Positions 1 through 64,000 of a stretch of DNA of 64,000 bases are shown piece by piece. Every line of letters starts with the position of its first letter. Positions within the stretch are counted from its first letter, which is position 1. Made by a program: the position numbers and the translations under genes. The notes beneath the pieces were generated by a model. That model was given only the letters and a program-made list of their open reading frames with translations. It was not told where the DNA came from and ran no database searches. Origin of the DNA: Gemmatimonadota bacterium (GTDB lineage Bacteria; Gemmatimonadota; Gemmatimonadetes; Gemmatimonadales; JACORV01); contig JBGOSS010000015.1 in the NCBI GenBank assembly GCA_041476105.1, positions 2,829 through 66,828 of the forward strand, given 5' to 3'.

Positions 1-45
1 GTGACGAATGGCTTGTGGCAGTGGACGACGCGGACGCGCGAGTGA
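1..45 (+). CDS. 3' end of an upstream cassette ORF (partial, ...TNGLWQWTTRTRE*)
   Basis: Frame 1 is open from the window edge to TGA at 43-45, 15 nt before attC 1. Too short to identify. Confidence 0.2.
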   Translation: MTNGLWQWTTRTRE

Positions 46-60
46 TGCACTGGCGCCGAT

Positions 61-158
61 GCTTGACTACGGGTTGAAGCTGACGGCGCCCAGGTGGTGC
101 GTCGCCGCGGCCCCGGGCTGTGGTGGGGGCGCCGCAGCTTGACACCTGTCCGTTAGGC
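61..158 (+). repeat. attC recombination site 1
   Basis: R'' GCTTGAC 61-67, 5-nt spacer, L'' GTTGAAGCTGAC 73-84. L' GCAGCTTGAC 134-143, 8-nt spacer, R' GTTAGGC 152-158. The arms are complementary with single unpaired bases (GTTGAAGC vs GCTTGAC; TGACGGCGCC vs GGCGCCGCA). Confidence 0.8.
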
Positions 159-172
159 AGCCGCGCCCAACA

Positions 173-601
173 ATGCGAGGCCAGTGGGCACCCTTCGCGG
201 AGTCATGGCGCATCACAGCGCTACGCACCGGCTCGCTCGCCGTGGCAATCGGCATGGGGGTTGGCCTGTATCAGCGACAGCTGGCCGTGGTGCCGCTGGT
301 AACGGTGCTCGCGCTATGGTTCACCCTCGGTGGCCACTTCCTTGAGGTGCTCTTCCGAAACCAACTTGGCCGCCGCATCGGCGGCCAACCCAGGCAATCC
401 GTCGCTCGTCTGGCGTACTGGTTCGCGGGAGGGTCGGTGCTCTACGCGGGAGCACTGGCTACCCTCGCGCTCCTTACGGGTCGCCGTCCTGGCCCATGGC
501 CCTGGTGGGCCGGCGGCGTGGGCTTCGTCGTAGCGGAGCTCCTGATCCACCAGTTGCTTCGTGCGCGCGGACACGCCAGCTTCTACAATGGCCTCGGGTA
601 A
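173..601 (+). CDS. Cassette ORF: hypothetical integral membrane protein (142 aa)
   Basis: ATG is 15 nt after the attC1 core. Three to four hydrophobic segments (LAVVPLVTVLALWFTLGG, YWFAGGSVLYAGALATLALL, WWAGGVGFVVAELLI). Stop TAA 599-601 lies just before attC2. Confidence 0.65.
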   Translation: MRGQWAPFAESWRITALRTGSLAVAIGMGVGLYQRQLAVVPLVTVLALWFTLGGHFLEVLFRNQLGRRIGGQPRQSVARLAYWFAGGSVLYAGALATLALLTGRRPGPWPWWAGGVGFVVAELLIHQLLRARGHASFYNGLG

Positions 602-610
602 CGGTCGGCT

Positions 611-706
611 GCCTAACCATACGTTGAAGCTGTCGGCCGGGCCGACGTGTGGGGCCTCGCGCCGCTGCCTGTGGCCCGGCCGCCGCTTGACGCTTATCCG
701 TTAGCC
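611..706 (+). repeat. attC recombination site 2
   Basis: R'' GCCTAAC 611-617, spacer CATAC, L'' GTTGAAGCTGTC 623-634. Perfect inner stem CGGCCGGGCC / GGCCCGGCCG. L' GCTTGAC 685-691, 8-nt spacer, R' GTTAGCC 700-706. Flanks GGCTGCCTAAC / GTTAGCCAGC are complementary with one mismatch. Confidence 0.85.
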
Positions 707-719
707 AGCGGAGAACAGC

Positions 720-1196
720 ATGGCGCTCGGTGAAGTCCAAGTCGCGCACATCAGCAGCACCCCGCTTGCGGTCGTACGTCGCCAAGCACGCGTCTCCGAG
801 CTTGCCACGGCCGTTCCAGAGGGGTGCGGTGTGGTTTGGTCATTTGTTCGCGCCCACCAGCTCCGGGCCGGCCGGAACGTGGCGGTCTATTGGGACGGGA
901 CCATTCGTCTCGAAGTCGGCGTCGAACTGGATGGAGTGTTTCCGGAAGGAGGCGGGGTTGTTCGGTCGGCCACTCCAGCGGGCCCTGCCGCGTCGGTGGT
1001 ACACCTCGGGCCGTATGACCAACTCGGAGCGGCGCATCAGGCGATTCGCAATTGGTGTTCCGCCCACCATCGGCGGCTCGCGGGCCCGAACTGGGAGGTC
1101 TACGGCCACTGGCAGAATGACTGGGACGCCGATGCCTCCCGAATTCGTACCGATGTCTTCTACCAGTTGACGCCGGACGGCTCCTCGGCTGGCTAA
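720..1196 (+). CDS. Cassette ORF: GyrI-like small-molecule-binding domain protein
   Basis: 158 aa with the typical GyrI-like / AraC-effector-binding pattern (VAVYWDG...LEVGVEL, GPYDQLGAAHQAIRNWC, WEVYGHW). ATG is 14 nt after the attC2 core. Confidence 0.8.
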   Translation: MALGEVQVAHISSTPLAVVRRQARVSELATAVPEGCGVVWSFVRAHQLRAGRNVAVYWDGTIRLEVGVELDGVFPEGGGVVRSATPAGPAASVVHLGPYDQLGAAHQAIRNWCSAHHRRLAGPNWEVYGHWQNDWDADASRIRTDVFYQLTPDGSSAG

Positions 1197-1303
1197 CCAA
1201 GCGCTGAAGCCGACCGGCGCGGCCGGCCGGGAGGCTGCCTCGATCAACATCACGATAACAGCTCGGGACAGCGGTCAGTCCGCAGTCCGCTTGCGCGTTC
1301 ACG
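1191..1303 (+). repeat. attC-like site 3 (clear 5' half, degenerate 3' half)
   Basis: R'' GGCTAAC 1191-1197 contains stop TAA 1194-1196. Spacer CAAGC, L'' GCTGAAGCCGAC, closely matching site 5. L' GCTTGCGC 1289-1296 pairs with GCGCTGAAGC. The right core is only GTTCACG 1297-1303 and the spacing is abnormal. Confidence 0.4.
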
Positions 1304-1394
1304 CGCATCTGGACTCGGCGAGCCGAGTGCGCGGAGGCACCAGCAGATCGGTGCTGCCTAACTCTGCCAGGCGGGCATCTGCTGGAGTACTCGA

Positions 1395-2030
1395 ATGACG
1401 GTAGGCGTTCGCCAGTCCGCGGGCCTTGCCGGATTCGTCGGCTCCGGAGCCGTCGCGGGCGCAGCATCCGCCTTCGCTTTCACGGTCCTGCACCAGCTGC
1501 TCATCAGCCCCATCTGGTTCGCGCTCCCGATCAACCTCGTGGCCGGGGCGCTGTGCGGAGTGTGCCTCGCGTGGAGTTACGTCCTTGTCGTCTCCGCGCC
1601 AACGGTACGGAGTTGGCTGCAGTACAATGTTCTTTACCTGGTCATGTTTGTGGCACTCGGTCTCACCTCGTTGGTCGCGTTCGAACCCGTGACGACCATC
1701 AGCGCACTCCTCCAGACGAATGAGCCTCCGCGCGCCCTGATAGGCCGTGCGCTCCCCGTGACAGGCCTTTTCACGCTGGCAACGGCGGCGCTGCTGAGCA
1801 GGATCTACCGCCCGGGGTGGCGGAGGTCGGGCGGGCTCCTTGTGACGACGACCGTCCTCGTGCTATTCCTGGGTCTCAACATCTCGATTCTCGGGTTGGT
1901 CGCGATTCCCCGCAGCGGGGTGATCGTGCTCGCCGAGGTGCTTACGCTGCTTGTCGCAATCATGGCGGCGTATGTGGCTGTCGTCGTGGCGCTCAGCCGA
2001 GCCCGCTTTGCGAGCGCACCCAGCGCCTGA
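1395..2030 (+). CDS. Cassette ORF: hypothetical polytopic membrane protein (211 aa)
   Basis: GGAG lies 7 nt upstream of the ATG. Five to six hydrophobic helices. The stop TGA is embedded in the next left core. Confidence 0.7.
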   Translation: MTVGVRQSAGLAGFVGSGAVAGAASAFAFTVLHQLLISPIWFALPINLVAGALCGVCLAWSYVLVVSAPTVRSWLQYNVLYLVMFVALGLTSLVAFEPVTTISALLQTNEPPRALIGRALPVTGLFTLATAALLSRIYRPGWRRSGGLLVTTTVLVLFLGLNISILGLVAIPRSGVIVLAEVLTLLVAIMAAYVAVVVALSRARFASAPSA

Positions 2031-2116
2031 CTACGGTCTAAACCTGACGAGGCGCCCCGGGTCACATCCGCGCAGCCGCCATTGGCGTTTGCGTTTCAGG
2101 GCGTTACCGTGGAGGC
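2025..2116 (+). repeat. attC-like site 4 (degenerate right core)
   Basis: The 5' half GCCTGACTACGGTCTAAACCTGACGAGGCGCC is homologous to the 5' half of site 1 (GCTTGACTACGGGTTGAAGCTGACGGCGCC). The 3' half CGTTTCAGGGCGTTACCGT pairs with it with bulges. The right core is GTGGAGGC, with no GTT. Confidence 0.4.
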
Positions 2117-2223
2117 ATTCGGGTCACCGCCATCGCGAAGGCGTTCAGGTGCATGCAGCCTCACCATCGTGTCCGGGCAGCGAATGCCGTCGGCGCTGTC
2201 CATGGCATCTTGCCCTGGCGGGA

Positions 2224-3102
2224 ATGGCCCTCCTGGTCGGGCCGGCCTGCGCCGGACCCCCGCGCACAACCGCCGGGCATGAACCCGCATGGCGGACACC
2301 GACTTCTCCCCCATCGTGGATGCAGGGGGTGTGGACCCGTGAATGGATTGAGGTCAACGGCGTGCGCTCCAGCCGGTTCGCCGTCCACTATCTTCAGACC
2401 CCCAGCCTGTTTGCGGATGTGCGTTTGCCCATCCAGCGCCCGGCCTTCGCCCATGCCACCTCGTTCGCTGATCTGACCGATGACGAACTCCTGCTGCTCG
2501 CCAAGCAGCGAGGCTTCACTGGTCGCGTTACCGCCGTGGGTGACACGATTACCTGGCAGCACGAGATCGACTTTCAACCGCCTGACGGTACGCCTGACAT
2601 CGGCCGCGTGCAGCGCATCGGCCCCACCCAGATGTACGAACACGCTCTCGACAGCTCCTATGTGGAATCGTGGCGGTCAGTGGCCTCGGGCGATGAGGCG
2701 TTCCTCGTGGTTCGCGTTGAGCGGGCGGGCCGGCTGGATCAGATTCTCTTGGTCGCGAGTGACTATTTCCTCTACGTTCGGAATCGGTCGGCTGACCTTC
2801 CCGTCGCGAAATCCCTTGACTCGCTGATCGTGGCCACACGCGCGTCTCGTACGCAGATCATCGCGCTTCTCGATTGCGAGTTTTCAACAGGGCGCGTGCG
2901 CGCCGGCTCGGTCCCGTGGGAGATCCAGGCATCCACCCTCCCTTGGCGGGAGGGCCACCAGCTTGCGTTCGCCAACGCTATTGCCGTCTTGCCCGACTCC
3001 ATCCACCTGAGCGTGCACGTCAGTTCTACAGAGCGGTGGGTGGTGCCGATCAACACCCTGCCCAAAGCGGTCCTGGTAGCCCTCTTCCCCACTACGAGGT
3101 AA
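2224..3102 (+). CDS. Cassette ORF: hypothetical protein (start uncertain; ATG 2224 or 2320)
   Basis: Only the C-terminal ~260 aa of the 1951..3102 ORF looks protein-like (WTREWIEVNGVRS...DYFLYVRNRSADLP...). The part upstream of 2116 overlaps the previous gene and attC4. Confidence 0.55.
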   Translation: MALLVGPACAGPPRTTAGHEPAWRTPTSPPSWMQGVWTREWIEVNGVRSSRFAVHYLQTPSLFADVRLPIQRPAFAHATSFADLTDDELLLLAKQRGFTGRVTAVGDTITWQHEIDFQPPDGTPDIGRVQRIGPTQMYEHALDSSYVESWRSVASGDEAFLVVRVERAGRLDQILLVASDYFLYVRNRSADLPVAKSLDSLIVATRASRTQIIALLDCEFSTGRVRAGSVPWEIQASTLPWREGHQLAFANAIAVLPDSIHLSVHVSSTERWVVPINTLPKAVLVALFPTTR

Positions 3103-3115
3103 GTCGGCTGCTGAC

Positions 3116-3214
3116 GTCTAGCCAAGCGTTAAAGCCGCCGGCGCGGCCCGCCGCGTGTGCTATCTTCCCGCTGCGGGGCGGCCGCGAGCGCGGCTTGACG
3201 CCGGTCCGTGAGGC
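3116..3214 (+). repeat. attC recombination site 5
   Basis: R'' GTCTAGC 3116-3122, spacer CAAGC, L'' GTTAAAGCCGCC 3128-3139. L' GCGGCTTGAC 3190-3199, 8-nt spacer, R' GTGAGGC 3208-3214. Inner stems GGCGCGGCC / GGCCGCG. Confidence 0.75.
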
Positions 3215-3322
3215 CGCCAAGGCAGCGCGCTCTTGTCCGGTGCGGTTGGACCGTATCGAACGGAGGTACCATGAGTCCTGACACTGCGATCCGGTTACGC
3301 CGGGGTTTGCTGCGCGAGGACC

Positions 3323-3652
3323 ATGGCATACGATGAGAAGCTCGCCGATCGCGTCCGCCGGGAGCTTGGCGACCGCCGGGGCGTAGCCGAAAAGAGGATG
3401 TTCGGTGGCCTGGCCTTCATGTTGCACGGCAACATGGTATGCGGCGTCCTCGGCTCGGATCTCGTTGTAAGGGTCGGCCCTCAAGCGCATGAGGCTGAGT
3501 TGCGGCGTCCGCATGCCCGGGTCATGGATTTCACACACCGACCGATGAAGGGCTATCTGTACGTCGGGCCCAAGGGCATGGCCACGGCGGCGTCGCTGCG
3601 TTCGCGGCTGAAGCCTGCGCTTGCCTTTGTCGGCTCGCTGCCGCGCAAGTGA
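3323..3652 (+). CDS. TfoX N-terminal domain protein
   Basis: 109 aa with the MFGGLAFMLHGNMVCGV motif typical of TfoX_N. GAGGA lies 5 nt upstream of the ATG. Confidence 0.85.
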   Translation: MAYDEKLADRVRRELGDRRGVAEKRMFGGLAFMLHGNMVCGVLGSDLVVRVGPQAHEAELRRPHARVMDFTHRPMKGYLYVGPKGMATAASLRSRLKPALAFVGSLPRK

Positions 3653-3715
3653 CCCAGTGTGTTGCGGGACTCGTAGTTCAAGAGCGTTCGTTCGGCGCAC
3701 GACGCACTACCGCGA

Positions 3716-4117
3716 ATGCGAGCGCGCAGCATGACTGTCCGCATTGTTCGCCTCGGTGTACCGCGGAGCCCCGATGAGGGGCTGCGTATCGGAACCGTGC
3801 GGCGTCCACCCCGCGGCGTCCCGAAGAGTCAATATGCCGCGCAGAACTGGTACGACGTGTGGTTCCCCGAGCTGGCGCCGAGCGCACCAACGGTGAAGCT
3901 CGCGTTGGCCGCCAGGACCCAGCGCCAATGGGACGCGTTCGCAAAGCGGTATCGTGCCGAGTTGGCAGCGCCCGAGAAGACGAGAATTCTGAGGCTGCTG
4001 GCGGCATTGTCGCGGCAGGCAAACTTCTCGGTTGGGTGCTACTGTACGGACGAGACCCGTTGCCACCGGTCGGTGTTGCGCGCGCTGCTGAAGGAGCAGG
4101 GCGCACACCTCGCCTGA
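3716..4117 (+). CDS. DUF488 family protein
   Basis: Family pattern RIVRLG...PRG...WFPELAPS...F..RY..EL...LLCYC.....CHR. The alternative ATG at 3731 gives the usual N-terminus. No attC lies between it and tfoX-like, so this may be a two-gene cassette. Confidence 0.85.
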   Translation: MRARSMTVRIVRLGVPRSPDEGLRIGTVRRPPRGVPKSQYAAQNWYDVWFPELAPSAPTVKLALAARTQRQWDAFAKRYRAELAAPEKTRILRLLAALSRQANFSVGCYCTDETRCHRSVLRALLKEQGAHLA

Positions 4118-4194
4118 GTTGAGCGTACGGTCCAGGCCGGCTGGTGAGTGACGCCTCACGGGCCGCGGAAGTGCACACCATTTCCTGTCAAGGC
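4112..4194 (+). repeat. Possible decayed attC (site 6)
   Basis: The left core GCCTGAG contains stop TGA 4115-4117. The 3' end TTCCTGTCAAGGCAGAGCC aligns with the site 1 3' end ACCTGTCCGTTAGGCAGCC but has lost the GTT. Arm pairing is weak. Confidence 0.25.
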
Positions 4195-4224
4195 AGAGCC
4201 GCACTCACGTCGGGGCGTGCGCGT

Positions 4225-4590
4225 GTGAATCGAAGTCTGTCGCAGGCACTGGCCGCGTTTCGAGTCGTGCTCGGCGCCTCTCTTCTGTACGGAAGCGCCG
4301 CCACGGCGATTGCCGCAGGGGTCAACGCGGCGGTCAACCACGCCGGCCGCCTCCCTGTTCTCTTGCTGGCCAGTGTCGAGGCTGTGGGAGCGCTCTTGCT
4401 GCTTCTCCCGCGCACCCGGCAACCCGGCGCGGTGCTTCTCATTCTGACGATCGGGCTGGCCTTCATGGTCCACCTGGTGGGGCGCGACTTTCGACCGGAT
4501 CTCCTGGTGTACCTGGCCGGCGTCGCGCTGGTAGCCGTGCATGACCGATCGACGCGAACCGGTTCGCGTGCGGCCGCGACCGCGGCGTGA
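4225..4590 (+). CDS. Cassette ORF: DoxX-like small membrane protein
   Basis: GTG 4225 (VNRSLSQALAAFRVVLGASLLYG...) follows the putative core. Four hydrophobic helices. The ORF-track start at 4144 would overlap the attC-like element. Confidence 0.55.
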   Translation: MNRSLSQALAAFRVVLGASLLYGSAATAIAAGVNAAVNHAGRLPVLLLASVEAVGALLLLLPRTRQPGAVLLILTIGLAFMVHLVGRDFRPDLLVYLAGVALVAVHDRSTRTGSRAAATAA

Positions 4591-4800
4591 CGCCGATCCG
4601 CCAGCCAGCGCTCTGAGACCTCGGAGGGGCCATGCCCAGGTGGCGGAAGCCTACGCGCTGGCGTGACAGGTCTTGCTGGTGATCGCCGGACAGGATATTC
4701 CTTCGCTGCTCAGTCGGCACCGGGCGCTGCTGCGGCTGAAGGTGCCCGCCGTCGTCTGGCGCACTGTTCCGGCTGTCGGTGGCGAGCACCGCAGCGCAAC

Positions 4801-4901
4801 GCCTATCCGCTAGGTGGCCGCCTCTGCCATTTCCAACCACTGTCCGTATCTCGCGAACACTCAGGACGCCGGCTCTTGCAGCTTGACCCCCTGCGTTAGG
4901 C
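4801..4901 (+). repeat. attC recombination site 7 (right half firm, left boundary uncertain)
   Basis: L' GCAGCTTGAC 4878-4887 is identical to site 1. 7-nt spacer, canonical R' GTTAGGC 4895-4901. The best left core is GCCTATC 4801-4807 (one mismatch to GCCTAAC), but L'' pairing is poor. Confidence 0.55.
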
Positions 4902-4967
4902 GCCGATCCTGCTGCTGGCCAGCCACGAAGAAGCACGACTCTCTCTCTCACAGTGGGAGGCGCGTTC

Positions 4968-5156
4968 ATGAAGGCCTATGTCATGACCACCGGCGCGGTC
5001 TTCGGTCTGCTCACGCTGGTTCACATCTGGCGCGCCATCGAGGAAGGGCCGCACCTCGCGACCGACCCCTGGTATGTGCTCGTCACGGTTGTCGCGGCGG
5101 CGCTGTGCCTCTGGGCGTGCCGCGTGCTTTGGCTGGCTCGGCGGCCGACACCGTAG
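4968..5156 (+). CDS. Cassette ORF: small two-helix membrane protein (62 aa)
   Basis: GGGAGG 4956-4961 lies 6 nt before ATG 4968. Sequence MKAYVMTTGAVFGLLTLVHIW...YVLVTVVAAALCLWACRVLWL. Confidence 0.55.
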   Translation: MKAYVMTTGAVFGLLTLVHIWRAIEEGPHLATDPWYVLVTVVAAALCLWACRVLWLARRPTP

Positions 5157-5209
5157 CTACGGCGACCGGGAGTGCGAGGTTCGCGACCCGAACGGCTCCG
5201 TCCCGGTGT

Positions 5210-6517
5210 TCAGTGATTTGATCGAGTGAGGATGCGCACGATCTCGGGCTGCCGGAAAAAGTCGGCCCAGCCGATCGCGTCGCCGTCGTGTTTGCTGTCG
5301 CGGATGCCCGGGTCGGCGCCGGCCGCGAGCAGCAGGCGCACGATGGCGGCGTGACCCTGGGCAGCCGCCAGGTGTAACGGAGTCACCTCGGCGTCCCAAT
5401 GGCTCCAGCGGGCATTGGGGTCCACGCCGTGGTCGAGGAGCCACGTGACCGCCACCACGTCGCTCCGCTTGGCCATCAGGTGCAACATGCCGCCATGCGC
5501 GGCGCCGGGCCCGATCAGGCCCGGAGTCTCGCGCACCAGCCGCTCGGCCATCTCCCAGTCCCCCAACGCCAGGGCGGCGATGAGATCCAGCGTGCCGCCG
5601 CGCGGCGGGCGGTGCCCCCGTTCGGCGCTGACCAGCTCCGCCGACGTCATGGCGCGGATCACCTCCATCACCCGCCGGTCGGTGTTGGAGGCGGTCGCAT
5701 AGGCCATGGCGGGGAAGCCGGACCCATCGACCGCCAACGGATCGGCACCCAGTTCCATCAGCAGCGAGACCATCTCCGGAAGATTCTTCAGCACCGCGAA
5801 ATGCAGCGGCAGGCGGTGATTCTCGTTGCGGCTCTGCCGGGTGTTCAGCATTGCCGGGTCGGCCGCCACGATCCGGCGAACCTCCTCCGCGAGCCCGATC
5901 GCGATCGCCGAGAAGATGTGGTGCCGCGCCCCGCGGCTGACCAGGAATGCGGCGACGGCCCTGTGGGTGGCGTCGTCGCACCCGTCCCAGCACGTCGCCC
6001 AACCGATGACCTCCAGCTCGTGATCGTCGCCATGACCGATGACGTCACCGCCCGCGTCGGCCAGGCGGCGCACGACGTCCAGGTGACCGGCCGCCGCGGC
6101 CCAGTGCATCGCGTAGGTGTTGTCTCCCTTCTCGCGGGTGTTCACGTCCAGGCCGCGCCCGAGCAGGAGGTCCACCGTTGCCAGGTGCCCGCCTTCGGCC
6201 GCCGCGTGCAGCAACGACCACTCGTAGGGCGCGTTCCGGCCGTGCAGCCTTTCCGGGTGTTGATCGAGCAGCGCTCCCAGGGCGCCGGCGTCGCCGCTCT
6301 TCGCGGCGCCGAACAGCTTGCCGTCCAGCGTCAGTGAATCGACGTGCGCCTTGAGCGCCCGCCAGCCCGAAAACCCGTACTGCCTGGCCAGGTCGAGCTG
6401 CGCGTCGGCCAGCTTGGCGGCCGGCTGCTCCTTCCGCAGCTCCTCGAGCCGGCGCTTGGCCTGCTTGCGGAGCCAGTCGAGGTTGGGGGCGTCAGGGAGT
6501 GAAAGCGGAGTGGACAT
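5210..6517 (-). CDS. Ankyrin-repeat protein
   Basis: 435 aa from ATG 6517 (MSTPLSLPD...). Multiple ANK motifs (LLHAAAEGGHLATVDLLLGRGLDVN, AMHWAAAAGHLDVVRRLADAGGDV, TPLHLAAAQGHAAIVRLLLAAGADP). Confidence 0.9.
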   Translation of the reverse strand: MSTPLSLPDAPNLDWLRKQAKRRLEELRKEQPAAKLADAQLDLARQYGFSGWRALKAHVDSLTLDGKLFGAAKSGDAGALGALLDQHPERLHGRNAPYEWSLLHAAAEGGHLATVDLLLGRGLDVNTREKGDNTYAMHWAAAAGHLDVVRRLADAGGDVIGHGDDHELEVIGWATCWDGCDDATHRAVAAFLVSRGARHHIFSAIAIGLAEEVRRIVAADPAMLNTRQSRNENHRLPLHFAVLKNLPEMVSLLMELGADPLAVDGSGFPAMAYATASNTDRRVMEVIRAMTSAELVSAERGHRPPRGGTLDLIAALALGDWEMAERLVRETPGLIGPGAAHGGMLHLMAKRSDVVAVTWLLDHGVDPNARWSHWDAEVTPLHLAAAQGHAAIVRLLLAAGADPGIRDSKHDGDAIGWADFFRQPEIVRILTRSNH

Positions 6518-6786
6518 GAGGCACCTTCCTTCCCTGGAAAGGGCAAGCCCTTTCGTGCCGCCCGTCGTCCGCAGTTGGGGCGAGGAAGAGAAGGTGATGC
6601 GGCCCCGTTGGCCGCCCTCGCGGCGCTGCATCAATGGTACGGCCGGGGTGCGAGCGCGACAAGAGATCGCTCGCTCTCCGGCGATGGGTTTGCGATTGCG
6701 GTCGCCGCCAGCCACATTCTGTCCCGGTGACCGACCAGCCGCCAATTCCAGAACGCGACGCTGTTCGAGTCCGGGTCCTGGCGGCG

Positions 6787-7803
6787 GTGCGCCGCCTCGG
6801 GCTGGTGATCGCATCCCTCGCGCTCGCCATCGTCGCGACGGACATCGTGCTGCGCGTGCGCCCGGAGTATCGCCCTTACCCGCGCTTCTACGTGGGCCAG
6901 ATGACCAACCGGGTCAGCCCCAACTATGCCCCCGACGCTCTTCTCGGCTGGCGGATGCGCCCCAACGACACGCTGCATTGGGGTGGGAGCAGCACCGTGA
7001 TGGCGTCCACCTACGTCAGCAACGCGCAAGGATGGCGCAGCCCGGTGGACTTTTCGGCCACCTGCGGCAAGCCGCGCGTCATCCTGATCGGCGACTCGTA
7101 CATCTTCGGCACCGGCGCGAACTATGCGCAGACCATCGCCGCGAGGCTCGCCGACAGTCTCGCCCACCGGGCCGACGTCTACAACATGGGCATGGCCGGG
7201 TACGGCATGGACCAGATGTGGATGATGCTGCGCCACGAGGCCCTGGCCCTGTGCCCCTCGCTCTTGGTGGTGGGGTTCATCGACGACGACTGGAACCGCA
7301 GCCAGAATGCGTTCCGGCGCGACCAGGGCTTCAACAAGCCGACCTTCGTCCTGGACCACGACACGCTGCGCCCGGCGACGCAGGCCGACACGCCCATCGG
7401 CCCGGTGAAGTGGATCGAACGCCACTCGGCGATCTGGCGTCTCACCACGACGGCGATGCGCACCTGGGCCTACCGGACCGGGCACACGAACTGGTTCCGC
7501 CTGAATGCGATGCTGATGGCGGCGATGGCGCGCGACGCACGCGCGGCCGGCGTCCCGGTGCTCTTTGTGCGGTGGCCGAACAAGCGCGGCGCATGGCGCG
7601 GATCCCCGGCGCTGCGCGTCTTCATGGACAGCATCGGGGCGCCCTTCATCGACCTCGCGGACCCGTCGCTCGAGCGCCACGACATTCATTTCGCGATGGA
7701 CGACCACCTCAACGCGCGTGGCGTAGGGTATGCGGCCTCGGCGATCCTCGGCTGGCTGCGCCGGCGCGAGCCTCCCGGTCTGCCCGGCCTGCCGAACCCG
7801 TAG
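6787..7803 (+). CDS. SGNH/GDSL-type hydrolase with N-terminal membrane anchor
   Basis: GTG 6787 gives MRRLGLVIASLALAIVATD, a signal anchor. Block I is VILIGDSYIFG. The C-terminal DDHLNARG resembles the DxxH block. Ends in a Pro-rich tail, PPGLPGLPNP, then TAG. Confidence 0.7.
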   Translation: MRRLGLVIASLALAIVATDIVLRVRPEYRPYPRFYVGQMTNRVSPNYAPDALLGWRMRPNDTLHWGGSSTVMASTYVSNAQGWRSPVDFSATCGKPRVILIGDSYIFGTGANYAQTIAARLADSLAHRADVYNMGMAGYGMDQMWMMLRHEALALCPSLLVVGFIDDDWNRSQNAFRRDQGFNKPTFVLDHDTLRPATQADTPIGPVKWIERHSAIWRLTTTAMRTWAYRTGHTNWFRLNAMLMAAMARDARAAGVPVLFVRWPNKRGAWRGSPALRVFMDSIGAPFIDLADPSLERHDIHFAMDDHLNARGVGYAASAILGWLRRREPPGLPGLPNP

Positions 7804-7941
7804 CGGAGACTCTCCACGTTCATCCTGGCCCGCGCGGCGACCTACTCGACACTTTTCATCGGACTACTGCTCGTCTTTCTGCCGGGCCGCGTACTCTCGT
7901 GGTCGGGCGTCGCTCGACCCTCGGCACTCGGGCCTGTCGAG

Positions 7942-8292
7942 TTGGCGGGCATGGTCGTCGCCTTGGGTGGCGCCGCCGTGGCCCTGTGGTGCATCCTCAC
8001 CTTCGTCGTCGTCGGCAAGGGAACGCCCGCACCCTTCGACCCGCCGCGCCAGCTGGTGATGCGGGGGCCGTACCGCCTGGTTCGCAATCCCATGTACCTC
8101 GGGGCGGGCCTGGCGCTCTGCGGGGCGGCGATCTTCTATCGCTCGCCGGCGCTCCTCGGCTACGTGCTGGCGCTGGCTGTCATCACCCACGCGTTCGTGG
8201 TGTGGTACGAGGAGCCTACGCTGCGCCGCCTCTTCGGCACCGACTACGAGGCCTATCGATCGCGGGTGCGCCGCTGGCTGCCGCGCGCGTAG
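7942..8292 (+). CDS. Isoprenylcysteine carboxyl methyltransferase (ICMT)-family membrane protein (5' end unresolved)
   Basis: Motifs GTPAPFDPPRQLVMRGPYRLVRNPMYLG and WYEEPTLRRLFGTDYEAYRSRVRRWLP. The frame is open back to 7804 and encodes a family-typical first helix (FILARAATYSTLFIGLLLVFLPGRVLSW), but there is no ATG/GTG/TTG there. Confidence 0.75.
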   Translation: MAGMVVALGGAAVALWCILTFVVVGKGTPAPFDPPRQLVMRGPYRLVRNPMYLGAGLALCGAAIFYRSPALLGYVLALAVITHAFVVWYEEPTLRRLFGTDYEAYRSRVRRWLPRA

Positions 8293-8346
8293 GCCGGCGA
8301 GCATCAGGGTGAGCACCGTAGCGCTCTTCGCCACGGGTCGTTAGCG
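8289..8346 (+). repeat. Possible short attC-like element
   Basis: The 3' end CTCTTCGCCACGGGTCGTTAGCGTAGC resembles the site 2 3' end (CGCTTGACGCTTATCCGTTAGCCAGC), with core GTTAGCG 8340-8346. Stop TAG 8290-8292 lies in the putative left core. GGCGAG / CTC(TT)CGCC pairing. Confidence 0.3.
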
Positions 8347-8372
8347 TAGCCCGGTCACTCCGGGAGGCTGCC

Positions 8373-8738
8373 ATGCAATCCTCGTCCGCTCGTTGCGCGA
8401 TCCTGATTCTCGGCACCCTGGTTGGCGCACCTGGTCTTGCCGTCGGGCAGGGGATTGCTCCGCTGCGCCTCGGCGGCGGGAGCTCGCTCTGGCCATCACC
8501 CTCGCCGTTCCCGAGCCCGAGGCAGAGTCCGCTGTCCCTGCATCCCGCGACACCAATGGCCACGGCGTTACCGCTGTGCACCATGCCGGTGATGGTCCCC
8601 GACCTGTCGCAGTTGGAGCGGATGCCGGGGTCGCATGCCCCCGGTCCCGGCGTGATCGGGACTGAACGGTTCGGGTGCTTCAATCCGCTGGGCCCGCGGC
8701 CGACGACAACTCGCGATCGGGTCCCCGAGCATCCGTAG
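8373..8738 (+). CDS. Hypothetical secreted protein
   Basis: GGGAGG lies 6 nt upstream of the ATG. Signal peptide MQSSSARCAILILGTLVGAPGLAVGQG. The remainder is Pro/Ser-rich. Confidence 0.45.
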   Translation: MQSSSARCAILILGTLVGAPGLAVGQGIAPLRLGGGSSLWPSPSPFPSPRQSPLSLHPATPMATALPLCTMPVMVPDLSQLERMPGSHAPGPGVIGTERFGCFNPLGPRPTTTRDRVPEHP

Positions 8739-8739
8739 G

Positions 8740-9429
8740 GTGCCGCCTCTCCCGCTGCCGCTCCGCTCGGTCGTGACGACGCTGCGCCGGTACTACGGCG
8801 CGCCGCCAAGACCGGTCAGCCGCGATCCCTTCCGGCTCATCCTGTGGGAGCAGGTCGCCTACCTGGTCCCCGATGCGCAGCGCCACCAGGCGTTCAAGGC
8901 CCTGCGGGAGGAGGTCGGGCTGACACCGAGTGACATCGAGGCGGCGAGCGCCGCGACGCTGGTGCGCATCGCGCGCCTGGGTGGACCGATCGCCGCCGGG
9001 GTGCGCGCGGGTCGCCTGCGCAGCTCCGCCGAGCGTGTCATGGGGCGCTGGGATGGGCACCTGGCCGTCGCACTCCGTGGACTGCCCCTGGCGCAGGCGC
9101 GCCGGGCCCTGGCGCAGTTCGCCATGATCGGCGAGCCCGGAGCGGACAAGATCCTGGTCTTCGGCGGGCGCGCGCACCTCCTGCCCCTCGACTCCAACGG
9201 CCTGCGTGTCCTCTGCCGGCTGGGCCTCACCTCCGAGCAGCGCGACTACCGGGCGACCTACCGGCACGCCCAGGCGTCGCTGGCGCCCGTCCTGCCGCGC
9301 ACCTCGGCTGCGCTGGTCGCCGCGTACTACCTGCTCCGACGCCACGGCCAGGAGCTCTGCCGGCGGAAGGCGCCGCTCTGCACGCGGTGCCCCCTCCAGG
9401 ATCGCTGCCCGTATGGTCGTGCTCACTGA
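8740..9429 (+). CDS. HhH-GPD / endonuclease III-like DNA glycosylase-fold protein with Fe-S cluster loop
   Basis: C-terminal CRRKAPLCTRCPLQDRC (C-x6-C-x2-C-x5-C), as in Nth/MutY. Helix-hairpin-helix-like MIGEPGADKILVFG. Confidence 0.75.
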   Translation: MPPLPLPLRSVVTTLRRYYGAPPRPVSRDPFRLILWEQVAYLVPDAQRHQAFKALREEVGLTPSDIEAASAATLVRIARLGGPIAAGVRAGRLRSSAERVMGRWDGHLAVALRGLPLAQARRALAQFAMIGEPGADKILVFGGRAHLLPLDSNGLRVLCRLGLTSEQRDYRATYRHAQASLAPVLPRTSAALVAAYYLLRRHGQELCRRKAPLCTRCPLQDRCPYGRAH

Positions 9430-9443
9430 CGCGGCAGGGCGAA

Positions 9444-9506
9444 CTCCCCTCTTGCGCGCCGGCACTTTGTGATACAAAGTACGGTGTCCGCCGGACGCGA
9501 GGGGAG
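9444..9506 (+). promoter_or_regulatory. Nested inverted repeat upstream of 9509 ORF (anti-SD/SD pairing plus ACTTTG-N5-CAAAGT palindrome)
   Basis: CTCCCCTCTTGCGCGCCGG (9444-9462) pairs with CCGGACGCGAGGGGAG (9491-9506), which contains the GAGGGGAG Shine-Dalgarno 3 nt before ATG 9509. Inner palindrome ACTTTGTGATACAAAGT at 9464-9480. Confidence 0.4.
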
Positions 9507-9508
9507 CC

Positions 9509-9895
9509 ATGACCGCCGTTGAGAAGTACTTCTTCACGCCGCTGTACCATCCCGGCAGCTCGTGGTCCGTGATCCGCTGGTGGGAGTCGCGCCGGGTCCT
9601 GTTCAACCTCTCGGTCGGCGGCGCCGGTCTCCTGTCCGTCGGCGTCGCCAGCCTCCTCGCGGGCCCGCCGCCGCTGCGGCTGCTTACCGGCGGCGTGCTG
9701 GTCTACGGAGTCATGGCCAACGTCTGTTACACGCTCGGGCCGGCCACCGACCTGGCCTTGCGCCGCCTCCTGGGTGAGCGCGCGCCGGCCATTGGCCCGG
9801 TGCTCTTCCGCTACGGATTCGTGTTCTCGATGGGTCTCACCTTGCTGCCCATTCCGCTCGCGGCGGTGGGCTGGCTCGTGCGCCTCTTCCTCTAG
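9509..9895 (+). CDS. Hypothetical membrane protein (128 aa)
   Basis: Strong SD and three to four hydrophobic helices. No family recognised. Confidence 0.65.
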   Translation: MTAVEKYFFTPLYHPGSSWSVIRWWESRRVLFNLSVGGAGLLSVGVASLLAGPPPLRLLTGGVLVYGVMANVCYTLGPATDLALRRLLGERAPAIGPVLFRYGFVFSMGLTLLPIPLAAVGWLVRLFL

Positions 9896-9932
9896 CTGGC
9901 GCGTCACGCGCGCCGGCCCTAAGGGTATCCTC

Positions 9933-10259
9933 ATGCGCACTCGGCTCACCTGGCTCGCCGTCGCGGTGGCGTTGGCCATCGGCATCGCGATCGGCTACGT
10001 CGACTCGCGCCCGACCTGGGACGACACGGGCATCACGGCAGGCTCGGTCTTCCTGGCGGCCGCGATCCTCTCGGCGGTCCGGCCGCGGGCCGCCTGGCTG
10101 GTCGGTCTGGCCGCCGGCGCGCCGGTCCTGGTCTTCAACGTCGTTCTGTCCGGCAACTTCGGGTCGGCGGTCGCAATCGCCATCGGGCTCGTCGGCGCGC
10201 TGGTGGGCTTCCTGGTCGGGAAGGCGGCCGGCCTGGGCGGAGCCCCACGGTCCGCGTGA
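9933..10259 (+). CDS. Hypothetical small membrane protein
   Basis: ATG 9933 (MRTRLTWLAVAVALAIGIAIGYV...). Three helices. The ORF-track start at 9774 overlaps the previous gene. Confidence 0.6.
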   Translation: MRTRLTWLAVAVALAIGIAIGYVDSRPTWDDTGITAGSVFLAAAILSAVRPRAAWLVGLAAGAPVLVFNVVLSGNFGSAVAIAIGLVGALVGFLVGKAAGLGGAPRSA

Positions 10260-11086
10260 CGACGTGGCAGGAACTTCTTCAGCCGGGCCGCGCTTCGCGG
10301 TTCTTCGAGCGCCGGCCGCTCCCGACCTTCAATCCCGGCACGCCCGGTTACGACGCGGCAAACGCCTGGTGGCTCGCCGAGCTTAGTCGTCTCGTCTACC
10401 GGCACGATGTCGAGGAAGACGCGACGCCCTTGCTGCCATTGCGCAGCAGCTTTCTCGCCGAAGCCGGCTTGCGTCAGGTGGCGTTCTTCCTCGCGCCGGC
10501 GACCGACACGCAGGGCTATCTCGTCAGGTTGGACGGGCCCGCGCCCTTTGCGGCCCTGGTATTCCGGGGCACCGAGGGGAGGATGAAGGACATCGAACAC
10601 GATCTGGAAATTGATACGGTGCCGCTCCCGAATCTTGCCGCGCGGGTGCATGAAGGATTCACCGAGGCGCTGAACTCCGTATGGGGAAACGTCGTCGCGG
10701 AGCTGGATCGCCTGGTATGCCCGGTCTTCTACGCCGGCCACAGCCTCGGCGCCGCGCTCGCCACGCTGGCGGCCTCGCGCCGTGCGCCGCGCGCGCTGTA
10801 CACCTTCGGATCCCCGCGCGTCGGCAACGCGGCGTTCGCGGCCTCCCTGGCCGGCGTCCCCGTGTTTCGAGTCGTCAACCGCGCGGACGTGGTCGCGACG
10901 CTCCCGCCCGAGCGGCTGGGATACGCGCACGTGGGTGAGCTCCACCACCTTGCCGCTGCCGCTGAGGCCCTGTCCACGCACGGTCTCCTCTCCCGGCTCC
11001 GGCGCCTGGGAAAGCCGCCGGAGCCCCTGGGCGACCACGCACCTATCAACTATGTCGAGCACCTGGCCGCCAACGATGCTGGGTAA
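10256..11086 (+). CDS. Class 3 lipase family protein
   Basis: GTG start with a GTGA overlap on the previous stop. VFRGTE, HEGF and the nucleophile elbow GHSLGAALA, then YTFGSPRVGN. Confidence 0.85.
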   Translation: MTTWQELLQPGRASRFFERRPLPTFNPGTPGYDAANAWWLAELSRLVYRHDVEEDATPLLPLRSSFLAEAGLRQVAFFLAPATDTQGYLVRLDGPAPFAALVFRGTEGRMKDIEHDLEIDTVPLPNLAARVHEGFTEALNSVWGNVVAELDRLVCPVFYAGHSLGAALATLAASRRAPRALYTFGSPRVGNAAFAASLAGVPVFRVVNRADVVATLPPERLGYAHVGELHHLAAAAEALSTHGLLSRLRRLGKPPEPLGDHAPINYVEHLAANDAG

Positions 11087-11456
11087 GGCGAAGCTCACGG
11101 CGTTTGCCGCGACCACCCAGCCAGCCCGGGCAAAGGCGTTCTATCAGAAGACGCTTGGCCTTCGTCTGCTCACGGACGATCAGTTCGCGCTCGCCTTCGA
11201 CTCCAACGGCGTGCAGCTGCGGATCCAGAAAGTGGAGAAGCACACGCCTCTGCCGTTCACGGTTCTGGGCTGGGAGGTTCCGAGTATCCGGAGGGCCATG
11301 ACGGGGCTGTCCAAGGCCGGAGTCACCTTCGAGCGGTACACTTTTCTCGAGCAGGACGCGGCGGGCGCCTGGACGGCGCCCAGCGGCACCAGGATCGCGT
11401 GGTTCAAGGACCCCGACGGCAATCTGCTTTCACTCGCCGAGGGTGGGGCTGCCTGA
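11076..11456 (+). CDS. VOC (glyoxalase/bleomycin-resistance) family protein
   Basis: 126 aa with FYQKTLGL...LRIQKV...IAWFKDPDGNLLSL, typical of the VOC fold. Confidence 0.8.
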   Translation: MLGKAKLTAFAATTQPARAKAFYQKTLGLRLLTDDQFALAFDSNGVQLRIQKVEKHTPLPFTVLGWEVPSIRRAMTGLSKAGVTFERYTFLEQDAAGAWTAPSGTRIAWFKDPDGNLLSLAEGGAA

Positions 11457-11616
11457 CGAAGAGCGCTCCGCCTACTCGGCCCTGAGCGCCTCCACCGGCT
11501 CGAAGGCCGTGCAGGGGAGTGCGATGCCGCAACCTGCCGCCGGGTTTACCTGACCCGAGCGTCTCGGTTGTGTCCAGCACGCCTGTCTGACACCGTCAGC
11601 GGCATGGTGACGTACG

Positions 11617-12333
11617 GTGGCCATGATCCCCGCGGCGAGAGCGGGCGAGCCGCAGCAACAGCTCACGCGTGAAGTCCGCTTCATTCTCTGCTACGGCGCC
11701 GTCTACGTCGCCTATCTTTTCGCGAATCCCGAGCGCGAGCTCCTGCATTGGCTCACGCTCGTCATGCTGCCCGCGGCCGCGATAGCCCGGGTCGGCCGCT
11801 ACGCCTCGGTGGCAGCGCTCCTGAGGTCGGTAGGCCTGTCGCGCGAGGCGGGGCGTGCTGGTTGGCCGCTTGCGCTCGGCCTGGCTCTCGCGTTTCAGGC
11901 TGTGCAGCTACTCAACCAGACTCAGCGCGGGGCCGTGTTCGCGGCGCTTGAGGCGCCCCTTGGCCTGCTGCTTGCCCCGCTGGCCTTCGCGCTGCTGGTC
12001 GGCACCGCCGCGACAACCGAGGAGTTCTTCTTCCGCGGCATCCTTCAGACCCGCCTCGCGGCTTTGCTGAGAAGTGAGGGTGCGGCCGCGTTACTGGTCA
12101 CCGGCGCCTTCGTCCTCTATCACATCCCTTATGCGTATCTGACCTGGCCCTCGGCAGGCAATGTCTCGGCTGCCGTCCGGGCCGCGGCTGTGAATGGCCT
12201 CGTCGGGGGGCTGCCGCTCGGCATCCTGTTCTGGCGCAGTCGGCACAATCTCATTGCAACGGTCTTCCTGCACGCCTGCATCGACCTGCTTCCGGCGATC
12301 CGGATGCTGGCAACGCGACTGGCGGCTTCCTGA
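11617..12333 (+). CDS. CPBP family intramembrane glutamic endopeptidase (CAAX protease-like)
   Basis: Motif 1 TEEFFFRGILQ, motif 2 FVLYH, motif 3 FLHACIDLL. Confidence 0.85.
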   Translation: MAMIPAARAGEPQQQLTREVRFILCYGAVYVAYLFANPERELLHWLTLVMLPAAAIARVGRYASVAALLRSVGLSREAGRAGWPLALGLALAFQAVQLLNQTQRGAVFAALEAPLGLLLAPLAFALLVGTAATTEEFFFRGILQTRLAALLRSEGAAALLVTGAFVLYHIPYAYLTWPSAGNVSAAVRAAAVNGLVGGLPLGILFWRSRHNLIATVFLHACIDLLPAIRMLATRLAAS

Positions 12334-12405
12334 CCATGGCAGCACGCTGTCAGACAGCGGCACGCGCGTTCGTTACACCGTGGCAGGAGCCAAGCGACAG
12401 GAGGC

Positions 12406-12843
12406 GTGGCAATGACGAGATCTCTCTGGATGGCGGCCGCGGCCCTGATCGCGGCCGGTTGCAAGGGACCGGCCGAGGAGGGCCCGCCCGTGAGTCACGT
12501 CATCCAGGCGTCGAGCCCGGTGGAGGTCTGGCTGGCGATCGGCGATGAAGTACGCGTGGACTCCATCCTGCGCCTCGCCTTCTCTGGCGTACCCGCCGAT
12601 TCCCGCTGCCCGACGAGCGTGGTCTGTGCCTGGGCGGGCGATGGGGCAGTGGCGCTCCAACACCGGCTCGGCATGGGGCCCTCGTACCCCGATACGCTCC
12701 ACACGACCCTCGATCCCCAGCACGTGCAGTTCGCCGGCTACGTGATCACGCTGCTGAACCTGGGGCCCGATCCGCACGACACGAACCCGATCCCCGCGGA
12801 CGAATATGCGGCGCGACTGCGCATCGAGCGCAGCCAGCCATGA
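12406..12843 (+). CDS. Lipoprotein, unknown function
   Basis: Lipobox LIAAGC near the N-terminus. Mature domain of about 120 aa. Confidence 0.65.
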   Translation: MAMTRSLWMAAAALIAAGCKGPAEEGPPVSHVIQASSPVEVWLAIGDEVRVDSILRLAFSGVPADSRCPTSVVCAWAGDGAVALQHRLGMGPSYPDTLHTTLDPQHVQFAGYVITLLNLGPDPHDTNPIPADEYAARLRIERSQP

Positions 12844-13502
12844 GGGCATCGGCCCGGGCCGGGCGGGCAGCGAGGGATCGGCGGCACGCGGGTCAGTCAG
12901 GTGTCGTACGCGTCCTGAGGCTTGGCGTGGTCACGGCGGCTCTCGCCTCGGGCGCCTGCGCCGACCCGGCGGCCCCTGCTCGCCCCGCGGAGCTACCGAC
13001 GGATGCGGTTCTGCTGGCAGTCGCCGAGGGTGTGAATGCCGGCCTGACGGTGACATGCCGGATCGATTTCATCGCGACACTCCATCCCACGAGTGCCGAC
13101 TATCGCGGGACGATGGGTGGTGAAATCCAGCGGAAGGCGCTCGCTCCCGACGAGTCCGGCATCTCCTTTTTTGGCGACGCGTACTACGCCGATGTCCGCG
13201 TGGTTGTCAGCTCTGACGGTCGGGCGTCGATTGCGTCGTACCAGGACGGTGTCCCCGTGCAGCCGACCGGCGAGAGTCGTTTCTGGGACGAGCTGCGCTC
13301 GTTCGAGGGACGATACGATGCGTCCAGCCGCACCGTTTCCGGGAGCTGGACGTGCCGTCCGGTAGACGCGCACGGAGACACCGCCGGCGCGGTCGAGGGG
13401 CACTGGACGCTTCAAGCCGCGGGATCGTCCTCGTGGGTGCACCTCGAGCCCCGGCCGGAGCGCGTGAGGGTTGTTGTCCGCCCAAGCCGGAGTTCACGAT
13501 GA
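12840..13502 (+). CDS. Lipoprotein, unknown function
   Basis: ATGA overlap with the previous gene. Lipobox ALASGAC. The start could be an internal GTG. Confidence 0.6.
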   Translation: MRASARAGRAARDRRHAGQSGVVRVLRLGVVTAALASGACADPAAPARPAELPTDAVLLAVAEGVNAGLTVTCRIDFIATLHPTSADYRGTMGGEIQRKALAPDESGISFFGDAYYADVRVVVSSDGRASIASYQDGVPVQPTGESRFWDELRSFEGRYDASSRTVSGSWTCRPVDAHGDTAGAVEGHWTLQAAGSSSWVHLEPRPERVRVVVRPSRSSR

Positions 13503-13888
13503 CCGTTGAGCCGCGCCTGGGCCGCCCGTTCGCGCGCCTGGCGATCCCCTGTGCCCTGCTCCTCGGTTGCGCCGACTCGGTCGCTCCGACGCAGGATGTC
13601 ACGGGCACGTGGGTGGCGGCACAGGTGGAGTCGATAACCAGCATCGATCTCACGCAGCATGGGACCGCGGTGGGGGGCACGGGCACGTACTGGCGCTTCG
13701 TCAATCCTCCGACCGGTACGCTCACGATCACCGGCACGTATGTGCCGCCGATTCTGCGGGTTACGCTGGCCTACGACAACGGGGCCACGGCGACCTACAC
13801 CGCCCGCGCTCTGGACGGCGTGCACCTGGAAGGCACCGCGAACTTCGGAGGAGGCATCGTCGACAGCCTGGCGTTTACGCGACAATAG
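13499..13888 (+). CDS. Lipoprotein, unknown function
   Basis: ATGA overlap. Signal and lipobox IPCALLLGC. Beta-rich mature part. Confidence 0.65.
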   Translation: MTVEPRLGRPFARLAIPCALLLGCADSVAPTQDVTGTWVAAQVESITSIDLTQHGTAVGGTGTYWRFVNPPTGTLTITGTYVPPILRVTLAYDNGATATYTARALDGVHLEGTANFGGGIVDSLAFTRQ

Positions 13889-14071
13889 TCCCTGGCCGAT
13901 TTCCTTCCCGGGTTCAGCAACGTGAAAACCATCCTGCGCAGTGCACATCCACGCAACGTAGAACGGCCCGGATCGCCGGCAGGTCCACTTGCCCGCTGGT
14001 GCCGCGACCTCTATGCTCTCCGTGCCCCGGCCCATCACTCGGCCGCGCCACTCATTTTGCGGAGGCTACCG

Positions 14072-14524
14072 ATGCGTACGGCTCACGTCGCCCTGCTTGC
14101 GCTCCTCGCGACCACCCCCGCCTGGGGTCAAACCCCCGCTGCCGGCATCCAGTGGGGACCGTCGCCGCCGTTCTTCCCCACCGGTGCGCGGTTCGCGGTG
14201 CTCCAGGGCGATCCCTCGAAGACCGGTGTCTACACGGTGCGCCTCTCGATGCCTCCCGGGTACGTCATCAAGCCGCACTATCACCCCACCGACGAGCATA
14301 TCACCGTCATCACCGGCACCTTCGAGGTCGGGATGGGTGACGCGGTCGACACGACCCACATGCAGCGGCTCGCGTCCGGCGACTTCATCACCGCACCGGC
14401 GCGTGCGCATCACTTCGCCATGGCCCAGGGACGGACGGTGGTGCAGGTCCACGGGCAAGGGCCTTTCGCCATCACGTACGTGCATCCCGATGACGACCCG
14501 CGACATGGCAGAGCGGCTCCCTAG
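14072..14524 (+). CDS. Secreted cupin domain protein
   Basis: Signal peptide MRTAHVALLALLATTPAWGQ. Cupin motifs KPHYHPTDEHITVITG and HHFAM. Confidence 0.75.
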   Translation: MRTAHVALLALLATTPAWGQTPAAGIQWGPSPPFFPTGARFAVLQGDPSKTGVYTVRLSMPPGYVIKPHYHPTDEHITVITGTFEVGMGDAVDTTHMQRLASGDFITAPARAHHFAMAQGRTVVQVHGQGPFAITYVHPDDDPRHGRAAP

Positions 14525-14641
14525 CGCGACACATGGGTCGCGGCGGGCCGGCTCGTTGCCGTTGCGGTCGCGGCGTGCCGGAGCACGACCAGTGCTGATC
14601 CGAAGAGGGTTCGTATCTCGGGACGTCAACAGGAGGACACC

Positions 14642-15100
14642 ATGAGCTCGCTCGGTTTCCGCATGACCGTCGTCAGCCTCTGGCTGCTGGGGCCGGGAAT
14701 GCTCCAGGCGCAGGCAACCGCCAACGTGCAGGTCGATTTCGCCAGTACCGCGGTCTCGCTCGTCGGCCACCCCGCGATGATCTCGGCGATCCGCCACGAC
14801 AGCGTGATCGCGCAGATCGAAACCGTGCTGCGCAATGGGGAGCGTCTCTCGAACATCGCGGTCGGGCAGTACGACATCCGGGTCGAGAGCGAGGGCGCCG
14901 TGACGGAAGTCAAGCGAGGCGTGCAGGTCATCGCCGGGCGTGGGGCGCAGCTCCAGTTCGCGCTCCGTCCGGGCCAGGGTGTGCACATCGTGGAGTTCGC
15001 GACCGGCGGGATCTCCCGGGAGGAAGTGGCCACCCGTCTGGCACGCCTCGAGGCGGCCGTCACCGAGCTCCAGCGCGCCGCGGCCGCTCGCCGCCCATGA
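14642..15100 (+). CDS. Hypothetical secreted protein (CarboxypepD_reg-like beta-sandwich plus C-terminal helix)
   Basis: AGGAGG SD, a signal peptide, and the motif GQYDIRVESEGAVTEVKRGVQV. Confidence 0.55.
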   Translation: MSSLGFRMTVVSLWLLGPGMLQAQATANVQVDFASTAVSLVGHPAMISAIRHDSVIAQIETVLRNGERLSNIAVGQYDIRVESEGAVTEVKRGVQVIAGRGAQLQFALRPGQGVHIVEFATGGISREEVATRLARLEAAVTELQRAAAARRP

Positions 15101-15217
15101 GCGTCCCCTGACTCGGCGCTGATTCCGGTGTTCACGGAGTCGGCCGAGCTCTGCCACGCCATCTACTTCGGTTTCAAGGACTACGCCGCCGTCGCGGAGG
15201 CCGCGCCATAACCCACC

Positions 15218-15247
15218 TTGACATATCCATGCGCCATGGCCTATATA
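15218..15247 (+). promoter_or_regulatory. Sigma-70-type promoter of arsR-like gene (TTGACA-18-TATATA), transcript probably leaderless
   Basis: TTGACA 15218-15223 and TATATA 15242-15247. The ATG at 15252 lies only 5 nt after the -10. The imperfect palindrome ATGGCCTATATAGGACAT overlaps the -10. Confidence 0.5.
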
Positions 15248-15251
15248 GGAC

Positions 15252-15587
15252 ATGGCCTATGGACAGACACTGGAAGCCCTTGCCGACCCCACGCGCCGGG
15301 CGCTGTACGAGCGGCTCCGGTCCGGCCCGCACACTGTCGGTGAGCTCGCCGCGTTCGCGCGGGTCCGCCAACCGACGGTCTCCCAGCACCTGCGGGTGCT
15401 GCGGGAGGCGAAGCTGGTGGCCGACCGCAGGGCGGGGACGCGCCGCTACTATCGTGCCTCGCGCGACGGTCTCGCGGATCTGCGCCGCTACGTGGAGTCG
15501 CTCTGGGACGATGTGCTCGCCGCCTACGCGGCGGACGACCCGCATCCGCCGGCGCGGCGTCGCGCCGGAATGAAAGGGCCGCGCTGA
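15252..15587 (+). CDS. ArsR/SmtB family transcriptional regulator
   Basis: LADPTRRALYERL...HTVGELA...QPTVSQHLRVLREAKLV winged-helix signature. Confidence 0.9.
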   Translation: MAYGQTLEALADPTRRALYERLRSGPHTVGELAAFARVRQPTVSQHLRVLREAKLVADRRAGTRRYYRASRDGLADLRRYVESLWDDVLAAYAADDPHPPARRRAGMKGPR

Positions 15588-16141
15588 TGGCCGGGAATCC
15601 GGAGCAGGCGGCGGCGCCGATCCGCCGTTCCGTCTTGGTATCGTGGGATCCGGACCACGCCTTCCGGCGCTTCACGGCGGAGTTCGCCGAGTGGTGGCCG
15701 CGGTATGCGCTTTCCATCGGTGGCAGGCGGGTGAAGCGCGTCGTCCTGGAGTGCCGAGTGGGCGGGCTGATCTACGAAGAGCACCACGACGGGACGCGGT
15801 TCCGGTGGGGAACGGTCGTGACGCTGGATCCGCCCCGTCGCATCGCCTTCACCTATCATGCGACGCGGGCCGAGTCCGACGCCCAGCATGTCGAGGTGAC
15901 TTTCGTTCCCGAGGGCACCGGAACGCGCGTGGAGCTGGTCTCGAGCGGGTGGGAGAAGATGGGGAAGGACGCCCAACGGGCCCACGGCGGATTCCGCTTG
16001 TCCTGGGGCTGCGCGCTCGACGGCTTCGCCGGCCGGTTCAGTGGTGTCCGCATTCTCTTCACCGTGATGTGCGCGGCCATCGACATCACCGGACAGCGCA
16101 ACTCCTTCATCCGCGGGAGCCTCGGGCGCATGGACTCCTGA
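15587..16141 (+). CDS. SRPBCC (AHSA1/START-like) domain protein
   Basis: Classic ArsR-SRPBCC gene pair with overlapping TGATG junction. Motifs WWP...GGRRVKRVVLECRVGG...EHHDG. Confidence 0.8.
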   Translation: MAGNPEQAAAPIRRSVLVSWDPDHAFRRFTAEFAEWWPRYALSIGGRRVKRVVLECRVGGLIYEEHHDGTRFRWGTVVTLDPPRRIAFTYHATRAESDAQHVEVTFVPEGTGTRVELVSSGWEKMGKDAQRAHGGFRLSWGCALDGFAGRFSGVRILFTVMCAAIDITGQRNSFIRGSLGRMDS

Positions 16142-16237
16142 CGTCCAGGCGACGCGCTTGAGCATCGGGGCGGACGCGGTACCTTAGTTCACGACGACGG
16201 TACCGGTCGCGATCCCCACGTGCACAGCGGAGCCCGG

Positions 16238-16771
16238 ATGAAGCGCCGATTGCCCATCACCGCCCGAGTTGTCGCGTGTCTCTGGCCGGTCCTGTACGCC
16301 GGCTTCCCGTCGCCGGCGCAGGCCCAGTCACCGGTTTCCGCTCCCCACCAAACCGAGGCGGTCGTGACGACTCATGCACGCGGCGACTTCGACGTGACGC
16401 TGACTCCCCAGGCGACCGCCGACAGCGCGGTGGCCGCATCCCTCGGCAGGATGTCGATCGACAAGCAATACCACGGCGACCTCGAGGCGAGCGCCAAGGG
16501 CGAAATGCTGGCCGCCATGAGTAGCGTCCGGGGCTCGGCGGGTTACGTCGCGATCGAGCGGGTCAGCGGAACGCTCCAGGGCCGCCACGGCACGTTCATG
16601 CTCCAGCATTCCGGCTCCATGACGCGCGGCACGCCACAGCTCTCGGTCACCGTGGTGCCCGACTCGGGCACCGACCAGCTGGTGGGTCTCGCCGGCACGA
16701 TGATGATCATCATCGCCCCCGACGGAAAGCACTCCTACGATTTCGAGTACACGATCGCCGCTGCGCATTGA
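16238..16771 (+). CDS. DUF3224 domain protein with signal peptide
   Basis: YHGDLEASAKGEMLAA...GSAGYVAIERVSGTLQGRHGTFMLQHSG pattern. GGAG lies 5 nt before ATG 16238. Confidence 0.7.
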   Translation: MKRRLPITARVVACLWPVLYAGFPSPAQAQSPVSAPHQTEAVVTTHARGDFDVTLTPQATADSAVAASLGRMSIDKQYHGDLEASAKGEMLAAMSSVRGSAGYVAIERVSGTLQGRHGTFMLQHSGSMTRGTPQLSVTVVPDSGTDQLVGLAGTMMIIIAPDGKHSYDFEYTIAAAH

Positions 16772-16802
16772 GCGGCGGTTCTCGCCGCGGAGAACCTCCA
16801 CC

Positions 16803-17093
16803 ATGGTGTTGCTCCTGGTCGCGTTGGTCGGACTGATCGTCGGTGACGGCCTGTTCTTCTACTGGCTCGCCTTCGACTATCATGGCGTGCGCGCGATGCT
16901 GGACGACCGGCTCGCGCTCGCCTTCATCGTCGACGCCCTGCTCACGCTGGGGATCTTGACGGTGCACTTCGCGCGCACCCCCCCGGGCCGGGTGCGGTGG
17001 CCGTGGTTCGTGGTGCTGTCGCTGGTCGGCGGACTGTGCTTCGGCTTGCCCTTCTACTGGTGGCTGAATACGCGGCGGGGCGGGGCGCGCTAG
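16803..17093 (+). CDS. Small membrane protein (DUF2834-like)
   Basis: 96 aa, three helices, sequence LFFYWLAFDYHG...FYWWL. Confidence 0.55.
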   Translation: MVLLLVALVGLIVGDGLFFYWLAFDYHGVRAMLDDRLALAFIVDALLTLGILTVHFARTPPGRVRWPWFVVLSLVGGLCFGLPFYWWLNTRRGGAR

Positions 17094-17722
17094 GGTGCCG
17101 GCGCGAAGGTGATCTCGACGCTGTATCCCTCGGCGGCGAAGAGGCCGACCAGGAAGCGGCGCGCGCTGTCTTCGGCATGCGCGATGACCGCCAGGTCCCG
17201 GGCGGTTGCGGCGAGCTGCCGGCGGGCGAGCTGGAAAATCGTGTCGCGGTCCGCCGGGTGGAAGGGGTTCCACAGGCCGCGGCTCTCGTCGTAGGTCTTC
17301 AGCTGCACGACGTCCACGCCCAGCAAGCGGGCGTGCGGGAGCACCAGAGTGATGTGCCGGTCGCTCTGCCGGATGATGATCCGCGGCGGCTTCTGGAGGT
17401 CCAGGCCGACCAGGGCTTTCCCGGTGACGATGACCAGCGACCGCTTGGTCGAGCCCAGGGTCGTGTTCTCGAACGTCACCACGTCGCGCACCATCGCCTC
17501 GGTGGTGACCAGCTTGGCGACGGCGTCCAGGCGCTCGACCACAACCGACTCGTCGATGGTGGTGTGCCCCCGGAAGCCGAGCATCGCCGCGCGCGGCACC
17601 AGGGTCGCGCCGAGCGCGATGCCGAGGCCAACCGCGAGCGCCAAGGCAACCCACCGCAGGCCGGCCGAGAGGGGAAGTTTCACGCGTGGCACCTCCGGGG
17701 TGATCGACGTAACGTCAGGCAC
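17090..17722 (-). CDS. DUF4230 domain protein
   Basis: N-terminal anchor. Family-like pattern ERLDAVAKLVTTEAMVRDVVTFEN...SLVIVTGKALVGLDL...ITLVLPHARLLGVDV. Confidence 0.7.
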   Translation of the reverse strand: MPDVTSITPEVPRVKLPLSAGLRWVALALAVGLGIALGATLVPRAAMLGFRGHTTIDESVVVERLDAVAKLVTTEAMVRDVVTFENTTLGSTKRSLVIVTGKALVGLDLQKPPRIIIRQSDRHITLVLPHARLLGVDVVQLKTYDESRGLWNPFHPADRDTIFQLARRQLAATARDLAVIAHAEDSARRFLVGLFAAEGYSVEITFAPAP

Positions 17723-17835
17723 ATGGCGATGCCACCGAGGCGGGAGGAAGGCAGGCCCTGCTCCTGGAGAAGAGCCGTACCTGTCGCGCGGGAGTATCGT
17801 CCAAACCGGTGGGAAGAGCGAGGGGTGGCTCGGCC

Positions 17836-18378
17836 ATGAGCGTCCGCAGGCATGTTGCGTTACTTCGCGGAATCAACGTCGGGCGCGCGAAGCGGGTGGC
17901 GATGGCGGACCTCCGCAGGCTGGTGCAGAACCTCGGTTTCAGCGACGTGCGGACCCTGCTCAACAGCGGCAACGTCGTCTTCGACGCGCCGGCTTCGGCC
18001 TCGCGGAAGGCCGCGGGCCGCATCGAAGAGGCCCTCGTGGGCCGGCTGAAAGTCTCCGCCCGGGTCACCGTGCTCACCGCCGACGAGGTGGCGACCGTCG
18101 TGGCCGGGAACCCGCTCCTCCACGTCATGACCGATCCCTCGCGTCTGCTGGTCGCGGTTCTCGCCGACCCGGCTGACAGGCGGCTGTTGAAGCCCCTGAC
18201 CCGGCAGGATTGGGCCCCCGAATCGCTGGCCCTGGGCGCCCGCGTGGCCTATCTCTGGTGCCCGGACGGGATGCTGGCGGGCCGCCTCGCCGCGGCCGTG
18301 GGCCGCGCGCTCGCCGATGGCGTCACGTCCCGCAATTGGGCCACGATGCTGAAGCTGCATGCCATCGCCGGGGATTGA
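17836..18378 (+). CDS. DUF1697 domain protein
   Basis: N-terminal signature VALLRGINVGRAKRVAMADLR...GFSDVRTLLNSGNVVF. Confidence 0.85.
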   Translation: MSVRRHVALLRGINVGRAKRVAMADLRRLVQNLGFSDVRTLLNSGNVVFDAPASASRKAAGRIEEALVGRLKVSARVTVLTADEVATVVAGNPLLHVMTDPSRLLVAVLADPADRRLLKPLTRQDWAPESLALGARVAYLWCPDGMLAGRLAAAVGRALADGVTSRNWATMLKLHAIAGD

Positions 18379-18401
18379 GGGCGCCTACGCGGAGGCTCGA
18401 G

Positions 18402-19155
18402 GTGCCGGAGTTCTACGACCGCCTGGCCCCCTGGTACCACCTCATCTTCGAGGACTGGGACGCGAGCATGGCTCGGCAGGGCGGCCAGCTCGAGGCGCTC
18501 ATCCGCGCGGAGTGGGGCTCCGGCGTGCGCACGGTCCTGGATTGCCGCGGCCGGCATCGGGACGCAGGCGCTCGCGCTGGCGGCCCGCGGATTCACCGTC
18601 ACCGCGTCGGATCTCTCCACCAAGGCCGTCGAGCGCGCCGGGCGCGAAGCGGAGCGGCGCGGCCTCGCGATCGGCACCGCCGTCGCCGACCTGCGGAGAC
18701 TCTCCCGGGTCCACGGCACCTTCGACGTGGTGCTGGCCTGCGACAATGCCTTGCCCCATCTGCTCACCGACGAGGAGCTCGGCCTCGCGCTGACGGAGTG
18801 CCTGCGCTGCACGATGCCGGGTGGCGGGTGCCTGGTGTCGGTCCGCGACTACGAGGTGCCGGGGAGCCCCACGCGGGAGGTCAGGCCGTATGGGGTGCGG
18901 CAGTCCGGCGGCCGGAGGTACGTGCTCTTCCAGGTGTGGGAATGGGACCCGCCATACTACGACCTGGCGCTTTGCATCATGGACGACTCGGGCGGGCCCG
19001 AGTGCACCACCCACGTCTTCCGGACCCGGTACTACGCGGTTGCCATCGACCGCCTGGCCGAACTGATGCGCGCGGCCGGCTTCGAGCGGGTGCGGCGCAT
19101 CGACGGCGCGTACTATCAGCCGGTGCTGGTCGGCACGCGGCCCCGCGCGTCGTGA
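18402..19155 (+). pseudogene. Class I SAM-dependent methyltransferase interrupted by a +1 frameshift in motif I
   Basis: The N-terminus in frame 0 reads (V)PEFYDRLAPWYHLIFEDWD...VRTVLDC. The continuation in frame 1 reads AAGIGTQALALAARGFTVTASDLS...DVVLACDNALPHL.... There is one extra C in GATTGCCGCGGCC at about 18544-18546. Confidence 0.8.
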
Positions 19156-19254
19156 TCCCGATCGTTTTCTTGACGATTGTCGCGCGGGGACGCATCCTCA
19201 CTCGTCGCGTCCCGACGTGGCACGACGCTGCACCTTCCCCCGAAGGGAGTTCCC

Positions 19255-19785
19255 ATGCGAACCGGCGTCTACATCGTTCCCACGCACCGGTGGTACATCG
19301 AGCGGACGGTCTGGTTGATCGCCGGCTTTGTGCTGCTGACGAGCACGACGCTCGCGGCGCTGGTCGACCCGCGGTGGGTGCTGCTGGTCATCGCAACCGG
19401 GCTCTCATCGATCACCGTGGCCCTGACGGGATTCTGCCTCGTGGGCAACGTGCTCATGCGGCTGGGCTTCACGCCCATGCTGGGGGCGCGCGCGACCTCG
19501 CGGCGGAAACTGTACTTCATGCAGACTGATCGCTGGTACCTCGAGCGGCGCATCTACCTCGCGGTGGGGATCAACATCTCCGTGGCATCAGTGCTGGTGC
19601 TCGTGCACAGCCTCTGGTGGCTGCTGTTCACCGGCTTCGTCGGCGGCGCGATGGTGTGGTTCGCGGCGACCGGATACTGCATCATGGCGAACGGCCTGTA
19701 CTGGCTGGGGGCCGAGCCGCGGCTGGCGCCGGAGCGCGAGCCGGCCCGCGACGCCGTCCCGGGCATCGGATCGCCGGCCGCCTAA
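19255..19785 (+). CDS. Membrane protein with two DUF2892 (YgaP-like) repeats
   Basis: Internal duplication RWYIERTVWLIAG...GFCLVGNVLMRLG and RWYLERRIYLAVG...GYCIMANGLYWLG. Confidence 0.7.
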   Translation: MRTGVYIVPTHRWYIERTVWLIAGFVLLTSTTLAALVDPRWVLLVIATGLSSITVALTGFCLVGNVLMRLGFTPMLGARATSRRKLYFMQTDRWYLERRIYLAVGINISVASVLVLVHSLWWLLFTGFVGGAMVWFAATGYCIMANGLYWLGAEPRLAPEREPARDAVPGIGSPAA

Positions 19786-19788
19786 CGG

Positions 19789-20280
19789 GTGGATATCGCG
19801 GACACCACGCTGCACATCCCGCACCCCTACCCCGAAGGGGCGGCGGAGCAGTGGATCGGAACCCACGCCGCGGGCTGGCGGGACGGCACGCTGGTGACGT
19901 ACGCCATCACCGGCCTCGACGGCGGTGCGCTGATCGGCGCCATCGGACTGACCATCGCCCCGCAACACGCGCGCGGAGAGCTGGGCTACTGGATCGCGCT
20001 GCAGCACTGGAGCCGGGGCTTCTGCACCGAGGCGGGGCAGGCGATACTGGCGCTCGGCTTCCAGGTGCTGCGGCTGCACCGCATTCAGGCCCGACACCTG
20101 ACGCGCAATCCCGCCTCCGGGCGCGTGATGCAGAAGCTCGGCATGCGCCTCGAGGGCGTCCATCGGGCATCGGTGAAGAAATGGGATCGCTTCGAGGACC
20201 TCGCCCTCTACGCTATCCTCGCCCCGGAGTGGACGCCGCCGGCGCGAGACGCCCCGGTGCCGCGCCCCCCGGTCGTCTAA
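19789..20280 (+). CDS. GNAT family N-acetyltransferase (RimJ/RimL-like)
   Basis: IGAIGL...GELGYWIALQHWSRGFCTEA...RIQARHLTRNPASGRVMQKLGM. The N-terminus looks short and the start follows the previous stop in the same frame. Confidence 0.8.
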   Translation: MDIADTTLHIPHPYPEGAAEQWIGTHAAGWRDGTLVTYAITGLDGGALIGAIGLTIAPQHARGELGYWIALQHWSRGFCTEAGQAILALGFQVLRLHRIQARHLTRNPASGRVMQKLGMRLEGVHRASVKKWDRFEDLALYAILAPEWTPPARDAPVPRPPVV

Positions 20281-20311
20281 CAGCGCGCGGAAGCCGACAA
20301 GGAGCAGGGAG

Positions 20312-20641
20312 ATGGACATCCGGGACGTGCCGTTCGCCACGACCGACTGGAACAGCGTTCCCGAAGTCGTCCACCCCGGCAGCAGCGGCGCGGCATACTG
20401 GCGCACGATCGAGGTCGGGAACATCCGGGTGCGCCTGGTGCGCTATACCCCCGACTATCTGGCCGACCACTGGTGCGTCCGCGGGCACGTGCTGCTGGTG
20501 CTGAGCGGCGAGCTGGTGACCGAGCTTGCCGATGGAAGCCGGCACCGCCTCGGTCCCGGCATGAGCTACCACGTGGCCAGCGACGTCGCGCCACACCGAT
20601 CCCGCACCGCGACCGGCGCGACGCTCTTCGTCGTCGACTGA
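20312..20641 (+). CDS. DHCW-motif cupin fold protein
   Basis: YLADHWCVRGHVLLVLSGELV signature. AAGGAG/GGGAG SD. Confidence 0.75.
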   Translation: MDIRDVPFATTDWNSVPEVVHPGSSGAAYWRTIEVGNIRVRLVRYTPDYLADHWCVRGHVLLVLSGELVTELADGSRHRLGPGMSYHVASDVAPHRSRTATGATLFVVD

Positions 20642-20650
20642 CCGCGCGCC

Positions 20651-20884
20651 TCAGGAGGGCGCGGGGCCCGCGCCCGGCGGCCGGCTGCGGCGCCAGCAGC
20701 GGCGGGCGACCAAGGCAAGCCCGACGGCGAGCAGGGGAAAGGCGATGGCGCCGATGTAGGCGCCCCCGTTGCGGGGCGCGATGGTGAAGAAACGGGCCAC
20801 GACGTACAGCCGCGCCGTGTAGAAGACGAAGAAGGCGCTCACCAGTCCGCTGATGATTGCGCCGACGACGAAGATGAAGCGCAC
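20651..20884 (-). CDS. Hypothetical small membrane protein (77 aa)
   Basis: Only the C-terminal tail of the 20651..22252 shadow ORF looks real (VRFIFVVGAIISGLVSAFFVFYTARLYVV...AIAFPLLAVGLALVA). GTG start at 20884. Confidence 0.4.
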   Translation of the reverse strand: MRFIFVVGAIISGLVSAFFVFYTARLYVVARFFTIAPRNGGAYIGAIAFPLLAVGLALVARRCWRRSRPPGAGPAPS

Positions 20885-20902
20885 AGGGCCTCCGGGACGA
20901 TA

Positions 20903-20919
20903 ACTTTGCGCGACAAAGT
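20903..20919. promoter_or_regulatory. Second copy of ACTTTG-N5-CAAAGT palindrome (candidate operator)
   Basis: ACTTTGCGCGACAAAGT lies in the 21-bp gap between the divergent 20884(-) and 20906(+) genes. It has the same half-sites and spacing as 9464-9480. Confidence 0.35.
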
Positions 20920-21484
20920 GCCTCAATCTAGGGTCACGGGTGGCCCGCCGCCAGCTGCCGCGGGCCCGCCGCCGGCGCCGGTTCTGGAGACCGACCGCCT
21001 GGTTCTGCGGCGGCTCGCTGTCGCTGACGCCGAGTACCTGCTCGGACTGCTGAACGAGCCGTCGTTTCTCCGGTTCATCGGCGACAAGGGCGTGCGGACC
21101 ATCGACGATGCGCGGACCTATATTGTGATGGGGCCGATCGCCAGCTACGAGCGATTCGGCTTCGGCATGTACCTGACCACGCTGAAGAGCGACGGCGTTC
21201 CGATCGGAATCTGCGGGCTGGTGAAACGGGAAGCGCTGCAGGACGTCGACATCGGCTTCGCCTTCTCTCCGCCTTTCTGGGGGAACGGCTATGCGACCGA
21301 GTCGGCTTCCGCCGTGATGATGCACGCCCGGCTGGACATCGGGCTCACCCGCATGGTGGCCGTGACCGCGCCCGACAATGCCGGCTCGATCAGGGTTCTC
21401 GAGAAGCTCGGCCTGCGATTCGAGCGCATGGTCCGGCTTTCGCGGGACGGCCCGGAGATTCAGCTGCTGGCGCGTGAACTCTGA
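20906..21484 (+). CDS. GNAT family N-acetyltransferase
   Basis: LETDRLVLRRL...IGICGL...DIGFAFSPPFWGNGYATESA...VAVTAPDNAGSIRVLEKLGL. Start is TTG 20906 or GTG 20918. Confidence 0.85.
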   Translation: MRDKVPQSRVTGGPPPAAAGPPPAPVLETDRLVLRRLAVADAEYLLGLLNEPSFLRFIGDKGVRTIDDARTYIVMGPIASYERFGFGMYLTTLKSDGVPIGICGLVKREALQDVDIGFAFSPPFWGNGYATESASAVMMHARLDIGLTRMVAVTAPDNAGSIRVLEKLGLRFERMVRLSRDGPEIQLLAREL

Positions 21485-21523
21485 CCGCCGGGGCCGAGGC
21501 CCTATCTCGATGCTGACGGGCGC

Positions 21524-21991
21524 GTGACGCCGCGGCGCACGCCGGGCCCGGACGAGCGGGCGCTGCTCGGGCTCGGTCCGGGGGAGCCCCTGCCATCGGG
21601 GGGTGCGCCGGTGCTTGGCGTCTACTTCACGGGCCACGGCTCGTCGTTCGCCTACCTCGACACCCTCCAGCGCTTCCTGGGACGGCGGCTCGTGCGGGGC
21701 TCGCTCAACCTGCGCGCCCCGAGTGCCTTCGAGCTCGTGGCGCCGCGCATCGCCCGCATCGGCACCCACGAGTGGCAGGTGGCGCCGGTTATCCTCGGCG
21801 AATGCGCGATCGGCGTCGTTGCGCGACGCCACCTCAAGTACGATCCACAGTTCCTGGAGATCTTCTCGCCCGTCCTTTTGGCGCCGGCGCTGGGGCTGTC
21901 GAAGGATGGCGACCTGACGATGTTGCGACTCCTCGATGGGCGCCTGCTTCGGACGCCGGCGAGCCAGGATCGGGGGCCGCAGGAGCCCTGA
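21524..21991 (+). CDS. DUF120 / CTP-dependent riboflavin-kinase-like domain protein
   Basis: The pattern G.G..FAYLD...LGRRLVRGSLNL...LEIFSPVLLAPALGLSKDGDLTML resembles the archaeal RibK beta-barrel. Start uncertain. Confidence 0.4.
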   Translation: MTPRRTPGPDERALLGLGPGEPLPSGGAPVLGVYFTGHGSSFAYLDTLQRFLGRRLVRGSLNLRAPSAFELVAPRIARIGTHEWQVAPVILGECAIGVVARRHLKYDPQFLEIFSPVLLAPALGLSKDGDLTMLRLLDGRLLRTPASQDRGPQEP

Positions 21992-22082
21992 GCGCGCCGA
22001 CAGGCTGGCCGGCCCGCGGAAGGGCCGATAATCTTGGGGAAGCGGCCCGTTCGCGTGTCGTACATCCCTGCCCGGAGGTCTG

Positions 22083-22520
22083 GTGTCCCCACTGGAGGCA
22101 AGCGGCGTCGTAAGCCCGGCCGAAGGCCACGATGGTATCTTCACCATCCGCGGCGGTGGCGGCCCTCGGGCCTGGAACGGGATCCGGTACAAGGCGGGAT
22201 TGTCGAGCCGGAACGTCGGTGCGCAACACCTCTCCCTCAACGTGGCCACCATCCCGCCTGGCGGCGTGGCCTACGCCCACATCCACGTGGGCTTCGAGGT
22301 CATGTTGTACATCCTGGAGGGCCGCGTACGTCACGAGTATGGCCCCAGCCTGGAACATGTGCTGGAGAATGAGGCTGGGGACTTCATCTTCATCGCCCCC
22401 GGCGTTCCCCACGAGGTGTTCAACGTCAGCTCGTCCGAGCCGGTCGTGGCGATTGTCGCCCGCTCGGACGCGAGCGAATGGGAGAACATCGCGCCCTTTC
22501 AGCGGCCCCCCGCGACCTGA
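22083..22520 (+). CDS. Cupin domain protein
   Basis: GGAGG lies 5 nt before the GTG. Cupin motifs AHIHVGFEVMLYILEG and GDFIFIAPGVPHEVFN. Confidence 0.8.
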   Translation: MSPLEASGVVSPAEGHDGIFTIRGGGGPRAWNGIRYKAGLSSRNVGAQHLSLNVATIPPGGVAYAHIHVGFEVMLYILEGRVRHEYGPSLEHVLENEAGDFIFIAPGVPHEVFNVSSSEPVVAIVARSDASEWENIAPFQRPPAT

Positions 22521-22524
22521 CGTG

Positions 22525-23063
22525 ATGGCCGACACGGCAATGAGCCGGATCTTCCTGCTATGTCTGCTGCTGCTGTCGAGCGCCTTCACCGCGGGTGCGG
22601 CGCAGGACGCCGACTTGAGACCGGGTGCACGCATCCGTTTCTGGCTCGCCTACGACGACCTGGCCAGGGTGAGGACGCTCCCACGCAGTTTCGGGGCATC
22701 GTCGTGGCCCTGATGCCCGACACCGTCGAGGTGCGCGTGCACCGGCAGCTGGCGCCGCTCCTGGTGCCGATTCGCTGGCTGGACCGGATCGATATCAGCC
22801 GCGGGCGGCAGTCGGCCGGGCAGGGGGCCTGGCACACCGGGCGCGCGGCCCTGATCATCGGCGTCGTGCTCGGCGCGGTCATCGGCTCGGAGGTGGCGAA
22901 CAGCGAGGGGCGCACAGGTTCCCGCTACTTCGGGACCGTGCTGAGCCGAATTGCGATCTATGGCGGGTCGATCACCGCTTCGGCGGCGCTGTGGGGTGCG
23001 CTGCATCCTGGGGAGCGATGGGAGCCGGTCGCGCTGCCTGCCGGCGTGCCGGACCGTCGCTAG
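22525..23063 (+). pseudogene. Secreted/membrane protein interrupted by a -1 frameshift
   Basis: Frame 1 encodes a signal peptide and first strand (MSRIFLLCLLLLSSAFTAGAAQDADLRPGARIRFWLAYDDLAR). Frame 0 continues with EDAPTQFRGIVVALMPDTVEVRV...IDISRGR...TM. One G appears to be missing in the G-run at 22667-22669. Confidence 0.6.
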
Positions 23064-23089
23064 AGAGAGGTGGAGGGAAGGTGAGCGCG

Positions 23090-23464
23090 ATGCGTAGAGG
23101 ACTCGTGGCCGGGTCGGCGGCCGCGGCGATTGCGGTGTCGGCCTGCGCCAAGCCGGCCGAAGACCCGCAGGAGTCGCAGCGCAGGGAAGAGACTTCAATC
23201 TCGCTCATGAAGTTCAACCTGCGCGATCTCGCCACGGCCGAAGACGTGTACCACAAGCACAGCGGGACGTATGTGGCCGCGGCCCTGCTTCCCAATTTCG
23301 TGCAGACCGAGAATGTGAGCGTCACGGTCCTGGCGGCGACCCGGACCGGCTGGAGTGCCGTCGCCCACCACCCGGGGACGGCGAGGACCTGCGCCTTCTT
23401 CCTGGGCACCGCTCCCCCGCCCATCGCGGGGGAGCCGGAAGGTCACCCCGAATGCACGCCGTGA
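23090..23464 (+). CDS. Lipoprotein, unknown function
   Basis: Lipobox IAVSAC. The mature part has a pilin-like N-terminal helix flavour (NLRDLATAEDVYHKHSGTYV). Confidence 0.6.
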   Translation: MRRGLVAGSAAAAIAVSACAKPAEDPQESQRREETSISLMKFNLRDLATAEDVYHKHSGTYVAAALLPNFVQTENVSVTVLAATRTGWSAVAHHPGTARTCAFFLGTAPPPIAGEPEGHPECTP

Positions 23465-23493
23465 ACGGGCGGCACTGAGGACCGGACCACCGC

Positions 23494-23838
23494 GTGTACG
23501 AATCGCACCGACACGAGCCACTGAGCAGGCCGCGCTTTCTGCGGCGCCTGGCGCAGCACTACGCGGTGGCCGGCGGCCTCGTCGCCGGCTCGCTGGTTGC
23601 GGGCATGGCGGGGTACGAGCACTACGAGCATCTCGCGTGGCGGGACGCGTTCCTGAACGCCGCCATGCTGCTGGGTGGAATGGGGCCCGTCGATCCGCCC
23701 CACACCAACGGCGGAAAGCTGTTCGCCGGTCTCTACGCGCTGTACGCCGGATGTGTCTTCCTGCTGGTTGCCGGTGTCGCCTTCGCGCCGGTCCTGCACC
23801 GCCTCCTTCACAAGTTCCACTGGACCCAGGAGCGCTAG
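23494..23838 (+). CDS. Hypothetical membrane protein
   Basis: 114 aa, two to three helices (GGLVAGSLVAGMAGY, LFAGLYALYAGCVFLLVAGVAFAPVL). Confidence 0.5.
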   Translation: MYESHRHEPLSRPRFLRRLAQHYAVAGGLVAGSLVAGMAGYEHYEHLAWRDAFLNAAMLLGGMGPVDPPHTNGGKLFAGLYALYAGCVFLLVAGVAFAPVLHRLLHKFHWTQER

Positions 23839-23873
23839 CCAGCGCTCCACGTCCGTCTCGGGTCACTGGCGAA

Positions 23874-23890
23874 ACCGCGCCCGGCGCGGT
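23874..23890 (+). terminator. GC hairpin after 23838 stop (weak terminator candidate)
   Basis: ACCGCGC-CCG-GCGCGGT: 7-bp stem, 3-nt loop, no T tract. Confidence 0.25.
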
Positions 23891-24039
23891 ATGACTAGCC
23901 GCAGCAGCGGGTGACGTGTATCACCGGCGCCACAGGGTTGTCGCTCACATACCCTGTCGCGAACCGCCTACTGGCGTCCCCACGAATGATAACCCATGCG
24001 TCATCAACAACTTAGCTGAGCTTCGGGAAACACGGAGTT

Positions 24040-24055
24040 TGGCGTGCCCCTTGCA
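24040..24055 (+). promoter_or_regulatory. Sigma-54 (-24/-12) promoter candidate for the pilus operon
   Basis: TGGCGTGCCCCTTGCA compared with the consensus TGGCACG-N4-TTGCW. GG and GC are separated by exactly 10 nt. It lies about 80 nt upstream of GTG 24135 in a 295-bp lower-GC intergenic region. Confidence 0.55.
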
Positions 24056-24134
24056 GGGAGGTACTCTGCCCGAGAGACCCCCGTTTCGACTCCCAGGTAA
24101 ACCGTTGTCCCCCTGTTCAGCCAAGGAGGAAGAT

Positions 24135-24656
24135 GTGTCACGCTCGTATCGCTATGCCGCTGTCACGGCACTGACCGGACTGCTCTGCATCAGCAGTCTC
24201 GCAGGACCGGTGTCGGCGCAGACGTCGGCCACGGCGTCGATCAACGCCACCGCCAACGTTACCGGCTTCGCGCCGCTCACGGCCGCCGGCGTGAATGACC
24301 TCGACTTCGGCGCCGTCACGGCGGGTACACCGAAGGCACCTTCGAGCCTCGCCGCCAACGCCGGCCGGTTCAACATCTCGGGCCAGCCGACCACGCCCGT
24401 GACGGTCAGCTTCGCGCTCCCGACGGTGCTCACCTCGGGTACCGCCACGATCCCGATCACCTTCGGCTCCGCCGACGGTCTGAACTGGACCTCGTTTCCG
24501 ACGACCTTCGCCACGTTCAACCCCAACGCTCCGTTCTTCGTGTCGACGAACGGCGTCGGCAACCTGGTGATCGGCATTTCGGGTACGGTGTCGCCGCCGC
24601 TCGCTACGACGACCGGGACTTACACGGGCACGGTCACGCTGACGGTGTCGTACTAG
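24135..24656 (+). CDS. DUF4402 family fimbrial-subunit-like secreted protein
   Basis: AAGGAGGA lies 4 nt before the GTG. Signal peptide ...SSLAGPVSAQ. Motifs NDLDFGAVTAG and C-terminal GTYTGTVTLTVSY. Confidence 0.8.
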   Translation: MSRSYRYAAVTALTGLLCISSLAGPVSAQTSATASINATANVTGFAPLTAAGVNDLDFGAVTAGTPKAPSSLAANAGRFNISGQPTTPVTVSFALPTVLTSGTATIPITFGSADGLNWTSFPTTFATFNPNAPFFVSTNGVGNLVIGISGTVSPPLATTTGTYTGTVTLTVSY

Positions 24657-24765
24657 GAGCGGTCGCCGCCCGGTTCATTCTCCGTGGCCACCGTGCCGGT
24701 CTGGCATCGCCCTACGGGCAGCAGCCTGCAGGTGGTGCCCGGGCCGGCACGGCCGCTTTGGGTAC

Positions 24766-25272
24766 ATGCGAACCTCGCTGGCGATCGCCATGCTCGCGGC
24801 GTCCGCGCTGCTGCCGCCGTGCACTGCGCCCCTCGGGGCGCAGGCGGCCAGCGCGGTGCCGCCGCCACCGTTGCTCGTGCTTGCCCTCAACGATCTCTCC
24901 TTCGGCACGGTGCTTCCCGGCGTCCCGGCGACGGTGCGCGTCAACGATGCGCAGCACGCCGGCCTGTTCGAGATTCGGGGTCCCGCCGGTGCCAGCGTCC
25001 GCATCGAGCTGGTCATGCCCGCGTTCCTCTCCAATGACGCGGGCTCGGTCGTTCCCCTCAGTTTCGGGCCCGGCGACGGGTTCGTCAGTTTCGGCCGCGG
25101 CGACCGGCCGCGTGGCCTCTTCTTCGATCCGCACCTGCCGGTGATCGGTGCGCTCGGCCCGGACGGGCATCTCTTCGTGCGCATCGGCGGCACGGCGCTG
25201 CCGGGCCGGCCCCAGGCCGGCGGCAACTACTTCGGCACGATCTTCATGACCGTCTTCGATCTGGGGAGCTGA
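24766..25272 (+). CDS. DUF4402 family fimbrial-subunit-like secreted protein (second paralog)
   Basis: Signal peptide. Motifs LNDLSFGTVLPG and C-terminal GNYFGTIFMTVFDLGS. Confidence 0.75.
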   Translation: MRTSLAIAMLAASALLPPCTAPLGAQAASAVPPPPLLVLALNDLSFGTVLPGVPATVRVNDAQHAGLFEIRGPAGASVRIELVMPAFLSNDAGSVVPLSFGPGDGFVSFGRGDRPRGLFFDPHLPVIGALGPDGHLFVRIGGTALPGRPQAGGNYFGTIFMTVFDLGS

Positions 25273-25276
25273 GCCG

Positions 25277-26119
25277 ATGCCACGCTCATTCCCGCGCGCG
25301 CTCCGGATCGCCGTCCTCACGGCGGCGTCGGTCGTGCTTCTCCCGGCCGTCATCGAGGCGATCTACGTGTCGCCGACCGCCGTGTTCATCGATGACCACT
25401 CGCGTTCCGCCCAGATCACCATCGGCAACGCGAGCGACAGCCCGGAAGAGGCGACGGTCGAGCTGAAGTTCGGCTTTCCCGACGTGGACTCGGCGGGCAC
25501 GCCGTACGTCCGTTTCGTCGAGGATCCCGGCCCCGAGTTCCATTCGGCGGCCGACTGGATCCGGGCCTTTCCGCAGCGCGTTCGGCTCGAGCCCCGGTCG
25601 CAGCAGGTGGTGCGGCTGCTGGCGCGGCCGCCCGACGACCTTCCCGACGGTGAGTACTGGACCCGCATGATCGTCACGGGCCGCGGGGGATCGATCCGCG
25701 TCAATACCGGCGACACGCTGGTGAAGGCCGGTGTGAACCTCGAGATCCGGCTCGTGACGTCGGTGACCTTTCGCAAGGGCCGGGTCACCACCGGCGTCGA
25801 GGTGCGGAACCTCACCGCGGAGGCGGCCGACGACTCCCTCTCGGTGTGGGCCCACCTGGCCCGCGAAGGGAACGGTGCGTACCTCGGCACCGCCGACGTC
25901 GAACTCGTGAACGGGCGCGGTACCGTGGTGCGGAACTGGTCCACCGCGTTGTCGGTGCACTACCCGGTGCGACGACGCTTCGCCTTTCCGCTCGATTCGG
26001 TCGGGCCCGGCGACTACAGGGTCCGCTTCCGGCTCCGCGCACAGCGCCCGGACCTGCCGGCGGATCGCGTGTTGCCTGCCCCCACCGTGCTGGACTCGGT
26101 GGCGGTGCGCGTGATCTGA
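25277..26119 (+). CDS. PapD-like periplasmic pilus chaperone
   Basis: Signal peptide followed by IYVSPTAVFIDDHSRSAQITIGNASDSPEEATVEL (chaperone strand A/B pattern). Two Ig-like halves. Confidence 0.7.
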   Translation: MPRSFPRALRIAVLTAASVVLLPAVIEAIYVSPTAVFIDDHSRSAQITIGNASDSPEEATVELKFGFPDVDSAGTPYVRFVEDPGPEFHSAADWIRAFPQRVRLEPRSQQVVRLLARPPDDLPDGEYWTRMIVTGRGGSIRVNTGDTLVKAGVNLEIRLVTSVTFRKGRVTTGVEVRNLTAEAADDSLSVWAHLAREGNGAYLGTADVELVNGRGTVVRNWSTALSVHYPVRRRFAFPLDSVGPGDYRVRFRLRAQRPDLPADRVLPAPTVLDSVAVRVI

Positions 26120-26128
26120 GGCGATTTC

Positions 26129-28774
26129 ATGCGCGCGGAGCAATCCCGGATGCCGGCGATGGCCGGCCCCCTCAGGCTCCCGTGCCCCAAGGTGTGGCTC
26201 GTGGCCGGCGCGCTGTTGCTCGGCGCCGTGGGTCCCGCGGCGGCGCAGCTGGCGGTGCGCGCCACCCCGCTGAGCCCGGCGGCGGGTGACCATCTCGACA
26301 CCGCCTACGTCGAAGCGGTCATCCGGCTCGACATCGAGAACGGCCCGTCGGCCGTCGTGCCGGCCCTCGCCGCGGACTCGACGCTGCTGCTGCCGTTCCG
26401 CCAATTCCTCGCCATCGCCGAGATCCACGTCGACGCGTTCGTGCTGCGGGATTCCGCGGTGGCGATGCTCGAGCCGGGCCACATCCTGCTCCGCATCAAC
26501 CCGGGCCTGCACTTGCTCATGCGGGGGGCGGAGGCCGTTCCCTACGACACGATGGACGTGGTGTGGTGGGACGGCGACCTGTTCATCGCCACGCGCCTCC
26601 TCGACCGGCTGCTCCAGGTGAACACCAGCGTGGAGTGGTCGGACCTCTCCGCCATGGTGGGACGGTCCGCGGGTCTTCCGGTGGTGCAGCGGGCGCGTCG
26701 CGACCGGCGCCGGCAGATGCTGGCGATCAACCGGCCGACGCCCGGGGTCCTGGATCTCCCGCTGCGGGAGCGGACGGTGGACGGCGCGGTCCTCACCTGG
26801 TCGCTCACCGCCGCCCGGGGCGGCCCGACCGATCAGACGTCGCTCGACCTCGGGTTCGGGGCGGGGCTGCTCGGGGGCAGCGCCGAATTGCGGCCGCAGT
26901 TCTACAGCAGCGGCGACGCGTCAGGGGCACAGTTCCGCGGTTCGTGGACGCGCGCCTGGCAAGGGTCGCGCTGGATCCGGCAGGCCGGCCTCGGCGACGT
27001 GCAGTCGAACGGCCGGCGGGCGAGGCTGCTCCAGGGTGTCGCGATCACCAATGCGCCGTTCATCCGCTCTTCCGAGTTCGACGTCGAGCAGCTCGCGGGA
27101 ACCGTGCCGGCGGGCTGGGAAGTCGAGCTGTACGACAATGGCCGGCTCCTGGCGTACGCTGATGCCGACGCCGTCGGCGCGTTTCGTGTGCCCATTCAGC
27201 TCCGCTACGGGCAGAACCCCTTCGACCTCGTGCTGTACGGCCCGGGGGGTGAGACGGTGCGGCAGAAGCGCACCATCCGGGTGCCGTTCAGCCGGCTGCC
27301 CGACCACCATCTCGAGTACGCGTTTGCCGCGGGCCGTTGCCGTTACGAGCCGTGCAACGGGCTGGTGAGCGCCGACGCGCGGTACGGCCTGACCAGTCAT
27401 GTCACCTTGCAGGGCGGACTGGATGCCTTCTTCCAGGACCGGCGGAACTCGCTCTGGCAGCCGTACGCCGTGGTCTCGGCGGCGCCGCTTCCGGCGGTGG
27501 GCGTCACCGGCGAGGCTGTGGCGAATGGACACCTGCGGGCCGCGGCGGACTACGAGCCGACGGCGGACCTGCACCTCTCCGGCGGGTACACGCGGTATTC
27601 GGCCGCGGGCACGCTCTACGATGGGGCGCCTTCGGAGGCGGCGCGATCGGAAGCGTCGCTGTTCTGGCGTCCCGGCTGGATGAAGGGCGCGCTCTTCTTC
27701 CAGGGCGCCGGCGTGCACTCCACGGGACAGGGCATGCAGCGAGACCTGGAGCGCATTTCCGCGACGACGCGGGTCGGATACGTGCGCTACGGCCTGGGCA
27801 TCCTGAGCGACGTGACTGGGCGTGCCGGGACCTCGGGCTCTTCCCAATTCACCATCGACGCGAGCGCCGACGCCATCCTGCCCGGTCCCTGGCGATGGCT
27901 GCGGACCACCAACCTCCAGGGACAGGTCGCTGTCGATCCCTCGCGCGGGCTTTCCGCGTTGCGGGCCGCCGGCGGCCGGCGGGTTTCGCGGACCATCCGG
28001 CTGGACGCCGGCATCGGCTGGTTCCGCGGCTCGGGCGTCAGTCTCGAGCTGAGCATCACCACGGCGACCGCCGGTCCGCGGTTCGGCGCGCGGAGCAGGG
28101 TGAATTCGCAGTCGGGCTCTCAGGCGCTGATGTTCTCCAACGGCTCGGTGGCCTGGGATCCCCGCTCCCGCCTGCTGCGCGTGGGCGACGGATCGGACCT
28201 GGGCCGGGCGGGAATCCGCGGCGTACTGTTCCGCGACGACAACGGCAACGGCGTGCGCGACCCCGGCGAACCGGGACTGGCGGGCATTCCGGTGCACGTC
28301 GGCGGCTGGCCGGCGCGGACCGACGCCGACGGCCGCTTCGCGGCGTGGGGGCTCTTCCCATCGGAGCCCGCCGACATCGAGGTGGACTCGCTCTCGTTCG
28401 GCGATCCGCGTTTCATTCTGCCGGCGCCGATCATGCGGGTCCGTCCCGCGGCGAACTCGTTCGGCACCATCTCGGTGCCGGTGGTGATCGGCGCCGAGGT
28501 CAGCGGCTTCGTGGTGCTGGGCGACGAGGCGCTGGCGGGCGTGCCGGTGGTGCTGCGCGAGATGAACACCGGAGCCGAGATCACCATCGTGACCTTCGGT
28601 GACGGCGGCTTCTACCGTGCCGCGGTCCCGCCGGGCGAGTACGAGGTGACGCTGCCGGACGCGGTCCTCGATCACTTCAACGCGTCGGCGCCTCCGCTGT
28701 CCATCTTCGTGCCGCCGGGCACCGGTGAGAAGCGGTACGAGGATCTGCAGCTTCGGCTGCAGCCGCGCCCATGA
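26129..28774 (+). CDS. Usher-like outer-membrane protein with C-terminal CarboxypepD_reg / SdrD-B-like domains
   Basis: 881 aa with a signal peptide, a long beta-barrel-like middle (alternating patterns, aromatic-rich) and a C-terminus carrying FRDDNGNGVRDPGEPGLAGIPV and GGFYRAAVPPGEYEVTL. Position after the chaperone and subunits. Confidence 0.65.
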   Translation: MRAEQSRMPAMAGPLRLPCPKVWLVAGALLLGAVGPAAAQLAVRATPLSPAAGDHLDTAYVEAVIRLDIENGPSAVVPALAADSTLLLPFRQFLAIAEIHVDAFVLRDSAVAMLEPGHILLRINPGLHLLMRGAEAVPYDTMDVVWWDGDLFIATRLLDRLLQVNTSVEWSDLSAMVGRSAGLPVVQRARRDRRRQMLAINRPTPGVLDLPLRERTVDGAVLTWSLTAARGGPTDQTSLDLGFGAGLLGGSAELRPQFYSSGDASGAQFRGSWTRAWQGSRWIRQAGLGDVQSNGRRARLLQGVAITNAPFIRSSEFDVEQLAGTVPAGWEVELYDNGRLLAYADADAVGAFRVPIQLRYGQNPFDLVLYGPGGETVRQKRTIRVPFSRLPDHHLEYAFAAGRCRYEPCNGLVSADARYGLTSHVTLQGGLDAFFQDRRNSLWQPYAVVSAAPLPAVGVTGEAVANGHLRAAADYEPTADLHLSGGYTRYSAAGTLYDGAPSEAARSEASLFWRPGWMKGALFFQGAGVHSTGQGMQRDLERISATTRVGYVRYGLGILSDVTGRAGTSGSSQFTIDASADAILPGPWRWLRTTNLQGQVAVDPSRGLSALRAAGGRRVSRTIRLDAGIGWFRGSGVSLELSITTATAGPRFGARSRVNSQSGSQALMFSNGSVAWDPRSRLLRVGDGSDLGRAGIRGVLFRDDNGNGVRDPGEPGLAGIPVHVGGWPARTDADGRFAAWGLFPSEPADIEVDSLSFGDPRFILPAPIMRVRPAANSFGTISVPVVIGAEVSGFVVLGDEALAGVPVVLREMNTGAEITIVTFGDGGFYRAAVPPGEYEVTLPDAVLDHFNASAPPLSIFVPPGTGEKRYEDLQLRLQPRP

Positions 28775-28901
28775 GCGACACTCCGCTCGGTCGGGTGGAC
28801 CTGTCGCGGCGCGCGCCGATGCGCGATAATCCAATGGTGCGCGTGTCGTACCGTGTTCGTCGCGCGGGCCTTGCAGCCGCGCGCCTCGGGGAGCCGGCGT
28901 A

Positions 28902-31682
28902 GTGGCGATCCACGGAACCATCGAGGAGGCCGGTGGCCTGGCCGACGTGCTCCAGCTCCTGGCGCTGGGGCGCAAGTCGGGGTGTCTCTCCGTGGTCGAC
29001 GGCGAGGCGCAGGGGAGGATCTTCCTCGACCTCGGGCAGGTCTCTTTCGCCAGCGTCGCCAACCGTCGCGACCGCCTCGGCGACATGCTCGTCAAGAGCG
29101 GCCGCATCACGCGCGAGCAGCTGGACGCGGCGACCGAGCAGCAGCGGAACAGCAAGCGGCAGCTCGGCCGCATCCTGGTGGACACGGGCAGCATCGACCG
29201 CGCCGAAGTCGAGAAGTTCATCCGGATCCAGGTGCAGGAGGCCGTCTACTTCCTGTTCACGTGGAAGCAGGGCGCCTTCACCTTCACCTCCGACCAGCTC
29301 TCCGCCTACCAGTCCCTGCTCGTCTCGCTCGATCCCGAGAGCCTGCTCCTCGAGGGCGCGCGTCGCGTGGACGAGTGGAGCATGATCCAGAAGAAGATCC
29401 CCTCGTTCGACCTGGTCTACCGGGTCAATCGGCAGAAGCTCGGCCGGGCCGCCGCCGACGATCTCACCGACGAGCAGCGACGCCTCGTCCCGTTGCTGGA
29501 CGGTACGCGCGACGTGACCGGGCTCATCGACGTGTCGGGCCTGGAAGAGTTCGAGGTGGGCAAGGCGCTGTATGGGCTCCTGGTGGCCGGCTTTGCGCAG
29601 CTCATCGAGCGAAGGGCGAAAGTCCGCCATCTCGAGTATCGCGAGCTGCTGGCGTACGTCGTCCGCGAGGCGGAGTACGCCGACGCGGCGCGCCGCAAGG
29701 AAGCGGGCCGGCACATCGTGGATTGTCCTTCGTGCGCCGACCGACTGCGCACCATCCACGTGCGCCGGACCACCGAGGGTGTGGCGACGGGGGGCGTCCC
29801 CGAGCCCGAGATGGCGCCCGAGACCACGGTGGCGACGGCAGTGCCGGCGCCCCCGCCGCCGCCGGTGCGCCAGCCCGCGCCGCCGCGCCCGCAGCCCGTG
29901 CAACCGGTGGTACGACAGGTTGCGCCGCCGCCCCCGCCCCCGCCGTCCCCGGTGGTGCGGCAGGTCGCTCAGGCCGCGCCGGCGATGGCCGTGCAGGTCG
30001 CGGGGGAGATGGCGCCAGCGGTGGCCGCGATGGCGCGCGCGACGGTGGAACGCCGCGCGCGGGATCGCCGGACCGGCCAGGATCGCCGAACCATCGAGCG
30101 CCGGGCCTGCCTCGACCGCCGAGTCGTGGTGAACGCGTCGTGGTCGCAGGTCGCCCTCGAGCGGCGCCTGGGGCCGCGTCGCGCCGGCGACCGTCGGCTC
30201 GGGCAGACGCGGGAGCGTCGGAGCGGCGACTCCGAGCGGCGCAGCGGCGGTGCCGAGCGGCGCAGCGGCGGCGCTGAGCGGCGCAGCGGTGGGTCCGGGA
30301 GGGCCGCGCCGGTCGAGCGGACGTCGGGTCCGGGAGACCGGCATACCGTACCGCGCCAGCATCAGCCCGCCGAGCGGCGCGATCAACCGTCGCCGGTTTT
30401 CGCGCCCCCGGCCGAGTACGCCGAGTCGACAGAGTCGCAGGCGCCGGCCGCGGATGCGCGGCGGCCGGGTGCCCGCACCAAGGAAATCGAGTGGGTCGTG
30501 AGTCCGCAGCAATCGCTCGAGATGATGCGGGTGTCGCGGACCCAGCTGCGCGCGATGCACGAGGCGAGCACCACGCCGCCGGCGACCCTCCCAGCGACTC
30601 CCCAGGGGACGACGGCTGCGCCGGCCGTGAGGCCGTTCGTCGAGCGGCGCCGCCCGTCGCCGAGCAGCGACGCACCGCCGGGCCGGGTACCGAGGCCGGA
30701 GGGGCCACGTGGGCAGGGCGGCGACACTCGATCGTCACGAGGAGTGCGGGTTCCTCCTCCCGCGGACGATCGCCCGGGCATGCCGCTCGGCAAGTTCGGC
30801 ACGGCCGCCGTGATCGCTGGCGTCGCGCTTCTCGGTTACCTGGTGGGGCACTCCGGTGGCCGCGGGCAGACCCTCGAGACGGCCGAGGCAAGCGCGGCGA
30901 ACACGACCGCGGTAGCGGCGCCGCCGCGTGCGCCGGCACGGCCCGAGGCGCGGCCCGCGCCGAGCCCGGCTGCTCACGAGGAGACGGCCGCGCCGCCGGC
31001 TCACGAGCAGCAGAAGGCGCCCGCCAACGTGCCGCCCGCCGCCAGGGCTGAGCAACCGGCCCGTCCGGCGATCGTTCAGCCGCAGCCGGTGCATCGAGCC
31101 ACGCCCGAACCCGTCGCCGCCTCGGCACCGACCGCTCCTCCCGTGGCACAGCGGGTCGAGCCGCCGCCTCAACCGGCTCCGACGGTTGCCGCAGCTCCGG
31201 CCGCTGCCCCTCCGCCCGCCGCGCCGCCCAGCGTCGCGCCGGCTCCAGTGGCCGCCGCACCGGCACCGGCGCCACCGCCGCCGGCTGCGGCGGAGCCGGA
31301 TCGGGAGCTTGCCGCGGGTGGATGGGCTCCCGCGGATCGCTCGGAAGCAACCACGATTCTGGGCGGGACTCTCGGCGCGATTCAGGGACTCGCGATCGAG
31401 AGCGTCGCCAAATCCACCGCGGGCCCCCGGCCGCGCGTGCGCGTTACGCAACTCACGGAATCGGGCCAGCGCATCGTTCTGACGGAGACGCGGGCCGGAG
31501 CCGCGGTCAGCGGCGGGCCCGGAACGGCCCACGTGACGGCGCTGCGCGTCATGCCGCCGTCCGAGGCGTACCCGATGTCCACCGGAACGGTGAGTTTCGG
31601 GAACATCCTGATCACCGTGAAGTCCAGCATCGGCGCCGATGCCCTGCGCTCACTCCTGGAGCGGCTGGGCGACGCGCGGTAG
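28902..31682 (+). CDS. PATAN (DUF4388) domain protein with HxxxCxxC motif, Pro/Arg/Ala-rich repeats, one TM helix and a C-terminal extracytoplasmic domain
   Basis: N-terminal GGLADVLQLLALGRKSGCLSV...GRIFLDLGQVSFA (DUF4388). H271-x3-C275-x2-C278 (HIVDCPSC). ERRSGGx heptads. TM helix GTAAVIAGVALLGYLVG at about 30799-30858. Globular last ~130 aa. Confidence 0.75.
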   Translation: MAIHGTIEEAGGLADVLQLLALGRKSGCLSVVDGEAQGRIFLDLGQVSFASVANRRDRLGDMLVKSGRITREQLDAATEQQRNSKRQLGRILVDTGSIDRAEVEKFIRIQVQEAVYFLFTWKQGAFTFTSDQLSAYQSLLVSLDPESLLLEGARRVDEWSMIQKKIPSFDLVYRVNRQKLGRAAADDLTDEQRRLVPLLDGTRDVTGLIDVSGLEEFEVGKALYGLLVAGFAQLIERRAKVRHLEYRELLAYVVREAEYADAARRKEAGRHIVDCPSCADRLRTIHVRRTTEGVATGGVPEPEMAPETTVATAVPAPPPPPVRQPAPPRPQPVQPVVRQVAPPPPPPPSPVVRQVAQAAPAMAVQVAGEMAPAVAAMARATVERRARDRRTGQDRRTIERRACLDRRVVVNASWSQVALERRLGPRRAGDRRLGQTRERRSGDSERRSGGAERRSGGAERRSGGSGRAAPVERTSGPGDRHTVPRQHQPAERRDQPSPVFAPPAEYAESTESQAPAADARRPGARTKEIEWVVSPQQSLEMMRVSRTQLRAMHEASTTPPATLPATPQGTTAAPAVRPFVERRRPSPSSDAPPGRVPRPEGPRGQGGDTRSSRGVRVPPPADDRPGMPLGKFGTAAVIAGVALLGYLVGHSGGRGQTLETAEASAANTTAVAAPPRAPARPEARPAPSPAAHEETAAPPAHEQQKAPANVPPAARAEQPARPAIVQPQPVHRATPEPVAASAPTAPPVAQRVEPPPQPAPTVAAAPAAAPPPAAPPSVAPAPVAAAPAPAPPPPAAAEPDRELAAGGWAPADRSEATTILGGTLGAIQGLAIESVAKSTAGPRPRVRVTQLTESGQRIVLTETRAGAAVSGGPGTAHVTALRVMPPSEAYPMSTGTVSFGNILITVKSSIGADALRSLLERLGDAR
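30214..30297 (+). repeat. Four tandem 21-bp repeats inside the 926-aa ORF (ERRSG[DG][SA] heptads)
   Basis: Units at 30214-30234, 30235-30255, 30256-30276 and 30277-30297 (GAGCGGCGCAGCGGCGGTGCC-like). In frame, with no spacers. Confidence 0.85.
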
Positions 31683-32189
31683 TTGGCCTCCTTTGCACTG
31701 GTGCCCGCAACCGCCGCCGACGCGACGGAGATCGCGTCGTTGCGGACCGCGGTCGCCCGGCGCCTGACGGAGACATACGGGCGCGGGCACTGGTCGTCGG
31801 CCGTTTCGGAGAAGGGTGTGCTGGGGGGCCTGCGGACCTCGCGCATCTTCGTGGCGCGTGACGGGCCCCGGCTGGTCGCCACGCTGCGGCTGGCCACCAA
31901 GAAGCCCTGGGCCATCGACACCAAGTACTTCTCGCCGGGCCGCAGGCCGCTCTACCTCACCGACATGGCGGTGGATCCGGACCTGCAACGCCAGGGCATC
32001 GGCCGCCGCTGCCTCGAGGAGGCGCAGACGGTCGGCCGGTCCTGGCCGGGTGACGCGATTCGTCTCGATGCGTACGACGCCGAGGCCGGGGCGGGATCGT
32101 TCTACTCGAAGTGCGGTTTTCGCGAGGTGGGGCGGGCAACCTACCGTGGCACGCCGCTGGTGTACTTCGAGTTGCTGCTGACGGTATGA
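31683..32189 (+). CDS. GNAT family N-acetyltransferase
   Basis: LYLTDMAVDPDLQRQGIGRRCLEEA...FYSKCGFREVG. TTG start immediately after the previous stop. Confidence 0.8.
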   Translation: MASFALVPATAADATEIASLRTAVARRLTETYGRGHWSSAVSEKGVLGGLRTSRIFVARDGPRLVATLRLATKKPWAIDTKYFSPGRRPLYLTDMAVDPDLQRQGIGRRCLEEAQTVGRSWPGDAIRLDAYDAEAGAGSFYSKCGFREVGRATYRGTPLVYFELLLTV

Positions 32190-32192
32190 CGT

Positions 32193-32786
32193 TCAGGCCG
32201 GTCCGCCGCGCTTCGGGCGCTTGAGCGGGCCGAGCACCCGGCCGGCGGCGGAATCGTCGATCAGCGTCGCCAGCCGCTTCAGCCGGGTTTCCTCCCGCTT
32301 CGCGCTGATCACCCAGAAGCTGGCCGTCCGCTGGTACCAGGGCGCCTGGTCCTTGAAGAAGCGCCATGCCGCGGCGGCGGCGCGGAGGCGGCGCAGGTAT
32401 TCGCCAGTCAGCTTCACGGTCCGGCGCTGCTCGAAGCTGTAGAGCCCCGACCGATCCTTGCGGCGATTCTGGAACACTTCGATGCCGGCCGGTGCCATGA
32501 GGCCCTTTCGCGTGAGCTGGGCTACGCGCTTCAGGTTGACCGCGCTCCAGGCACTACCGGGCCGCCGCGGAGTGAATCGGATCGTGTAACGCGACTCGTC
32601 CACGCTCCTGCGCACGCCGTCGATCCATCCGTAGCACAGCGCCCCATCGACCGCTTCCGGCCAGGTGATGCTGGGCCGACCCGATCCCTTCTTGTGCAAC
32701 CCGACCCACAGCTCGTCGGTGGTCGCGTGGTGTCCGGCGAGCCACCGCCGCCAATCCTCGGGTGTAGCGAAGTACAGGGATTTCAT
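32193..32786 (-). CDS. YdeI/OmpD-associated family protein
   Basis: WRRWLAGHHATTDELWVGLHKKGSG...ALCYGWIDGVRRSVDE...APWYQR... signature. Confidence 0.85.
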   Translation of the reverse strand: MKSLYFATPEDWRRWLAGHHATTDELWVGLHKKGSGRPSITWPEAVDGALCYGWIDGVRRSVDESRYTIRFTPRRPGSAWSAVNLKRVAQLTRKGLMAPAGIEVFQNRRKDRSGLYSFEQRRTVKLTGEYLRRLRAAAAAWRFFKDQAPWYQRTASFWVISAKREETRLKRLATLIDDSAAGRVLGPLKRPKRGGPA

Positions 32787-32886
32787 GACCCATCAGTCTT
32801 CTCTCGTTTGACGCGGGCCGCAACTCGGGCGAGAGTTGGAAGACGCCCCGAAAAGGGAAGGCTCCCGCCCGACTGAAGGAGAGAAC

Positions 32887-33339
32887 GTGGCCCGATCCAC
32901 CGCCACCACCGTTGCCGCGTACCTTGCCGCCCTTCCGCCGGCACGCCGCCGCGCGCTGTCGGAGGTGCGCCGCGTCATCAAGAAGCACCTCCCGTCGGGC
33001 TACAGGGAGGCGATGGCGGCCGGGATGATCACCTACCAGGTGCCGCTGAGCCGCTACGGGACGACCTACAACGGCAAGGCGCTCTGGTACGCCGCCCTGG
33101 CGTCGCAGAAGAACTACGCGACGCTCCACCTGATGGCCGCCTACGGGAACGCCGAGCTGAAGGCGCGGCTGGAACAGGGCTTTCAGATGGCGGGCAAGCG
33201 CCTGGACATGGGGAAGGCGTGCATCCGTTTCCAGCAGAGCGACGATCTCCCGCTCCACGTGATCGGGGATCTGGTGGCGAGCACGCCGATGGAAACGTTC
33301 ATCGGCTGGGCTGAAGCCGCTCGCCGGCGGGCCCGGTGA
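32887..33339 (+). CDS. DUF1801 domain protein
   Basis: AAGGAG lies 6 nt before GTG 32887. Motifs VAAYLAALPPARRRALSEVRRVI...KACIRFQ. Confidence 0.8.
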   Translation: MARSTATTVAAYLAALPPARRRALSEVRRVIKKHLPSGYREAMAAGMITYQVPLSRYGTTYNGKALWYAALASQKNYATLHLMAAYGNAELKARLEQGFQMAGKRLDMGKACIRFQQSDDLPLHVIGDLVASTPMETFIGWAEAARRRAR

Positions 33340-33860
33340 AGGCGCCGCGGGCGCTGGCCGGTGTCGCGTGTCTGGTGCTGGCCGCGGGCGCGGCGGCCGC
33401 CCAGCAACCGCCGCCCCTCGACGGCCCCAACCGGCCCGTCCAGGACACGCTGCTCGACCGGCTGGCCGGCGAGTGGACCATGAGCGGCGCGGTGCGCGGC
33501 CGGCCGGCGACGTACACGCTGCGCGGCGAATGGGTGCTCGCCCACCAGTTTCTCAAGCTCGACATGCGCGACGTGAACGAGCCGCTGGCCTACCAGGCGA
33601 TGGTCTACATCGGGTACGACAACGCCAGTGAGCGCTACGTGGCCCACTGGCTCGACGCGTTCGGCGGCCGGTTTTCCGAAACGCTGGGATTCGGCCAGCG
33701 GGCCGGCTCGGCGATCCGCTTCGTCTTCGAGTATCCCGACGGACCGTTTCACACCACGTTCACGCTTGATCCCCAGGGTGCGTGGAGCGTCGAGATGCAG
33801 GATCGCGGCCCGGACGGTGCATGGCGCGAGTTCGCCCACTACGCGCTGCGGCGCCGATAG
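33336..33860 (+). CDS. DUF1579 domain protein with signal peptide
   Basis: GTGA overlap. Motifs LDRLAGEWTMSG...EWVLAHQFLKLDM...YIGYDNASERYVAHWLD. Confidence 0.75.
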   Translation: MKAPRALAGVACLVLAAGAAAAQQPPPLDGPNRPVQDTLLDRLAGEWTMSGAVRGRPATYTLRGEWVLAHQFLKLDMRDVNEPLAYQAMVYIGYDNASERYVAHWLDAFGGRFSETLGFGQRAGSAIRFVFEYPDGPFHTTFTLDPQGAWSVEMQDRGPDGAWREFAHYALRRR

Positions 33861-33861
33861 C

Positions 33862-34299
33862 GTGGACCAATACCTGCGCGCGGCGATCGAGGAAGCGGAG
33901 CAGGGGCTTGCCGAGGGCGGCATCCCGGTCGGCTCGGTTCTGGTCCACGGAGGCCGGATCATCGGGCGCGGGCACAATCGGCGCGTCCAGCGGAGCAGCG
34001 CCGTGCTGCACGCCGAGATGGACGCGATCGAAAATGCCGGGCGGCAGAGCGCCGCGGTCTATCGGGCGGCCGTGCTCTACTCCACGCTTTCGCCGTGCGC
34101 CATGTGCAGCGGTGCCGCCCTGCTCTATGGCATCGGGCGCGTCGTCATCGGCGAGAACCGCACTTTCCAGGGCGAGGAGGCGCTGCTCCGCTCCCGGGGC
34201 GTGCTCGTCGACGTCGTGGACGACGCGCGGTGTCGGAGTCTCATGGCGCGTTTCATCGAAACCAATCCGGCGCTCTGGGCCGAAGATATCGGCGAATGA
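33862..34299 (+). CDS. Nucleoside/cytosine deaminase (Fcy1-like CMP/dCMP deaminase zinc-binding fold)
   Basis: HAEMDAIENAG and TLSPCAMCSGA zinc motifs. C-terminal FIETNPALWAEDIGE, as in yeast-type cytosine deaminases. Confidence 0.8.
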   Translation: MDQYLRAAIEEAEQGLAEGGIPVGSVLVHGGRIIGRGHNRRVQRSSAVLHAEMDAIENAGRQSAAVYRAAVLYSTLSPCAMCSGAALLYGIGRVVIGENRTFQGEEALLRSRGVLVDVVDDARCRSLMARFIETNPALWAEDIGE

Positions 34300-34309
34300 G
34301 CGATGCGGG

Positions 34310-35620
34310 TCAGGCGGGACGAGCTGAAGGACCGCCTCCCCCGGGGCTCGAGGCCGCTGCCATTCCCGCGTTGCGACCTGTCGCCCAGGCCCAGAGGAAG
34401 TTGTAGCCGCCGATCGGACCGAAGGCGTCGAGCGCCTCGCCGCAGATGAAGAGGCCGGGGTGCCGCCGGCTTTCCATTGTCCGCGGGTCGATCTCGGCGA
34501 GGCTCACACCCCCGCCCGTCACTTCGGCCTTCTTGTATCCCTCGTGTCCCGTCCACGGCAGCTCGCCGCGGACCAGCGTCTGGATGAGCCGGAGCCGCTC
34601 CTCGCGCCGCAGCTGCGCGAGCGGGCGCGACGGATCGGCGCCGGCGACGCCGCACAGCGCCGCGGCCAGGCGCTCGGGCATCTCCGCGCGCAGGACCGCG
34701 ATCGTGCTCCGGGTGCCGCCGGCGCCCAGCTTCGCTTCCCACGCCGCGTCGTCCAGCGCCGACCACCGAACGAGGAGGCGCGCCGGGGCGGTGCGTTCCT
34801 CCTGCGAGCGGACGACGACATGCGAGACGTCGAGGACCGACGGGCCGCTGTAGCCGTGGTGCGTGAACAGGAAGCCGCCCGTCGCCACGGCCTCGCGCTC
34901 GGCCGACCGGGCGGTGATGGTGACCGTGAGCGAGACGCCCGCGAGGGACGCGAAGGGCGCCGGGTTGGCGCGCACCGGTGTGAGCGCGGCGTAGGTCGGC
35001 CGCAGGTCGTGCCCCAGCGCCTCGAGGATGCGGAGGCCGCGGCCGTCGCTGCCGGTCGCGGGCACCGAGAGGCCGCCGGTCGCGACGATCACCGCGTCGG
35101 CATCGAGCGGCGGGCCCGACTCCAGCGTCACGCGCCAGCGCCCCTGGTGTGGAGTGATGTCGGTGACCAGGGTGCCCATGCGCAGCCGCGCGCCGCGCCG
35201 GACTGCCAGGGCGAGGAGTCCGTCGCGCACGTCGCGGGCGCGCTGCGAGGCCGGGAAGAGTTTGGCCGATTCGGCCTCCTCAACGAGTGGCAGGCCGAGC
35301 TCGCCTTCGAAGAATGCGATCTGCTCCCGCAGCGGCCAGGACCGGATGATCTTGCGCAGCGTGTGGGGCGAGGAATCGGTGACGAAGCGGGCCTCGTCGA
35401 CGCGGGAGGGGAGGATGTTGCAGCGCCCGCCGCCGCTGATCAGGATCTTGCGGCCGCCATCGGCCGTGCGCTCGATCAGGAGGGTTTCGGCGCCGCCGGC
35501 CGCCGAGAAGATCGCCGCCATCGTGCCGGCCGCCCCCGCGCCCACCACCGCCACACGCCGCAGAGGACCTCCGAACCCGATGAACCGGACCGCGTCCCGG
35601 CCTTCATGCCCGCGCATCAT
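34310..35620 (-). CDS. HI0933/BaiN-family NAD(P)/FAD-dependent flavoprotein
   Basis: VAVVGAGAAGTMAA dinucleotide motif, ISGGGRCN, and C-terminal FICGEALDAFGPIGGYNF. Confidence 0.85.
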   Translation of the reverse strand: MMRGHEGRDAVRFIGFGGPLRRVAVVGAGAAGTMAAIFSAAGGAETLLIERTADGGRKILISGGGRCNILPSRVDEARFVTDSSPHTLRKIIRSWPLREQIAFFEGELGLPLVEEAESAKLFPASQRARDVRDGLLALAVRRGARLRMGTLVTDITPHQGRWRVTLESGPPLDADAVIVATGGLSVPATGSDGRGLRILEALGHDLRPTYAALTPVRANPAPFASLAGVSLTVTITARSAEREAVATGGFLFTHHGYSGPSVLDVSHVVVRSQEERTAPARLLVRWSALDDAAWEAKLGAGGTRSTIAVLRAEMPERLAAALCGVAGADPSRPLAQLRREERLRLIQTLVRGELPWTGHEGYKKAEVTGGGVSLAEIDPRTMESRRHPGLFICGEALDAFGPIGGYNFLWAWATGRNAGMAAASSPGGGGPSARPA

Positions 35621-35727
35621 TGTACGGCCGGCGCGGCCGACGGCGCCACGTCGCACCGCTGGACCCGCGACCGGCCCGCTGACGATGCGGCGTTGCCGAC
35701 CGGTGAACCGGGTCGCAACTTGAGTGG

Positions 35728-36396
35728 ATGCAGGCGACCGCGACCCCACGGATCAAGATCTGCTGCATCGCCAGCGAAGCAGAAGCCGACCTCGCCATCG
35801 GCGCCGGCGCCGACGCGCTCGGCTTCGTCTCCGCCATGCCGAGCGGGCCGGGCCCGATCGAGGAATCGCTGATCGCGCGGATCGTCGCGCGGGTGCCTCC
35901 CCCCATCGGCACCTTTCTCCTCACCGCCAGTCTCACCGCCGCCGAGATCGTCGTCCAGCAGCGGCGCTGCCGCACCAATACCCTCCAGCTGGTCGACGCG
36001 GTCGAGCCGGGGACGCATGCGGCGCTGCGCGAGGCGCTGCCCGGCATCCGGATCGTCCAGGTGATCCACGTGCGCGGCCCCGAGTCCCTGACTGAGGCGA
36101 TCGCCGTCGCCCCGGTGGTGGACGCGATCCTGCTCGATTCCGGCAATCCGGCGCTGCGGATCAAGGAGCTGGGCGGGACGGGCCGGGTGCACGACTGGAA
36201 GGTCAGCCGCCAGATCCGCGAAGCCGTGCCGGTGCCGGTGTTCCTGGCGGGTGGGCTCCGGCCGGCCAACGTGCGGGAGGCGATCGAGGCGGTGCGTCCC
36301 TTCGGCGTCGATCTGTGCTCCGGCGTGCGCACCGGCGGCCGGCTCGACCGCGCCAGGCTGCACGACTTCATGCGTGCGGTGCGCGAGGGGGGCTGA
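35728..36396 (+). CDS. trpF: Phosphoribosylanthranilate isomerase
   Basis: IKICCIAS...GADALGFV...LQLVD...GGTGRVHDW...VFLAGGLRPANV...PFGVDLCSGVR. No other trp genes are adjacent. Confidence 0.85.
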   Translation: MQATATPRIKICCIASEAEADLAIGAGADALGFVSAMPSGPGPIEESLIARIVARVPPPIGTFLLTASLTAAEIVVQQRRCRTNTLQLVDAVEPGTHAALREALPGIRIVQVIHVRGPESLTEAIAVAPVVDAILLDSGNPALRIKELGGTGRVHDWKVSRQIREAVPVPVFLAGGLRPANVREAIEAVRPFGVDLCSGVRTGGRLDRARLHDFMRAVREGG

Positions 36397-36408
36397 GTAT
36401 TCCCGCGA

Positions 36409-38046
36409 TCAGAGTCGGCGCAGGAGGACCGTTCCCGCCGGCGCGCCGGCGACGCTTCCCCGCAGTACGATCCGCTGGCCGAGTCCGTGTATCGTCAGGA
36501 TCGCGAGGTCGCTCCGTGCGCCGTCTCTTCGGAGCGCCTGCGGTTGGCGCATCCCGCCGATGGTCACCTCGAGCCGATCGATGCGCGCCGTTCCCTCCGA
36601 CGGCACGAAGCGCACGCGGTACTGCGCGGCGGCCGGGAGCTGGTCGGTGAGATCGAGGTCGAACGATCCTCCGCTCCAGTGCCCGGCCTCGTCGTCGGCC
36701 CAGAGGGAAGCGTTGTCTCTCCAGGTCGGAGGCGGCGCGGCGCCGGTGTCGAAGGCCGCCAGCCGGCGGATCCGCGGGATGCCGGCGGCCCGCGTGCAGG
36801 TGAGGCGCAGCGCGCCCAGGATGGCGGGAGCGAGGGGGTGCACCCGCTTGTGGCCGATCGCCGACCCGGTGTCGAGCAACTGCCAGCCACCGTCGGTCAT
36901 CCCCTCCAGGTGGTATTCGCGCACCCGCTCCCCGAAGGCAAGGTCCTCCTCGAGGATCGCGTGGTCGATCCGGCGGGGCGCGTCGAAGCGCACGGTGTGC
37001 ACCGGCCCGGCGCCTCCGGTTTCGGCAACGCTCGACGCGAAGCGCCGCCGGATCTCGGCCCCCAGCTCGCCGGCGCGCGCGGCGTCGGCGGCGGGAATCC
37101 GTCCGGTGCGGTCGGGCGGGATGTTGAGCAGGAGCTGGCAGCCGCGCCCGACCGACCGATACCAGATCTCGAGCAGGGCGTCCAGCGAGGCGAGGTTGCG
37201 CTCGTCGGTCGTGCTCCAGAACCAGTTCGGGCGACGGATCGAAACGTCAACCTCGATGGGCATCCAGGCGTCGCCGTCGGGGTCCGAGTGCATCGCGGTC
37301 GCCACGCCGCTCGCGGCATCCACCCGCGCGAGGGTGTTCCAGGCGGGATAGGGCGCGAAGCCGTCTTCGTTGCCGACCCAGCGGATCGTCGCCTGCGGTC
37401 CCTGGAACACCATCGCCCCCGGCGCGTGGCGGCGGACGAGGTCGCCGGTGGGCACGACGCTGCTGCCGTCGAGCCACAACTCGCCGACCGGCCCATACCG
37501 CGTCAGCAGCTCGGTGAGCTGCTGCCGGTACACGGCGTCGTAGCGCGCCTGGAGAGTAGGCGTCGCGCAGCGGCCACTCGCGCCCGCGCCGAAGGTGTCG
37601 TCTCGCGGCGAGAGGTAGACGCCGAACTTCAGTCCCTGGCGCGCGCAGGAGGCCGCGAGATCGGCGCAGACGTCGCCCCGCCCGCCCTTCCACGGCGTGC
37701 CACCGATCGCATAGGGCGTGGTGGCCGTCTGCCAGAGGCAGAAGCCACCCACGTGCTTGGCGACCAGGACGATGTAGCCGGCTCCGAGGTCCCGAGCGAC
37801 GCCGGCCCATTGGTCGGTGTCGATGTCGGGCGTGATGGCGGAGAGCGGCGTGGAGCGGTCGTCGTACTCGCGGTCCTGCCAGGTGTTCGGCGCGAAATGC
37901 ACGAACATCCCGATCTCCAGGTCCTGCCAGGTCCGCTGGGCGTGCGTCGGCCACGGGGGAGCGGCGGGCGGCGGTGCGGGCGAGCGGCCGAGGGTTGCCG
38001 CGGCGAGCGCAGCGCCAGAGCCGAGAAAAGCGCGGCGGCTGGGCAC
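36409..38046 (-). CDS. GH29 alpha-L-fucosidase with Tat signal and C-terminal beta-sandwich domain
   Basis: Tat motif SRRAFLGSGAA. GMFVHF...DQWAGVARDLGAGYIVLVAKHVGGFCLW...ELWLDG. Confidence 0.85.
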   Translation of the reverse strand: MPSRRAFLGSGAALAAATLGRSPAPPPAAPPWPTHAQRTWQDLEIGMFVHFAPNTWQDREYDDRSTPLSAITPDIDTDQWAGVARDLGAGYIVLVAKHVGGFCLWQTATTPYAIGGTPWKGGRGDVCADLAASCARQGLKFGVYLSPRDDTFGAGASGRCATPTLQARYDAVYRQQLTELLTRYGPVGELWLDGSSVVPTGDLVRRHAPGAMVFQGPQATIRWVGNEDGFAPYPAWNTLARVDAASGVATAMHSDPDGDAWMPIEVDVSIRRPNWFWSTTDERNLASLDALLEIWYRSVGRGCQLLLNIPPDRTGRIPAADAARAGELGAEIRRRFASSVAETGGAGPVHTVRFDAPRRIDHAILEEDLAFGERVREYHLEGMTDGGWQLLDTGSAIGHKRVHPLAPAILGALRLTCTRAAGIPRIRRLAAFDTGAAPPPTWRDNASLWADDEAGHWSGGSFDLDLTDQLPAAAQYRVRFVPSEGTARIDRLEVTIGGMRQPQALRRDGARSDLAILTIHGLGQRIVLRGSVAGAPAGTVLLRRL

Positions 38047-38165
38047 GTCAGCGGGGCGGGAGCGGGCGCAGAGTCTTGTGCATCATCGCGGGGTGGCCAG
38101 ATTGTACGGCGGCAATCCCCGCCCATCAAGCGCGCCGCGCCGGCAACGACTCTCCGCGAGGGCTC

Positions 38166-39944
38166 ATGCACCTGCAACCGCTCGACCTGCTCGTCATCGC
38201 GGCCTCGGTGGTGCTCTCCTTCCTGCCGGCGCTTTTCTTCTGGCGCCGGGCGGGCTCGAGCACGGCGGAGTTCTTCACCTCGGGTCGCGCCGCGCCGTGG
38301 TGGCTGATCGGCGTCTCGATGGTGGCGACGACCTTCAGCACCGACACGCCGAACCTGGTGACCAACCTGGTCCGCGAGAACGGCGTCGCCGAGAACTGGG
38401 TCTGGTGGGCGTTCCTGCTGACCGGGATGATGACGGTCTTCTTCTACGCCCGCCTGTGGCGCCGCTCCGGGGTCCTCACCGATCTCGAGTTCTACGAGCT
38501 GCGCTACTCGGGGAAGGCCGCGACGGTGGTGCGCGGCTTCCGTGCCGTGTACCTCGGCCTCTTCTTCAACTGCGTCATCATGGCCACGGTGAACCTGGCC
38601 GCGGCGAAGATCGCGAACGTGGTGCTGGGCTGGCCGCCGTACCGTACCCTCATCGTCTGTTCGGTCATCACCATCTTCTTCGCGTCGGTGTCGGGGTTGT
38701 GGGGCGTGCTGGTCACCGACTCGGTCCAGTTTCTCATCACGATGACGGGGACCTTCGCCGTCGCATACTTCGCGCTGAAGCAGCCGGAAGTCGGCGGCCT
38801 CTCCGGCCTGCTCAGCAAGGTCGATCCCGCGAAGCTCAAGCTCCTGCCCGACTTCGGCAACTGGCCGGTCGCGCTGTCGGTGATCGTCATCCCGCTCACG
38901 GTGCAGTGGTGGTCGGTGTGGTATCCCGGCGCGGAGCCGGGAGGCGGGAGCTACATCGCCCAGCGGATGCTCGCGGCGCGCAGCGAGAGGGACGCCGTCA
39001 CCGGCACGCTGCTCTTCAACGTGATGCACTACGCGCTGCGCCCCTGGCCGTGGATCATCGTCGCGCTGGCATCGACGCTCGTCTATCCACAGCTGGCCGA
39101 CATCGCGCGCGCCTACCCGCACGTCGAGCCGCGGCTGATCGGCCACGACATCGCCTATCCGGCGATGCTGCGCTTCCTGCCGACGCCGTTCCTCGGATTC
39201 GTGATCGCGGGCATGCTGGCGGCGTACCGGTCGACGATCGAGACGCACCTGAACTGGGGCACCTCCTACCTGGTCCACGACCTCTACCGCCGGTTCATCA
39301 CTACCGGCGCCAGCGAGAAGCATTACGTGCTGGTCGGCCGCCTGACGACCGCGGCGCTCATGGTGGTCGCCGCGCTGACGACGTACGCGCTCGGCACCGC
39401 GAAGGAGGCGTTCGACCTCATCCTCTCGGTCGGCGCCGGCACCGGCCTGCTCTACCTGCTGCGCTGGTTCTGGTGGCGCATCAGTGCCTGGAGCGAGATC
39501 GCGGCGATGGTGAGCTCGTTCCTCGTCGCGGTGGGCTTCTTCGTGGCCGCGAAGCTGGGTCATCCCGTTCCCGGGCCCGTGTCGCTGATCGCCACCGTCG
39601 CGACGACGACGCTCGTCTGGGTCGCCGTCACTCTGCTCGCGCCACCGGCCGACCGCGCGACCCTGGTGAACTTCGTGAAGCTGGTGAGGCCCGCCGGCCC
39701 TGGCTGGACGGCGATCCGGCGCGAGGCGGGCGTCGAGGGATCGCCCGACAGCCTGCCGATGGCCCTGCTGGGATGGGTGCTGGGCTGCACCTTCGTGTAC
39801 GCTGCGTTGTTCGGGACGGGAAGTCTGCTCTACGGGAAGACGGCGCAGGCGACCGTCTGGATCATCTTGTTTCTGGTCAGCGGAATCGGGCTGTTGCGGG
39901 TGGTTCCCGGCATGTGGGGGAAGGGCGCCGCGTCGGGGACCTAG
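38166..39944 (+). CDS. Sodium:solute symporter (SSS) family transporter
   Basis: 592 aa, about 13 TM helices. Motifs FFTSGRAAPWWLIGVSMVATTFSTDTP and GGGSYIAQRMLAA. Confidence 0.85.
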   Translation: MHLQPLDLLVIAASVVLSFLPALFFWRRAGSSTAEFFTSGRAAPWWLIGVSMVATTFSTDTPNLVTNLVRENGVAENWVWWAFLLTGMMTVFFYARLWRRSGVLTDLEFYELRYSGKAATVVRGFRAVYLGLFFNCVIMATVNLAAAKIANVVLGWPPYRTLIVCSVITIFFASVSGLWGVLVTDSVQFLITMTGTFAVAYFALKQPEVGGLSGLLSKVDPAKLKLLPDFGNWPVALSVIVIPLTVQWWSVWYPGAEPGGGSYIAQRMLAARSERDAVTGTLLFNVMHYALRPWPWIIVALASTLVYPQLADIARAYPHVEPRLIGHDIAYPAMLRFLPTPFLGFVIAGMLAAYRSTIETHLNWGTSYLVHDLYRRFITTGASEKHYVLVGRLTTAALMVVAALTTYALGTAKEAFDLILSVGAGTGLLYLLRWFWWRISAWSEIAAMVSSFLVAVGFFVAAKLGHPVPGPVSLIATVATTTLVWVAVTLLAPPADRATLVNFVKLVRPAGPGWTAIRREAGVEGSPDSLPMALLGWVLGCTFVYAALFGTGSLLYGKTAQATVWIILFLVSGIGLLRVVPGMWGKGAASGT

Positions 39945-39974
39945 CGCTCGGCGGCCACGCGCGGGCCGTCGATT

Positions 39975-41297
39975 TCAGCGGACCGGCGCCGGTGCGAGGG
40001 TGAGCGCCACGATAACGTCGACGTCGCCCGCTCCGCGCGGGGGGACCGAGAGGGTGACGCCCTCGGCGCTCTCCCGGAACGCGACGGCCTGTCCGGCCAG
40101 GGTGCGCGCGACGCGCACCCGGCGGGGGAGCGGCGGCAGGATAAGCTGGGGGTCGCTCCAGTTGAGGATGTGCACGTAGATCGTGTCCGCCTTCTGGGTG
40201 GTGACGCCCCAGGGCCGGGGCGACAGCGGTCCACCGCGCGTGCCGTAGATCGCCGCACCGGCGGCGCCGAGCCACCGGCCGATCGAATCGAGGCGCACCA
40301 CGAAGTCCTCGGGGATCGTGCCGTCGGGCATGGGGCCCACGTTCAGCAGGAAGTTCGCGTCCCGGCCGGCGGCATTGACGAGCTCGCGCACCAGGTCGCC
40401 CGCGCCCTTGTCGTGATGGTCGGTCAGCCGAAACCCCCACGAATCGTTCATCGTCTCCGAGGTCTCGAGGGGCAGGGCCCCGACGACCGTGGTGTTGAAG
40501 CCGGCGGTGTTAGCTCCGGGGAGGTCCTTCTCGAAGGTCTGCACGTCCTCGCCGGGCAGCGGCGCGCCGTGATGGTTGGGGATGATGAGCGCGGCGGGCT
40601 GGAGCCGGTGGATCATCCCGTAGGTGCGCGCCAGCCGCCAGTCGGCGTCGGGGCGGTCCCACATCCCGTCGAACCAGACGCCGCCCAGCGGCCCGTAGTT
40701 GGTGAACAGCTCGCGCAGCTGGGCGTCCATGTAGTCGAGGTAGCGACCGAAGTCCCCGGAGTCGGGGCGGCCGGCCCCGTTGCCGGTGCGACCGCGCGGG
40801 AAGTAGTCGGGATGATGCCAGTCGAGCTGTGAATAGTAGACGAACAGGGTGATCCCCTCCCGCCGGCAAGCGTCGGCCACCTGGCGGACCACGTCGCGGT
40901 GGTAGGGCGTGCGGTCCACCACGTCCCAGTCGCTGACCCGTGAGTCGAAGAGCGCGAAGCCGTCGTGGTGCTTGGTGATGAGCGTGATGTAGCGCATGCC
41001 CGCGCGCTTCGCCGTCGCCACCCACTGGTCGGCGTCGAAGCGCGCCGGGTTGAAGTACCCCGCGATGCGCTCGTAGTCGGCGGCCCGGATGTGGCGGTTC
41101 TCCATGACCCATTCGCCGTCCATGAGCAGGCTCGAGATCCCCCAGTGGATGAACATCCCGAACTTCGCGTCCTGGAACCGGGCCCGGGCGGCCAGGTTCT
41201 CGGGCGGCGGATCGTAGCGCTCCTGGGCACCGGCGGGCCGCACCGCACCGGCCAGCACAGCGGCGAGAACCAGGACGCCGCGGGAGGCGGGGGTCAC
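39975..41297 (-). CDS. GH29 alpha-L-fucosidase (secreted)
   Basis: Signal peptide. FGMFIHWG...DQWVATAKRAGMRYITLITKHHDGFALFDS...GVWFDG. GTG start overlaps the kinase stop (GTGA). Confidence 0.9.
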   Translation of the reverse strand: MTPASRGVLVLAAVLAGAVRPAGAQERYDPPPENLAARARFQDAKFGMFIHWGISSLLMDGEWVMENRHIRAADYERIAGYFNPARFDADQWVATAKRAGMRYITLITKHHDGFALFDSRVSDWDVVDRTPYHRDVVRQVADACRREGITLFVYYSQLDWHHPDYFPRGRTGNGAGRPDSGDFGRYLDYMDAQLRELFTNYGPLGGVWFDGMWDRPDADWRLARTYGMIHRLQPAALIIPNHHGAPLPGEDVQTFEKDLPGANTAGFNTTVVGALPLETSETMNDSWGFRLTDHHDKGAGDLVRELVNAAGRDANFLLNVGPMPDGTIPEDFVVRLDSIGRWLGAAGAAIYGTRGGPLSPRPWGVTTQKADTIYVHILNWSDPQLILPPLPRRVRVARTLAGQAVAFRESAEGVTLSVPPRGAGDVDVIVALTLAPAPVR

Positions 41298-42394
41298 CGG
41301 AGCGCCGCCACGATCGCCTGCAGTTCCTGCTCGCGCGCCAGCAGGGTAGTGAAGTGGCAGAGTTGGGCCCGGGCCCGGCGCAGGTTCTGGTCGCCCCGCG
41401 TGTCGTGGTAGTAGCGGTCCCCGTCGAGGTAGTCGGTCAGGAACCGCACGGCCTGCTCCAGGGTGATCAGCTGTCCGGCGAAGACCAGCAGCTCCCGTTC
41501 CTTGGGGGTGAGGATCGGCCCCGCGGACTCCAGGAATCCCCGGGCCACGGCCTCGAAGAGGTCGAGCCGGACGCCGACGCGCGCCAGGTCCGGCTCGTCC
41601 TCCTCGGTCGGCGAGGTCATCGAGCGCACCATGTCGCCGAAGTCGTTGAGCAGCGAGCCGGGCATCACGGTGTCGAGATCCACGACGCAGCGCGCCTCGC
41701 CGGTCACGTCGTCGAGCAGCACATTGGCGATTTTCGCGTCGTTGTGCGCGATGCGCTGCGGTACGTCGCCGGTGGCGAGAAGCGGGGGCAGCACCCGGGC
41801 CATGGCGCGGTGGCCGAGCAGCTCGCCGAGCTCGTCGCGCGCATCGTGCACCCGGCCAAGGCTGTCGGCCTGCACGGCGTCGTCGAGCTGATGGAAGCGC
41901 GCGGCGGTGTCGTGAAAGCCTTCGATCGTGACGTGGAGCGCCGGCCCGTCGTAGTCGGCCAGCAGGCGCACGAACTCGCCGAAGGCCCTGGACGCCTGGT
42001 ACGCCTCACCGGGTTGCCCGACGTGGCTGGTGACGTGGGTCCCGGCGTGGTAGGCGTACATGCGCCAGCAGCTGCGCGCGGCGTCTTCCATCCAGGCGCC
42101 GCCGCTGGTGGTCGGCACCAGGGTCAGCGTCAGGCGGCTGCTGCGGTTCGCGCGCCGGTGCGCCTCGAGATGGCGCGTCACGAAGGCGATGTTCTCCATC
42201 ACGCGGACCGGGTCGGGAAAAACGCGGGAGTTGATGTGCTGGAGGAGGTAGGGCACCTCCCCGCCGTCGGGTCGCCGCGCGATGACCCGGTAGGAGTCGT
42301 TAATGTGGCCGCCGGGCAGCGTCTCGACCCAGATGATCGGGCCCGCCAGGGCGAAGCGCCCCGCGATGGCATCGAGGTGCGCGGGCGCCGTCAC
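41294..42394 (-). CDS. APH-fold anomeric sugar kinase (N-acetylhexosamine 1-kinase / AmgK-like)
   Basis: GGHINDSYRV, catalytic-loop-like HNDAKIANVLLD and VDLDTVMPG. GTG start overlaps the upstream stop (GTGA). Confidence 0.7.
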   Translation of the reverse strand: MTAPAHLDAIAGRFALAGPIIWVETLPGGHINDSYRVIARRPDGGEVPYLLQHINSRVFPDPVRVMENIAFVTRHLEAHRRANRSSRLTLTLVPTTSGGAWMEDAARSCWRMYAYHAGTHVTSHVGQPGEAYQASRAFGEFVRLLADYDGPALHVTIEGFHDTAARFHQLDDAVQADSLGRVHDARDELGELLGHRAMARVLPPLLATGDVPQRIAHNDAKIANVLLDDVTGEARCVVDLDTVMPGSLLNDFGDMVRSMTSPTEEDEPDLARVGVRLDLFEAVARGFLESAGPILTPKERELLVFAGQLITLEQAVRFLTDYLDGDRYYHDTRGDQNLRRARAQLCHFTTLLAREQELQAIVAALR

Positions 42395-43290
42395 CAGAGC
42401 CGCTCGGGGTAGCGTCCGGCGGCGACCAGCGAGGCGAGCGCCGACGCGACGCGCGCGCGATCGTCGGGATGCGTCATGCCGAACCATTGCCCCCCGGCGT
42501 CGAGGACGCGCACCCGGGCCTGCTTCCGGGCGATGGCTTCCTGTACCACCGACGGCAGCAGGAGCTCGTCGCGCGCCAGGTCGGCGCGGCCGATGAAGGC
42601 CTCGAAGGCGCGCCGCAGCACCAGGGTGACGTCGGCCGTGAACGCCCACATGTTCATGGAGACCAGCGCTTCCCCCGGCACGGTCACCGCGCCCTGCGAT
42701 CCGCGGCCGACGAATCCACCACTCGGCGCGGGCACGATCCCCGTCACTTCCTCGAGCGACGCGAGCCAGCCGTCCTCGACGCGGCACACTGCCCGGTTCA
42801 CGCCGGCCCCGGTGGGTACCGTGTCCTCCAGCCGGTAGGCCGCGACCGCCCAGCAGGGCGGCGAGGTGGCCGTCTCGGCGCGGAGGAAGCGGCCGACGGC
42901 CTGGTATGCCTGGGCGCCATAGAAATCGTCGGCGTTCACGACCGCGAAGGGGCCGGGGATGTCGCGCGCGGCGGCGAGGACGGCGTGCGCTGTGCCCCAG
43001 GGCTTGGAGCGCACCGCCTGCAGGTGCGTGCCTTCCGGCAGGTCGTCAGGACGCTGGTGAACGATGCGCGCACTCCAGCGCGACGCGATGGGCAGCGTGG
43101 CGTCCATCCCGGGCCGGGTAACGAGCAGGATATCGCCGAATCCCGCGCGGCGTGCGTCGAAGATCGCATAGTCCATGAGCGTGGCGCCGCGGGGACCGAC
43201 GGCCTCGAACTGTTTGGGTCCGCCGAAGCGGCTGCCCATCCCCGCGGCGAGGACCACGAGCGCCGGGCCGGGCGGTGTGTTCCGGATCAT
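42391..43290 (-). CDS. Sugar-1-phosphate nucleotidyltransferase
   Basis: VVLAAGMGSRFGGPKQ signature and KPWGTAHAV. First gene of a translationally coupled three-gene unit. Confidence 0.75.
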   Translation of the reverse strand: MIRNTPPGPALVVLAAGMGSRFGGPKQFEAVGPRGATLMDYAIFDARRAGFGDILLVTRPGMDATLPIASRWSARIVHQRPDDLPEGTHLQAVRSKPWGTAHAVLAAARDIPGPFAVVNADDFYGAQAYQAVGRFLRAETATSPPCWAVAAYRLEDTVPTGAGVNRAVCRVEDGWLASLEEVTGIVPAPSGGFVGRGSQGAVTVPGEALVSMNMWAFTADVTLVLRRAFEAFIGRADLARDELLLPSVVQEAIARKQARVRVLDAGGQWFGMTHPDDRARVASALASLVAAGRYPERLW

Positions 43291-43346
43291 CGGTGGCCCG
43301 AATATACCGCCTCGCCAGCGCGCGGGGCGAGCAACTAACTTGAGGC

Positions 43347-43859
43347 GTGCTGCTGCTCAAGTGGCTCCAGTCGATGGTGAGGGCCCTGAACTCCGGGGGC
43401 ACGCCGGGGCAGGTTGCCGCGGGGATCGCGCTCGGCGCCAGCCTCGGCCTGACACCGCTGTTGAGCCTGCACAACCTCGTCGTGCTGCTGATGGCGATGG
43501 TCCTCGACGTGTCGCTGGCCGGGTTTTCGCTGGGGTGGACGCTGTTCGTGCCGGTCGGGTTCCTCCTCGATCCGCTCTTCGACGCCGTCGGTGGGAAGCT
43601 GCTCGCGGCGCCGTCCCTCGCGCCGCTCTGGACCCGGCTCGCCAATACGCCGATCGTCGCGCTCTCGGGCTTCAACAACACGGTGGTGCTGGGCAGCGTC
43701 GTCTGCTGGGTCGCCGCATGGTTGCCGCTGTTCTTCCTTATGCGGTGGCTGGTCGCCCGCTATCGCGCCACGCTGTACGAGCGGCTCCGGAAGACGCGGG
43801 TCTTCCAGGTCGTGCAGGCGTCGTCGCTGTACCAGTATTACCGGTACTTCCGGCCGTGA
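43347..43859 (+). CDS. TIGR03546-like (DUF2062-like) membrane protein
   Basis: GGTPGQVAAGIALGASLGLTP...NNTVVLGS pattern. Partner gene follows with a GTGA overlap. Confidence 0.65.
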   Translation: MLLLKWLQSMVRALNSGGTPGQVAAGIALGASLGLTPLLSLHNLVVLLMAMVLDVSLAGFSLGWTLFVPVGFLLDPLFDAVGGKLLAAPSLAPLWTRLANTPIVALSGFNNTVVLGSVVCWVAAWLPLFFLMRWLVARYRATLYERLRKTRVFQVVQASSLYQYYRYFRP

Positions 43860-45733
43860 AGCTCTTCCGCTGGAAGGCGATCGTCCCGGCGCTGCTGGTG
43901 CTCGCGCTCGTGGTCGTGGTCTGGACGCTGACCGTTGACCTGGCGGTGCGCCGGGCCATCGAGAGCGCCGGCAGCGAGGTGGTCGGCGCCAGGGTCGAGC
44001 TCCAGGGGGCGCGGCTGCGCCTGCGCCGGGCCGACCTGGTGCTCACCGGCCTCCAGGTCGCCGACCCCAACGCGCCGATGCGAAACCTGGTGGAGGTGCC
44101 GGAGGTCAGGGCGGCGCTCAACGGTCACGCGCTGCTAATGAAGAAGATCGTGGTCGAATCGGTGGTGGTGCGCGGTGTGCGTTTCGGGACGCCGCGGCGG
44201 ACGTCGGGGGCGTTGACCAACGCGTCGCCCACCACGGGGCTGGTAACGCGCCGGGTGCTGGGCTGGATCAACGGCATCCCGAGGCCGACACTCGACCTCG
44301 AGGGCCTGGTGGGCGCGGTGGTGCGGGTGCCGGCGATCAGCAGCGACAGCTTGCGGACGCCGCGGCAGGCGCGCCTGGTGGCCGCGCAGGGTGACTCGCT
44401 GCGGACCGCCCTGGAGGCGGAGTTGCGCGGGCTCGACCCGCGCCCCACCGCGGACTCGGCGCGCGCCCTGGTGGACCGGCTGAGGTCGGCGGACCTGCGC
44501 CGCATGAACCCGATCCAGCTCGCGTCGAGCGCCAGCGACGTGCGGGGCATGATCGGGCGCGTCGGCGGCATGAAGGCGCGCCTGGACACGGCGAAGGCGC
44601 ACGCCGACCGCGGGCTGCGCTCGCTGCACGACGGCGTCACGGGCATCGAGGAAGCGCGGCGCGCCGACCTCACCTTCGTCCACGGGCTGGTGCACCTGCC
44701 GTCGTTCGACGCTCCGGACGTTTCGATGGCGCTGTTCGGTCCGATGGTGACCGAGCGCCTCAAGCCGCTGATGTACTGGGTGAACCTCGCCGAGGAGTAC
44801 ATACCGCCGGGTCTCGATCCCCGACGCCGGACCGGGCCGCGGCGGCTGCGCCGCACCGGCACGACCTTCGACTTTCCGCTCGCGCACGCCTGGCCGACCT
44901 TCCTGGTGGAGCGGGCAGCGGCCGACCTCGTGATCGGCGGCCGGACGGCGGCGGCCGGCTCCTATTCGGCCAGGATCACCGGCGCCACAACCGAACCCGC
45001 GGTCTACGGGCGGCCGATGGTCTTCGCGGCGGAACGGAGCAGCACCGTCGGGCCGCGCGACCTCAAGGTCAACGGTACGATGGACCGCACCGGGGCCGTG
45101 CCGCGCGATTCACTCGTCACGCTGGTGCCCGGTGTCGCGATTCCGGCCTTCGCGGTCCCGCGGACCGGCGCGAGCCTCGACCTCGGCGACACCAGCGTGA
45201 TCGAGCTGGCCCTGGCGCGAAGCGGCCCGGAGCTACGGGGTCGGTGGCGGCTGACATCCGACGCGGTCCACTGGGCCCGCGCCGGCGACTCGGCCACGGC
45301 AACAGGGCCCGCGCCGCGCATCGGCTCGCCGGCCTGGGCCGAAGCGCTGATCTGGCGCTCGGTGGCGGCGATTCCGCGGGTCGAGATTGTGGCCCGGATC
45401 AGCGGGCCGCTCGCGAGCCCGCGCCTGGCACTCTCCTCGAACGTCGGGGACGCGCTGGCCGACACCATCAAGCGCGCCATGGGTGCCGAGCTGGAGCGGG
45501 CGGAATCCCAGGTACGCGCCAGGGTAGATTCCCTGGTCGCAGGGCAGGTGGCGGAGGTGCGCGGCAGGGTCAGCGCGCTCGAGGGCCAGGTTGTCGGGCA
45601 ACTGGGGGCGCCCCGGCAGCAGCTGGCGCAGCTCGAGGACGAGCTGAACCAGCTCCTGCGCCAGGTGACCAACGTGGTTCCGGGCGTGCGCTTGCCGGCG
45701 CTGCCCGGTATTCCCCGGCCAGGGAGGCCGTAG
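43856..45733 (+). CDS. TIGR03545-like large membrane-anchored protein
   Basis: N-terminal anchor WKAIVPALLVLALVVVVW, then the AsmA-like start LQGARLRLRRADLVLTGLQVADPNAPMRNLVEV. 625 aa. Confidence 0.65.
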   Translation: MKLFRWKAIVPALLVLALVVVVWTLTVDLAVRRAIESAGSEVVGARVELQGARLRLRRADLVLTGLQVADPNAPMRNLVEVPEVRAALNGHALLMKKIVVESVVVRGVRFGTPRRTSGALTNASPTTGLVTRRVLGWINGIPRPTLDLEGLVGAVVRVPAISSDSLRTPRQARLVAAQGDSLRTALEAELRGLDPRPTADSARALVDRLRSADLRRMNPIQLASSASDVRGMIGRVGGMKARLDTAKAHADRGLRSLHDGVTGIEEARRADLTFVHGLVHLPSFDAPDVSMALFGPMVTERLKPLMYWVNLAEEYIPPGLDPRRRTGPRRLRRTGTTFDFPLAHAWPTFLVERAAADLVIGGRTAAAGSYSARITGATTEPAVYGRPMVFAAERSSTVGPRDLKVNGTMDRTGAVPRDSLVTLVPGVAIPAFAVPRTGASLDLGDTSVIELALARSGPELRGRWRLTSDAVHWARAGDSATATGPAPRIGSPAWAEALIWRSVAAIPRVEIVARISGPLASPRLALSSNVGDALADTIKRAMGAELERAESQVRARVDSLVAGQVAEVRGRVSALEGQVVGQLGAPRQQLAQLEDELNQLLRQVTNVVPGVRLPALPGIPRPGRP

Positions 45734-46401
45734 TGCCAACCGTCATGATGCTCGGTGCCACCGGCCTGGTCGGCAGCGAGTGCCTGAAGCTCATGCTGAA
45801 CGAGCCGACGATCTCGCGCGTGGTCGTGCTCGCCCGCCGCACCCTGCCCGCGACGCTGGGCTCGGCCAAGCTCTCGCGGCACGTGGTGGACCTGGAGCGA
45901 CTCGACGAAGCCCGGGAGCGCTTTGCCGGCGTGGACGCGATCGTCTGCGCCCTGGGCACGACGATGAAGCAGGCCGGCTCGAAGGAGCGCTTCCGGGCGG
46001 TGGACTACGGCATTCCCCTCGCGGCGGCGAAGATCGGCCTCGCGCAGGGCGTGCGGCAGTACGTGCTGGTCAGCTCCCTCGGAGCGAACGCGCACTCACC
46101 GATCTTCTACAACCGGGTCAAGGGTGATCTCGAGGAGGCACTGGGCGGCCTCGGCTTCGAGAGCCTCACCATCCTGCGGCCGTCGTTTCTGCTGGGCGCA
46201 CGCGCGGAGTTCCGGATGGGCGAGGCGATCGCGAAGGTCTTCGCGCCGTTCATCCCCGGCAAGATGCGCGGCATCCCGGCGCGCGACGTGGCGCGCTGCG
46301 CCGTGCTGGCGGTCCAGGAGCGGCCGGCCGGCAAGCGCGTGGTGGAATCGCCGGAGATCCGGGCTTGGGCGAGCGGCGACACGACGAAGAGAACCGACTG
46401 A
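45733..46401 (+). CDS. NAD(P)H-binding atypical SDR (HTATIP2-like oxidoreductase)
   Basis: MMLGATGLVGSECL Rossmann motif, VSSLGAN and YNRVKGDLE. Confidence 0.8.
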   Translation: MPTVMMLGATGLVGSECLKLMLNEPTISRVVVLARRTLPATLGSAKLSRHVVDLERLDEARERFAGVDAIVCALGTTMKQAGSKERFRAVDYGIPLAAAKIGLAQGVRQYVLVSSLGANAHSPIFYNRVKGDLEEALGGLGFESLTILRPSFLLGARAEFRMGEAIAKVFAPFIPGKMRGIPARDVARCAVLAVQERPAGKRVVESPEIRAWASGDTTKRTD

Positions 46402-46925
46402 GCCAGCGGTGGCGGACCCAGCGACCCGGCGGCGACGAGCACGCGCCCTTCTACGCGGTCTACATCGACGAGGCGGGAACGGGCGACCTGGTCGCGACGC
46501 TGGAGCGCCAGGTGTCGGAGATCGGGGCGCTGGTGCGCGGGATTCCCGAGGCGCGGGGCGATCATCGTTACGCCGAGGGAAAGTGGAGCATCAAGGACGT
46601 CGTGCTCCACGTGTGTGACGCGGAGCGCGTCTTCGCCTATCGCCTGATGCGGTTCGCGCGCAGCGATCCGACCGAGCTCCCCGGGTTCGACGAAGGGACG
46701 TACGTGAAGAACGCCGACGCCGGGTCCCGGACACTGGCCCAGCTGGCGGCGGAATTCGAGGCGGTCCGGCGGGCGACGCTGGCGCTCCTCGCGCCCCTGG
46801 GCGACGACGCCATGGCGCGCCGTGGCGCGGCCAACGGCCGGGAGGTGTCGGCGCGTGCCCTGGCCTGGATCGTGGCCGGGCACGCCGCGCATCACGCGAA
46901 GGTGCTGAAGGAGCGCTACCTCTAG
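46365..46925 (+). CDS. DinB family protein
   Basis: WSIKDVVLHVCDAERVFAYRL...AGHAAHHAKVL (His triad pattern). The start is uncertain because ATG 46365 overlaps the upstream gene by 37 nt. Confidence 0.7.
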   Translation: MGERRHDEENRLSQRWRTQRPGGDEHAPFYAVYIDEAGTGDLVATLERQVSEIGALVRGIPEARGDHRYAEGKWSIKDVVLHVCDAERVFAYRLMRFARSDPTELPGFDEGTYVKNADAGSRTLAQLAAEFEAVRRATLALLAPLGDDAMARRGAANGREVSARALAWIVAGHAAHHAKVLKERYL

Positions 46926-47848
46926 GCGCCCGCCCCGGGCAGCTTGTCGATCGCCTGCTGAATCCGCTGCTGGCCGGGACCGGCCGGCACCCTGGCCTTG
47001 AGAGCCTCCAGGACGATGCGTGCCGAGTCGGGGACGCCGGCCGCCACGTAGGCGTCGGCGGTGAGCATACCCTTGCGCAGCTGGAATCGCGGGTTGTCGG
47101 CCTGCAGGGTGATAGCGGTGAGGATCCCCAGCGCCGCGCGACCGTTGCTCTGATCCTTGATGAGCGATTCCGCGCTGAGGAACGTCACAAAGGTGTCGTT
47201 CGGCATCTGGCGCACCAGCTCGCCGATGAGGCGCGCCGCGTCCGTCTTGCGGCCCGCCTCCCGCTCCCGCATCGCGTCGTGGAAGAGCCCGGCCACCAGC
47301 AGCCTGCGCACATCGGTGGTGTCACCCGAACGCAGGCCGACGCCGCCGGCGTAGTTGTACACCAGGACGCCGCCGTGCTCGGCGGCCCGGTACACCACGG
47401 CCAGCGCGACGAGCCCGCCCAGCGCCGACGCGAAACGGAGCGGGGTTCCGAGCTTGGCCTTGTTGGAGAGGGCGAGTGTTGCGATCTCGAGCACCGCCAG
47501 GCAGAGCAGGGCGGTGCGGGCCCACTCGCCTGCGTCCTCGTGCTCCTGAACCGCCTCGCGCGCCCCGGGCACCCGCTCGACCGGGCCGTGGGCGTCGGTG
47601 CCCGACCGTGCGGCCACCACGCCGGCGAGCGCGGCCAGCACGATCAGCGCGGTTGCCATCGCGTTGGTGAAGCGGAATCGCTCACCCAGCGGCAGCAGGG
47701 AGACGACGCGGGCGCCCACGCCGACGAAGGCCAGGGCGATGACGAAGTGGACGACCTGCGGGTGCCACGCGGCGAGGTTCGGCACGGCTCCATCCTCCAG
47801 GGGTAAGGCAATCCGCCCGGCCGGGGCGGCATGGTAGACTCTCAGCAA
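46922..47848 (-). CDS. DUF2231-like membrane protein with C-terminal helical-repeat domain
   Basis: HPQVVHFVIALAFVG...four helices, then a soluble TPR-like tail. TTG start. Confidence 0.6.
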   Translation of the reverse strand: MLRVYHAAPAGRIALPLEDGAVPNLAAWHPQVVHFVIALAFVGVGARVVSLLPLGERFRFTNAMATALIVLAALAGVVAARSGTDAHGPVERVPGAREAVQEHEDAGEWARTALLCLAVLEIATLALSNKAKLGTPLRFASALGGLVALAVVYRAAEHGGVLVYNYAGGVGLRSGDTTDVRRLLVAGLFHDAMREREAGRKTDAARLIGELVRQMPNDTFVTFLSAESLIKDQSNGRAALGILTAITLQADNPRFQLRKGMLTADAYVAAGVPDSARIVLEALKARVPAGPGQQRIQQAIDKLPGAGA

Positions 47849-47915
47849 TGGACCAGCTTCGCAACGTAACCGTCACCGGCGGCACCGGCTACGTCGGCCG
47901 GAGCGCGATTCCCGC

Positions 47916-50093
47916 CTATCGCAACGCCATCAGATCGCGCGCGGCGGCGTCGGCGCGCGCCGCCATCCGCAGGATCGCCGTGGCGACCACCGCCGACTGC
48001 TCGCGCGCCTCGGCGGCGTCTTTCTGCTCCACTGCCTCCCGGATGCCGGGCATCGTCTTCACGCCGTAGCCGGTGTAGAAGCCCGGCGCATAAATGGTGT
48101 GCCGGTACCACGGCCGGCGCGGGAGTCCGTGGTCGTCGGTGAGGTCCCGCTCGCTGAGGTAGACGTCGCGATTGATGGCGGTGAGCTGGGCGCGATGGGC
48201 ATCGAGCCAGGCGCTGCCGCGGGCCGTCGCCGCCACGAGCGCCGAGTCGTAGCGGGCGCCGGCTGCCGCGAGGACCTCTACGGCGCCGGTCACCGCGGTG
48301 AGGTCGAGGGTGTCGCGCAGGGTCCGCCGGGCCAGCGAATCGATCTCCCGCACGTAGCGCCGCTGGGTGGCCGCGGCGTCGGTGAACGAGAAGGGCAGGA
48401 CCGGGGCGTCGGCGAGGCGCAGCAAGGCCGTAGCCATCGCGCCCGACTGCGCGGCGGCGTACTTGAATCCGTCGTCGTAGAAGCGGGTGTAGAACTGGTA
48501 GCTGTCGTAGATCGAGTGGTAGACGCCAGCCTCCTGCGCGCCGCCGTGCCGCATGTCGGCGGAGGCGATGCCCAGGTGGTCGATGAAGACGGTGTAGTCC
48601 GAGCCGGAGCCAAGGGCGCCGATCCGCCACGGCAGGCGGCGGATCCGCGACGAATCGGCCTCGGTTCGTGCGCGCTCGAGTCCGCGGTCGATGGACTCCG
48701 CGATCTCGTCGTGTCCGTTCACCGGGTCATGGCTGTCGCGCGCGATCTCGCGGAAGAAGGTCTCCAGGGTGTGCGAGCCGGACGCGCCGAGGGCGCCCTT
48801 GCCGTTGGTATCGGAATTGAAGTAGGCGACCGCGTGGGTGCGCAGCGCGTCGGCGTTTGCCTCGGCCCACTCGGTCGAGCCCAGCAGGCCCCACTCCTCG
48901 CCGTCCCACAGCGCCAGCACGATGGTGCGCCGCGGGTGCCAGCCGCCGCGCTGCAGCTCGGCAAACGCGCGCGCTGTTTCCATCAGCGCGATGGCGCCCG
49001 ACAACGGGTCGTGCGCGCCGTTGACCCAGGCGTCGTGGTGATTGCCGTGCATCACCCACTGGTCGCCGTCGGTCGAGCCGGGGATGGTCACGATCACGTC
49101 GTACAGCGGCCGGACCTGCCAGTCGAACCGGAGTGCCAGGTGCACACGCGCGGGCCCGGGGCCCAGGTGGTACGGCACCGCCAGCGCGCCCTTCCAGCTG
49201 TCGAGCGGAGCCATGGGGCCGCTGAGGGCGCGGAGCAGGGGCAGGGCATCGCCGTACGAGATGGGCAGGACCGGAATCCGCTCGATGGTGGTGACCGACT
49301 CGCGGGGCAGCATCCTCGCGCCGGGCCGGTTACCCCAGCCCGGGGTGAGCGGATCACCGGGATAGGTCGGCATGTCCATCACGCTGCCGCGCTGCACGCC
49401 CTGCTCGGGCCGCATCGGACCGTTGGGATACACGTCGTCGGTCCAATAGCCGTCGTCGCGCGGATCGGAGTAGATCAGGCAGCCGATCGCGCCGTGCTCG
49501 GCGGCGACCTTCGGCTTGATCCCGCGCCAGCTGCCGCCGTAGCGGGCGATCACGATCTTGCCGCGGACGTCCACGCCGAGCCGGGCCAGCTCCGCGTAGT
49601 CGGCGGGAATGCCGTAGTTCACGTAGACCAGGTCGCCGGTGACGTCTCCGTCGGGGGAGTAGGCGTTGAAGGTGGGCAGCTGTCCGGCGTCCCGGGAATC
49701 CGAGTCCTGCGGGATCGCCGGCTCCCGCAGCTGCAGCACGTAGCGCGTCGGCGCGACCATCTCCACGCGGCGCGTCACGGGCGTCGGCATGAGCGCTTGG
49801 AGTGTGTCGATGCGGGCGTCGAGGCCCCACTCGCGGAAGCGGGCCAGAGCGTACTGGGCCACGGCGAGGCTGCGCGCCGATCCGGCGTGGTGCGGCTCGG
49901 CCGACATGAAGGAGAGGTACTGTCGCAGCCGTGCGGTGTCGGGGCTCGCGCGCAGCGCCGCCTCGAGACGGGCCCGCTCGGGGAGGGCGTCGGAGGGGTA
50001 GCCGCGGATGGGCTGCTGGGCCGCCGCCGCCGTCGCCAGGAGAACGAGAGCGCCGCAGGAGGCGGACGCCAGGACACCGAGGGGTTTCGGCAC
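47916..50093 (-). CDS. M28 family peptidase, glutamate carboxypeptidase II / transferrin-receptor-like
   Basis: PA domain (GKIVIARYGG), M28 motifs HGNHHDAWVNGAHDPLSG and WDGEEWGLLGSTEW, and a C-terminal TFR dimerisation-like region. Confidence 0.9.
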   Translation of the reverse strand: MPKPLGVLASASCGALVLLATAAAAQQPIRGYPSDALPERARLEAALRASPDTARLRQYLSFMSAEPHHAGSARSLAVAQYALARFREWGLDARIDTLQALMPTPVTRRVEMVAPTRYVLQLREPAIPQDSDSRDAGQLPTFNAYSPDGDVTGDLVYVNYGIPADYAELARLGVDVRGKIVIARYGGSWRGIKPKVAAEHGAIGCLIYSDPRDDGYWTDDVYPNGPMRPEQGVQRGSVMDMPTYPGDPLTPGWGNRPGARMLPRESVTTIERIPVLPISYGDALPLLRALSGPMAPLDSWKGALAVPYHLGPGPARVHLALRFDWQVRPLYDVIVTIPGSTDGDQWVMHGNHHDAWVNGAHDPLSGAIALMETARAFAELQRGGWHPRRTIVLALWDGEEWGLLGSTEWAEANADALRTHAVAYFNSDTNGKGALGASGSHTLETFFREIARDSHDPVNGHDEIAESIDRGLERARTEADSSRIRRLPWRIGALGSGSDYTVFIDHLGIASADMRHGGAQEAGVYHSIYDSYQFYTRFYDDGFKYAAAQSGAMATALLRLADAPVLPFSFTDAAATQRRYVREIDSLARRTLRDTLDLTAVTGAVEVLAAAGARYDSALVAATARGSAWLDAHRAQLTAINRDVYLSERDLTDDHGLPRRPWYRHTIYAPGFYTGYGVKTMPGIREAVEQKDAAEAREQSAVVATAILRMAARADAAARDLMALR

Positions 50094-50219
50094 TGTTCGC
50101 AGGTCCTGTTGGGGAAAAGACTGAGGAAACCTTCAACCTCCGTTTACGGATTACTCAGGCCGGAGGTTGACCGTGAGACTAGTTTGCTTCTGGTATCTCC
50201 CCGGCGGAAGGAGCGGGCC

Positions 50220-50771
50220 GTGATCTGGCCATTCGTGGACCTGTGGGAGCGGGCGCTGACGTACGACGCGTTCGTGAAGACGTCGACCCAGCACTGCGGC
50301 CTGTGGACCGGCGTCTACCGGCTGGCGCGCGTGCCGGCATGGGCGGTGGAGAAGACGGCCCGCCTCGAGGGGGGCTTCCGCCTGGTGGTGCTGGCCGAGG
50401 ATTGGTGCGGCGACGCGACCAACACGGTGCCCGTCCTGGCGAAGTGGGCCGAGCTGGTGCCCAACGTCGAGCTTCGCATCCTGCGCCGGGACGAGCATCC
50501 CGAGGTCATGGATCGCTACCTCACGGACGGGGCGCGGGCCATTCCGGTCGTGATCGTGCTGACGGATCAGATGGAGGAGCTGGGCTGGTGGGGTCCCCGG
50601 CCCCGGGCCCTGCAGGGCTGGACCCTCGCGCAGCGCTCCATCGGCCGCGACAAGAAGGCGCTCTATCCCGAGGTGCGGCGCTGGTACGCGAAGGACAGGG
50701 GGGAGACGACGCTGCGGGAGGTGCTTGCCGTGCTGGAGCGCGCCCGCCATGTTGAAGGCGTCCCGACCTGA
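50220..50771 (+). CDS. Thioredoxin-fold family protein
   Basis: GGAAGGAG SD upstream of the GTG. LVVLAEDWCGDATNTVPVLAK. Followed 16 nt later by the peroxiredoxin. Confidence 0.7.
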   Translation: MIWPFVDLWERALTYDAFVKTSTQHCGLWTGVYRLARVPAWAVEKTARLEGGFRLVVLAEDWCGDATNTVPVLAKWAELVPNVELRILRRDEHPEVMDRYLTDGARAIPVVIVLTDQMEELGWWGPRPRALQGWTLAQRSIGRDKKALYPEVRRWYAKDRGETTLREVLAVLERARHVEGVPT

Positions 50772-50787
50772 CCGGAGCCGCCTCGTG

Positions 50788-51369
50788 ATGCGTTCGTCCT
50801 GCCTCGCCGCCGCGCTCGTCGCGTTCGCCGCTCCCGCCGCGCGCGCGCAGCAACCGGCCGCCCCCGCCGCGCCGCCGGCCCTCGAAGTCGGGGCCGCCGC
50901 GCCGGACTTCAGCCTCTCGGGCGCGACGCGCTTCGGGGTCCTGCGGGATCCCGTCCGCCTCAGCGACTTGCGCGACAAGACCGTGGTCATCGCCTTCTTC
51001 TACCGGGCCCGGACCCGCGGCTGAACCATCCAAATGAACGCGTACCGTGATCAGTACGCGCAGGTTTTCAAGAACGGCAAGGACGTGGTCCTCATCGGCA
51101 TCAGCACCGATGCCGACACCATGCTCGCCTCCTGGGCGCGCGATTCGCAGTTCCCGTTCCTGTTCCTCAGCGATCCCGACGGGTCGGTGGGCCGCGCCTG
51201 GGGCGCGACGGTCCCGGGTCGGAACATGGATGCGCGAAACCTGTTCATCGTGAGGAACGGGCAGGTCGTCGAGCGCATGGTGCCGTTCCGCGAAGTGGAC
51301 CCGCAGGCGTATGTGACGCTGGGTGCCGCGGTGGCCCGGCTGACGCCGCAGGACAGTACCAGGAACTAG
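50788..51369 (+). CDS. Secreted peroxiredoxin (AhpC/TSA-Bcp-like) with in-frame UGA at the peroxidatic Cys position: candidate selenoprotein
   Basis: ORFs 50725..51024 and 51034..51369 are in the same frame, separated only by TGA 51022-51024. The joined sequence reads KTVVIAFFYRARTRG-[UGA]-TIQMNAYRDQY...VVLIGISTD...FPFLFLSDPDG...ARNLFIV, giving the T-x-x-C(U) and conserved Arg context. Signal peptide MRSSCLAAALVAFAAPAARAQ. Confidence 0.6.
51039..51060 (+). promoter_or_regulatory. Candidate bacterial SECIS stem-loop
   Basis: CGCGTAC-CGTGATCA-GTACGCG: perfect 7-bp stem and an 8-nt loop containing GU. Starts 14 nt after the UGA. Confidence 0.45.
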
Positions 51370-51854
51370 AGGGCGCGGCGGATCGCCGCGTCGAGGTCCT
51401 GGTCGGCCCCGCTGCCGGTGTAGACCACGCGGCCGCGGCCGTCCAGGATGACGATGTACGACGTTGCCGGCGCCTCGAAGGTCCTCACCGCGGCGCCGGT
51501 ATTGTCGTAGTAGAACCGGAACGGCATCGGGTGCCGCGCGAGATGGCGCTTCATGCTGTTGAGCGACTGGTTCACCCCCACCCCCACCACCACGAACTCC
51601 ACCCGGCCGCCGTAGCGCCGCTGCGCCGCCTGCATCCGGGGCAGCAGCGCCTCGCAGATCTCGCACCAGGTGGCCCAGAACTCGAAGAGCACCGGCTTCT
51701 TCCCGACGAAGGTCGCCGCGAGATCGACGGCCCGGCCGCTGGTGTCCTGGACCAGCGCCGCCGCCGGCACGCTGCCTAACGACAATCCGATGTCCTGCGC
51801 GCGCAGCGCCGGCGCGGCGAGCAGTGAAGCGAGCACGATCGCGGCGATCTTCAC
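51366..51854 (-). CDS. TlpA/ResA-like periplasmic thiol:disulfide oxidoreductase
   Basis: Signal peptide VKIAAIVLASLLAAPALRAQ. Active site FWATWCEIC. GTGA overlap with ccdA. Confidence 0.85.
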   Translation of the reverse strand: MKIAAIVLASLLAAPALRAQDIGLSLGSVPAAALVQDTSGRAVDLAATFVGKKPVLFEFWATWCEICEALLPRMQAAQRRYGGRVEFVVVGVGVNQSLNSMKRHLARHPMPFRFYYDNTGAAVRTFEAPATSYIVILDGRGRVVYTGSGADQDLDAAIRRAL

Positions 51855-52549
51855 AGCGTGGTCCCGACCTGGATGAAGTAGTACTCGGCGACGCCGATCA
51901 GAATGATACCACCGACCTTCTTGATCCGGGCCATCCAGATGCCCGCGCGGGGAAGGGCCGCGAGAGTCCCCGAGAACACGCCGACGGCAATCAGGATCGC
52001 GGACATGCCGAGCGAGAAGACGAACAGGTAGAGAAAGCCCAGCACCCCACTCCGCGTCGCCGCGACCCAGGTGAGCACCGCCGCAAACGCCGGCGCGCCG
52101 CAGGGCGCCGCCACGATGCCGCTGGTGGCACCGAGGAGAAACACCGACGGGTACGAACCCCCGCCGAGGGAGCCGGCCCAGGCCAGCAGGCGCCGCGGCG
52201 CGGCCACCGGGATGACGTCCAGCATCGCGAGGCCCGCGAGCAGGAGCAGGTTGCCGGTGGCGAAACGCACCCACGGGTTGGCGCTGATCGTCCCGAAGAG
52301 CTGGCCCGTCATCCCGGCGAGGAGGCCGAGCACGGCGTAGAAGATCGAGAGGCCGAGGACGTAGGTCAGGGTGAGACCGACGGCCCGTACCCGGGACGTG
52401 CCCTCGCGCCGGCTGCCGGCCAGGAGACCCGCGGTGATGGGGATCATCGGGTAGATGCACGGCGTCAGGCTGGTGAGCAGGCCGGCGCCGAAGAGCGCGG
52501 CGAGGGCCGCGAAGGGATTCTGGGAGAGGGTCTGCGAGAGGCCTTGCAC
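51851..52549 (-). CDS. ccdA: Cytochrome c biogenesis protein CcdA / DsbD-type transmembrane electron transporter
   Basis: TSLTPCIYPMIP and VAAPCGAP cysteine motifs. Six TM helices. GTG 52549 is the chosen start. Confidence 0.85.
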   Translation of the reverse strand: MQGLSQTLSQNPFAALAALFGAGLLTSLTPCIYPMIPITAGLLAGSRREGTSRVRAVGLTLTYVLGLSIFYAVLGLLAGMTGQLFGTISANPWVRFATGNLLLLAGLAMLDVIPVAAPRRLLAWAGSLGGGSYPSVFLLGATSGIVAAPCGAPAFAAVLTWVAATRSGVLGFLYLFVFSLGMSAILIAVGVFSGTLAALPRAGIWMARIKKVGGIILIGVAEYYFIQVGTTL

Positions 52550-52569
52550 GGGAGAAATGTACCCGTTCC

Positions 52570-53769
52570 TCAGAACGCGAACATGCTGAGGACCGCGATG
52601 TTCGGCCCGGTGTCGGTCCAGCCGACATCCACGCCGGTCAGGCTTCCCTTCGAGAGTTGAAGACGGAAGCCGGCACCCACGGTCCACTCATGCCGGTCGA
52701 AAGAGGGGCTCTCGTCTGGATCCCAGAGGAGGGCGGCGTCGCTGAACAGGTAGCCCCACAGGGCGCCGTGACGCAGGTGCGCAGGATCGTCGGTCGGCAC
52801 CAGCAGCTTGCGCCGCAGCTCGACCGTGAGCATCGCGTGGTTCGACGAGAGCTCCCGGCCTCCCCCGTGCAGACGGACGGTGCGCGCGCCGACGATGCCG
52901 TCGTAGGGAAGCCACGACGTGGTTTGCTCCCAGGCCAGGAAGAAGGGGAGCGAATCGCTGGCGAGCGTGAGCCGTTGCCGCAGCGCGAGCACAGTACGCC
53001 CGCTGTCGCCCGCGGCGAGGAATTCGCGCGCCCCCAGCAGGTAGCGTCGGTAGCTCAGGCCGCTCTGGCCGGCCGGCGCGTGCAGCCGCCCCGACACCGC
53101 GATGGCCTCCAGGAACACGCCGCGCGTCGTCGCGGCCCAGTCATCGCGGGTGTCGAGCAGTAGCCCCAGGCGCGCCTCGGCGCTGCTGCGGCGGACCACG
53201 TCCGGGACGGCGCCGGCCACGGCGGCCTCGAAGAGGCTCGGTCGTTGGGTGAGCTGCATGGCCTGGTAGTCGCGGAGCTGGCCGGCCAGGTGTAGCCAGA
53301 GCGGCCCCGCGATCCGCCGCTGGATGGTGGCGAGGCCGGTCGAGCGAAGCAGCGAGTAGCGGTAGTAGAGATTGCCGTACCGGGACTGGAGCGAGTCCTC
53401 CAGCGGGGACTCGTTTGCCAGGCCGAAGAAGGGCGTTCGCTGCATGCGCTCGATGCGCGCCAGGGCGAGAAAGCGCCAGCCGGGCACCAGGGCCGGGGCC
53501 TCGAACACCACCGTCCCCTCCGTCGAGCCGGTGGTGAAGCCGTAGCGGCCGATGGCCCGCAGAGCCGCCGTCATCCACGACGGTCCCCGCCCTGGCGCCT
53601 TGGCGTACTCCAGGCCGATCCCCAGGCCGATGCCCCACCGCCCGCCGGCATCCGGCATCACCAGGCGGCCCAGCCGCCATCGGCCGTCCGCCGTGTCTTG
53701 CGCGCGCGCGCTGCTGGCGCCCGCGAGCAGCAGCAGCGCCAGCGCCGCCGGGCGCGTCAGAAGGCGAAT
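52570..53769 (-). CDS. Omp85/BamA-family beta-barrel outer membrane protein lacking POTRA (paralog 2)
   Basis: Signal peptide (I)RLLTRPAALALLLLAGASSARAQ, YRYSLLRSTGLATIQRR, DTRDD, and terminal ...LSMFAF. No ATG/GTG/TTG is available at the signal peptide, so the start was placed at ATT 53769. Confidence 0.65.
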   Translation of the reverse strand: MRLLTRPAALALLLLAGASSARAQDTADGRWRLGRLVMPDAGGRWGIGLGIGLEYAKAPGRGPSWMTAALRAIGRYGFTTGSTEGTVVFEAPALVPGWRFLALARIERMQRTPFFGLANESPLEDSLQSRYGNLYYRYSLLRSTGLATIQRRIAGPLWLHLAGQLRDYQAMQLTQRPSLFEAAVAGAVPDVVRRSSAEARLGLLLDTRDDWAATTRGVFLEAIAVSGRLHAPAGQSGLSYRRYLLGAREFLAAGDSGRTVLALRQRLTLASDSLPFFLAWEQTTSWLPYDGIVGARTVRLHGGGRELSSNHAMLTVELRRKLLVPTDDPAHLRHGALWGYLFSDAALLWDPDESPSFDRHEWTVGAGFRLQLSKGSLTGVDVGWTDTGPNIAVLSMFAF

Positions 53770-54914
53770 GAGGTCCCCACGCCGAGGCCGAAGCCGCCGT
53801 CGTTCCGGCCCAGGTCGAGACCGAGAATCGTGGACTTGGAGAACTGGAGTCGGGCGCCGACGCCGGTGGACCAGTGCCAGTTGGTGATGGTGGGATCCTC
53901 GCCCTCGTTCCAGAGTCGTCCCGAATCCACGAATGCGAGCAGCCACAGGCGCACCGGGCTCGCCGCGACCGGGGCGTCGAGGTACTTGTAGCGCAGGTCG
54001 GCACTGAACACCGAGCGGTTGGGCGCGACGAAGCGGCCGATCGAAAAAAGGCGCAGGCTTGTCGGCCCGCCGAAACCGTCCTCGGGGTACCAGGTCGTCA
54101 GCCGCTCGTAGGCGATGAAGACCGGCACCGTGCCGCGCGCGATTTCGGCGCTTTGCCGCAGGCCGATCACCCACTGCTCGAGCGAGCCCAGGTGGACGAA
54201 CTCGCGCGCGCTGAGGAGCCAGCGGGTGTAGTCGTACCCCGAGACCGCGTGGACCCCCATCACCTCGAAGAAGACGCCGCGCGAGGGCGAGGCTTCCTCG
54301 TCGCGGGTGTCGAAGAGCAGGCCTCCGCGTACTTCGACGTTGTCCCGTGCCAGGGTGTCGGCGGTGCCGCCGGCGAGAAGCTGCGCGAACAACGTGCTGT
54401 CGCCCAGGGCGCGCGCGCGATAGTGGCGCCACTGCGCGGCGCCGTGCAGCCGCAGCGGCCCCACGAGGCGGCGCTGCACCGTCGCGAGTGCCGTCGTCCG
54501 CAGCAGCGAGTAGCGGTAGAAGGAGGTGGGCTGGCTGTCGCTGATCGTCGAGCTGTTCCCCTGGCCGTAGAAGGGCACGCGCTGCAGGCGCTCAGCGCCG
54601 AGAATGCCCAGGAGACGCCAGTCGCGCCAGCGGCCCGGCGCGTCGTAGGAGAACAGAGCCCCGCGCGTCCCGCTGGTGGCGATGCGCGCGTCCATGCCGA
54701 AGGCCCGTGCCAGCGGCGGCGGGCGCCGGTTCGGCGACGTCCGCCAGCCCGCGACCAGGTGGCCCGCCAGCCCCTCATCGCTGTCGTAGGTCGGGTAGGG
54801 GAGCACCCGGAACCACATCGGCGTGACCGCCGAGCGTTCGACGTCGGCGCGCGTGTAGCACGCCTGGAGGGCCACCGCCAGCAACGGCAGCAGCGCCGCC
54901 GCGGGACGCCTCAC
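53757..54914 (-). CDS. Omp85/BamA-family beta-barrel outer membrane protein lacking POTRA (paralog 1, lipobox LQAC)
   Basis: MRRPAAALLPLLAVALQAC, YRYSLLRTTALATVQRR, DTRDE, GVGARLQF...LDLG, and terminal GVGTSFAF. Confidence 0.75.
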   Translation of the reverse strand: MRRPAAALLPLLAVALQACYTRADVERSAVTPMWFRVLPYPTYDSDEGLAGHLVAGWRTSPNRRPPPLARAFGMDARIATSGTRGALFSYDAPGRWRDWRLLGILGAERLQRVPFYGQGNSSTISDSQPTSFYRYSLLRTTALATVQRRLVGPLRLHGAAQWRHYRARALGDSTLFAQLLAGGTADTLARDNVEVRGGLLFDTRDEEASPSRGVFFEVMGVHAVSGYDYTRWLLSAREFVHLGSLEQWVIGLRQSAEIARGTVPVFIAYERLTTWYPEDGFGGPTSLRLFSIGRFVAPNRSVFSADLRYKYLDAPVAASPVRLWLLAFVDSGRLWNEGEDPTITNWHWSTGVGARLQFSKSTILGLDLGRNDGGFGLGVGTSFAF

Positions 54915-55978
54915 GGGGGCGGGGTTCCCTCGTACAGGTGGGCGAGGTCGGCCTGCCGCGGGCCGCGCTCGTCGCAGACGGCGTACTTGCCGGCGCGGTA
55001 ACCGCCGTACATCGTCGCCGCCCCGAAGTCGCCGCGCTTGTTGAGCGCGTAGAACGTCAGGTCGAAGCGGGGCTTGCCGTCGGGCGCGAGCAGGTGGTCC
55101 TCGGCCACGTGCACCGAGCGGCGCAACGTCTCGAGGCAGGCGTCGGTGGGCGACATCCCGCGGCGCATGTGCTCAACCGTGAGGAACCCGCCGCAGGTCT
55201 TGATGTTGATTTCGCCCCAGCCCGTCGAGCCCGCCGCCCCGATGTCGTTGTCGGTGTACTGCCCCGCGCCCGGAATCGGCGAGTCGCCCAGACGGCCGGG
55301 GATCTTCCACGAGCGGCCGCTGGTGCTGGTGACCGACGAGATGTCGCCGCGGCGGTTGATCACGTTGCAGTTGACGGTGCCGGTGGTGAAACGCGGCAGC
55401 GCCTGGTCGGCCGGGATGTCGGTCCAGGCATCGCCGGGATTCAGGTTGGCCCGCCAGCGAAGCCAGGCCTCGCGGGAACGCTCGGTGAGGAGGTTCTCGA
55501 CCCGGAACCCGAACGAGAGGGCGAAGCGCTGCGCACCCTCGCCGACCAGCAGGACGTGGTCGGTGTAGCGCAGGACCAGGCGCGCGACTTCGCTCGGCGT
55601 CTTGATGCCCTCGAGCGCGCCGACCGCGCCCGCCTTGCGCGAAGGACCGTGCATGCAGGACGCATCGAGCTGCACCACTCCCTCCGCATTCGGCAGGCCG
55701 CCGTAGCCTACCGACATCTCCTCCGGGTCGAGTTCGGGGACCTTCACGCATTCGACACCCGCATCGAGCGTGTCGGCGCCCTGCATGACCATGTCGTAGG
55801 CGCGCTGCACCCCGCCGAATCCCGTGGCGGCCGCGACGACGCAGGGCCGCGAGTCGGGCGGGATGATGACCGCCGGCGCGGGAAGGCCTCCGCCGGCGGT
55901 CCGCCGCGGGGTGGCGGCGAGGGGCACCGCGGCAGCGCCGGCGAACAGGAACTCGCGACGGGAAACGTCGAGCGTCAT
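54911..55978 (-). CDS. Glycosylasparaginase / isoaspartyl peptidase (Ntn-hydrolase, Asparaginase_2) with Tat signal
   Basis: SRREFLFAGAAA. Autoprocessing site region TTGTVNCNVI. GRLGDSPIPGAGQYTD and GAAGSTGWGE. Confidence 0.85.
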   Translation of the reverse strand: MTLDVSRREFLFAGAAAVPLAATPRRTAGGGLPAPAVIIPPDSRPCVVAAATGFGGVQRAYDMVMQGADTLDAGVECVKVPELDPEEMSVGYGGLPNAEGVVQLDASCMHGPSRKAGAVGALEGIKTPSEVARLVLRYTDHVLLVGEGAQRFALSFGFRVENLLTERSREAWLRWRANLNPGDAWTDIPADQALPRFTTGTVNCNVINRRGDISSVTSTSGRSWKIPGRLGDSPIPGAGQYTDNDIGAAGSTGWGEINIKTCGGFLTVEHMRRGMSPTDACLETLRRSVHVAEDHLLAPDGKPRFDLTFYALNKRGDFGAATMYGGYRAGKYAVCDERGPRQADLAHLYEGTPPP

Positions 55979-56961
55979 GGCGGCTCCGGAGATCGGGGTG
56001 ACAGCGGAGAAGATAGCCCGCCGCCAATGGGGACGGCCACCTCGGCCCAGGGCTGCGGAGCGTATCGCAGATCGCGCAGGCAGACCGTGTACGCCGGGCA
56101 CCGATCCCCCGGCCCCACCACGAAGAATGGAAAGCGCGCCCACCCGAGAAACGCGCGGCCGGCGGGAGTCGCCGCGGCGGCCCGCGCCGCTGGCAGCGTG
56201 TCCCGGATCTCCCAGGTCGCTTCGTCGGTCAGCACCGGCCCCGGTCGCCAGGCGAGCGCGAGCGTCATGTAGCGGCCGGTTGCCAGCTGCGCGACGACCT
56301 GGCGCCGCAGCGGGTTCAGCGGCACCGGGGCCACCATGAGACGAACCACGGGGACGCCCCGCGCTTGCAGTTCCCGGCGGACCACGATGCGACCCGCGGC
56401 ACCCAGGGCGGCCATGGCGGCCACGTAGGCGGCGACGCCGGCCAGCGCGATGCGCGCGGGGCGCCAGGGCGCGGCACTCCCGGCCCGCTGCGCGCGACGC
56501 GCGAGGACGATGCCCAGGGCAAGCGCCAGCCAGACCCAGGGGTCGATGATGAACAGCGTATCGCCGTAGAACCACCGGGCGCTGAGCGGCATCAACAACC
56601 GCACGCCGTAGACGTTCATCAGGTCCAGGAGCGGGTGCGACCAGACCCCGACCGCCGACAGGAACAGGAGGCGGGCGAATCCGGGTGGCTCGAGGCCCGC
56701 CCGGCGCGACCGCCGGACGAGACGGTCCCAGGCCAGCATCGCCCCGGCCAGGACCAGCGGCCAGAGCATCATGGCGACGACGCCGTGCGTCCAGCCGCGC
56801 CGGAATCCGAGAGCCGCCGAGGGCCGGAGCCAGTAGGCCAGGCCGTCCAGGTCGGGCAGGTTTGCGCCGATGACGAGGGTGGCGGCGGCGAGGGGGGTCT
56901 TCCGCTTCAGTCCGGCCTCGCCGAACGCCAGTCCGGCGAGGGTGTGGCAGAGGTTGTCCAT
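55975..56961 (-). CDS. YdjM-type membrane-bound metal-dependent hydrolase (DUF457)
   Basis: MDNLCHTLAGLAFGEAGL...ANLPDLDG...WTHG. ATGA overlap with the downstream gene. Confidence 0.75.
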   Translation of the reverse strand: MDNLCHTLAGLAFGEAGLKRKTPLAAATLVIGANLPDLDGLAYWLRPSAALGFRRGWTHGVVAMMLWPLVLAGAMLAWDRLVRRSRRAGLEPPGFARLLFLSAVGVWSHPLLDLMNVYGVRLLMPLSARWFYGDTLFIIDPWVWLALALGIVLARRAQRAGSAAPWRPARIALAGVAAYVAAMAALGAAGRIVVRRELQARGVPVVRLMVAPVPLNPLRRQVVAQLATGRYMTLALAWRPGPVLTDEATWEIRDTLPAARAAAATPAGRAFLGWARFPFFVVGPGDRCPAYTVCLRDLRYAPQPWAEVAVPIGGGLSSPLSPRSPEPP

Positions 56962-57010
56962 GGGGGATAGGTTGGCGTGGTCGTCCGTTCGTCCTTCAGG
57001 GAGTGCAACG

Positions 57011-58546
57011 ATGCTCGAGACGCTGGAACTCGACAAGCAGATCGACAAGGCCACGTACGAGAAGTCGTTCCGTCCGCTGCGCGACAAGCTGGACGATCTC
57101 CAGCGCTCGGTCTACGAGGCGAAGGTCCCGGTGTGCATCGTCTTCGAGGGTTGGGACGCCGCCGGGAAGGGCGACTCCATCGAGAAGGTGGTCGGCCGGC
57201 TGGATCCTCGCGGCTACAAGGTGCACCCGATCTACGCGCCGAGCGAGGAAGAGGCGATGCGGCCTTTCCTGTGGCGCTTCTGGTCGCGGATTCCGGGCAA
57301 GGGCGAGATCGCCATCTTCGACCGTTCCTGGAACTACCGGGTTCTCCAGGAGCGCGTCGAGGGGACGGCCTCGAAGCGCGAGTGGCAGTCGGCCTACAAC
57401 GAGATCACCCAGTTCGAGCGGATGCTGACCGACGATGGCGTGGTGATGGTGAAGTTCTGGCTCCACATCTCGGAGAAGGAGCAGAAGAAGCGCTTCAAGG
57501 CGATGGAGCAGAGCAAGTACGACCGCTGGCGGGTGACGAAGCAGGACTGGAAAGCCCACGAGCAGTACGAGGAATACCTCGAGGCCGCCGAGGAGATGCT
57601 CGAGCGCACCGGGACGGCGTTCGCGCCGTGGACCGCGATCGAGGCGACCGACAAGCACTACCGTCGCATGCGCGTGTTCAAGGCGATCATCGATGGGATG
57701 CAGACGGCCCTCGACGCCAAGGCCGAAGCCGCGAAGCCGAAGCGCACGCCTCGCGCCTCGGTCGCGGTGCCGGCGCTCAAGGAGATGAAGACGGTTCTCG
57801 ACGACGTGGATCTCTCGAAGCACATCTCCGAAAAGAAGTACGACGAGGAGCTGCTCGCCCTCCAGGTCCGCCTGCGCGAGCTGCAGTTCCGGTGCTACGC
57901 GGAGCGCCGCGCCGTCATGGTCGCGTGCGAGGGGTGGGATGCCGCGGGCAAGGGCGGCGCGATCAAGCGCATCATCGGCAGCCTCGATCCGCGGGGCTAC
58001 TCGGTCATCCCCATCGCGGCACCGAAGGGCGACGAAGCGACCCACCATTACCTGTGGCGATTCTGGACCCGCATCCCGAAGGCCGGCCATTTCGCGATCT
58101 TCGACCGCACCTGGTACGGCCGCGTGCTGGTCGAGCGCGTCGAAGGCTTCTGCGCCGACGCGGAGTGGCGGCGGGCCTACCAGGAGATCAAGGAGTTCGA
58201 GCTGTCGCTCGCGAACTACGGAACCGTCCTGGTGAAGTTCTGGTTCCACATCGCGCCGGAGGTCCAGCTCCAGCGCTTCAAGGAGCGCGAGCAGCTCGAC
58301 TACAAGCGGTACAAGATCACCGACGAGGACTGGCGCAACCGCGAGAAGTGGGACCTCTACCGCACCGCCGTCGCCGACGCCGTGACGAACACCAGCACCA
58401 CCTACGCGCCGTGGACGATCGTCGAGGCCAACGACAAGCTCTGGGCGCGCATTCGCGCCATGCGCGCGATCGCCGAAGCGATCGAGCAAGGGCTCGGGGG
58501 CAACGGGAACGGCAAGAAGGGGAAGCGGAAGAAGAAGAAGGACTAG
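57011..58546 (+). CDS. Two-domain polyphosphate kinase 2 (polyphosphate:AMP phosphotransferase-type)
   Basis: Duplicated PPK2 modules: FEGWDAAGKGDSI...FDRSWNYRVL and CEGWDAAGKGGAI...FDRTWYGRVL. Lys-rich tail. Confidence 0.9.
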   Translation: MLETLELDKQIDKATYEKSFRPLRDKLDDLQRSVYEAKVPVCIVFEGWDAAGKGDSIEKVVGRLDPRGYKVHPIYAPSEEEAMRPFLWRFWSRIPGKGEIAIFDRSWNYRVLQERVEGTASKREWQSAYNEITQFERMLTDDGVVMVKFWLHISEKEQKKRFKAMEQSKYDRWRVTKQDWKAHEQYEEYLEAAEEMLERTGTAFAPWTAIEATDKHYRRMRVFKAIIDGMQTALDAKAEAAKPKRTPRASVAVPALKEMKTVLDDVDLSKHISEKKYDEELLALQVRLRELQFRCYAERRAVMVACEGWDAAGKGGAIKRIIGSLDPRGYSVIPIAAPKGDEATHHYLWRFWTRIPKAGHFAIFDRTWYGRVLVERVEGFCADAEWRRAYQEIKEFELSLANYGTVLVKFWFHIAPEVQLQRFKEREQLDYKRYKITDEDWRNREKWDLYRTAVADAVTNTSTTYAPWTIVEANDKLWARIRAMRAIAEAIEQGLGGNGNGKKGKRKKKKD

Positions 58547-60504
58547 GCCGGCGGCGCGGGGTGCAGCGCGGCTTCGACCTCGCGGTGCGCTTCGACGGCG
58601 AGCTCGATTTCCCGCTGGAGGTCGCGTGCCGCGTTGAGATCGTCGGTGAGCTGGTCCACGGTGCCGACACCGGCCTTGAGGCGCAACAGGTCGAGCCGGA
58701 TGTTCTCGAGCGCCGCCACAGCCACGCTGAGCCGCTGCGACGCCTTGACGCGCTGCGCGGTGAGATCGCGCCGCAGCTGCTCGCGCTGGTCGCCGATCAC
58801 GGCGCCCGCCGGGTTGTCCTTGAGCGAGGCCGACTGCGCCGACAGCGCTTCGTCGCCCAGGCCGGCGATGATCGCCTGGAGCTCGTCCACCCGCGCCCGC
58901 ATCCCCTGCGCCTCGGCCTCGAGCCGTCGCACCAGCGCCGGGAGATCCTTCAACGTCTTGCGCGACTCCTTGGGCAGCGACTCGAAGATCTGGTCGGCCG
59001 CCATGCCGATCGCGACTTCGGTGGCCCGGTGAGCGCCGGCGGGGACAACCAGGCCGGGCTTGAGACCGATGGTCGCGATCCTCTGCATGAGGCGGCCGAC
59101 CGGCGTGTCGAGGACCTTCAGCCGGTATTCGAGCGCCGAGTCGCGCGCCTTGAGCCGCCGGCCGGGGACCAGCCGCCCGATCAGCCCGCCACCCAGCGCC
59201 AGGGCGGAAGCACTGCCGAAGAGCCACGCCGTCAGCCAGACGCTCGGCACCGGCGTGGCCCAGACGTAGGCCGCGGCCACGCCCGCGAGCCCCACGCCCA
59301 CAAAGGCCAGCCGCCGAATGACCTTGGCCCAGAACGGCGGTTCGCGGTCGTACTCGAAGGCGAGCTCCTCCTTGCGCTGCTCCAGCTGCCGGCGCATCGC
59401 GATGCGCAGATCGTCGACAGTGTACCCCGCCGCGAGCACCTGCTGCGTGTGCCACACGCGATACATCAGGAAGACCAGCCAGGGCACGCCGAGCGAGAGC
59501 ACGTTGTCCAGCAGTCGCACATTCCCGCCGGACAGCAGGCTGACGATCTCGCCGACTGTCCCCAGTCCCATCAGGAAGGTCCAGCCGTAGAGGACCTTGC
59601 GTATGCCCTCGCCGCGGGTCAGCCAGACCCGGATCGGTGCCGGGGTCTCGCGCACTACCATGGTCGCCTGGGCCAGCGCTTCGGCGAAGGCTTCGCCGGT
59701 GGGGAAGCGATCATCGGGGTTCTTGGCCAGGCACTTGTCGATGGCCTGCGCGACCCGGGCCGGCACACCCGGCGCGACCGACGACAGCGGCGGCGAGGGC
59801 TTGGTGATCTGCATCGCGAGCAGCGCCGGCACATCGTGGGCGTCGAAGGGCAGCGCGCCCGAGAGCGCGTAGAAGCCGACGATACCGAGCGAATAAAGGT
59901 CGCTGCGGCCGTCCACGTTCTCGCCGCAGGCCTGCTCCGGGCTCATGAACTGCGCGGTGCCCAGGATCTCGCCGATGGAGGTGCCGCCGCTGATGGTGCC
60001 GGCGCGCGCGATACCGAAATCGCTCACCATCGCGCGGCCGGTGCCGGCCTCGATCAGGATGTTGTCGGGCTTGACGTCCCGGTGAACGATCCCGCGCAGG
60101 TGGGCGTAGGCGAGCCCCCACGCGACCTCCTGGAGCAGGCGCGTGCCGATGGCGGGCGAGAGCGGACCCTTGGCACGCAGCCGCGCGCCCAGCGTCTCGC
60201 CCTCCACGTAGGCCATGACGAAGAAGACCAGCGACTTCTCTTCGTCGACCAGGTAGATGGGCACGATGTTGGGATGCGAGAGCTGTGCCGAGGTGCGCGC
60301 TTCCTTGAGGAACCGTTCCTTGAGCCCGGGCTGCGCCGCCTGGGCCGGCGGCAGCAGCTTGATCGCGACCAGCCGGTCGAGCGCGACATCGCGGGCCAGG
60401 AAGACGATGCCCATGCCGCCCCGGCCCAGCTCGCGCTCCAGGGAGTAGCGTCCCGCCACCGCCTGCTGGAGGGTGACGAACTCGGGGGCGAGCAGCTCAG
60501 GCAC
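58543..60504 (-). CDS. Membrane Ser/Thr protein kinase with multi-TM and coiled-coil C-terminus (paralog B)
   Basis: LGRGGMGIVFLA, AIK, HRDVKPDNIL, SDFGIA and SPEQ. About four TM helices after residue ~300, then a long helical tail. Confidence 0.9.
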   Translation of the reverse strand: MPELLAPEFVTLQQAVAGRYSLERELGRGGMGIVFLARDVALDRLVAIKLLPPAQAAQPGLKERFLKEARTSAQLSHPNIVPIYLVDEEKSLVFFVMAYVEGETLGARLRAKGPLSPAIGTRLLQEVAWGLAYAHLRGIVHRDVKPDNILIEAGTGRAMVSDFGIARAGTISGGTSIGEILGTAQFMSPEQACGENVDGRSDLYSLGIVGFYALSGALPFDAHDVPALLAMQITKPSPPLSSVAPGVPARVAQAIDKCLAKNPDDRFPTGEAFAEALAQATMVVRETPAPIRVWLTRGEGIRKVLYGWTFLMGLGTVGEIVSLLSGGNVRLLDNVLSLGVPWLVFLMYRVWHTQQVLAAGYTVDDLRIAMRRQLEQRKEELAFEYDREPPFWAKVIRRLAFVGVGLAGVAAAYVWATPVPSVWLTAWLFGSASALALGGGLIGRLVPGRRLKARDSALEYRLKVLDTPVGRLMQRIATIGLKPGLVVPAGAHRATEVAIGMAADQIFESLPKESRKTLKDLPALVRRLEAEAQGMRARVDELQAIIAGLGDEALSAQSASLKDNPAGAVIGDQREQLRRDLTAQRVKASQRLSVAVAALENIRLDLLRLKAGVGTVDQLTDDLNAARDLQREIELAVEAHREVEAALHPAPPA

Positions 60505-62488
60505 GCGACGGCTGGTCGCCGGGCGACAGGCGGGCCTTCGAGGTGCGGGGCGCTCTGAGCAACGCCTCGACTTCGGCGCGCCCTTCGGCGGCGAACCCCA
60601 TGGCGTCGGTCAGGGAGCGCGCGGCGGTGAGGTCGGCCGTCAGCTCGCTCAGCGTGCCGGTGCCGGCCTTGAGGCGGAGCAGGCTGAGCCGGACGGTTTC
60701 CAGCGACGTCACGGCCGAGGCCAGCCGCCTCGCCGCCTCGTCGCGCTTCAGGGTGAGGTCGGCGCACAGTTTCGCGCGGACGTCGGCGAGGCCCGACTCG
60801 GGGGCGTCCCCGGCGAGCGCGCTGGAGCGGCCGGCGTCACTCTGGTCCCCGAGTCCGGCGAGCGCGCCGTTGAGCTCGTCCACCGTCTTGCGCATCAGGG
60901 CGGCATCGTGCTGGAGCCGCTCCAGCACCGATGGGAGTTCCTTCAGCTCCTTGCGCTGGTCTTTGGGCAGCGACTCGAACAGCGCGTCAGCGGCGAGGCC
61001 GATGGCCATCTCGGTCGGCCGATAGGTGAGCTCGGCGGGGACGGCGCGCTTCTTCAGGCGGAACCGCGAGATCTTCTCGAACCACCGGCCGAACTTGCTG
61101 TTCCAGAACCTCGACCGCAGCTCGGCGCGCCCGTCCCGGGTGAGCCGTTGGCCGGGGAAGAAGGTCTGGAGGATGGCCCCGGCTCCGAGGACCGCGCTCG
61201 AAAAGAAGAAGGCCGGCACCCAGGGTCGAGCACCGTTGGTGATCAGGATGGTCGCGAAGCTGAAGAACGTGGTCGTTCCCGCGGCGATGGTCGCCCAGCG
61301 CACCATCCTGGCCGGCAGCGGGGGCTCCCGGTCGAACTCGACGGCCAGCTCCTCGCGGCGACGCTGGGCGTGCAGGCGCAACGCCAGCCGCATGTCTTCG
61401 AGGCCGTACCCGGCGCGCACCAGGCGGCGCGTCTCGACCAGCCGGTAGAGCGCCGTGATCCCGAACGCTCCGCCGATGCCGACCAGGATCGCGCCGAGTC
61501 CGCCCAGTACCATGAAAGGGCCGCCGCGGTAGATCATGGCGATCCCCATTCCCAGCGCCGGGGCGGTGACGAAGGGCACGAAGACCAGGTGGGCGACGGT
61601 CGGCTGCGTGTTCCGGGTCATCCAGACGCGGACCGCGGCCGGCAGCTCGCGGGGGCGCTCCACCGACTGCGCGACCGACTCGGCGAGCGACTCGCCGTCG
61701 GGAAACCGATCCGCGGGGCTCTTCGCCAGGCAGCGGTCCACGGCCTGCGCCAACTTGCGGGGAAGGCCCGGCGAGACCGCCAGCACCGCCGGGGCGGGCT
61801 TGGTAATGTGCATCGCGAGCAGCCCGGGGGCGTCCTCGGCCTCGAAGGGGAGCTTCCCGGTCAGGGCCAGAAACGCCACGATGCCTAACGAATAGAGGTC
61901 GCTGCGCCCGTCCACCGGGTCGCCGTTGGCCTGCTCCGGGCTCACGTACTGCGCGGTGCCGAAGGCCTCGGCGGCGCCGCCGGCCGCGCCGGCGATGCCG
62001 AAATCCATCACGATGGCGCGGCCGCTGCTCCGCTCGAGCATGACGTTGTCGGGCTTCACGTCGCGGTGCACCACGCCCCGGCCGTGGGCGTAGCCCAGCG
62101 CCCAGGCGACCTCCTGGAGCATCCGCGCGGCGTCGTGCGGCGTGAGCGCGCCGCGGGCGCGCAGCCGCTCGCCCAGGCTCTCGCCGTCGACGAACCCCAT
62201 CACAAAGAAGACCAGGTCGCCGGCCTCCTCGACCGCATGGATGGGGACGATGTTGGGATGCGAGAGCTTGGCGGCGGTGCGCGCTTCGCGCAGGAAGCGG
62301 TCGCGCAGCCCGGGCCGTGCCGCGAGCGCCGGTGGCAGGAGTTTGATCGCGACCAGCCGGTCGAGGGCCACGTCGCGGGCCAGAAACACCACGCCCATCC
62401 CGCCCCGGCCCAGCTCGCGTTCCAGGGAATAGCGCCCCGCCACGGCCTGCTGGAGGGCGACGAACTCGGGAGCCACGGTCTCGGGCAC
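60497..62488 (-). CDS. Membrane Ser/Thr protein kinase with multi-TM and coiled-coil C-terminus (paralog A)
   Basis: Same architecture as paralog B. The N-terminal 60 aa are nearly identical (MPETVAPEFVALQQAVAGRYSLERELGRGGMGVVFLARDVALDRLVAIKLLPP). 8-nt overlap with paralog B. Confidence 0.9.
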   Translation of the reverse strand: MPETVAPEFVALQQAVAGRYSLERELGRGGMGVVFLARDVALDRLVAIKLLPPALAARPGLRDRFLREARTAAKLSHPNIVPIHAVEEAGDLVFFVMGFVDGESLGERLRARGALTPHDAARMLQEVAWALGYAHGRGVVHRDVKPDNVMLERSSGRAIVMDFGIAGAAGGAAEAFGTAQYVSPEQANGDPVDGRSDLYSLGIVAFLALTGKLPFEAEDAPGLLAMHITKPAPAVLAVSPGLPRKLAQAVDRCLAKSPADRFPDGESLAESVAQSVERPRELPAAVRVWMTRNTQPTVAHLVFVPFVTAPALGMGIAMIYRGGPFMVLGGLGAILVGIGGAFGITALYRLVETRRLVRAGYGLEDMRLALRLHAQRRREELAVEFDREPPLPARMVRWATIAAGTTTFFSFATILITNGARPWVPAFFFSSAVLGAGAILQTFFPGQRLTRDGRAELRSRFWNSKFGRWFEKISRFRLKKRAVPAELTYRPTEMAIGLAADALFESLPKDQRKELKELPSVLERLQHDAALMRKTVDELNGALAGLGDQSDAGRSSALAGDAPESGLADVRAKLCADLTLKRDEAARRLASAVTSLETVRLSLLRLKAGTGTLSELTADLTAARSLTDAMGFAAEGRAEVEALLRAPRTSKARLSPGDQPSRA

Positions 62489-62598
62489 TGCCTATCCTAC
62501 CATGGAGAAAGGAGGGTCGCCAGAAACTACGACCGCGCCGGTGCGGGAGTGTCGGCGCGGCTCGCGCCGCTGCGAGCGGGACTGTATCGTACCGGGCC

Positions 62599-63228
62599 AT
62601 GACCGTTCCGATTTCACCGCTGGCGCCGCTGCCGCCCGACCCCCAGCATCGGCGGAAAGCCAAGCCGGAAGCCAAGACCGTCATGCACCGGCTGATGGTG
62701 CCGATGCTGATCAGCACGGCTATCGGCGTCTACATCGGCTCGGTGCCGCTGCTCGTTCTGGGCGGCGTGGTGTGGATCGGCTGGGCGGTCTACTACATCC
62801 TGCTCACCCAGATCCTGCAGCCCACCGGCAGCTCCACCCCGTCGGTGGCGCAGCACTCGAACATCGAGGCGCTGGAAGCCCGGGGTGAGTACGCCAAGGC
62901 GGCCCAGGCCTATCGGTCGGTGATCGAGTCCCAGCCGCAGGATATGGTCGCCTGCGAAAAACTCGGCCAGCTCGCACTGCGTCAACTGAAGGACTTCGAG
63001 CTGGCGGTGTGGGCGTACCGCCAGGCCGAGCAGCGCTCCGACCAGCCCAAGCGGCAACTGGGCTACGCCCTGATCATCGCGGGTATCTATCGGGACAACA
63101 TCGGCGACTCCGGCAAGGCGATCGTGGAGTTGCGCAAGGTGCTGGGGCGCTATCCCGATGCGCCCAACGCCGACCGGCTGCGCGCCGAGCTCGAAGAGCT
63201 CCGGAGCCGCCACTTCGAGGCGCCATGA
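62599..63228 (+). CDS. Membrane-anchored TPR-like protein
   Basis: Two N-terminal TM helices, then EARGEYAKAAQAYRSVIESQPQD...AVWAYRQA... TPR-like helices. Confidence 0.65.
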   Translation: MTVPISPLAPLPPDPQHRRKAKPEAKTVMHRLMVPMLISTAIGVYIGSVPLLVLGGVVWIGWAVYYILLTQILQPTGSSTPSVAQHSNIEALEARGEYAKAAQAYRSVIESQPQDMVACEKLGQLALRQLKDFELAVWAYRQAEQRSDQPKRQLGYALIIAGIYRDNIGDSGKAIVELRKVLGRYPDAPNADRLRAELEELRSRHFEAP

Positions 63229-64000
63229 CCCGCCGGCCCCGGCTCGACCCGTCGATCTTCCACCTGCCGGTCGAGAAAATGCGAGCGGGGTACTACACCG
63301 ACAAGTATTTCACGCGGGCCCGCGACGTGCTGCTGGCCGACCGGCACCGGCCCCACCTGATGATGCAGGTCTTCGCCAAGTCCCCCGCGCTCCTGGGCGG
63401 TATGGACGAGGCGATCGCGATCCTGCGGCTTTGCGCCGTCGAGTTCGACGAGCTGGTGGTGCACGCGCTCTACGACGGCGACGAGATCGCGCCCTGGGAA
63501 ACGGTGCTTCAGATCGAGGGCCCCTACGACGCCTTCGCGCACCTGGAGACGCTGTACCTGGGCGTCCTGGCTCGGCGCACCAAGGTGGGCACCAACACCC
63601 GGCGCGTCGTCGAGGCCGCGGCGCCCAAGGAAGTCATGTTCTTTCCGGCGCGGCACGACCACTGGCTGGTCCAGACCGGCGACGGCTATGCGGCGCACGT
63701 CGCGGGTGCCATCGGCGTCTCCACCGACGCGCAGGCTTCCTGGTGGGGAAGCGAGGGCGTGGGCACCGTGCCGCACGCGCTCATCGCCGCCTACGGGGGC
63801 GATACCGTCCTGGCCACCCGGAAGTTCGCCGAGCACAGCGCCTCGGGACGCCTGGTGACGCTCGTAGACTTCGACAACGACTGCGTCGGTGCCTCGCTCG
63901 CCTGTGCCGAGGCGCTGGGCGACCGGCTCTACGGCGTGCGCCTCGACACCTCCGAAACGATGGTGGACCGGTCGGTCATTCCCCAGATGGGGAGCTTCAA
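63225..64000 (+). CDS. Nicotinate phosphoribosyltransferase-family protein (partial, runs off window)
   Basis: ATGA overlap with the previous gene. Open to the window end. YYTDKYF...LGGMDEAIAIL...GVSTDAQASWWG..GVGTVPHALIAAYGGDT...VDFDND pattern. Confidence 0.7.
   Translation, partial: MTRRPRLDPSIFHLPVEKMRAGYYTDKYFTRARDVLLADRHRPHLMMQVFAKSPALLGGMDEAIAILRLCAVEFDELVVHALYDGDEIAPWETVLQIEGPYDAFAHLETLYLGVLARRTKVGTNTRRVVEAAAPKEVMFFPARHDHWLVQTGDGYAAHVAGAIGVSTDAQASWWGSEGVGTVPHALIAAYGGDTVLATRKFAEHSASGRLVTLVDFDNDCVGASLACAEALGDRLYGVRLDTSETMVDRSVIPQMGSF

Follow-up and report, generated by a model that had tools for sequence, protein, structure and literature searches.

A cluster of attC sites in a probable Gemmatimonadales chromosome, very probably the distal portion of an array of integron cassettes

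Are the GC-rich imperfect palindromes that follow short ORFs at the start of this locus the recombination sites of an integron, or do they belong to a dispersed repeat family or to terminators? The stretch of DNA analysed (the window) is 64,000 nt long, and its host, which the initial annotation had suspected to be non-proteobacterial, is probably a soil member of the Gemmatimonadales. We find that positions 1-4901 very probably represent the distal portion of an array of integron cassettes on the chromosome of this host: the sites have attC architecture, are clustered and are equivalent to known attC sites, and the family to which they belong bears the footprints of cassette exchange. The repeating unit is a short, promoterless ORF on the plus strand followed by an attC site; a search for sigma-70-like promoters in 1-7000 found none.

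Three complete attC sites, imperfect palindromes of 96-99 nt, lie on the plus strand at 61-158, 611-706 and 3116-3214. All three share one layout: R'' (RYYYAAC) is separated by 5 nt from an L'' box that carries two bulged bases, a variable, GC-rich stem follows, and after it come L', a spacer and R' (GTTRRRY). The 98 nt-long site at 61-158 reads GCTTGAC-TACGG-GTTGAAGCTGAC...GCAGCTTGAC-ACCTGTCC-GTTAGGC from R'' and L'' through to L' and R', with G76 and A83 bulged on the top strand and the crossover predicted at G152|T153. In the 96-nt site at 611-706 (GCCTAAC-CATAC-GTTGAAGCTGTC...GCCGCTTGAC-GCTTATCC-GTTAGCC), R'' matches the upstream R' GTTAGGC as a perfect complement; the R' that it has in the array is GTTAGCC. 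The 99-nt site at 3116-3214 (GTCTAGC-CAAGC-GTTAAAGCCGCC...GCGGCTTGAC-GCCGGTCC-GTGAGGC) carries one consensus deviation in each core, the GTT triplet of R' having decayed to GTG. Across the array, core deviations comprise R'' GCTTGAC at 61, R' GTGAGGC at 3208 and R' GCTAGGT at 4809. Extrahelical bases, which had been anticipated for the folded sites, are present as two single-base bulges on the R''-L'' arm, one after GTT and one after AAGCNG; the identity of the bulged base varies, and the positions are those of the class 1 attC sites of aadA5, blaVIM-2, aac(3)-Ia and aac(6')-Il. Taken one by one, the sites gave fold energies only modestly better than those of shuffled sequences (z-scores of -0.8 to -3.7; -2.4 for 611-706).

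Some details of the initial annotation needed revision. It had listed four elements of common layout, three of which are complete sites in the positions it gave, while the fourth, at 4878-4901, is a right half only. The spacer between L' and R', put at 7-8 nt, is 8 nt long, with 7 nt at 4878-4901 alone. Stop codons embedded in the left core are found at 1191-1197 (GGCTAAC) and 2025-2031 (GCCTGAC), but not at 61, 611 or 3116: the stops before the first two cores lie 16 nt and 10 nt upstream, and the ORF before the third ends at 3100-3102, ahead of GTCTAGC.

We searched the window with models descended from its own sites (R1, R2 and the alignment A3), among them R2, a covariance model built from 130 soil-metagenome sites only. 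A full-model R2 search of the 64 kb returned 611-706 (45.9 bits), 61-158 (45.6 bits), 3116-3214 (27.3 bits) and 4754-4815 (20.2 bits), all on the plus strand and within 1-4815, the best match elsewhere reaching 15.3 bits; given the descent of these models, such scores are not independent evidence. With speed filters off, all model matches above 17-20 bits were likewise confined to the plus strand of 1-4815, and no comparable site was found on either strand of the other 59 kb (5001-64000). Two reciprocal tests compare the family with known attC sites. In the forward direction, matrices made from 12 known class 1 attC sites ranked 611-706 (37.9), 3116-3214 (31.9) and 61-158 (29.4) as the top three matches in the window, with 8-9 of 9 L pairs (9/9 in both 3116-3214 and 61-158), against a background of up to 24.6 in the remainder of the window and up to 26.2 in 40 random 64-kb sequences. 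In the reverse direction, R2 recovered all eight attC sites of three class 1 integrons (13.5-29 bits), each at an annotated cassette junction and on the same strand as the cassettes; five scored 17.6-29.0 bits, above the best false matches (16.4 and 15.3), and the other three 13.5-14.0 bits, below them. A truncated class 1 covariance model found no match in the window and also missed known long attC sites, and the sites had no match in Rfam.

Covariation points the same way. Among 96 distinct sites of the related attC family, which range from 51 to 145 nt with consensus cores GCCTAAC and GTTAGGC, 95.7% of cells were paired and 12 of 19 pairs showed compensatory changes, as compared to 14-50% pairing in controls with a slid partner. 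In addition, the GC content of 1-4901 (0.660 versus 0.704 elsewhere) is the lowest of any 4.9-kb stretch in the window.

In total, the array holds four full or short sites and five halves in 4.9 kb, all on the plus strand. Left halves only are present at 1191-1215 (R'' GGCTAAC, 5 nt, L'' GCTGAAGCCGAC) and 2025-2049 (R'' GCCTGAC, 5 nt, L'' TCTAAACCTGAC), each with the stop codon of the preceding ORF within R''. The family matrix scored them at 8.2 and 12.0, respectively, as compared to a null maximum of 6.6 over the other 57 kb; the second is 80% identical to the left half at 61-85, and the R'' of the first complements the upstream R' GTTAGCC. Under the class 1 matrices, 1191-1215 reached 25.1 for the left arm and only 2.7 for the right arm, no right half was found for it, and an attC-like fold was absent from this region and was also sought without success at 2025-2049. 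A weak right-half-like remnant at 4570-4606 (GCGGCGTGAC-GCCGATCC-GCCAGCC) shares 83% identity with the right half of the site at 3116; R1 gave 18.9 bits for 4515-4606, and neither R2 nor the matrices gave significance. At 4754-4815 lies a short, degraded attC-like site of 62 nt (R'' GTCTGGC ... L' GCAGCGCAAC, 8 nt, R' GCTAGGT) with an R1 score of 26.7 bits and a right half at 9.9 versus a null maximum of 2.7, the fold of which is no better than those of shuffles. The last recognisable site, at 4878-4901, consists of L' GCAGCTTGAC, 7 nt and R' GTTAGGC and thereby repeats exactly the two boxes, L' and R', of 134-158; the combination GCAGCTTGAC-N7-GTTAGGC occurs twice in the window (none expected by chance), and no left half was found upstream. 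The site at 4754-4815, the remnant at 4570-4606 and the two left halves as sites were not in the initial annotation. Half-sites and sites with degraded cores make up about half of the total, which suggests that the array is old and partly immobilised at this end.

The ORFs between the sites are, as previously described, short, unrelated and on one strand: there are eight, all on the plus strand, encoding 67-260 aa. At the left edge, a cassette ORF of the DinB family enters from beyond the window, and only its 3′ end, 1-45 with the stop TGA at 43-45, is in view; on a metagenome contig (L001) that is identical to the window where the two overlap, at an offset of 1017 bases, the corresponding ORF (544-1062) matches Pfam DinB/DinB_2. 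Next come a predicted membrane protein of 142 aa (173-601; no family match; homologue in a Gemmatimonadales MAG locus, L042) and a 158-aa protein with a GyrI-like small-molecule-binding domain (720-1196; PF06445, E = 1e-7), the cassette of which is also present on four short metagenome contigs. Neither the 211-aa multi-pass membrane protein (1395-2030) nor the 260-aa protein (2320-3102, with the start as on L001; alternative ATG at 2224) matched a family. They are followed by a TfoX N-terminal domain protein of 109 aa (3323-3652; PF04993, E = 4e-13), a DUF488 protein of the active N3 subclade of 133 aa (3716-4117; PF22751, E = 7e-46; again with a homologue in L042) and a 148-aa membrane protein (4144-4590), whose 3′ end overlaps the right-half-like stretch. 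A small ORF after the last R' (4953-5156; 67-aa membrane protein, with a 71% match at the nucleotide level in L062, a Gemmatimonadales locus) is either a last cassette lacking attC or part of the flank. The ankyrin-repeat gene on the minus strand (5210-6814; Pfam Ank families) is chromosomal flank and marks the array end; at the nucleotide level it is 75.7% identical to L006, a contig of a Gemmatimonadaceae MAG that has no attC sites on it. No resistance genes were found in the array.

By analogy with known integrons, the bottom strand of each attC would fold into a hairpin, R' pairing with R'' and L' with L'', the bulged bases marking the strand to be used. The tyrosine recombinase IntI would bind the folded site and cleave R' between G and TT, such that cassettes might leave as circles (attC x attC) or enter at an attI beside intI, with their transcription presumably starting at a promoter near intI. 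Cleavage at G|TT predicts that the R'' of a site should complement the R' of the site upstream. Indeed, across informative neighbouring pairs in related arrays, R'' complemented the upstream R' better than its own in-array R' in 18 of 24 cases and the in-array R' better in six (p = 0.02); within the window, the sites at 611 (GCCTAAC versus GTTAGGC) and 1191 (GGCTAAC versus GTTAGCC) obey this rule. Related loci also differ in their surroundings: the DoxX cassette is homologous to 80 loci, with the homology breaking off at the gene or attC boundary, DinB homologues sit within attC arrays in some MAGs and as ordinary genes in others, and the DoxX and DinB cassettes occur in differing arrays and orders. 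Of the cassette presence/absence polymorphism for which the initial annotation proposed to compare strains, none was seen within the strain: four near-identical contigs from other samples have identical cassette order. Finally, two related loci, L103 and L068, encode an IntI (436 and 468 bits, respectively, against a TIGR02249 cut-off of 265); in each, a GTTRRRY core and attC sites of the window's family come directly after the gene.

Within one set of soil lineages, genes occur in three states, i.e. as attC-bounded cassettes, with half an attC, and as attC-less chromosomal copies, with 69-96% nucleotide identity between the states. These are DoxX, DinB, an HhH-glycosylase-like gene with a homologue at window 8740-9429, and the gene at window 33887-34223. 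That such loci catch cassette birth or decay in progress is an unlikely reading; if the attC-less copies were the sources, this family would make a tractable set of data on how cassettes come by their attC sites, a question not yet solved.

As intergenic imperfect palindromes, GC-rich and positioned after ORFs, the sites could in principle belong to a dispersed REP/BIME-like family or be terminator hairpins with no relation to integrons, yet this strikes us as scarcely credible. The other 59 kb contain no copy on either strand, every site has the same orientation, the R and L boxes are kept at fixed spacing, models of these sites and of known attC sites recognise each other's members, and relatives adjoin IntI; the REP/BIME-like reading is contradicted by this clustering and co-orientation, the attC boxes and the IntI-adjacent relatives. 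Unlike REP/BIME elements, the sites are not dispersed, are strictly co-oriented, carry attC core boxes and bound mobile cassettes. As for terminators, no T-runs or terminator calls fell on the sites. The choice of integron cassettes over REP/BIME made in the initial annotation is further backed by the attC architecture, the cross-recognition with class 1 sites, stem covariation, the match of R'' to the upstream R' and the varied contexts of the cassettes.

Whether the integron cassette array is, or was, served by an integrase of its own hinges on its left end. As noted at the outset, no integrase is in view, with no intI gene or fragment in the whole 64 kb, and the array was expected to continue leftward, which it does: L001 extends it by at least 1 kb beyond position 1 and adds no fewer than two cassettes, DinB and DoxX. 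A complete sedentary chromosomal integron, with functional intI, attI and Pc just to the left, perhaps running in the direction of the cassettes as they do in L103 and L068, is a reading to which we give a little less than even weight. It is favoured by the leftward continuation, by an apparent source contig of 74.5 kb that leaves up to 10.5 kb beyond the window, by the IntI directly upstream in relatives' arrays of the same attC family, and by the frequency of assembly breaks within arrays (PMC9024848). Against it stand the lack of an integrase in 64 kb, the presence of intI in just 2 of about 150 related loci, and the decay of many window sites. The locus could instead be a CALIN, that is, an attC cluster whose integrase was lost or never present, a decaying remnant mobilised at most in trans; its chances, too, we rate as nearly but not quite even. 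The 64 kb without intI or an intI pseudogene and the state of the sites (five of nine are halves or degraded) are in line with this, and genomes carry CALINs about as often as complete integrons (PMC9024848). However, the left boundary of the array lies beyond the window, so that absence of an integrase is not assertable, three sites are intact, and in two the R'' still complements the R' upstream of it perfectly.

The window array is typical of a system that is already well known, and is not a new one. Gemmatimonadota were already among the listed integron carriers (PMC8618304), and publications already cover integrons of both Gemmatimonadota and Acidobacteriota, as well as CALINs and attC models specific to a taxon (PMC8618304, PMC8352920, PMC4889954). 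Like sedentary chromosomal arrays and CALINs as defined for IntegronFinder (Cury 2016, PMC4889954; Neron 2022, PMC9024848), the window has at least two co-oriented attC sites less than 4 kb apart with same-strand ORFs between them, and it shares with them small promoterless cassettes of mostly unknown function, similarity of attC sites within the array, a chromosomal location and a GC content below that of the flank. It differs in that the integrase is out of view, about half of the sites have decayed, and the host probably belongs to the Gemmatimonadales instead of the Proteobacteria. The 'inverted'-integrase integrons (e.g. of Treponema; PMC4889954, PMC8352920) are resembled by L103 and L068, in which intI lies on the strand of the attC array and is followed by a GTTRRRY core; this likeness was seen in these two relatives. 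With class 1 attC sites (aadA1, blaVIM-2, aac(3)-Ia and others), the window sites have in common R'' RYYYAAC, 5 nt and GTT-N-AAGCNG-N-C on the left arm, CNGCTT-RAC followed by GTTRRRY on the right arm, a length within the roughly 55-145 nt known for attC sites and the same two bulge positions, and models from either set detect the other. They are set apart by an L'-R' spacer of 8 nt (7 nt in one) versus 5-6 nt among the 14 class 1 sites compared, by their GC-rich variable stem and by cassettes free of resistance genes.

Three complete attC sites were resolved in the array, all on the + strand and with boxes R'', L'', L' and R' from left to right: 61-158 (GCTTGAC-TACGG-GTTGAAGCTGAC-[GC-rich stem]-GCAGCTTGAC-ACCTGTCC-GTTAGGC), 611-706 (GCCTAAC-CATAC-GTTGAAGCTGTC-...-GCCGCTTGAC-GCTTATCC-GTTAGCC) and 3116-3214 (GTCTAGC-CAAGC-GTTAAAGCCGCC-...-GCGGCTTGAC-GCCGGTCC-GTGAGGC). 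Together with a fourth copy just left of the window (L001:413-511, on a metagenome contig identical to the window where the two overlap), they share 78% mean column identity. Folded as single-stranded DNA, each strand of each complete site formed the expected long hairpin, as anticipated for attC bottom strands in the initial annotation; fold energies were only modestly better than those of shuffles (z -0.8 to -3.7). The fourth element, claimed in the right half of 4801-4901, held up in part. A right half is present on the + strand at 4878-4901 (GCAGCTTGAC-N7-GTTAGGC) and repeats the L' and R' boxes of 134-158 exactly (0 copies expected by chance), but it is a right half only. Also on the + strand are left halves lacking a right half at 1191-1215 and 2025-2049, both called by half-site matrices, a short 62-nt site at 4754-4815 and a weak right-half-like stretch at 4570-4606. 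Folding revealed no attC-like pairing for the missing halves of the 1191, 2025 and 4878 sites. Stop codons embedded in the left core, proposed as a general feature, occur at 1191 (GGCTAAC) and 2025 (GCCTGAC) but not at 3116, where the ORF stops at 3100-3102.

Repeats of this kind could belong either to an integron or to a dispersed REP/BIME family. R1, a covariance model built from the three complete sites and the L001 copy and run with filters off over all 64 kb, detected beyond its training sites only 4754-4815 (26.7 bits) and 4515-4606 (18.9 bits, enclosing the right-half-like stretch), the best match elsewhere reaching 16.6 bits. R2, a covariance model from 130 related sites on other metagenome contigs, scored the four window sites at 45.9, 45.6, 27.3 and, for 4754-4815, 20.2 bits, with at most 15.3 bits elsewhere in the window; both models descend from the window's own sites, and their window scores are not independent evidence. 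Within 1-4815, ungapped half-site matrices located five left and four right halves; each lies on the + strand and outscores the maximum of the other 57 kb (left 6.6, right 2.7). As the R1, R2 and half-site scans put every site there and on that strand, the array repeats share a single orientation and do not extend beyond the first 4.9 kb. A dispersed REP family would show the reverse, and the original preference for integron cassettes is borne out. The same 4.9 kb has a GC content of 0.660 versus 0.704 elsewhere, below every other 4.9-kb stretch of the window.

The array continues leftward, as L001 reaches 1,016 bases beyond the window and carries a DoxX-family gene, an attC site and then a DinB cassette, the 3' end of which is window 1-45. 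A DinB scan of species-representative genomes returned 65 loci, mostly Gemmatimonadota and Acidobacteriota MAGs with identities of at most 73%, and a DoxX protein scan of metagenomes returned 80 loci at 80-95% identity. Following the array leftward with the DoxX protein led only to relatives in other contexts, at no more than 96% identity. In the 80 metagenome loci R1 identified 130 sites, every one on the + strand; a single locus holds as many as 14, and the median distance between sites is 852 nt. R2 added 60 sites in the MAG loci (at least 16 in L011, 12 in L056 and 8 in L029). Across 96 distinct sites, 95.7% of the cells in 19 proposed pairs were standard pairs, in an alignment whose fitting to the model favours this score, and 12 of the 19 pairs displayed compensatory changes; sliding the partner by 1-3 columns left 14-50% paired. 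These data show one attC family to connect large arrays in Gemmatimonadota and Acidobacteriota metagenomes.

Cassette exchange has left its footprint in chimeric sites. Since integron recombination cuts R' between its G and TT, the six bases after the cut are part of the following cassette and are expected to complement its R''. The R' boxes differed in 25 of 65 neighbouring site pairs, and 24 of these 25 were decisive. In 18 of the 24, R'' of a site fitted R' of the preceding site better than its own in-array R'; in the other 6 the fit was worse (p = 0.023). For several of these six the sites are more than 1 kb apart, and an undetected site may lie between them. Two window sites obey the rule: R'' GCCTAAC at 611 perfectly complements GTTAGGC of the site before it but not its own GTTAGCC, and that GTTAGCC is in turn perfectly complemented by R'' GGCTAAC at 1191. 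The site at 61 breaks the rule. Homology of the DoxX cassette to the 80 loci ends at the gene end or at attC, and DinB homologues either vary in order and distance relative to DoxX or are located inside unrelated arrays. The GyrI-like cassette protein is also encoded on four short metagenome contigs that match the window exactly, from samples JGI 3300053056 and 3300053057, SRR29604879 and SRR35960035. In the suggested comparison for cassette variability, cassette order did not differ among these four near-identical contigs.

No window ORF of at least 150 aa matched IntI1 (the query being 100% identical to annotated IntI1), and tblastn with three IntI proteins returned no window fragment at E < 0.3. 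Both CALINs, i.e. attC clusters lacking an integrase, and arrays broken up by draft assembly have been amply documented (PMC4889954, PMC9024848). Sister arrays do have IntI beside them: the proteins encoded at L103:1134-2366 and L068:1281-2447, two related loci, score 436 and 468 bits on TIGR02249 (cut-off 265) and are 52-55% identical to IntI1. Both intI genes lie on the same strand as their own cassettes, an 'inverted' arrangement already described (PMC4889954, PMC8352920). A GTTRRRY core is found 3' of each (L103 2717-2723; L068 2645-2651), followed by attC sites (L103 2927-3053 and 3583-3710; L068 3047-3126 and others). These putative attI cores read GTTAGGC and GTTGGGC, about 350 and 200 nt past the intI stop, respectively. 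Within its cassette array, the complete integron of L103 also carries an IS-type DDE transposase with rve domains (4658-5464).

Going by established integron biology, IntI would bind the folded attC bottom strand, and strand exchange at G|TT (predicted at 152|153, 700|701 and 3208|3209 in the three complete sites) would excise cassettes (attC x attC) and insert them at attI, with expression from the cassette promoter Pc near intI. The distal end of the array is probably old and largely fixed, because it is rich in half-sites and decayed cores (GTG at 3208, GCT at 4809).

The proposed high-GC, non-proteobacterial host was corroborated by the window's PPK2, whose best named homologues are all from Gemmatimonadales/Gemmatimonadetes (70-76% identity), and the flanking ankyrin gene has 75.7% DNA identity to a Gemmatimonadaceae MAG (L006). 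The cargo comprises DinB, a membrane protein without assignment, a GyrI-like protein, a second membrane protein, an unknown 260-aa protein, TfoX_N, DUF488, a third membrane protein and a 67-aa membrane protein; searches against defence-system and NCBIfam models yielded no meaningful match beyond the Pfam domains. The TfoX_N, DUF488 and third membrane-protein ORFs (3323-4590) follow one another without an intervening attC and form either one multi-gene cassette or cassettes that have lost their sites.

L006 and L042, a Gemmatimonadales MAG locus, were considered as syntenic arrays and rejected, as they contain homologous genes but no attC sites. L006 is partially syntenic with window 5228-6595 (the ankyrin gene) and 19795-20241 (a second gene, 71.7%), and lacks the ~13 kb between them. 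Within 11 kb, L042 holds homologues of three of the window's cassette genes, those for the 142-aa membrane protein, DinB and DUF488 (4210-4622, 10026-10473 and 14995-15383), with no recognisable attC; the set may represent an array that has decayed completely, or have come about by coincidence.

The same genes were found with full, half or no attC sites across related lineages. The DoxX gene is an attC-flanked member of arrays in L077 and L085, and lies without attC, 1-3 kb past the array end, in L070, L093 and L113; in L087 a right-half-only attC abuts its stop codon on the 3' side. Only 21 of 79 loci have a family attC just downstream of the DoxX gene. Window 8740-9429, encoding a 229-aa HhH/iron-sulfur glycosylase-like protein with weak MutY-type NCBIfam matches, has no attC, and shares 69% DNA identity with a bona fide cassette flanked by two attC sites in L085 (5815-6490) and L101. 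Window 33887-34223 has 76% DNA identity to L034 533-869, directly after an attC (L034 346-486), and is another chromosomal gene with a cassette-borne homologue elsewhere. Such states could bear on cassette origin; attC decay explains them more simply.

Integrons have already been reported in Gemmatimonadota and Acidobacteriota (PMC8618304), and an Acidobacteria-specific attC model exists (PMC8352920). The window array leaves the understanding of integrons unchanged and adds one chromosomal cassette array, whose cargo is largely of unknown function, from a soil phylum that has been little sampled. Its practical value lies in annotation, its ORFs being accessory, horizontally exchanged genes, and it provides an entry point to a cassette pool common to soil bacteria. 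The sole lead of wider interest is a by-product, namely the genes occurring with full, half or no attC.

The window sites are equivalent to functional attC sites of class 1 integrons. An Rfam scan of the window at gathering thresholds matched no family. R3, a covariance model from nine truncated class 1 sites, had no window match, a result discarded as a design fault because known class 1 sites of more than ~72 nt escaped the model too. Equivalence was tested by two comparisons in opposite directions. Scoring matrices derived from the left arms, L' and R' boxes of 12 known class 1 attC sites, scanned over both window strands, ranked 611-706 (37.9), 3116-3214 (31.9) and 61-158 (29.4) on top, with 8-9 of 9 L''/L' pairs, followed by the lone left half at 1191 (left arm 25.1, right arm 2.7); the rest of the window reached at most 24.6, and 40 random 64-kb sequences 26.2 (12.6 and 22.8, respectively, with at least 8 pairs required). 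Conversely, R2, which contains no known-integron sequence, was applied to the three annotated class 1 integrons of plasmids pJB12, pXBB1-9 and pEC1, where it detected every one of the eight attC sites (aac(6')-Il, blaVIM-2, aac(3)-Ia, aac(6')-Ib4 twice, arr-3, dfrA17 and aadA5). Each detection, at 13.5-29 bits, fell on an annotated cassette junction and on the same strand as the cassette. Five scored 17.6-29.0 bits, above the best false matches (16.4 and 15.3), and three (13.5-14.0 bits) below them. The alignments show the same register in both sets: R'', 5 nt, GTT, bulged base, AAGCNG, bulged base and stem. In the soil attC family at large (alignment A3), an 8-nt L'-R' spacer is general, with consensus CGCGATCC, and in many members the L helix can be extended by the first three spacer bases. 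This spacer is the sole architectural difference from class 1 sites: it measures 8 nt in the window sites (7 nt at 4878), as compared to 5-6 nt in the 14 class 1 sites examined.

Follow-up and report, generated by a model that had tools for sequence, protein, structure and literature searches.

The locus described here lies in a 64,000-nucleotide stretch of DNA of ~70% GC from a bacterium of the Gemmatimonadales, referred to below as the window. Its features, with + and − denoting the forward and reverse strands, are as follows.

50220..50771, +, Thioredoxin_9-family gene (PF14595 at 3e-35), ending in TGA and separated from the peroxiredoxin gene by a 16-nt gap
50749, +, ATG, possible alternative start of the peroxiredoxin gene
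50788..51369, +, candidate selenocysteine (Sec) peroxiredoxin gene of 193 codons including UGA, with stop codon TAG at 51367-51369
50788..50847, +, predicted signal peptide of the Sec-translocon type, MRSSCLAAALVAFAAPAARA followed by QQ and then by a Pro/Ala-rich linker
51001..51024, +, active-site motif Y-R-A-R-T-R-G-U, with Tyr at 51001-51003, Thr at 51013-51015, and the candidate Sec codon UGA at 51022-51024
51025..51038, +, spacer of 14 nt from UGA to hairpin (ACC AUC CAA AUG AA), invariant in length in 77 sequences
51039..51060, +, SECIS-like hairpin CGCGTAC / CGTGATCA / GTACGCG, 14 nt past the TGA
51235..51237, +, conserved peroxiredoxin Arg, R150 in DARNLFIV, aligned with the Arg of 2ywn and 3drn
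51366..51854, −, TlpA/ResA-like periplasmic thioredoxin (WCEIC motif; a signal peptide of its own), facing the peroxiredoxin gene in convergent orientation
51851..52549, −, CcdA-like membrane electron transporter, DsbD_TM (PF02683 at 1.4e-45)

A first-pass annotation of this DNA had proposed that the open reading frames at 50725-51024 and 51034-51369 are a single gene divided only by the TGA at 51022-51024. Translation bears this out: the two share a common frame, and that TGA is the sole in-frame interruption of 50788-51369. With U read as C, the 193-amino acid product matches the Pfam family “AhpC-TSA” at E=5e-23 (81.8 bits against a cut-off of 26) across residues 34-162, so that the domain runs through the TGA; the joined product also matches the Pfam family “Redoxin”. 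TGA is otherwise the main stop codon in the window, terminating 31 of 48 confident high-GC3 reading frames including the gene directly upstream, which indicates that the standard code is used and that the recoding is local; a reassigned genetic code is ruled out on the same count. A scan for further pairs of reading frames split by TGA, with high GC3 on both sides, returned only ordinary gene junctions. Positions 50788-51369 very probably encode one exported BCP/PrxQ-like peroxiredoxin of the AhpC/TSA type whose peroxidatic residue is selenocysteine, and there is little doubt that the TGA at 51022-51024 genuinely specifies selenocysteine in the active site.

The placement of the interrupting codon within the active site can be judged by comparison with proteins of known structure. 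In a sequence search of the PDB, R-T-R-G-U-T aligns with F-T-Q-V-C-T of the Sulfolobus BCP 2ywn, which puts the TGA on the peroxidatic Cys position of a T-x-x-U motif, as had been suggested from the sequence at the outset. The same alignment pairs T76, U79, and R150 with the Thr, peroxidatic Cys, and Arg of 2ywn, and R150, the downstream Arg of DARNLFIV that the annotation had also picked out, is nearly invariant in family alignment A3. The only Cys of the protein is C5, which lies inside the signal peptide; the mature form is left with the Sec residue alone and, having no resolving Cys, would be an enzyme of the 1-Sec type in need of an external reductant. In an AF2 model of a Sec-type homologue (P0004; pLDDT 91.4), the residue at the Sec position is found where helix 76-87 begins; the top PDB matches of the model are BCP, Prx1, and AhpE structures, with target-normalised TM-scores of up to 0.85. 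P0004 and a second “src” database protein, P0117, have Phe at position -7 and Leu or Val at the Sec position; these appear to be products of protein-level assembly that bridged Sec-type genes rather than true variants.

Comparison across the lineage shows that the interrupted form of the gene is widespread. A total of 198 stretches were matched, and 80 loci were fetched from species-representative genomes, all of them Gemmatimonadales/Gemmatimonadota MAGs, from which 77 distinct sequences were compared. The aligned codon is TGA in all 77 (~80 species-level MAGs), with the frame kept on both sides, so that the TGA and its hairpin are shared by at least 77 soil Gemmatimonadales genomes. Because the loci were sought with MNAYRDQY, a pattern of the Sec type, this uniformity shows the TGA forms to be a sizeable conserved clade and says nothing against the existence of Cys forms. 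Cys forms were in fact recovered by protein searching, which returned two classes of homologues. Those of the first are full-length proteins of ~190-200 amino acids that are 50-65% identical and contain RTRGCTIQM, with the U of the window protein aligned with the Cys of this motif in 98 of 98 homologues. Those of the second are ~111 amino acids long, 72-89% identical, and all start at MNAYRDQYAQ; another 12 or more metagenomic clusters have the same beginning, which results from gene callers breaking the gene at one and the same stop. Among the protein-search matches there was no full-length protein containing U, and the fragments are named in public records as “peroxiredoxin Q/BCP” at most, so the gene appears to be unannotated as a selenoprotein. 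The expectation that orthologues would carry either Cys or UGA at this codon is thus realized in both directions, with UGA in the 77 close relatives and TGC in more distant ones. On whether the Sec forms are monophyletic, a neighbor-joining tree of the ~160-amino acid proteins gives 4 changes, but this tree is unreliable.

The Sec and Cys forms differ systematically at a second active-site position. The Pro of the PxxxTxxC motif, described as absolutely conserved in peroxiredoxins (PMC3322552), is present in 98 of 98 Cys-type homologues. It was not found at codon -7 in any of the 77 Sec-type sequences, 76 of which have an aromatic residue there (Phe in 53, Tyr in 23 including the window, and Ser in the remaining one). 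Across ~175 orthologues, a Cys at the peroxidatic position is thus strictly paired with Pro at -7, and a Sec with Phe/Tyr.

Shortly past the UGA lies the perfect 7-bp hairpin that the first-pass annotation had reported, with GU in its loop. Positions 51039-51045 pair with 51054-51060 around an 8-nt loop, CGUGAUCA, at 51046-51053, and, with numbering from the U of UGA, the G-U of the loop occupies nt +26/+27. The predicted energy is -9.4 kcal/mol. In DNA of 70% GC the hairpin is by itself no more stable than shuffled sequence (z = -0.07 for a fold of 71 nt), and its significance comes from comparison only. A larger conserved RNA structure was sought with RNAalifold between -30 and +90, where only the 7-bp hairpin emerged, and Rfam searches of the window at the gathering threshold and of 50950-51150 in a permissive scan gave noise only. 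In Escherichia coli fdhF, the loop G-U of the SECIS element lies at +23/+24 and the element has a bulged U. The two elements are alike in being stem-loops right after the UGA, within coding sequence, with G-U in the apical loop; the one described here differs in having its G-U 3 nt (one codon) farther from the UGA, in lacking any bulged U, and in having an invariant loop of 8 nt. The bSECISearch work of Zhang and Gladyshev from 2005 reportedly allows a UGA-to-loop distance of 16-37 nt, a range within which the present hairpin falls. The features that typify bacterial SECIS elements are the position of the hairpin and a G in the loop, and here too a stem-loop follows shortly after the UGA with a G in a small apical loop (PMC1088965). 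We infer that the hairpin acts as a bacterial SECIS.

Whether the lineage has the machinery to decode such a codon was approached from both the loci and the wider metagenomic record. No selA, selB, or selD (tblastn with E. coli queries) and no tRNA-Sec (ARAGORN) were found in the window and 83 related loci, 1.11 Mb in all. For the lineage, metagenome contigs were scanned with a high-GC back-translation of the SelA PLP motif GDKLLGGPQ, and the 120 selA loci obtained were ranked by tetranucleotide similarity to the Gemmatimonadales loci, with the top-ranking locus (L169) then used as a query. At 100% identity, its SelA matches a protein that NCBI names L-seryl-tRNA(Sec) selenium transferase [Gemmatimonadaceae bacterium]; more than 12 others, 58-63% identical, are listed under Gemmatimonadaceae, Gemmatimonadetes, or Gemmatimonadota. 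The gene is found in a conserved context, thrS-valS-Big_5-selA-HAD-purN-purH, which argues that it is resident rather than stray. Thus selA is widespread in Gemmatimonadota MAGs, and we know of no role for it besides Sec-tRNA(Sec) synthesis. None of five selA records compared (CANIGK01, CANIWH01, JACREJ01, JARIEY01, and DASRAP01) comes from a MAG carrying the Sec peroxiredoxin, and searches for the selB, selC, and selD of Gemmatimonadota did not find them; the Sec trait is therefore assigned at the level of the lineage and not of this genome.

These gaps in the decoding set bear on the suggestion that the UGA is recoded to something other than Sec, either to Cys by a tRNA(Sec)-like tRNA or to Trp, Cys, or Arg by hairpin-stimulated read-through. 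The absence of a bulged U like that of fdhF would also suit such a reading, and the assignment of Sec to this codon is made from sequence. The UGA nevertheless falls exactly where Sec replaces Cys in the verified TxxU peroxiredoxins (PMC13188914), the position and loop G of the hairpin match bacterial SECIS features, and selA is common in the phylum; moreover, a Cys outcome would give no reason to drop TGC or to exchange Pro for Phe/Tyr wherever the UGA is present. Recoding to another amino acid is therefore quite improbable.

It is very improbable that the UGA is a true stop, which would yield a secreted peptide of 78 amino acids, perhaps together with a 111-amino acid protein starting at ATG 51034, with the hairpin serving as a regulatory or RNA-stability element. 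This ATG does lie just 9 nt past the TGA and is accepted by gene callers. The same Met, however, is conserved inside the CTIQM motif of uninterrupted Cys-type proteins, and so is a residue of the family and not a start, and the three codons between TGA and ATG are conserved as Thr-Ile/Val-Gln. Neither fragment would have a peroxiredoxin fold, as in the model the active-site helix straddles the position of the UGA and the strands at 44-69 lie before it. There is also no run of U past the hairpin.

A further issue is whether the hairpin has a decoding role at all or arises as a by-product of the conserved peptide A-Y-R-D-Q-Y-A. The codons GCG-TAC and TAC-GCG are reverse complements, the Y-R-D-x-Y motif is found throughout the family including the Cys types, and six of the seven stem pairs never vary, so that the covariation described here rests on a single pair; these points favor a by-product. 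The pattern of codon use points the other way. The 7-bp stem and 8-nt loop recur at an equal distance from the TGA in all 77 sequences, with 100% of cells paired and with no change in the sequence of the loop. Codons +6 to +11 (GCG TAC CGT GAT CAG TAC) are synonymously frozen in 77 of 77, except that the fourth is GAT in 73 and GAC in 4, and the codons flanking this block vary freely. CGT and GAT are poor codon choices at this GC content, which makes their fixation hard to attribute to the peptide; within the spacer, codon +3 is CAA in 72 of 77, likewise an unusual choice for a genome of 70% GC. The closing pair, formed by the synonymous third bases of the Asn +5 and Ala +12 codons, occurs as C-G (40 sequences) or U-A (37), with zero mismatches and zero wobble pairs, and so changes on both sides together and never singly; on a rough neighbor-joining tree, it has switched independently at least four times. 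Four Cys-type orthologues (L086-L089), in contrast, encode Y-R-D-Q-Y by other codons (TAT/CGC/GAC) and give 0 to -3.9 kcal/mol at the equivalent place, where the hairpin is absent. The covariation had been anticipated in the initial proposal, and a mere by-product of the peptide is highly unlikely to account for it or for the absence of the hairpin from these Cys-type genes.

The possibility also raised at the outset, that a Cys peroxiredoxin has suffered a TGC-to-TGA nonsense mutation or a base-call error, is compatible with TGC and TGT being one base from TGA and with public gene calls showing only two fragments, but its probability is negligible, as the TGA is seen in 77 of 77 sequences from ~80 independent MAGs and many metagenomes, identical copies occur in three other assemblies, the related loci are 55-70% identical to the window and so are not copies of one contaminant, and the TGA has derived companions (the hairpin, Asn at +5, and Phe/Tyr at -7) not expected with a fresh mutation. 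By the measure of pN/pS, which is 0.33 over the 40 codons before the TGA and 0.47 over the 80 codons after the hairpin, both halves of the gene are under purifying selection, and these values, together with the conservation across MAGs, exclude a dead gene.

Evidence for the cellular location of the protein, and for its likely partners, comes from the N-terminus and from gene neighborhood. In a heuristic check, each of the 64 N-termini that were legible opens with a short charged segment, continues with a hydrophobic h-region and A-x-A followed by QQ, and then passes into a linker rich in Pro and Ala; no twin-arginine motif was found in these signal peptides. The stop codons of the peroxiredoxin and TlpA-like genes overlap in CTAG. 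The latter matches the Pfam families Redoxin, AhpC-TSA, and Thioredoxin_8, with ResA and TlpA as its best NCBIfam matches, both below cut-off. The TlpA-like and CcdA genes adjoin the peroxiredoxin gene in ~60 of 80 loci and also in that of a Cys-type protein (P0007), but are not nearby in one subclade of ~14 loci. The signal peptide and the CcdA/TlpA neighborhood to which the first-pass annotation drew attention are therefore both conserved. The association with the Thioredoxin_9-family gene is loose, as it is found upstream of the peroxiredoxin only in the window, in L011, L013, and L016, and in the Cys-type L086.

From these features, a path from gene to function can be proposed. With the ribosome on the UGA at 51022-51024, the hairpin at 51039-51060 would serve as the SECIS and recruit SelB carrying Sec-tRNA(Sec), so that the codon would be read as Sec; the signal peptide would then direct the peroxiredoxin through the Sec translocon into the envelope, where its selenolate may reduce H2O2 or organic peroxides and be converted to the selenenic acid. 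Lacking any second Cys or Sec, the mature protein would depend for its recycling on a separate thiol partner, most likely the adjacent periplasmic TlpA-like CxxC thioredoxin. This protein, in turn, may be kept reduced by the adjacent CcdA, with electrons supplied by cytoplasmic thioredoxin. The arrangement suggests a periplasmic 1-Sec peroxidase fed by a CcdA/TlpA-like relay.

Selenocysteine-containing peroxiredoxins are themselves a known family. According to Sohling et al. 2001, as cited in PMC13188914, the TxxU peroxiredoxins are experimentally verified selenoproteins, of which PrxU of Eubacterium acidaminophilum is an example given there; the motif PxxxTxxU is described as highly conserved (PMC13188914). 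Sec-containing peroxiredoxins account for 253 sequences in the GOS metagenomes (PMC2398784), and are reported to have undergone Cys-to-Sec conversion repeatedly (PMC1794560). The present protein shares with this family the AhpC/TSA fold, the replacement of the peroxidatic Cys by Sec in T-x-x-U, a small stem-loop past the UGA, and the coexistence of Cys orthologues. It differs in having [F/Y]xxxTxxU in place of PxxxTxxU, in its signal peptide, and in having no second Cys or Sec. The initial description of PrxU-type precedent consequently holds for the existence of the family but not for orthology, as the score against the PrxU equivalog NF040737 is 42.7 bits, below the cut-off of 270, and the gene is not a PrxU orthologue. 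The view that an exported selenoprotein would be unusual stands in a similar position, in that the predicted signal peptide is conserved but exported selenoproteins have precedent. The Tat-exported FdnG is one. Among predicted selenoproteins, DsbA/DsbG-like examples exist as well (family table of PMC13188914).

Cys-based peroxiredoxins offer parallels for location and mechanism. In Caulobacter crescentus, TlpA reduces the periplasmic BCP/PrxQ-type peroxiredoxin PprX and is in turn supplied with electrons by ScsB/DsbD (PMC3322552). Likened by such features, PprX and the present protein are both exported BCP-like peroxiredoxins with an N-terminal signal sequence (predicted here), and the same path would lead in each from a DsbD-family protein through a TlpA-like protein to the peroxiredoxin, the partner genes adjoining the peroxiredoxin gene in the present case. 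PprX, however, uses Cys, keeps PxxxTxxC, has a resolving Cys, and depends on ScsB as transporter where CcdA is found here. The 1-Cys enzyme AhpE of Mycobacterium tuberculosis (1xxu, 4x0x) resembles the present protein in having no resolving Cys, and the P0004 model matches it with target-normalised TM-scores of 0.82-0.83, whereas AhpE is cytoplasmic and has Cys and the canonical Pro.

What is new here, relative to the known Sec-peroxiredoxin family, is the signal peptide, the lack of a second Cys, the altered motif, and the occurrence in a phylum for which no selenoprotein literature was found; a literature search returned no paper tying Gemmatimonadetes/Gemmatimonadota to selenocysteine or selenoproteins. 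The reading that we somewhat favor is that these genes represent a selenium-dependent peroxide defence of the Gemmatimonadales cell envelope, made up of an exported 1-Sec peroxiredoxin with an [F/Y]xxxTxxU motif and a dedicated CcdA-to-TlpA-like relay. Members of the Gemmatimonadales are abundant, largely aerobic soil bacteria, and the finding would place selenium use and a cell-envelope selenoenzyme in a major soil phylum. As public gene calls represent the gene, in at least 198 species-level Gemmatimonadales genomes, only as fragments of 78 and 111 amino acids, selenoproteome surveys and soil metaproteomics would miss it. The compact, invariant hairpin may serve as a clean model of the SECIS element in a lineage whose SelB has yet to be characterized. 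The Sec and Cys forms, with their common operon context and one further systematic difference in the active site (Pro versus Phe/Tyr), provide a natural orthologue pair that bears on the old question of what advantage Sec has over Cys and what changes in the protein it requires. If the assignment is correct, this strict pairing of residues (Cys/Pro against Sec/Phe or Tyr) would record the change in the active site that is needed to use selenium in a thiol peroxidase.

One metagenome-assembled genome, JBGQFX01, carries two copies of the selenocysteine peroxiredoxin gene on different contigs (loci L051 and L069), both with the TGA and the hairpin. Two further loci come from assemblies labelled as other than Gemmatimonadota, L036 (VBAL01, "Bacillati bacterium ANGP1") and L058 (QHWJ01, "Acidobacteria bacterium gp6"). 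As the protein encoded by L036 is identical to that of the Gemmatimonadetes locus L040, these contigs are likely mis-binned. In Gemmatimonadota, selA is part of a conserved housekeeping block (loci L210-L224 and L169) comprising thrS, valS, a Big_5-domain gene, selA, a HAD-like hydrolase gene, purN, purH, and a TMEM260-like gene, with no selB, selD, or tRNA-Sec near selA in these loci.

At its 3' end, the peroxiredoxin gene converges on a TlpA-like gene, and the palindrome CTAG (51366-51369) is shared by the two overlapping stop codons; beyond the adjacent CcdA-like gene lie two paralogous genes for Omp85-family proteins.

51367-51369, + strand, peroxiredoxin stop codon (TAG)
51366-51368, - strand, TlpA-like gene stop codon
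52570-53658, - strand, Omp85-family outer-membrane protein (NCBIfam Omp85_fam, 3.6e-21, below cut-off)
53757-54914, - strand, Omp85-family outer-membrane protein, paralogue (Omp85_fam, 1.8e-40, below cut-off)

At the 5' end, ATG 50749 is a possible alternative start (MLKASRPDRSRLV-MRSS..., 50749-50790). Its SRPDRS stretch is found again in locus L013; because the Thioredoxin_9 gene, whose stop codon is at 50769-50771, extends into this region, the conservation may instead reflect that gene's 3' end.

The CcdA-like protein (51851-52549, - strand) has as its top NCBIfam match the DsbD part of the "rhodanese/DsbD fusion-like selenoprotein TsoB" (146 bits versus a cut-off of 805), which it resembles at the domain level only and without any in-frame TGA of its own. 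Both Omp85-family paralogues, downstream of CcdA, end in a C-terminal F-A-F, and several of the related loci (L004, L006, L007, L013, L016, and L048) likewise have such genes adjoining CcdA.

Two homologous database proteins of the selenocysteine type (P0004 and P0117, source "src", Phe at -7) have Leu or Val exactly at the position aligned to the UGA (51022-51024). These are probably not real substitutions, reflecting instead protein-level assembly that bridged the stop via erroneous reads. Among the 77 distinct selenocysteine-type sequences, codon -4 relative to the UGA is CGA in 67 and codon +3 is CAA in 72. Both are unusual choices for a 70% GC genome, which hints that the flanks of the UGA (51010-51036) are under sequence constraint in addition to that on the hairpin.
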